Shown here in pieces: positions 1-17,789 of a stretch of DNA of 17,789 bases; position 1 is the stretch's first letter; the number at the start of each line of letters is the position of its first letter. The position numbers were made by a program, and so were the translations under genes. The stretch covers positions 1 to 17,789 of the forward strand of contig JBAXWY010000053.1 of NCBI GenBank assembly GCA_037128175.1. Reading direction: 5' to 3'. The notes under the pieces are model-generated. The model saw nothing but the letters and a program-made list of their open reading frames with translations. It was not told where the DNA came from and searched no databases. This DNA comes from Methanothrix sp. (GTDB lineage: Archaea > Halobacteriota > Methanosarcinia > Methanotrichales > Methanotrichaceae).

Positions 1-57
1 ATACTATATATACTTTTGCATATTAATAATTGGGCAGGTTTATAGGAATCCTCTAGC

Positions 58-750
58 ATTAGAATTATACAGGCGGCTCTTGTAATATTGGTTTTTATAG
101 GCATGATGGGAGTAGTATCCACAGAAGGCGTAAGCTATCCGAAAGATTATTTACGTTTTGAAGGTTATGTTGATTATTATAAGAACACAATAGACATGAT
201 AGGGATTATATCTAACAACTATGACGGTTACATAAGCGCGATAGAAAACGTAATGCAGCAAAATAACAATATTAGAGATTCGGCGGCACATGTTGAAAAT
301 GATGTTCTTTATATCGACATCTTAGCCTACGACAGCGGAAGAGATATGGGTCGAGATTTGACCACATTAGCCTTCGCTGGATTCGTGCAAGCAGTTAAAC
401 AGACGGACGTAAATGCTTTAGTATTTACGCGAGTGGGTGACTACGATAACTCGATCTGCACTTTCCATGCAAACAAAGTATTGGCTCAGGATGCCTTGAT
501 TAATCAAAATAACTCAACCCAAACAGCATTAGATATTGAAAAATTTTCCGACACGTCCCAGTGCAAAGCGCGGGCAACAATGACAACAGGCAATTACATA
601 GGGAATACACAAACAAGAGTGTATCACAATCCGTCATGTTTATGGGCGCAAATGATTCTGCCCGAAAATCTTATTGGGTTCTCTAGTTCTGGAGAAGCCG
701 TTTCAAATGGATATCGGCCATGTGAAAAATGCAATCCACCCACGTCTTAG
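58..750 (+). CDS. Secreted/membrane-anchored protein with C-terminal Ada-like metal (Zn)-binding domain
   Basis: C-terminus YIGNTQTRVYHNPSC...FSSSGEAVSNGYRPCEKCNP (H-x3-C...CxxC) matches the Ada metal-binding type domain. The track start is TTG 88, but the frame is open back to the TAG at 43-45, and ATT at 58 gives a complete signal peptide (M)RIIQAALVILVFIGMMGVVSTEG. Start uncertain. Confidence 0.7.
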   Translation: MRIIQAALVILVFIGMMGVVSTEGVSYPKDYLRFEGYVDYYKNTIDMIGIISNNYDGYISAIENVMQQNNNIRDSAAHVENDVLYIDILAYDSGRDMGRDLTTLAFAGFVQAVKQTDVNALVFTRVGDYDNSICTFHANKVLAQDALINQNNSTQTALDIEKFSDTSQCKARATMTTGNYIGNTQTRVYHNPSCLWAQMILPENLIGFSSSGEAVSNGYRPCEKCNPPTS

Positions 751-1154
751 CCGGCGTAATAGGTGGCTTGACTGCACTGGCCGGAGTGTGGATTGCCCAG
801 AAAAACGAAGCCCGCAAAGCACGAAGAGATGAACGTAAAAAGGCTTATTTAGAGATTATAGATCTCGTAACAAAAGCAGCTAAAACAGGTGATGCAGATT
901 CAGAAGCACTTTCCCACTGTATGATCCAAATGCAGCTACTTGGAAGCAAAAGTATTCTGATAAAAATGGCATCTATAACCCAGGAAATGCTAACAGAAAA
1001 AGATATAGCAAAACGTATGAAGACATTCGGCAAATTCGTTGAAGAGATAGTCCCTCTGATGCGCAAAGATATCCTTTTAGACAAAGATGATTTGCTTTCG
1101 GATAGCCAAAAAGCAGAGGCAAAGCAGTACTTGCAGAAAATTGGGAAGAATTAG
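729..1154 (+). CDS. Hypothetical protein, single N-terminal TM helix followed by a charged helical domain
   Basis: VLAGVIGGLTALAGVWIA followed by basic QKNEARKARRDERKKAY; 141 aa; overlaps the upstream gene by 22 nt; AT-rich. Confidence 0.7.
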   Translation: MQSTHVLAGVIGGLTALAGVWIAQKNEARKARRDERKKAYLEIIDLVTKAAKTGDADSEALSHCMIQMQLLGSKSILIKMASITQEMLTEKDIAKRMKTFGKFVEEIVPLMRKDILLDKDDLLSDSQKAEAKQYLQKIGKN

Positions 1155-1201
1155 CATAGCAAGGCCGAGAATTCTAGAACAGGAAGCTGGATGAAGTGGA
1201 G

Positions 1202-1432
1202 CTATTTTCCTATCCAGAATTCTGCAGGCCACAGCCTATTTTCTTTAGAGCCCGCATCGTCTTTCCCTGCAGCTTCAAAGCGATTCTGTATCATCTCATC
1301 CACCTCCGAGAGCCTAACCCTGAAGACCTCCGCCAGGATCTCCTTGGCCGTCTGGAGCTGCATAGCCTTTGGATTGCAATACACCACCGCCCTCTTTTGT
1401 GGCCTGATTAGCTGCTCAATTACTCCTGCCAT
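1202..1432 (-). CDS. Small hypothetical protein (76 aa)
   Basis: Likely start ATG 1432 (MAGVIEQLIRP...AKEILAEVFRVRLSEVDEMIQNRFE...LWPAEFWIGK). Amphipathic, protein-like composition. The track extension to 1486 lies in AT-rich promoter-like DNA. Confidence 0.6.
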   Translation of the reverse strand: MAGVIEQLIRPQKRAVVYCNPKAMQLQTAKEILAEVFRVRLSEVDEMIQNRFEAAGKDDAGSKENRLWPAEFWIGK

Positions 1433-1634
1433 AGTATGCCTATCATACGTGTAATGATAAGTACTTTCGCAGGAAAACAATATCAATAAACCATTTTTAC
1501 ATAATATAAAGTATGAATAAGATACAAAAGAGAGAATGATATTGAAGCAGGCCCTCGTCTATACTCTCTGAAGTCTCGATTGCCGAAAACATCAAGAAGC
1601 TGAAGGATAAGGGAGAACTTGAATAGGAGTCGCG

Positions 1635-1907
1635 ATGTTTGCGCTACAGCTATCACGCACCGCCCAAAAGGCCTTAGATAAACTTCCGTCTAACGCTACA
1701 GAGAAGATCTTCATCCATCTGGAAGAGATCAAGAGAGACCCTTACCGACCTCGCCCACTTGCGGATATTGTACCTGTCGGAGGTAGTGACACTCATTATA
1801 GGCTGAGAGTCGGAAAGATCCGAGTTGAATATGAAGTGTTAAATTCAGTAAACACTATAAAAATATCTAAAATATTTCAAAAGAAAAGAAAATCGGATTA
1901 CAGATAA
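1635..1907 (+). CDS. relE: Type II toxin-antitoxin toxin, RelE/ParE superfamily
   Basis: 90 aa, basic; N-terminal strand-helix (LQLSRTAQKALDKLP), YRLRVGKIRVEYEV core, C-terminal R-x3-YR; SD AGGAG at 1625-1629. Confidence 0.85.
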   Translation: MFALQLSRTAQKALDKLPSNATEKIFIHLEEIKRDPYRPRPLADIVPVGGSDTHYRLRVGKIRVEYEVLNSVNTIKISKIFQKKRKSDYR

Positions 1908-1939
1908 AGCGATATACTAACGAAGGAGATGATTATCCA

Positions 1940-2113
1940 ATGGCAGCTAGAAGCAAAGTCATAGTAGCGAGTGAGGATCCATTTAACGAGTTTGCAGCCC
2001 TTGATGAAGATGATGAATCAACTGCAGAAGAAATTCATGCACTCATCGAACGCGAAAAAGACGATTTCATCAGCCTTGAAGAATATGCCAAGCGGCGCGG
2101 CATAAGTCTTTGA
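1940..2113 (+). CDS. Putative antitoxin peptide 1 (57 aa, acidic)
   Basis: Hand-translated, not in ORF track: MAARSKVIVASEDPFNEFAALDEDDESTAEEIHALIEREKDDFISLEEYAKRRGISL*. SD AGGAG at 1923-1927; directly follows relE; RelB-type tail FISLEEY..RRGI. Confidence 0.75.
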   Translation: MAARSKVIVASEDPFNEFAALDEDDESTAEEIHALIEREKDDFISLEEYAKRRGISL

Positions 2114-2117
2114 GATC

Positions 2118-2237
2118 ATGCACGCAATAGATATCCTTACCGACGAAGAGTATGCCGATGCTGAATACAGGCGTTTCCTCAGAGAGAAGGACAAGTATGT
2201 AGATTTTGATGAGTTTTGCCGCCAAGAAGGAATTTAG
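2118..2237 (+). CDS. Putative antitoxin peptide 2 (39 aa, acidic), paralogue of the upstream peptide
   Basis: Hand-translated: MHAIDILTDEEYADAEYRRFLREKDKYVDFDEFCRQEGI*. Starts 4 nt after the previous stop and shares the REKD-x-[FY]-[IV]-x-[LF]-[ED]-E-[YF]-x4-GI motif. Confidence 0.6.
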   Translation: MHAIDILTDEEYADAEYRRFLREKDKYVDFDEFCRQEGI

Positions 2238-2482
2238 AAGGCGGATTTACTATTTTCATAAATCAAAGGGATTATTTTTCTGTAATGCCCCAGGATCAAC
2301 GATCTCCTTGGCCGATGGATTACCGGACACGGCAACCGTTCGCTTGAAGGCTGTGGGATAGCTGACTAAAGCAAAGATTCTAGTTGTAGGATAATTGGCC
2401 GGTACGATATAGATAATTTTGCCTATTCGTCCAGAGCCATAGCTCGTTGGCAAAGGGACAATCTGACTTAATTTGCCTCTGG

Positions 2483-2500
2483 AAAAAAGATGCGAAAAAA
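2483..2500 (-). terminator. Oligo-T terminator of the thermosome gene
   Basis: Two T6 tracts on the minus strand (A6 at 2483-2488 and 2495-2500) just past the stop at 2514. Confidence 0.55.
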
Positions 2501-2513
2501 TGGGAGCTAGGAC

Positions 2514-4157
2514 CTACTCGAAGTCCTCGCCGCCCATTCCGCCAGGCATTCCGCCCGCGCCGCCCATTCCGCCCGGTCCGCCGGACTTGGAGGCGATGAC
2601 ATCATCGATTCTCAGAATCATGATGGCGGCCTCGGCTGCCGAGTTGATGGCCTGGGTTTTAACCCTGAGCGGCTCGACAACTCCCAGCTTCAGCATGTCC
2701 ACGGGCTTACCGGTGTCCATGTCCAGACCGGCGCTCTTCATGCCCTTCTCATGCTGGCTTCTTAGTGCAACCAGGGAATCGATCTGGTCTAAGCCGGCAT
2801 TCTCTGCCAGGGTCTTGGGTATGACCTCCATGGCATTGGCAAAGGCCTCGATGGCCAGCTGCTCGCGTCCACCCACTGTGGAAGCATAAGCTCGGAGCCT
2901 CAGAGCCAGCTCTACCTCAGGTGCGCCGCCGCCGGCAACAAGGAGCTTGTCCTGTACAGCCACGCCAACAACGCGAAGTGCGTCCTCCATGGCCCGGTCC
3001 AGCTCATCGACCACGTGTTCAGTTCCGCCCCGCAGAATGATGGATACTGACTTGGGGTTCTTGCAATCTTCCACAAAGGTCATCTTCTCATCAGAGACCT
3101 TCCTCTCCTCTACCAGACCTGCCTTGCCCAGGTCTTCCTTGGAGATCTCGTGGATGCTGGTGACGACCCTGCCGCCTGTGGCACGTGCCAGCTTCTCCAT
3201 GTCACTCTTCTTAATCCTGCGCACGGTGTAGATACCGGCCTTGGCCAGGAAATGCTGGGCCAGATCATCGATGCCCTTCTGGACGAACAGTACATTGGCG
3301 CCAGTGGCAGCGATCCTATCGACCATGCCCTTGAGCATGTTCTCCTCTTGATCCAGAAAAGCCTGCAGCTGATCCGGGGAGGTGATCTGAATCTTGGCAT
3401 CAACCTCTGTCTTCTCGATCTCCACAGCAGCATTCAGGAGAGCGATCCTGGCATCGGCGACGGACTTGGGCATATTGGGGTGAAGCCGGTCCTTGTCGAT
3501 GACCACTCCGCTTACCAGCATGGAGTCGGTGATTCCGCCCCCGACCTTCTTCTCCACGGTGATGTTGTCGGTGTCGACAGTCCCATCCTCGTCCACTACC
3601 GACTGGACAGCTTGAACCGCCATGGCAGCCAGCTCATCGCGAGCCGATTGAGAGCCCTTGCCGGTCATGGCAGTGACGGCGATCTTCCTGAGAAGATCTT
3701 CATCTTTTGCTGAGACCTTTATGGCTAAGCCTTTGAGAATCTCCATTGACTTGTCTGCCGCAGCTCTGTAGCCTGCCGCAATTACAGTAGGATGAATCTC
3801 TTGCTCCAGCAGTTCTTCGGCTTGCTTAAGCAATTCTCCGGCCAGCACAACGGCTGTGGTCGTGCCATCCCCGACTTCCTGGTCCTGGGTCTTGGCAATC
3901 TCCACCATCATCTTGGCGGCGGGATGCTCGATATCCATCTCTTTAAGAATGGTGACGCCATCATTGGTGATCACAACGTCGCCCATGGTGTCTACCAGCA
4001 TTTTGTCCATGCCCTTGGGGCCGAGAGTGGTCCTAACTGCGCCGGCAACGGCCTTGGCTGCCATGATGTTCGATCTCTGTGCGTCTCTTCCAGCAGTCCT
4101 CTGACTGCCTTCCCTAAGAATGTAAATAGGTGTGCCACTACCGAATTGTCCAGCCAT
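2514..4157 (-). CDS. thsA: Thermosome subunit (group II chaperonin)
   Basis: [33 protein letters not shown] and ILRIDDVI motifs; GGM-repeat C-terminal tail; 547 aa. The alpha/beta assignment is tentative. Confidence 0.97.
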
Positions 4158-4208
4158 TAATTAACCTCAACAAATACTAATTTAACAGCTGGATGTTGTT
4201 TGAACTTC

Positions 4209-4216
4209 TATATAAA
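4209..4216 (-). promoter_or_regulatory. TATA box of the thermosome gene
   Basis: Consensus TTTATATA on the minus strand about 52 nt upstream of the ATG; SD-like GAGGT at about 4165-4169. Confidence 0.7.
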
Positions 4217-4218
4217 GC

Positions 4219-5370
4219 CTATTCAAACAGCATCACTTCCACCGTCTCTCCCTCCTCTATCCCCTCCCGTTCCTCGGCCACCAGCACGAAGCCGTCTGCT
4301 CTAGCCACGGAGCTGAGGATGCCTGCCCCTGATATCATGATGGGCTCGGCCTCGCCATCCTTGAGGGCCACTCTGACCATACTCAAATAGCCTGGTCGCG
4401 AGGGGATCTTTCTTGCCAGCCTTGCCAAGACTTTCGGTTGAAGGTCAGAGCGGTGCGCCATCTTTTGCAGGGCCGGCCGCACGAAAAGATAGAGATCAGA
4501 GAGCGCTGCCACTGGATAGCCGGGCAGGCAGACCACGATCTTGCCGGCCACGACACCAAAGGCGGTAGGCTTTCCCGGCTGCAGGCGCACTCCGTGCACA
4601 AAAAGCTCGCCCATCTCTTCCAGTACGCGCGGCGCATAGTCCTTCTCACCCACGGAGGTTCCGCCGATTATTATGATCATATCCGCATCTATGTTATTTG
4701 AGATGGCCTCGCGAATGAGTTCTTCATCATCGGGTACAATCTCTCTTTTCTCGGCCAGAGCTCCCCATTTTTCTGCATAAAGCCGGGCCATGAGCCCGTT
4801 GATCTCGTATGCTTCGCCAGAGGCAAGAGCGCGCGCGCCGATGGCCACCAATTCTCCTCCCGTGGGGATGATGACCACCTTCGGCTTTTCATAAACTCGC
4901 ACCTCGTCAATTCCCAGCGCCGACAGCATTGCCACATCCGGGGGCCGAAGGGTGTGGCCCTCGGAAAAAACCGCTTCGCCAACGCTGATGTCCTCGCCAA
5001 TGCGAGATACATTCTTGTAGGCGTAGAGCTGCGTCGTGATCTCCAAATTCGTGTCACGCTTCCTGGTATCCTCCAGCATCACCACGGCATCATAACTCCC
5101 TGGAACGGGCATGCCGGTGCGTACGGGCCGGAAATTATCCAGAAAAACGGGAGCATTGGGCTTTGCGCCCCTTGTGTCCAGGGATCGCACGGCAAAGCCG
5201 TCCATGGCGGCCCGGTCAAAGCCCGGCAGGTTCACGGGAGAGGAGATGTCCTGTGACAAAACCCGACCTGTTGCCTGCACGCTTTGCAGGAGCTCGGTCC
5301 GTTCTAAGGGCAAGCAGCGAAGGAGAAGCATCTCTTTTGCCGCTGCTGCCCCGCGAAAACGTTTAAACAT
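4219..5370 (-). CDS. moeA: Molybdopterin molybdotransferase MoeA
   Basis: PGFDRAAMDGFAV, DAVVMLED, IPTGGEL, GGTSVGEKDY, PGKPT and LPGYPVA motifs; 383 aa. Confidence 0.95.
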   Translation of the reverse strand: MFKRFRGAAAAKEMLLLRCLPLERTELLQSVQATGRVLSQDISSPVNLPGFDRAAMDGFAVRSLDTRGAKPNAPVFLDNFRPVRTGMPVPGSYDAVVMLEDTRKRDTNLEITTQLYAYKNVSRIGEDISVGEAVFSEGHTLRPPDVAMLSALGIDEVRVYEKPKVVIIPTGGELVAIGARALASGEAYEINGLMARLYAEKWGALAEKREIVPDDEELIREAISNNIDADMIIIIGGTSVGEKDYAPRVLEEMGELFVHGVRLQPGKPTAFGVVAGKIVVCLPGYPVAALSDLYLFVRPALQKMAHRSDLQPKVLARLARKIPSRPGYLSMVRVALKDGEAEPIMISGAGILSSVARADGFVLVAEEREGIEEGETVEVMLFE

Positions 5371-5389
5371 GCAAATATTGTGTCAGCCC

Positions 5390-5450
5390 TTTCCTGGATA
5401 TATGCTTTTGTATATATTCTGTATATCGTGTGAAAGCTTCATATAATGTA
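5390..5450. promoter_or_regulatory. Divergent promoter region for moeA / ppsA
   Basis: AT-rich intergenic stretch with TATA-like elements, e.g. GAAAGCTTCATATAATG at about 5432-5448 on + and TATATA at about 5411-5416. Confidence 0.45.
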
Positions 5451-5503
5451 AAGAGGGAGAGGAGGGCAGATACTGAAGATATCGTGAAGAATCATGACGG
5501 TGG

Positions 5504-7795
5504 ATGGATGATTTAATGGACGCTGTTGTATGGCTGGAAGAAGTAGGAAAGAATGATCTTTCCGTAGTGGGCGGCAAGGGTGCAAGCCTGGGTGAGATGA
5601 TAAATATCGGCGTTCCCGTACCTGGCGGATTTGCGGTCACGGCTCAAGCTTTCCGGGATTTCATCAACCGGGCGGGCATCGCCAAGAAGCTTTTCGAGGC
5701 CCTCAAAGTCGATGTGAATCAAGAGTCTGAGCTGCACCGGGCCGAGGAGACGGCCAAGAAGCTCATCATGGATGCAAAGGTGCCCGATGACATCGAAAAG
5801 GCCATAAAATCCCGCTATGAGGAGCTATGCAAGCGCGAGGGCGAGCAGGTCTTCGTGGCCGTGCGGTCCAGCGCCACAGCCGAGGATCTGCCCGATGCCA
5901 GTTTCGCAGGCCAGCAGGAGACATTCCTCAACATGCGCGGAGCCGAGGATGTCTTCAACGCCGTTCGCAAGTGCTGGGCATCTCTATATGGGGCACGCGC
6001 CATCTTCTACCGGGTGGAGCAGGGCTTCGAGCATGATAAGGTCAACCTCTCCGCCATTGTGCAAAAAATGGTGGACTCCGAAAAGTCGGGTGTCATGTTC
6101 AGCTCAGATCCCTCCACAGGCGAAGCACTGGTGGTCTTAGAAGGCGCCTGGGGCCTGGGTGAATCCGTAGTTAGCGGCAGCGTCTCTCCCGATAACTTCG
6201 TTGTGGACAGAAAGACCAAGAACATCCTAAGCAAGTACATCGCCACCAAGGAGATCATGATTATCAGGGATCCTAAGACCCAGAAGACGGTCACGATCAA
6301 GGTCCCGGATGAGAAGAAAGAGGCCATCGTTCTCACAGACAACGAGGCAATTGAACTCGCCAAATATGCCGAGATCCTGGAGAAGCACTACGGCATTCCC
6401 CAGGATATCGAGTGGGGCATAGAGAAGGACAAGATCTACATCCTCCAGTCCCGCCCCATCACCACCATCAATAACGCCAGAAAGGTAGAGCCTGCGCTCG
6501 CCGCCAGCGGCAAGGTTCTGTTAACGGGCCTTGGAGCCGCACCGGGTGGAGCCACAGGCATTGTACGACTGATTGCCAGCGGCAGAGAGCTGGATAAGGT
6601 CAAGCCGGGAGACATCATGGTCACCAAGATGACCATGCCGGACATGGTTCCGGGCATGAGGCGTGCCGGAGCTATTGTCACCGACGAAGGAGGCATGGCC
6701 TGCCACGCAGCCATCGTGAGCCGCGAGCTGGGCTGCCCGGCTGTGGTGGGAACTAAGAAAGCCACAACGATCCTGAAAGAAGGCATGGAGATCACAGTAG
6801 ATGGCAGCAAGGGCATTGTTTACGAAGGTCGCTTGGCCCTGGCAGCGTCTGCCAAGCCGGCGTCCGCAGCTAGCGGGGGGGGTGTGGTCTTTACTAAACC
6901 CATTACAGCAACAGAGATCAAGGTCAATGTCAGCGAGCCGGACAGAGCGGAGGCAGCAGCGGCCACAATGGCTGATGGCGTGGGCCTTTTAAGAATCGAG
7001 CACATGATCCTGGGCCAGGGCAAGACACCCAACTGGTACATCAAGAACGGCAAGACCGAGGAGTACATCAACGAGTTGGTCAAGGGCATCAAAGTGGTGG
7101 CCGATGCCTTCTACCCCAAACCGGTGTGGGTTCGCACCCTGGATGCGCCCACAGACGAGTTCCGGGCCATGGAAGGCGGCGAGGGCGAACCTCACGAGCA
7201 CAATCCCATGCTCGGCTGGCGCGGCATTCGGCGCGACCTGACAGAGACGGATCACTTCCGCCTGGAGATAAGGGCTTTTAAGAAGCTGCATGAAATGGGC
7301 CTTACCAACGTGGGCATCATGCTGCCCATGGTACAGCACGTTCGCGAGTTTCAGAAGGCCAAGGCCATCATGGTTGATGAAGACTTAGACCTGGAGAAGA
7401 TCGATGTAGGCATCATGGTGGAGACGCCCGGCGCCGCGCTCACCATTGAAGACTTCATTGAGGACGGAATCGACTTTGTCTCATTCGGCACCAATGATCT
7501 GACTCAGTACACCCTGGCGGTAGACCGCAACAACGAGAACGTGGCAGAACTGTATTCTGAACTGCATCCCGCCATCCTCAAGCTCATCGAGTACGTGGTG
7601 GAGCGCTGTAATGTTGCAGGAGTCAAGACCTCCATCTGCGGCCAGGCCGGATCGTACCCGGAGATGGCCAAGAGGCTGGTTGAGATCGGCATTACCAGCA
7701 TATCGGCCAATATCGATGCCGTGGCCACGGTCCGGGAGACAGTGGCCAGATCTGAGAAGATCCTTATGCTCAATGCCCTGAGAAACAGGAAATAA
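5504..7795 (+). CDS. ppsA: Phosphoenolpyruvate synthase (pyruvate, water dikinase)
   Basis: VGGKGASLGEM, AVRSSATAEDLPDASFAGQQETF, LQSRPIT, phospho-His motif GGMACHAAIVSRELG, EHNPMLGWRG, SFGTNDLTQYTL, SICGQA. The start may be ATG 5516. Confidence 0.97.
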   Translation: MDDLMDAVVWLEEVGKNDLSVVGGKGASLGEMINIGVPVPGGFAVTAQAFRDFINRAGIAKKLFEALKVDVNQESELHRAEETAKKLIMDAKVPDDIEKAIKSRYEELCKREGEQVFVAVRSSATAEDLPDASFAGQQETFLNMRGAEDVFNAVRKCWASLYGARAIFYRVEQGFEHDKVNLSAIVQKMVDSEKSGVMFSSDPSTGEALVVLEGAWGLGESVVSGSVSPDNFVVDRKTKNILSKYIATKEIMIIRDPKTQKTVTIKVPDEKKEAIVLTDNEAIELAKYAEILEKHYGIPQDIEWGIEKDKIYILQSRPITTINNARKVEPALAASGKVLLTGLGAAPGGATGIVRLIASGRELDKVKPGDIMVTKMTMPDMVPGMRRAGAIVTDEGGMACHAAIVSRELGCPAVVGTKKATTILKEGMEITVDGSKGIVYEGRLALAASAKPASAASGGGVVFTKPITATEIKVNVSEPDRAEAAAATMADGVGLLRIEHMILGQGKTPNWYIKNGKTEEYINELVKGIKVVADAFYPKPVWVRTLDAPTDEFRAMEGGEGEPHEHNPMLGWRGIRRDLTETDHFRLEIRAFKKLHEMGLTNVGIMLPMVQHVREFQKAKAIMVDEDLDLEKIDVGIMVETPGAALTIEDFIEDGIDFVSFGTNDLTQYTLAVDRNNENVAELYSELHPAILKLIEYVVERCNVAGVKTSICGQAGSYPEMAKRLVEIGITSISANIDAVATVRETVARSEKILMLNALRNRK

Positions 7796-7821
7796 GCTAA
7801 AAGGAAATGGGGACAAAATAA

Positions 7822-8952
7822 ATGAGAGACAAAGCTCTTCCCGAAGATGAGGTAATGCGCATCCTGGCGGAAACGAGAGCGCGTGACTACAGTTATGATC
7901 GCTTCTTATCCACTATGTGCACCCTGCCCCACCCAATTGCGGTAAGGGCTCACAACATGTTCCTGGAGACTAACCTTGGCGACCCGGGATTGTTTCCGGG
8001 CGTCTCTGAACTGGAGGAGCGCGTCGTTCAGATGCTGGGCGAGATGCTGGGCTGTCCGGACGCCTCGGGATATGTTTCCACGGGCGGCACGGAGTCCAAC
8101 ATTCAGGCCATCCGGGCGGCCAGGAATGAGGCGGGCAGAAAAGACGGCAATATTGTCGTTCCCGCCTCGGCACACTTCTCTTTCGACAAGATCGGAGATC
8201 TTCTCTGTCTGGAAGTAAGAAAGGCAAAGCTTGATGAGAATCTCAAGGTTGACTTATCATCGGTCGAGTCTCTGCTGGACGAGAGAACCGTAGCCCTGGT
8301 GGGCATAGCCGGGACAACCGAGTTCGGCCAGGTGGACCCCATTGAGCAGTTGGCCAAAATGGCCGTGGAGCGGGGCATTCACCTGCATGTGGATGCTGCC
8401 TTTGGCGGCTTTGTCCTGCCCTTCCTGGATAGAAAATTTTCCTGGGATTTTTCGGTGCCGGGCGTATCTTCCATTACCATCGATCCGCATAAGATGGGCA
8501 TGAGCACCATTCCTGCCGGCGGCCTGCTCTTCCGCGGGCAAGAGTGCTTGAGTGCCCTGGAGACGGAGACCCATTATCTTACCCGAGCCAGACAGGCATC
8601 TCTAACCGGCACGAGAAGCGGAGCTGCAGCCGCGGCCACTTACGCCGTGATGATGCATCTGGGCCGGGAAGGCTTCAAGGAAATCGTTGACTACTGCATG
8701 AATCTGACCCATCATCTGGTAAAAGGCGCAAGAGAAATTGGAATCGAGCCGGCGATCGAGCCCATCATGAATGTGGTGGCATTAATGGTTCCCTCTCCAG
8801 CACAAGTACGCGAGGAGCTGATGAAGCGAGGCTGGCATGTCTCCATGACCCGCGAGCCCAACAGAGCCCTGCGGCTGATCCTGATGAAGCATATGACACG
8901 AGAGAACATTGATCTGTTTCTGGATGATTTGAAGATCATCCTGACCACATGA
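7822..8952 (+). CDS. mfnA: L-tyrosine/L-aspartate decarboxylase MfnA (PLP-dependent, group II)
   Basis: TMCTLPHP, FLETNLGDPGLFPG, GGTESN, HVDAAFGG, PLP-lysine DPHK and LTGTRSG; typical of archaeal MfnA. Confidence 0.93.
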   Translation: MRDKALPEDEVMRILAETRARDYSYDRFLSTMCTLPHPIAVRAHNMFLETNLGDPGLFPGVSELEERVVQMLGEMLGCPDASGYVSTGGTESNIQAIRAARNEAGRKDGNIVVPASAHFSFDKIGDLLCLEVRKAKLDENLKVDLSSVESLLDERTVALVGIAGTTEFGQVDPIEQLAKMAVERGIHLHVDAAFGGFVLPFLDRKFSWDFSVPGVSSITIDPHKMGMSTIPAGGLLFRGQECLSALETETHYLTRARQASLTGTRSGAAAAATYAVMMHLGREGFKEIVDYCMNLTHHLVKGAREIGIEPAIEPIMNVVALMVPSPAQVREELMKRGWHVSMTREPNRALRLILMKHMTRENIDLFLDDLKIILTT

Positions 8953-9026
8953 TTATAATAAAATCAAACAAATATTTGGTCGGGTTCTGAGAACCTTCGA
9001 CCTCATTTGTCCTGAATCAGGTAAAT

Positions 9027-9248
9027 TCAAACTTTATGACCAATGGCAAAACGTCTCATTACCTTATCGATCTGGATCTTGACTGCGTCTCCTACTTTGG
9101 TATCGGCCACGAAGATCACAAAACCTTCCAATCGGGCAATGCCGTCGCCTTCCCTGGCAATGTCCTCAATATTAACATCGTACTCTTTTCCGACCTCTAC
9201 AGGGGCAGGAGTGCCCATGGAGGATCGATCTGCATCGTAATTTGCCAA
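9027..9248 (-). CDS. Single-domain TRAM protein (RNA chaperone / cold-responsive type)
   Basis: [33 protein letters not shown]...VMRRFAIG; TTG start with GGTGA SD at 9255-9259. Confidence 0.93.
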   Translation of the reverse strand: MANYDADRSSMGTPAPVEVGKEYDVNIEDIAREGDGIARLEGFVIFVADTKVGDAVKIQIDKVMRRFAIGHKV

Positions 9249-9450
9249 AACACATCACCGTCCTTAGAAAAGCAATCAAATTTTATGGCCGATGGCGAAG
9301 CGCCTCATTACCTTATCGATCTGGATCTTGACTGCGTCGCCTACTTTGGTATCAGCTACGAAGATCACAAAACCTTCTACTCGGGCAATGCCGTCGCCTT
9401 CCCGGGCAATGTCCTCAATATTGACCTCGTACTCTTTTCCAACTTCTATT
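9027..9450. repeat. Tandem duplication of the TRAM coding core (period 249 bp)
   Basis: 9027-~9200 aligns ungapped to 9276-~9449, including a 35-nt identical block (9055-9089 = 9304-9338). Confidence 0.9.
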
Positions 9451-9503
9451 GGTGCAGTTGGATCGGACCCTCCATTGGAAGATCCTTCCTGGCCTCTGAA
9501 CAA
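9276..9503 (-). CDS. Single-domain TRAM protein, tandem paralogue (75 aa)
   Basis: Same TRAM core. The likely start is TTG at 9503 (MFRGQEGSS...) preceded by a GGTGA SD, not 9620. Confidence 0.92.
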
Positions 9504-9567
9504 ATCTTCACCATCCTTTGCGATAAGCCACAAAATGCTTTTCGCGATCAGCTCCCTCGTTATACGA

Positions 9568-9584
9568 CTATTAAATCCTTTTGC
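9568..9584 (-). promoter_or_regulatory. BRE/TATA promoter for the TRAM pair
   Basis: Minus strand reads CAAAAGGA-TTTAATAG (TATA at 9575-9568), implying a TSS near 9545-9550. Confidence 0.55.
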
Positions 9585-9652
9585 TCCATCATGATAATCC
9601 ATTTGCTCCCCGAAGGCCAATTTATTTCTGCTAGGATGTCGCTCTTCTGTAT

Positions 9653-10549
9653 ATGGACTACCTGGATAGATACAGGGAAATCGTGCCGGATTATGATGCC
9701 TTCCAGGCTATTCAATGCCTGCCACTCTACAACTCCGCACGCATCAATACACTGAAGATAAAGAGGGAAAAGCTCCTGGAAAGGCTGGAAGAAGAGGGCG
9801 TGCTCTTTCAGAGCTTCCCCTGGTATCCTCTGGGCCTGAAGCTGGACATAGAGAGCCCCGGCAAGCTGCTGGAAAACCTCCAGGGGTTCATTCACATCCA
9901 GGAGGAGCTGTCCATGGTCCCACCCCTGGTGCTCGACCCACAGCCCGGTGAAAGCATCCTGGACCTGTGTGCCTCTCCCGGCAGCAAGACCACCCAGATC
10001 TCGCAGATGATGGATAATCGGGGCCTGGTAATCGCCAATGAGCCCTCCTTAGCCCGAGTCTCCCCTCTGCGCTCGAACTGCGAACGACTGGGGGTTATCA
10101 ACGTCGCCATCACCCGCTATGACGGTCGCAATTTTCCCCGTGGCCCCTTCGACAGGGTCCTGGTAGACGCCCCCTGCTCCAGCGAGGGCCGGGAAAGAAG
10201 AGGGCCGGGGGTCTTATCCAGATGCAGCCCTGAAAGATCACTGGATTTGGGGGTACTGCAGATCGGCCTTCTAAAAAACGCCCTGCGCCTGACCAAGCCA
10301 GGTGGGGTCGTGGTATACTCCACCTGTACCTATGCCCCGGAAGAAAACGAGTTGGTGGTGCAGGAGGCACTGGGTGAAGCGGAGGAGTACCGGCTGGAGA
10401 AGGTCTACATTCCCGGCCTTTTGGAATGTCCGGGAATAACAGAGTGGAACGGCAAAAGACTAAACGATGAATTAGCGTGCACCGCCCGCTACTACCCCCA
10501 TATCAACGACACGGGAGGTTTTTATGTCGCCAAGATCATCAAGAATTAG
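9653..10549 (+). CDS. RsmB/RsmF/NOP2/NSUN-family RNA (cytosine-C5) methyltransferase
   Basis: [17 protein letters not shown] (SAM binding), DAPCS (motif IV), [12 protein letters not shown] (motif VI), [10 protein letters not shown]. Confidence 0.95.
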
Positions 10550-11009
10550 GAACATATTCGAGCCGCTGGACCTGTCTATCATAGCGAAGCTGTGGCAAGA
10601 CCGGTTCGGCATTCCTGAAAACGCATTTGAGGGCTGCAAATTTTTCCGGAAAGCTAGAAGCATCTGGGTCATTAGCGATGTCGATCTTCCCCGGCTAAGC
10701 TACGAGACCATTGGAATGCGCATCATGAGCTGCAAAGACCGCCCCTGGAAGCCTACCACCTCTGCACTACAGATCTATGGCCGATATGCCGCCAAAAACC
10801 TTATTCATCTGAACCGGGAAGAGGCCATGATCTTTCTGGAAGGAGGCAGCCAGGTTTTCGAATCGGACTGTGAGCCCGGCTATGTGGTGGTATTTTATAG
10901 AGGGGATGTGCTTGGGTGCGGTCTGTACTCACATGGCAAGCTTGTTTCCCAGATTCCCAAAGAACGAAGAATGGCAAGCACGGTCGAGAGCGAGGCCTGC
11001 CCGGATTGA
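10524..11009 (+). CDS. RsmF C-terminal-like / PUA-NIP7-like RNA-binding partner of the methyltransferase
   Basis: Overlaps the methyltransferase stop; RFGIP, KPTTSALQIYG, GYVVVFYRGDVLGCG and LVSQIPK resemble the RsmF C-terminal domains. Start uncertain. Confidence 0.75.
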   Translation: MSPRSSRIRNIFEPLDLSIIAKLWQDRFGIPENAFEGCKFFRKARSIWVISDVDLPRLSYETIGMRIMSCKDRPWKPTTSALQIYGRYAAKNLIHLNREEAMIFLEGGSQVFESDCEPGYVVVFYRGDVLGCGLYSHGKLVSQIPKERRMASTVESEACPD

Positions 11010-11039
11010 GAGCGGCCCGAATGTGAGGATTGGGGGAGC

Positions 11040-12125
11040 GTGAAAATCCTGATGATCTCAGACGTCTCGGTGATTGAGGAAAACGTTTCATCTCTTGAAG
11101 AGCCATATTCCGATCAAGAATATTGTAATCAAGACGCGCTGAAGCGGCTCTGGTCAGAGCCCATACGCCTCTTTCTCTTGTCCAATGCACTACGCCAGAA
11201 GAGCTGCCAGGATGACGTCTCTTTTGTCATAAACCGAAATATCAACTTCACCAATGAATGCACAGGCACCTGCCGGTTCTGCTCTTTCAAGCATGGTATT
11301 ATCTATTTCCTCACGTCGGAACAGATTTTAGAGCGCACCGGCGAAGCAGAGCGATTGGGTGCAACGGAGATCTGCTTGCAAGGGGGGCTTGCCCCAGAAA
11401 TGATGCTTGAGGATTACTGCAGGATCCTGGAGCTCATACACCGCGACTTTCCCAGGATGCATCTGCATGCCTACTCGCCTATGGAGGTGCTGCACATGTC
11501 CCGAAATTCTCATGTTGAGGTGAAAGAGGCCCTGCGGGAGTTAAAGAGAAGCGGTCTAGGCTCCATGCCAGGCACGGCGGCCGAGATTCTTGTCGACTCA
11601 GTACGCCAGAAGATATGCCCGGATAAGTTGAAGACAGAAGAGTGGCGGCAGATAATCATGGCGGCGCATTTGCAGGGAATTCCCACCACTTCGACCATGC
11701 TCTTTGGCCATGTGGAGAGCTTGGAAGATCGCCTGCGGCACTTGCAGATCTTAAAAGAGATTCAATTGGAAACAGGAGGTTTTACAGAGATGGTTCTGCT
11801 CCCCTTTATTCCTGATAATAATATGCTCGGCAAGATTGCCAAAGGTGCCGATCTCTTAGATCGTCTGAAGATGCATGCTCTGGCCAGGGTTGCTCTTTAT
11901 CCCAACATCACCAACATCCAGGCGAGCTGGACCAAATTGGGCCGCCAGGCCGCTGCTGCGGCTTTGGATTGGGGGGCCAACGACCTGGGAGGAACGCTCA
12001 TGGATGAAGGAATCGCCCGCAATTCCCGGGAGAAACCCAGTATCTTTGCGGCGGAGCTGATAGAGCTGATAGAAGGGCGGGGAAAGAGAGCGGTGCAGAG
12101 AACTACCCTTTACGAAAGAGTATGA
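11040..12125 (+). CDS. cofH: Radical SAM protein, CofH family (FO synthase subunit 2)
   Basis: NRNINFTNECTGTCRFCSF (CxxxCxxC), EICLQGG, HAYSPME, SMPGTAAEIL, HVE, ETGGFTE, NIQASW, GANDLGGTL. Confidence 0.88.
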   Translation: MKILMISDVSVIEENVSSLEEPYSDQEYCNQDALKRLWSEPIRLFLLSNALRQKSCQDDVSFVINRNINFTNECTGTCRFCSFKHGIIYFLTSEQILERTGEAERLGATEICLQGGLAPEMMLEDYCRILELIHRDFPRMHLHAYSPMEVLHMSRNSHVEVKEALRELKRSGLGSMPGTAAEILVDSVRQKICPDKLKTEEWRQIIMAAHLQGIPTTSTMLFGHVESLEDRLRHLQILKEIQLETGGFTEMVLLPFIPDNNMLGKIAKGADLLDRLKMHALARVALYPNITNIQASWTKLGRQAAAAALDWGANDLGGTLMDEGIARNSREKPSIFAAELIELIEGRGKRAVQRTTLYERV

Positions 12126-12217
12126 TCCGCAGATCTGTACGACTGGTTTTGATTTATTAATCTGACACAAAACTGCGACGATAAGCTTTACATATTTTGA
12201 CGATACATTTCCTGCTG

Positions 12218-13045
12218 GTGGAGATCATTAGAAAAATAATAGTAATCTTGTTAATCGCTTTGCAGGTTTTCGTCATCCCCTGGTCGGTGGCATCGGCCAG
12301 GGATGTTACCGTCTCGGGATCATCAACCGTGATGCCTCTGGCCGAGGTTGCGGCAGAGCAATTCAATGTGCTACAGAAGGACTATGTGGTGACGGTCTCT
12401 GCCGGGGGGACCGGTGCCGGAATTCTGGGCATTGCCGAGCGCAAGAATGACATAGCTATGGCTTCTCGTGAGGTAACCGAGGACGAAAGGCAGAGATTTG
12501 GCGACAATTTTGAGGAGTTCTTGGTCGGGCTGGACGGCATCAGCCTGGCGGTGAGCGATGATGTATACCTGGCGGGAGTGACGGGCCTCTCCCGACAGCA
12601 GGTAAAAGATATCTATTCTGGAAACATCACCAACTGGAAGGAGCTTGGCGGCCCGGATGCAGAAATTTACGTGATATCCCGAGAGGAGGGTTCCGGAACC
12701 CGCGATAGCTTCAATGAGGTAGTCCTGGGCAGCATAGATGCCGAGACGCCGGGCGTTGATACCGTGGCCTTTGGCGGGGCCGAGGTCAAGACGGCCATAT
12801 CGGGAAGCGATAAGGCGATAGGCTATCTGGGTTTCAACTATTTGGGGGGCGACGTTGCAGGTATAGCCTTTAACGGAGTCGCACCGAGCTACGATAACAT
12901 AAAATTGGATCTCTATGAGTTGCACCGGCATCTCTACTTCTACACCTTCGGAAAGCCTACGGACGGTGCACAAGCATTCATAGATTTCGTGCAAGGGCGC
13001 GAGGGCCAGAAGATGGCAGCGGAAGAGGGTTTTATACCAGTTTGA
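12218..13045 (+). CDS. pstS: Phosphate ABC transporter substrate-binding protein (PstS family), copy 1
   Basis: Signal peptide RKIIVILLIALQVFVIPWSVASA; GSSTV, GGTGAG, DIAMASR, ITNWKELGG, REEGSGTR. Start uncertain (TTG 12197, GTG 12218 or ATT 12227). Confidence 0.9.
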   Translation: MEIIRKIIVILLIALQVFVIPWSVASARDVTVSGSSTVMPLAEVAAEQFNVLQKDYVVTVSAGGTGAGILGIAERKNDIAMASREVTEDERQRFGDNFEEFLVGLDGISLAVSDDVYLAGVTGLSRQQVKDIYSGNITNWKELGGPDAEIYVISREEGSGTRDSFNEVVLGSIDAETPGVDTVAFGGAEVKTAISGSDKAIGYLGFNYLGGDVAGIAFNGVAPSYDNIKLDLYELHRHLYFYTFGKPTDGAQAFIDFVQGREGQKMAAEEGFIPV

Positions 13046-13122
13046 TCCTTTTGCCGATTCTAGGACACCTCACGTCCGGTCTGACATCAACCTTACATAA
13101 TAGTATGGCAAATCATATCTTG

Positions 13123-13956
13123 ATGAGAGCCGAAAGCATGCTATTGATATTGTTGCTGTTTTTTATCCTGGCGGGAGCGTCCAGTGAAGCCAGAGAGGTG
13201 ACGGTTGCAGTCTCGGGGTCCAGCACGGTCATGCCCATGGCAGAGCTCGCTGCCGAGGAGTTCAATATGATGCAGGACAACTACACCGTGAACGTAAAAT
13301 CAGGAGGTAGCGGCGTAGGCATCGTGGACGTAGCCGAGGGCAGATCGGATATTGCCATGAGCTCCCGAGAGATTAAACTGGAAGAGCGGCAGAGATATGA
13401 GACGCCAACAGTACGTTTTATCGAGCAGTCGGTGGGATTCGATGCCATATGTCTGGTAGTAAGTTCAGATGTGTATGATTCCGGAGTAACAACACTAACC
13501 AAAGATGAAGTTAAACAGATTTATGCCGGAGACATAACCAACTGGGAAGAGCTGGGCGGGCCGAACACGGAAATATTTGCCATTGGCAGAAGGGCGGGCT
13601 CAGGAACTAGAGACACCTTTAATGAGATCATAATGGGAAGCCGGGAGGCGGAGACTCCTGCGGTATCTTATGATGCCGGGGAGAGTTCTGAGGTCAAATT
13701 CAGTACGCAACGCAGCGACAACGCCATCGGCTATATGGGATACAGCTTCGTCATGACGGGAGACACTAAGGTGATCTCTTTGGACGGCATCCAGCCCTCG
13801 ATTGAGAGCATAAAAAGTGGCGCCTATCCGCTGGCCAGAAAGCTTTTCTTTGTCACTTTGGGTGAGCCCTCGCCCGGTGCCAAAACCTTCATAGATTATA
13901 TCCTGAGCCCTGAAGGTCAGAAGATAGCTGTGGAGAACGGGTTCATACCGATCTAA
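13123..13956 (+). CDS. pstS: Phosphate ABC transporter substrate-binding protein (PstS family), copy 2
   Basis: Hydrophobic N-terminus LLILLLFFILAG; GSSTV, GGSGVG, DIAMSSR, ITNWEELGG, GSGTR, YPLAR. The start is probably ATG 13123 or 13105 rather than 13042. Confidence 0.9.
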   Translation: MRAESMLLILLLFFILAGASSEAREVTVAVSGSSTVMPMAELAAEEFNMMQDNYTVNVKSGGSGVGIVDVAEGRSDIAMSSREIKLEERQRYETPTVRFIEQSVGFDAICLVVSSDVYDSGVTTLTKDEVKQIYAGDITNWEELGGPNTEIFAIGRRAGSGTRDTFNEIIMGSREAETPAVSYDAGESSEVKFSTQRSDNAIGYMGYSFVMTGDTKVISLDGIQPSIESIKSGAYPLARKLFFVTLGEPSPGAKTFIDYILSPEGQKIAVENGFIPI

Positions 13957-13971
13957 GATAGGCGCGATTCA

Positions 13972-13980
13972 TTTTTTTAT
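13972..13980 (+). terminator. Oligo-T terminator after pstS copy 2
   Basis: T7 run about 15 nt past the stop, in an AT-rich convergent intergenic region. Confidence 0.5.
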
Positions 13981-14042
13981 ATCGATTATTATAATTAACA
14001 AATCTACGAATACGATCACCACAAAGGCACAAAGAAGCCCTT

Positions 14043-14522
14043 TCAGCCAGGCCCATCCAGTAGCCGCAGGTAGTACACCACAGCCACCACCAGCGGCACA
14101 AACCCGGCCAGGAGAGCCCAGTAGGCCCGCTTTAGATTGCGGTGCTTGTAGCCCACAAGCTCCCGGTAGAGCTGCTCGGCTAGCTCTGGCGAGCTTAAGT
14201 TCGTCTCGTAGTTCTTCGGCGTGAAAACACGCACGGCAAAGAAGAGGCAGACCAGCCACAGGACGATGGGGCTGACAAAGAGCAGGATGCGAAGATCCGC
14301 CTCTGTACCCTGCACGGCCATGACTTTGCTTAGGTCGCTGAAGGATATGGCTGCGAAATAAATGCCCTCTACCAGGGTCACGGCTGCGATGAGCTGCTTG
14401 GCCGCCTCTTCCAGCGAGGCGACGGACTCACGGACGGCGGTGCGGGCCGTCTCCAGCCAGAACTCATCCAGCTCGGTGACGGGCTCGCCCATGGCGTCCG
14501 GTGCGCCTGCATTTTCTGGCAT
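14043..14522 (-). CDS. 3-TM membrane protein, PycTM-like putative effector
   Basis: Pattern LEEAAKQL-TM1...TM2-FTPK...K-HRNLKRA-TM3; SD GGAGG upstream; GC-rich. The family resemblance is by eye only. Confidence 0.75.
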   Translation of the reverse strand: MPENAGAPDAMGEPVTELDEFWLETARTAVRESVASLEEAAKQLIAAVTLVEGIYFAAISFSDLSKVMAVQGTEADLRILLFVSPIVLWLVCLFFAVRVFTPKNYETNLSSPELAEQLYRELVGYKHRNLKRAYWALLAGFVPLVVAVVYYLRLLDGPG

Positions 14523-14538
14523 GAATTGAAGTTCCTCC

Positions 14539-14751
14539 CTAGATCTCCCTTGTTACGATTTTCTTTAGCAGCTTTGTCACATAGAACTTGTTCCTGGTGC
14601 CACAGGATGGGCATCGCTCCACAAAGGATACGGCACCACCATCCTCCTTCTTGGCCAGCTTGCCGTCCGCCAGCAGATGAGGGCGCTCATCCCACTGAAA
14701 TATCCCGCTCGGGGCTGTGCATTTCTCATTGCAGCATTTGATTTTAAGCAT
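14539..14751 (-). CDS. Small Zn-ribbon protein (70 aa)
   Basis: IKCCNEKC...CPSCGTRN Cys pairs; SD GGGAG; 15- and 16-nt spacers to the flanking genes. Confidence 0.8.
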   Translation of the reverse strand: MLKIKCCNEKCTAPSGIFQWDERPHLLADGKLAKKEDGGAVSFVERCPSCGTRNKFYVTKLLKKIVTREI

Positions 14752-14766
14752 GATCGATCTCCCGTC

Positions 14767-17613
14767 TCACTGGTTTTGCTCTAGTCTTTGCCCGACCTCT
14801 CCGGCAAGTTTTGCATAAGGGCTCCCCAGTTCCTGGAAAGCCGCCTCCGCCAGACGAATCAGGCGCAAGGCTTCCCTCACATTCCCATTTTTCTCTTCTA
14901 GCAACGCAATCTGCGTCTGAGAGTATGCAATGCCGCTTTTATCATCCAGTTTCTGGGAGATTTCCAGGCTTTTTTGGAACAGCCCTCGTGCCTTATCAAT
15001 TTTTTTTTCAAGACAGCCTAGAATGCCCAGCTCGTAAAGTAAAGTCGAAATATCATTCTTGTCGTCCAACTCCTGAGCGATTTCAAGGCTCTGTTGGAAT
15101 AGTCGTCCTGCCTCATTGTAGTCGCAACTAGCTTCGGCCAGGATGCCCAGATCGCCCAGCAGTTTCGAAACACAGCTCTTATCTTCCAGCTCTCTGGCGA
15201 TTTTAAGGCTCTCTTGGAATAGTCGTCCTGCTTCATCGTAGTCTCTACTATCCCTTGCCAGGATGCCCAGCCAGTGCAAAGATTTTGAAACAACTCCGTT
15301 ATCCCTTCGCTCCGTGGCGATTTCCAGGCTATTTTGGAACAGCCGAAGAGCTTCTTCATAATGACTCTTGCGATAAGCCAAAATGCCTTCCTCAAGCCGC
15401 AGTTTTGAAACATTGCTATTATCCCCCAGTTCTTTTGAGATCTCTTCGCTCTGTTTGAACAGCTTCTTTGCTTCAATGTAGTTGCCCTGTTTTGAGGCAA
15501 TAATTCCTAGGTTGTGAATACACCTTGCCTTCTCATTTCTGTTTTCTAGCACTTCAGCAGCATCAATCGCTTGATTTAAGCGCAGTCTGTACTCGTTCCA
15601 GTAACCTCTGGTGTCGAGATAACTGTTCAGAGCGTAGATGTACTGCAAAACCATAAAGGATGCGACCTTGATTGCCTCAGAGGATGATTTCTGCTGCCCT
15701 GCAGCCCAGTCCATTCCGGCCAGAATATTCTCTCGTTCACACTCTAGTATTTTGAAATTATTGCTATGATGTCGGGCATATTCCAGGAAATACTTTGCAG
15801 CTCTGGGTCGAAGCTTGACCAAGAGACCTTCTCCGACCTTTCCGACGGCATACTGTCGCATTAACGGATGCAGAAGATAGCGATAAATCATAACCTCATT
15901 TCCTAACTCATCTTGAGCTATTATCTCAACCCGATCCAGGAATGATCTCCTTTCCAATTCGCCCAGATCGTTCTGCCAGTCTGACCGGCCTTCTTGATCT
16001 TCCTCAATGCAAATGCTACAGATCGCATTTTCCGTCATAGAGCCGTGGAATACCGCTAGGCGGCTAAAGAGCTCTCTCTGCCCTTCCGTCAGGCTTCTGA
16101 ATGAGACATCAAAGCGCTCCGATACCTCCTGGGGAGGATTTCGTCTCAGCTCGTCTCTAATGCTGGATAGGCTTCTGCGAGCCATGAGCGCCGCAATCAG
16201 CTTGATGGCCAGGGGATGGCCCTGCATGAAGCGCACTATCTCGTTCAGGCTCTCCAAATCCACAGGACTCAGATGCTCTCCCCACCTGGGCGAGCGGCGG
16301 CGGGCTTCTGTGATAAGCAGCCGGTCTGCTTCCTCCTGCTCCATCTCTGGCACCCGAATCTCCCGGCCCCCGCAGGGCAGGCTTTCCCTTGTGGTCACCA
16401 GGGCGACGCTGGGCTGGGGGATGCCCTCCAGGAAGCGCCAAAGACTTTGATCCTGTATGCTTTCAGCGTTATCCACTACCAGCAGGCTGGCGGTATCGTA
16501 ATTCCTGAGATAGCCTAAAACCTGGTCTCGCTTCGCATCGAGGGGAAGCGTGCGGAGCTGTGGTCCAAAGACGTTATCAAAAGCGTTAAGCATCTCCTCC
16601 AGGCCCAGGCGCTCCATTTCGGCAGCGCTCCTCCAGAAGATGCCTCCAGGATATCGCCAGGCCAGTCGTCGGGCCGCCTCGGCGGCGAGCACTGTCTTGC
16701 CGATGCCTCCCTGGCCGGTGAGGACGACCAGCTTCTCGCCAGATTGCAACGCGTCCATGGTTTGAGAGAGGAGCCCCTTGCGCCCCCGCGGCGGATCGCC
16801 CCGCATGCAGTCGCCCACGAACTCGTGCTCGGGTAGGCCAAAGAGGCGCTCGGCCTCGAAGCTGGCCCTCCCGGTGACTTTGGTCGATAGAATCCTGGCA
16901 TCCTTTCCCGGCCCCTCCAGCACAGGGATCTGTTCGCTGCCGTTCTCCAACCGCTTCAGAGCCGGCAGGGCATTCTCGAAGGCCTTTTCGATAGTCTTGC
17001 CCGATCCCAGGCCGGCGTAAAAGGGCTCGGCCAGCGCCATGGTCGCCTTTAATGGGACGGACTCATTCATCCCCAGGACGGCAGGAACGCCCTTGGCCAG
17101 CAGTACATTCTGGAGACTGGTTTCGCCTCCTTTGGCCGACTCGCAGGCGCTCAGGAAAACAAGCTTCACAGGCTGCGGCGCACTCATGACGATCTCCGCC
17201 AGCTCCTCCGCAGCCAGGGCGTCCCGTTTGCCATCCTCCTTCTCGAAGGCGAAGTAGCCCTTCGCCACCTCGTCCTCCAGCAGAGCCGTGCAACGATCGC
17301 ATTTCTTTTCCTGTGGCGAGTGGAGAGCACCGCAGTTGGGGCAGCGACGCCCCAGGGCTCCGTGGCCGTCGAAATGGACGATGTCGTAGCCGTTCAAGAT
17401 CTCGCTGCGCAGGCCCTCGACCGTGGGCGGGCGGAGCATCTTCAGGAAGGCAGGGGCCTGTACCCGTCTCAGGCCATTCTGCAAGGCCCACTGGTCGGCC
17501 AGGTTGGGCAAATCGGGCAGGTCCAGGGGCCGGGAGACAATCACCAGAACGCGAAAGCCCTGGGAGGAGGAAGCATCTTGCGGCATATCAGGGCTGAGTA
17601 CGGCTACTATCAC
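14767..17613 (-). CDS. CHAT (caspase-like) protease - STAND/NB-ARC-type NTPase - TPR protein (NLR-like)
   Basis: CHAT catalytic dyad IVHFDGHG (His84) and VFLSACES (Cys157), GVPAVLGM; Walker A GQGGIGKT, Walker B LLVVDNAE, VTTR sensor, GHPLAI, LHPL; six 40-aa TPRs. The start may be ATG 17586. Confidence 0.92.
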   Translation of the reverse strand: MIVAVLSPDMPQDASSSQGFRVLVIVSRPLDLPDLPNLADQWALQNGLRRVQAPAFLKMLRPPTVEGLRSEILNGYDIVHFDGHGALGRRCPNCGALHSPQEKKCDRCTALLEDEVAKGYFAFEKEDGKRDALAAEELAEIVMSAPQPVKLVFLSACESAKGGETSLQNVLLAKGVPAVLGMNESVPLKATMALAEPFYAGLGSGKTIEKAFENALPALKRLENGSEQIPVLEGPGKDARILSTKVTGRASFEAERLFGLPEHEFVGDCMRGDPPRGRKGLLSQTMDALQSGEKLVVLTGQGGIGKTVLAAEAARRLAWRYPGGIFWRSAAEMERLGLEEMLNAFDNVFGPQLRTLPLDAKRDQVLGYLRNYDTASLLVVDNAESIQDQSLWRFLEGIPQPSVALVTTRESLPCGGREIRVPEMEQEEADRLLITEARRRSPRWGEHLSPVDLESLNEIVRFMQGHPLAIKLIAALMARRSLSSIRDELRRNPPQEVSERFDVSFRSLTEGQRELFSRLAVFHGSMTENAICSICIEEDQEGRSDWQNDLGELERRSFLDRVEIIAQDELGNEVMIYRYLLHPLMRQYAVGKVGEGLLVKLRPRAAKYFLEYARHHSNNFKILECERENILAGMDWAAGQQKSSSEAIKVASFMVLQYIYALNSYLDTRGYWNEYRLRLNQAIDAAEVLENRNEKARCIHNLGIIASKQGNYIEAKKLFKQSEEISKELGDNSNVSKLRLEEGILAYRKSHYEEALRLFQNSLEIATERRDNGVVSKSLHWLGILARDSRDYDEAGRLFQESLKIARELEDKSCVSKLLGDLGILAEASCDYNEAGRLFQQSLEIAQELDDKNDISTLLYELGILGCLEKKIDKARGLFQKSLEISQKLDDKSGIAYSQTQIALLEEKNGNVREALRLIRLAEAAFQELGSPYAKLAGEVGQRLEQNQ
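14941..15540 (-). repeat. 120-bp coding tandem repeats (40-aa TPR units)
   Basis: Exact 120-nt periodicity, e.g. TTGGAATAGTCGTCCTGC at 15094 and 15214 and GCCAGGATGCCCAG at 15137 and 15257. Confidence 0.9.
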
Positions 17614-17680
17614 TAATCAATATGTCGATCTTCCGGCAAAAAGAGGGCCATTTGAGTCCGACTGAGAATACAAATAGAAT

Positions 17681-17711
17681 TTGCCCTTTGCTGGAGGGCA
17701 AGCTAAAAAAA
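17681..17711 (-). terminator. Hairpin plus T7 tract upstream of the CHAT operon
   Basis: Inverted repeat TTGCCCT-N7-AGGGCAA (17681-17701) adjacent to A7 (17705-17711, T7 on minus). Confidence 0.4.
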
Positions 17712-17789
17712 GCATTAGTGCCCATGCTAATCATCTAGTACAGCTGGGCTTAAATAAGCCTAATTTTAGGCTGTAAGTGCCCTCCCTCG

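Follow-up and report, generated by a model that had tools for sequence, protein, structure and literature searches.

A conserved CHAT–NB-ARC–TPR, zinc-ribbon and three-TM gene cassette in Methanothrix: a candidate sensor-protease and membrane-effector module

The window (the whole stretch of Methanothrix sp. DNA analysed here, 17,789 nt) carries a trio of co-oriented genes on the minus strand, consisting of a large sensor-protease gene that encodes a CHAT–NB-ARC–TPR protein (14767..17613; 948 aa, GTG start), a gene for a four-cysteine zinc-ribbon protein designated type A (14539..14751; 70 aa, ATG start), and a gene for a three-TM protein, P0003 (14043..14522; 159 aa, ATG start). A previous sequence-only reading had described three co-oriented genes with gaps of 15 and 16 nt, and the ORF coordinates bear this out. 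The SD-like motifs that it had assigned to each downstream gene are both present on the minus strand as read from the sequence, with GGGAG at 14759..14763, 7 nt 5' of the zinc-ribbon ATG, and GGAGG at 14534..14538, 11 nt 5' of the TM-protein ATG. Two PstS-like PBP_like_2 genes on the plus strand (12197-13045 and 13042-13956) face the cassette convergently, as had also been noted.

The large protein matched the Pfam CHAT family (PF12770) at aa 57-219 with an E value of 4.1e-20 and a score of 72.8 bits against a gathering cut-off of 24, corresponding to 16957..17448 on the minus strand (coordinates from the whole-genome scan), and this match together with the His84/Cys157 dyad identifies the domain as a CHAT protease of the caspase-like clan CD. 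His84 lies within VHFDGHG and Cys157 within LSACES, and directly after the catalytic His, at aa 89-108, there is a CxxC...CxxC insert with weak Zn_ribbon_3/DZR matches. An NB-ARC match (31.3 bits against a cut-off of 23.5) with intact Walker A (GQGGIGKT, K306) and Walker B (LLVVDN, D381) motifs marks the protein as STAND/NLR-like, the NTPase core spanning aa 290-482 (16168..16746, minus strand). From about aa 687 to 930 (14824..15555, minus strand) the protein consists of a TPR repeat array, the presumed sensor, with matches to TPR_12 (E 2e-31), TPR_10, TPR_2 and others. The layout is therefore the tripartite one of NLRs, with an N-terminal effector, a central NTPase and C-terminal repeats, and the nearest solved structures to the NTPase part in the PDB are AfsR, Roq1, Apaf-1 and Sr35. 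Residues are numbered from the GTG; an alternative ATG start lies 9 codons downstream and would shift the numbering by 9. The TPR array claimed earlier is present, and, counted in this way, the dyad and Walker residues are found where they had been placed and are conserved in relatives: among 28 full-length relatives the catalytic His, the Walker A Lys and the Walker B Asp are each retained in 28/28 and the catalytic Cys in 27/28, the sole exception being one protein (L059) with Tyr instead.

Besides the pattern C-x4-C ... C-x2-C, the 70-aa protein has the motif FxW(D/N)E and, in its centre, a loop rich in Gly and Pro, and its cysteines C6, C11, C47 and C50 are invariant across 36 zinc-ribbon sequences. 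The AF2 model has four beta strands (pLDDT 80). This protein reached the threshold of no Pfam, NCBIfam or PADLOC family, and all of its close homologues (35/35) are labelled hypothetical or nameless. Neither small protein reached the threshold of any curated family, and neither had a Pfam match at E ≤ 0.1.

Hydrophobic segments of the 159-aa protein lie at residues 44-62, 79-97 and 137-155, and 10 acidic and 2 basic residues are found among its first 40. The predicted topology is all-helical, with the acidic N-terminus in the cytoplasm and a six-residue C-terminal tail, and the AF2 model consists of three long helices (pLDDT 93.5). The TM family is large, comprising 650 clusters (50% identity) at E ≤ 1e-3; a protein atlas search of the TM protein pointed to one that bears the name 'Pycsar effector protein domain-containing'. 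PADLOC models of PycTM matched the TM protein at E 2e-4 and 4.6e-4, and Pfam PycTM (PF18967) was the sole family to match more than one of 108 TM-family members (4 members at E ≤ 0.01, best E 3e-4), P0003 itself scoring 9.6 bits and missing the gathering cut-off of 27.2. When the 108 members were compared by hhalign with 19 reference PycTM proteins, which are genuine ones adjoining Pycsar cyclases, a moderate probability of 70.8% was obtained (E 3.8e-5) over 114 columns spanning all three TM segments; the real score was 35.1, compared with 16.2 for the reversed alignment, 16.1 for the best of 40 column shuffles and 27.3 for the best of 40 block shuffles. With an hhalign score above all shuffles and the Pfam cut-off unmet, the TM protein appears to be a distant relative of PycTM and a candidate effector. 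PycTM disrupts membrane integrity and thereby kills the cell (PMC11224242), and the resemblance to this known membrane effector, seen with the PADLOC models and in the shuffle-controlled alignment, agrees with the sequence-only reading of the TM gene as effector-type.

A relative of the TM protein is encoded at 55 loci. Upstream DNA of 3 kb or more is available at 39 of them, and at 33 of these a CHAT+NTPase+TPR gene is found just upstream on the same strand; the others include one 128-aa CHAT remnant, one divergent AAA_16-CHAT gene and, at one locus, a Peptidase_C11 (clostripain-type) gene whose stop overlaps the TM start. Of the loci with at least 250 nt upstream, 47/54 have the zinc-ribbon ORF immediately before the TM gene. 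TM genes without this ORF occur at L032, L043, L048, L059 and L066, and zinc-ribbon and TM pairs without a nearby protease gene at L033, L035 and on the viral contig L071. Types A and B share the order CHAT-STAND-TPR, zinc ribbon, TM, and type C has the order zinc ribbon, TM, then a TPR protein with a C-terminal CHAT domain in which no NTPase was detected. All three genes are present at 3 type-C loci, and a fourth (L073) has the TM and CHAT genes without the zinc-ribbon ORF. The linkage is not due to chance, because of these counts and because it recurs under reversed gene order and with other proteases. The small ORF size is all that speaks for chance neighbours or for small ORFs that are not genes; this explanation is refuted by the conserved linkage, the invariant cysteines in 36 sequences, the size of the TM family and the reversed-order loci, and we give it virtually no chance. 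These data support a real, conserved three-gene unit, as the sequence-only reading had proposed, with homologues of both small genes linked to CHAT genes; its CHAT-STAND-TPR triad stands as a conserved unit, but the STAND part is not obligatory, since TPR-CHAT, AAA-CHAT and Peptidase_C11 partners occur.

The zinc-ribbon/TM pair might instead be the input of the system, reporting a disturbance of the membrane or envelope, or holding the complex at the membrane, and switching on a CHAT protease that would cleave other cellular or viral proteins. Such a sensor or anchor would fit the position of W22, EEAAKQ and K126, all conserved in the TM protein, on its cytoplasmic helices, as well as the type-C TM proteins, whose extension of 50-80 aa past the last TM helix is predicted to be extracellular. 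An early prediction made EACC1, likewise a small membrane protein with caspase partners, a sensor of this kind (PMC7159879), and a known CHAT/TPR transmembrane anti-sigma factor regulates defence genes (PMC11506125). However, EACC1 was later proved experimentally to be a pore-forming effector (PMC12642450), the large protein has a TPR sensor of its own and the PycTM likeness points to an effector, so we regard a sensor role of the pair as rather unlikely.

Because 19 of the 55 loci bear bacterial record titles, the system is not archaea-specific, and the linkage extends across both prokaryotic domains; the earlier description of the system as archaeal was too narrow. Methanotrichaceae, Methanosarcinaceae, ANME, Anaerolineae/Chloroflexota and Acidobacteriota dominate the record titles. 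A second triad, of type B, is present elsewhere in the genome from which the window comes, on another contig (C74), with a TM protein 41% identical and an adjoining terminase large-subunit gene. A third contig (C1) holds the deletion remnant of a further cassette, in which the N-terminus of the CHAT gene is fused in frame to the C-terminus of the TM gene, and this fusion marks both ends of the unit. Within the window's taxonomic family, the TM family is present in 49/105 genomes (33/64 of the high-quality genomes) with many fragmentary copies, and CHAT genes gave more than 150 matches in 68/105 genomes, most of them not beside a TM gene. The TM family thus behaves as accessory, with a patchy and decaying distribution.

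Members of the cassette are also carried on viral contigs. On one (L070), terminase and portal genes adjoin a type-B triad; on another (L071), the zinc-ribbon and TM pair lies amid genes for terminase, portal, major head and adaptor proteins, with no CHAT gene. These two contigs, together with the terminase gene beside the type-B triad in the window's own genome, would be expected if the pair were in origin a holin/antiholin-like or superinfection-exclusion cassette of head-tail viruses, to which the CHAT-NLR protein was later added as a regulator timing lysis or blocking competitors; a CARD-NLR-like system is reported to control lysis-dependent release of gene transfer agents (PMC13236601). 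We consider a virus-derived cassette improbable, given that the scan of IMG/VR viral contigs yielded just 2 relatives and that of 50,697 GenBank phage records none, that most loci lie amid chromosomal housekeeping genes, and that the viral pair is equally explicable as a decoy against the CHAT-NLR triad. PLSDB plasmids likewise gave no match.

The 143 flanking ORFs of related loci are mostly housekeeping by raw counts taken with no background set, and include PBP_like_2 (5), ammonium transporter (4), CbiK (4) and SecDF. Defence-type matches among them are isolated (type IIG R-M 1, IetA 1, TRIP13 1, PDC-S09 1, PIN 4), and 2 QatD matches coincide with TatD DNase. Since the flanking ORFs are mostly housekeeping, there is no clear defence island, and the argument from neighbourhood is weak. 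This weak context, as well as the groups that dominate the record titles, could be reconciled with a role in cell death, either developmental or kin-directed, or in regulation, among prokaryotes that form filaments or aggregates. There, HetF-like CHAT signalling independent of viruses would use the same proteolytic mechanism with a physiological trigger; among multicellular prokaryotes, conflict systems of the NLR-like and caspase-linked kinds are over-represented (PMC7159879; Dyrka preprint). Patchiness, frequent decay, paralogues and proximity to viral genes nevertheless fit conflict better than core development, and a developmental role is in our judgement very improbable.

Overall, we somewhat favour the view that the triad works as a single module in which a sensor-protease is coupled with a latent executioner, as in the gasdermin, EACC1 and Pepco modules, here with a new effector pair. 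The trigger, the substrate and its cleavage, the damage to the membrane and the role in virus defence or cell death are inferred, as follows. The TPR array of the large protein would sense the trigger, most plausibly a viral protein, upon which the NB-ARC NTPase would drive oligomerisation, bringing together and activating the N-terminal CHAT domains. The protease would then act on the downstream gene products, the most likely target being the zinc-ribbon protein (as a brake or adaptor) and the alternative being the acidic cytoplasmic N-terminus of the TM protein. The freed PycTM-like three-helix protein could then oligomerise and breach or depolarise the membrane, so that the cell would be killed or arrested. 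A more specific version, put forward tentatively and at less than even chances, takes the zinc ribbon and the three-TM protein together as a new and widespread class of membrane executioner licensed by proteolysis. In it, a pore former of the PycTM type would have been re-wired from control by cyclic nucleotides to control by a caspase-like protease (CHAT or C11), and the zinc ribbon would serve as the cleavable lock.

The sensor-protease-executioner logic of NLR, caspase and gasdermin is now regarded as ancient, and to our knowledge only a handful of prokaryotic executioners have been worked out, namely gasdermin, EACC1, Pepco, an MBL nuclease and an alpha/beta hydrolase. If the proposed module is real, the cassette would extend this list by an executioner that is PycTM-like, integral to the membrane and paired with a zinc-ribbon protein of its own, and a single effector fold could be under the control of either cyclic pyrimidines or proteolysis. 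On the more specific version, archaea would have a complete pathway of death from NLR through caspase-like protease to membrane pore, and viruses would carry this pathway and might counterfeit it by encoding the zinc-ribbon/TM pair alone. The cassette is also a tractable case to study in an archaeon: Methanothrix is a key acetoclastic methanogen in digesters and wetlands, and we know of almost nothing on virus defence or programmed death in this genus. As the TM family is large and wholly unannotated, one experiment would put names to many genes.

PADLOC-DB 2.0.0 has no name for the triad, in line with the sequence-only reading, and the triad matched none of the named systems with which it was compared, a provisional result with respect to CATRA/CATASP and the catalogue of roughly 90 STAND families. 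The claim of novelty is most exposed to CATRA/CATASP (Burroughs & Aravind 2020, J Bacteriol), compared here through the accounts of citing papers, which present it as a ternary conflict system that depends on a caspase and has a small protein associated with it (PMC8195603, PMC12642450). The main text of a 2026 census of defence-associated STAND families (at least 90 families; PMC13581612) contains neither CHAT nor Methano-. AVAST/Avs was rejected in PADLOC-DB 2.0.0, where no Avs model matched at E ≤ 0.1 and the matches were generic TPR, mad8, SAVED_CHAT (E 8.4e-4) and TRIP13. In Bell/BASS pairs, an amyloid motif is common to the C-terminus of the effector, which has a five-helix Bell domain, and the NLR N-terminus (Dyrka preprint); here the NLR N-terminus is CHAT and the TM protein has three helices and its short C-terminal tail, which rules against such a pair.

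In type III-E Craspase, too, the sensor-activated TPR-CHAT protease Csx29 has as its substrate a protein (Csx30) encoded by a small gene next to it, and the type-C loci resemble it in having a TPR...CHAT protein without an NTPase. The Craspase partner is a sigma-factor regulator, whereas those of the triad are a membrane protein and a zinc ribbon, and the system was rejected because no Cas family, including Cas7-11/gRAMP, matched among the 10 long ORFs outside the cassette, the window had no Rfam match, and the one repeat scan, covering positions 1-2600, found no array-like repeats. With Pycsar, the triad shares the topology and ordered motif set of PycTM, but the ~28-residue cytoplasmic-loop insert of PycTM is missing from the TM family, and control by cCMP/cUMP would be replaced by proteolytic or protein-protein control. 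Membership was rejected on the PF18967 gathering score and on the lack of an adjacent pyrimidine cyclase (PycC), no cyclase family being found in the three cassette proteins or the 10 long ORFs outside the cassette; at two genuine PycTM loci (L067 and L068) the neighbouring gene is a putative cyclase.

Gasdermin pairs of bacteria, archaea and fungi, which include CHAT-NLR proteases, place a CHAT or other protease, often with TPR, WD40 or NLR parts, beside the executioner that it cleaves to activate (PMC12881547). Gasdermin is a soluble beta-rich protein with an inhibitory tail, whereas the candidate executioner of the triad is integral to the membrane and alpha-helical and has a zinc-ribbon third component; neither small protein matched a gasdermin family, and the AF2 models (three helices and a four-strand ribbon) also rule against a gasdermin-protease system. 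An EACC1-caspase two-gene system is ruled against by the three hydrophobic segments, the all-helical model and the lack of a Pfam match, and Pfam contains EACC1 or Pepco models. In the EACC1/Pepco modules, as in the triad, a small non-enzymatic gene adjoins a caspase-superfamily protease fused to STAND (Avs) or other sensors, and a distribution biased to multicellular prokaryotes may be a further likeness. Experiments have established EACC1 and Pepco as protease-gated pore formers beside caspase-like or serine proteases fused to STAND sensors (PMC12642450), the small protein being latent until one cleavage frees it (Kaur et al. 2020, eLife, PMC7159879; Evans et al. 2025, preprint, PMC12642450), and the order of small gene(s) before protease is shared by the type-C loci. 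EACC1 has one TM helix with alpha+beta extensions at about 13 kDa (PMC7159879) and Pepco is a 117-aa beta-barrel former, whereas the membrane protein of the triad has three long helices with three TM segments, is PycTM-like, and is accompanied by an extra conserved four-Cys zinc-ribbon protein.

The three cassette genes are co-oriented on the minus strand of the window and encode a CHAT–NB-ARC–TPR protein (14767-17613; 948 aa, GTG start), a 70-aa zinc-ribbon protein (14539-14751) and a 159-aa three-TM protein, referred to here as the TM protein (14043-14522), with gaps of 15 nt and 16 nt between the genes. The second gene is preceded by GGGAG 7 nt 5' of its start codon and the third by GGAGG 11 nt 5' of its start codon, while the large gene has an alternative ATG start nine codons into the ORF and no Shine-Dalgarno (SD) sequence was found before either of its candidate starts (GTG, ATG). 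On the plus strand, two genes for PstS-like binding proteins are convergent to the cassette. An earlier sequence-only reading had described these genes, their spacing and SD sequences, the convergent PstS-like genes and the catalytic dyad, Walker motifs and TPR region of the large protein, and it was right in every detail that we checked. The window is the entire contig C53 of a 2.96-Mb genome in 98 contigs, and close relatives of its proteins carry the source name Methanothrix sp. The remaining long ORFs that were scanned encode housekeeping functions (thermosome, MoeA, a PEP synthase-like protein, a PLP decarboxylase, an RsmB-like methyltransferase and a CofH-like radical-SAM enzyme); a 239-aa ORF at 9036-9755 gave no match in the family scan. 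The RsmB/F-like methyltransferase (9653-10549, plus strand) and its PUA-like C-terminal domain (10524-11009, plus strand) are separate overlapping ORFs in different frames, which may reflect a frameshift, a sequencing error or a split gene. Positions 1-2500 have a G+C content of 0.40-0.43, compared to about 0.55 elsewhere in the window, and carry only short ORFs (88-750, 729-1154 and 1635-1907); neither an Rfam match nor array-like repeats turned up there.

The large protein contains a CHAT domain (aa 57-219, E 4.1e-20), an NB-ARC-type NTPase (aa 290-482, 31.3 bits against a cut-off of 23.5) and a TPR array (TPR_12, E 2e-31), and the solved structures matched by the NTPase part are those of AfsR, the plant NLRs Roq1 and Sr35, and Apaf-1. 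His84, Cys157, Lys306 and Asp381 are all present in the protein of the window, and among 28 full-length relatives His84, Lys306 and Asp381 are conserved in every sequence (28/28 each) and Cys157 in 27. In this subtype, a CxxC...CxxC insert immediately follows the catalytic His of the CHAT domain.

The co-occurrence of the two small genes with CHAT/STAND genes was examined using the TM family, for which a profile search at E<=1e-3 returned 650 clusters (50% identity) and one at E<=1e-10 returned 285; almost all have about 150 aa. A scan of one genome per species yielded 55 loci, in which ORFs were called and the CHAT, NTPase and TPR segments of the window were mapped by phmmer. Of the 39 loci whose upstream DNA spans 3 kb or more, 33 carried CHAT, NTPase and TPR directly upstream of the TM gene on the same strand, some of them split by frameshifts. 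The six exceptions have upstream a 128-aa CHAT remnant (L057), a divergently oriented AAA_16-CHAT protein (L060), a Peptidase_C11 gene (clostripain, also clan CD) whose stop overlaps the TM start and which is preceded by a beta-propeller gene (L066), an IS200 transposase (L035), or SpoIIE and CCA-adding enzyme genes (L033), and the sixth is a TM fragment adjoining a type IIG R-M gene (L065). In the 16 loci with less upstream DNA, the TPR ORF reaches the contig end in eight, and a ninth (L016, 2.8 kb upstream) holds a complete large gene. Directly 5' of the TM gene, 47 of the 54 loci with at least 250 nt of upstream DNA have a Zn-ribbon ORF containing two Cys pairs. The candidate three-gene unit put forward from the sequence is thus real, as its linkage recurs across related loci, and it is broader than that reading had it. 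The description of the system as archaeal proved too narrow, since 19 of the 55 loci have bacterial record titles (Chloroflexota, Acidobacteriota, Clostridia, Nitrospirae and Omnitrophota), among them an Anaerolineales chromosome of 4.4 Mb and an acidobacterial contig of 2.2 Mb; the others belong to Methanotrichaceae, Methanosarcinaceae, ANME and Methanoperedens. At least one record title, that of a 'Desulforapulum' contig with 80% identity to the protein of the window, is probably a binning error. An internal TAG flagged in five TM matches from one genus was dismissed as the terminal stop codon, on inspection of one of the five (G218, locus L034). The Peptidase_C11 exception (1698-3445, plus strand, in an Anaerolineae MAG) ties a second clan-CD protease family to the same TM family; its beta-propeller is Reg_prop, no Zn-ribbon precedes the TM gene, and the contig terminates within that gene.

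The 70-aa zinc-ribbon protein was assigned to no protein family by family searches, and a word-index search with it returned 35 close relatives only (63-94% identity). Its structure model is a four-stranded ribbon (pLDDT 80) and gave nothing at E<=1e-3 in a Foldseek search against the PDB. By inspection, the 47 Zn-ribbon ORFs comprise 30 resembling that of the window (type A), 13 of type B with the motif MxLExVKCPHCGYKFR..., three with a long helical insert and one divergent sequence. In an alignment restricted to type A (36 sequences), as a joint alignment of all types placed A against B wrongly, the invariant residues are C6, N8, C11, F18, W20, C47 and C50. The Zn-ribbons of types A, B and C (the last described below) may be homologous or merely analogous. 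A complex prediction for the TM protein (108-row alignment) and the Zn-ribbon (36-row alignment) scored 0.29, under the mark of 0.32, and counts neither for nor against an interaction.

In types A and B, the CHAT-STAND-TPR gene comes first, followed by the Zn-ribbon and TM genes. By crossing the family-wide TM scan with a CHAT scan and verifying the result on locus DNA, a further arrangement, type C, was found in which a Zn-ribbon (56-74 aa) is followed by a TM protein (194-224 aa) and then by a large TPR protein that carries its CHAT domain at the C-terminus (E about 1e-57 to 1e-60). The type-C TM proteins have a 50-80-aa extension beyond the last TM helix, and no NTPase domain was detected in the type-C large proteins. 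All three genes are present at L072, L074 and L075, and the TM and CHAT genes at L073, where no Zn ORF was seen. Overall, a Zn-ribbon, a three-TM protein and a clan-CD protease whose sensor is a repeat or an NTPase form the constant core, around which gene order and protease architecture vary. This constancy speaks more strongly than any other evidence for the small proteins being tied directly to the protease in function. CHAT genes are very common in the taxonomic family, with more than 150 matches spread over 68 of 105 genomes, and most of these lie away from any TM gene, so that the Zn-TM pair accompanies particular CHAT lineages only. The type-C protein of L072 (2073-6734, plus strand; 1553 aa) consists of a long TPR region and the C-terminal CHAT domain, and it is the sole type-C protein noted with a match to TPR-S (PF20308, E 6.6e-11). 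Because TPR-S is a predicted sensor of NAD-derived signals, this match hints at a small-molecule input in the type-C branch.

The N-terminus of the TM protein is acidic (10 acidic and 2 basic among the first 40 residues), and its three hydrophobic segments, together with a basic cluster ahead of the third, suggest an N-in, C-out topology. The AF2 model showed three long helices (17-61, 73-98 and 112-156; pLDDT 93.5), and a Foldseek search of this model against the PDB gave nothing at E<=1e-3. The protein matched the two PADLOC models of PycTM, the Pycsar membrane effector, with E-values of 2e-4 and 4.6e-4, and a protein atlas lead pointed to a cluster whose automatic name is 'Pycsar effector protein domain-containing protein'. 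The Pfam PycTM model scored the protein of the window far under threshold, and it was the sole family matched by more than one of 108 TM relatives (four members, best E 3e-4). Profile-profile comparison of the TM family with a PycTM set built from proteins of two archaeal genomes and their relatives, in which the adjoining gene was read (unscanned) as a Pycsar cyclase, gave a probability of 70.8% and an E-value of 3.8e-5 over 114 columns spanning all three TM segments; the cytoplasmic loop of PycTM is longer by an insert of about 28 residues. The score of 35.1 exceeded those of a reversed alignment (16.2), 40 column shuffles (<=16.1) and 40 block shuffles (<=27.3). Taken together, the PADLOC and Pfam matches, the profile-profile score and the atlas lead support, with moderate confidence, a distant homology of the TM protein to PycTM, which is described as a membrane-disrupting effector in the available text of PMC11224242. 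Membership of PycTM itself was rejected, as a cyclase is absent and given the Pfam score.

The genome of the window has three TM matches and three CHAT matches. On contig C74 (6.2 kb), a type-B triad with genes overlapping by 4 nt encodes a 1095-aa CHAT-NACHT/NB-ARC-TPR protein, a 66-aa Zn-ribbon and a 146-aa TM protein (41% identical), directly 3' of an intein-containing terminase large-subunit gene. This terminase gene (38-1765, plus strand; Intein_splicing E 1.5e-11) matches phage terminases in tblastn at identities of up to 33%, with 90% of the query covered, and the contig is too short for delimiting a provirus. On contig C1, the first residues of a CHAT gene are in frame with the last ~55 of a TM protein (about 6140-6320, minus strand, of the segment C1:48000-60000, locus L010), an arrangement suggesting that a whole cassette has undergone internal deletion. 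A 403-aa ORF adjoins this remnant, and an ORF of equal length (L011, 10656-11867) lies 3' of the third CHAT-STAND-TPR gene, on contig C18. The C18 gene has the same Zn insert, and neither small gene was found beside it. Within the taxonomic family, 49 of 105 genomes contain the TM family; the figures are 33 of 64 for high-quality genomes and 32 of 58 within the genus. Genomes with two or three copies are frequent, as are fragments, a patchiness and decay typical of accessory, costly genes.

A scan of IMG/VR viral contigs gave two matches, one a type-B triad adjoining terminase and portal genes (L070) and the other a type-A-like Zn-ribbon with a divergent TM gene and no CHAT gene, among terminase, portal, major head and adaptor genes (L071). 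In the latter head-tail virus contig the pair (5555-6414, plus strand) lies between head-morphogenesis genes and ORFs of unknown function, and its role may be that of a decoy to the host system or of a lysis/exclusion module. No match to the TM protein was found by tblastn in GenBank phages or PLSDB plasmids. Among 143 ORFs flanking related loci (the two nearest per side, with no background control), PADLOC gave isolated matches only (type IIG R-M, IetA, TRIP13 and PDC-S09), two QatD matches coincided with TatD DNase, and Pfam gave chiefly housekeeping families plus four PIN domains. Since the flanking ORFs are mostly housekeeping and the defence matches isolated, defence-island support for the cassette is weak.

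As to known systems, no Avs model matched at E<=0.1 (PADLOC-DB 2.0.0), and an Avs1-5 identity was rejected. Neither small protein matches the gasdermin family, and a gasdermin identity was rejected; pairings of a gasdermin with a CHAT-NLR are known from fungi, and reports extend them to bacteria and archaea (PMC12881547, in part). A Csx30-type substrate was also rejected, as the partners are a membrane protein and a zinc ribbon and not a sigma-factor regulator. EACC1, going by the portion of Kaur et al. 2020 (PMC7159879) that describes it, is a single-TM protein with alpha+beta extensions, a misfit to the three-helix TM protein, and this identity was rejected. The Bell/BASS NLR pairs found in Methanosarcinales, as far as the Dyrka preprint's account goes, differ from the cassette in fold and coupling, and a Bell domain was likewise rejected. 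A study that brought Pycsar together with a caspase-containing Thoeris operon reports absence of cross-activation in the available text of PMC13069673 and deals with a system unlike the cassette. Within the literature returned by our searches, in part as excerpts, no CHAT/caspase system with a PycTM-like protein and a zinc ribbon appeared, in a comparison that took in CATRA/CATASP only through papers citing it and the STAND census (PMC13581612) only through text passages. On balance, we slightly favor a core mechanism in which activation of the protease would free a PycTM-like membrane effector, with the zinc ribbon acting as its likely lock or adaptor. Evans et al. (PMC12642450), in the sections available, list ten protease-effector modules (MBL, alpha/beta hydrolase, Pepco, EACC1, PCaspase, bGSDM, CATASP, MPE, CalpT and Csx30), of which EACC1 and Pepco are shown to be pore formers that are unlocked when a caspase-like or serine protease, itself fused to an Avs sensor, cuts them once. 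The proposed logic of the cassette fits these modules as described there, and the best reading of the cassette is that of a known design with a new effector pair.
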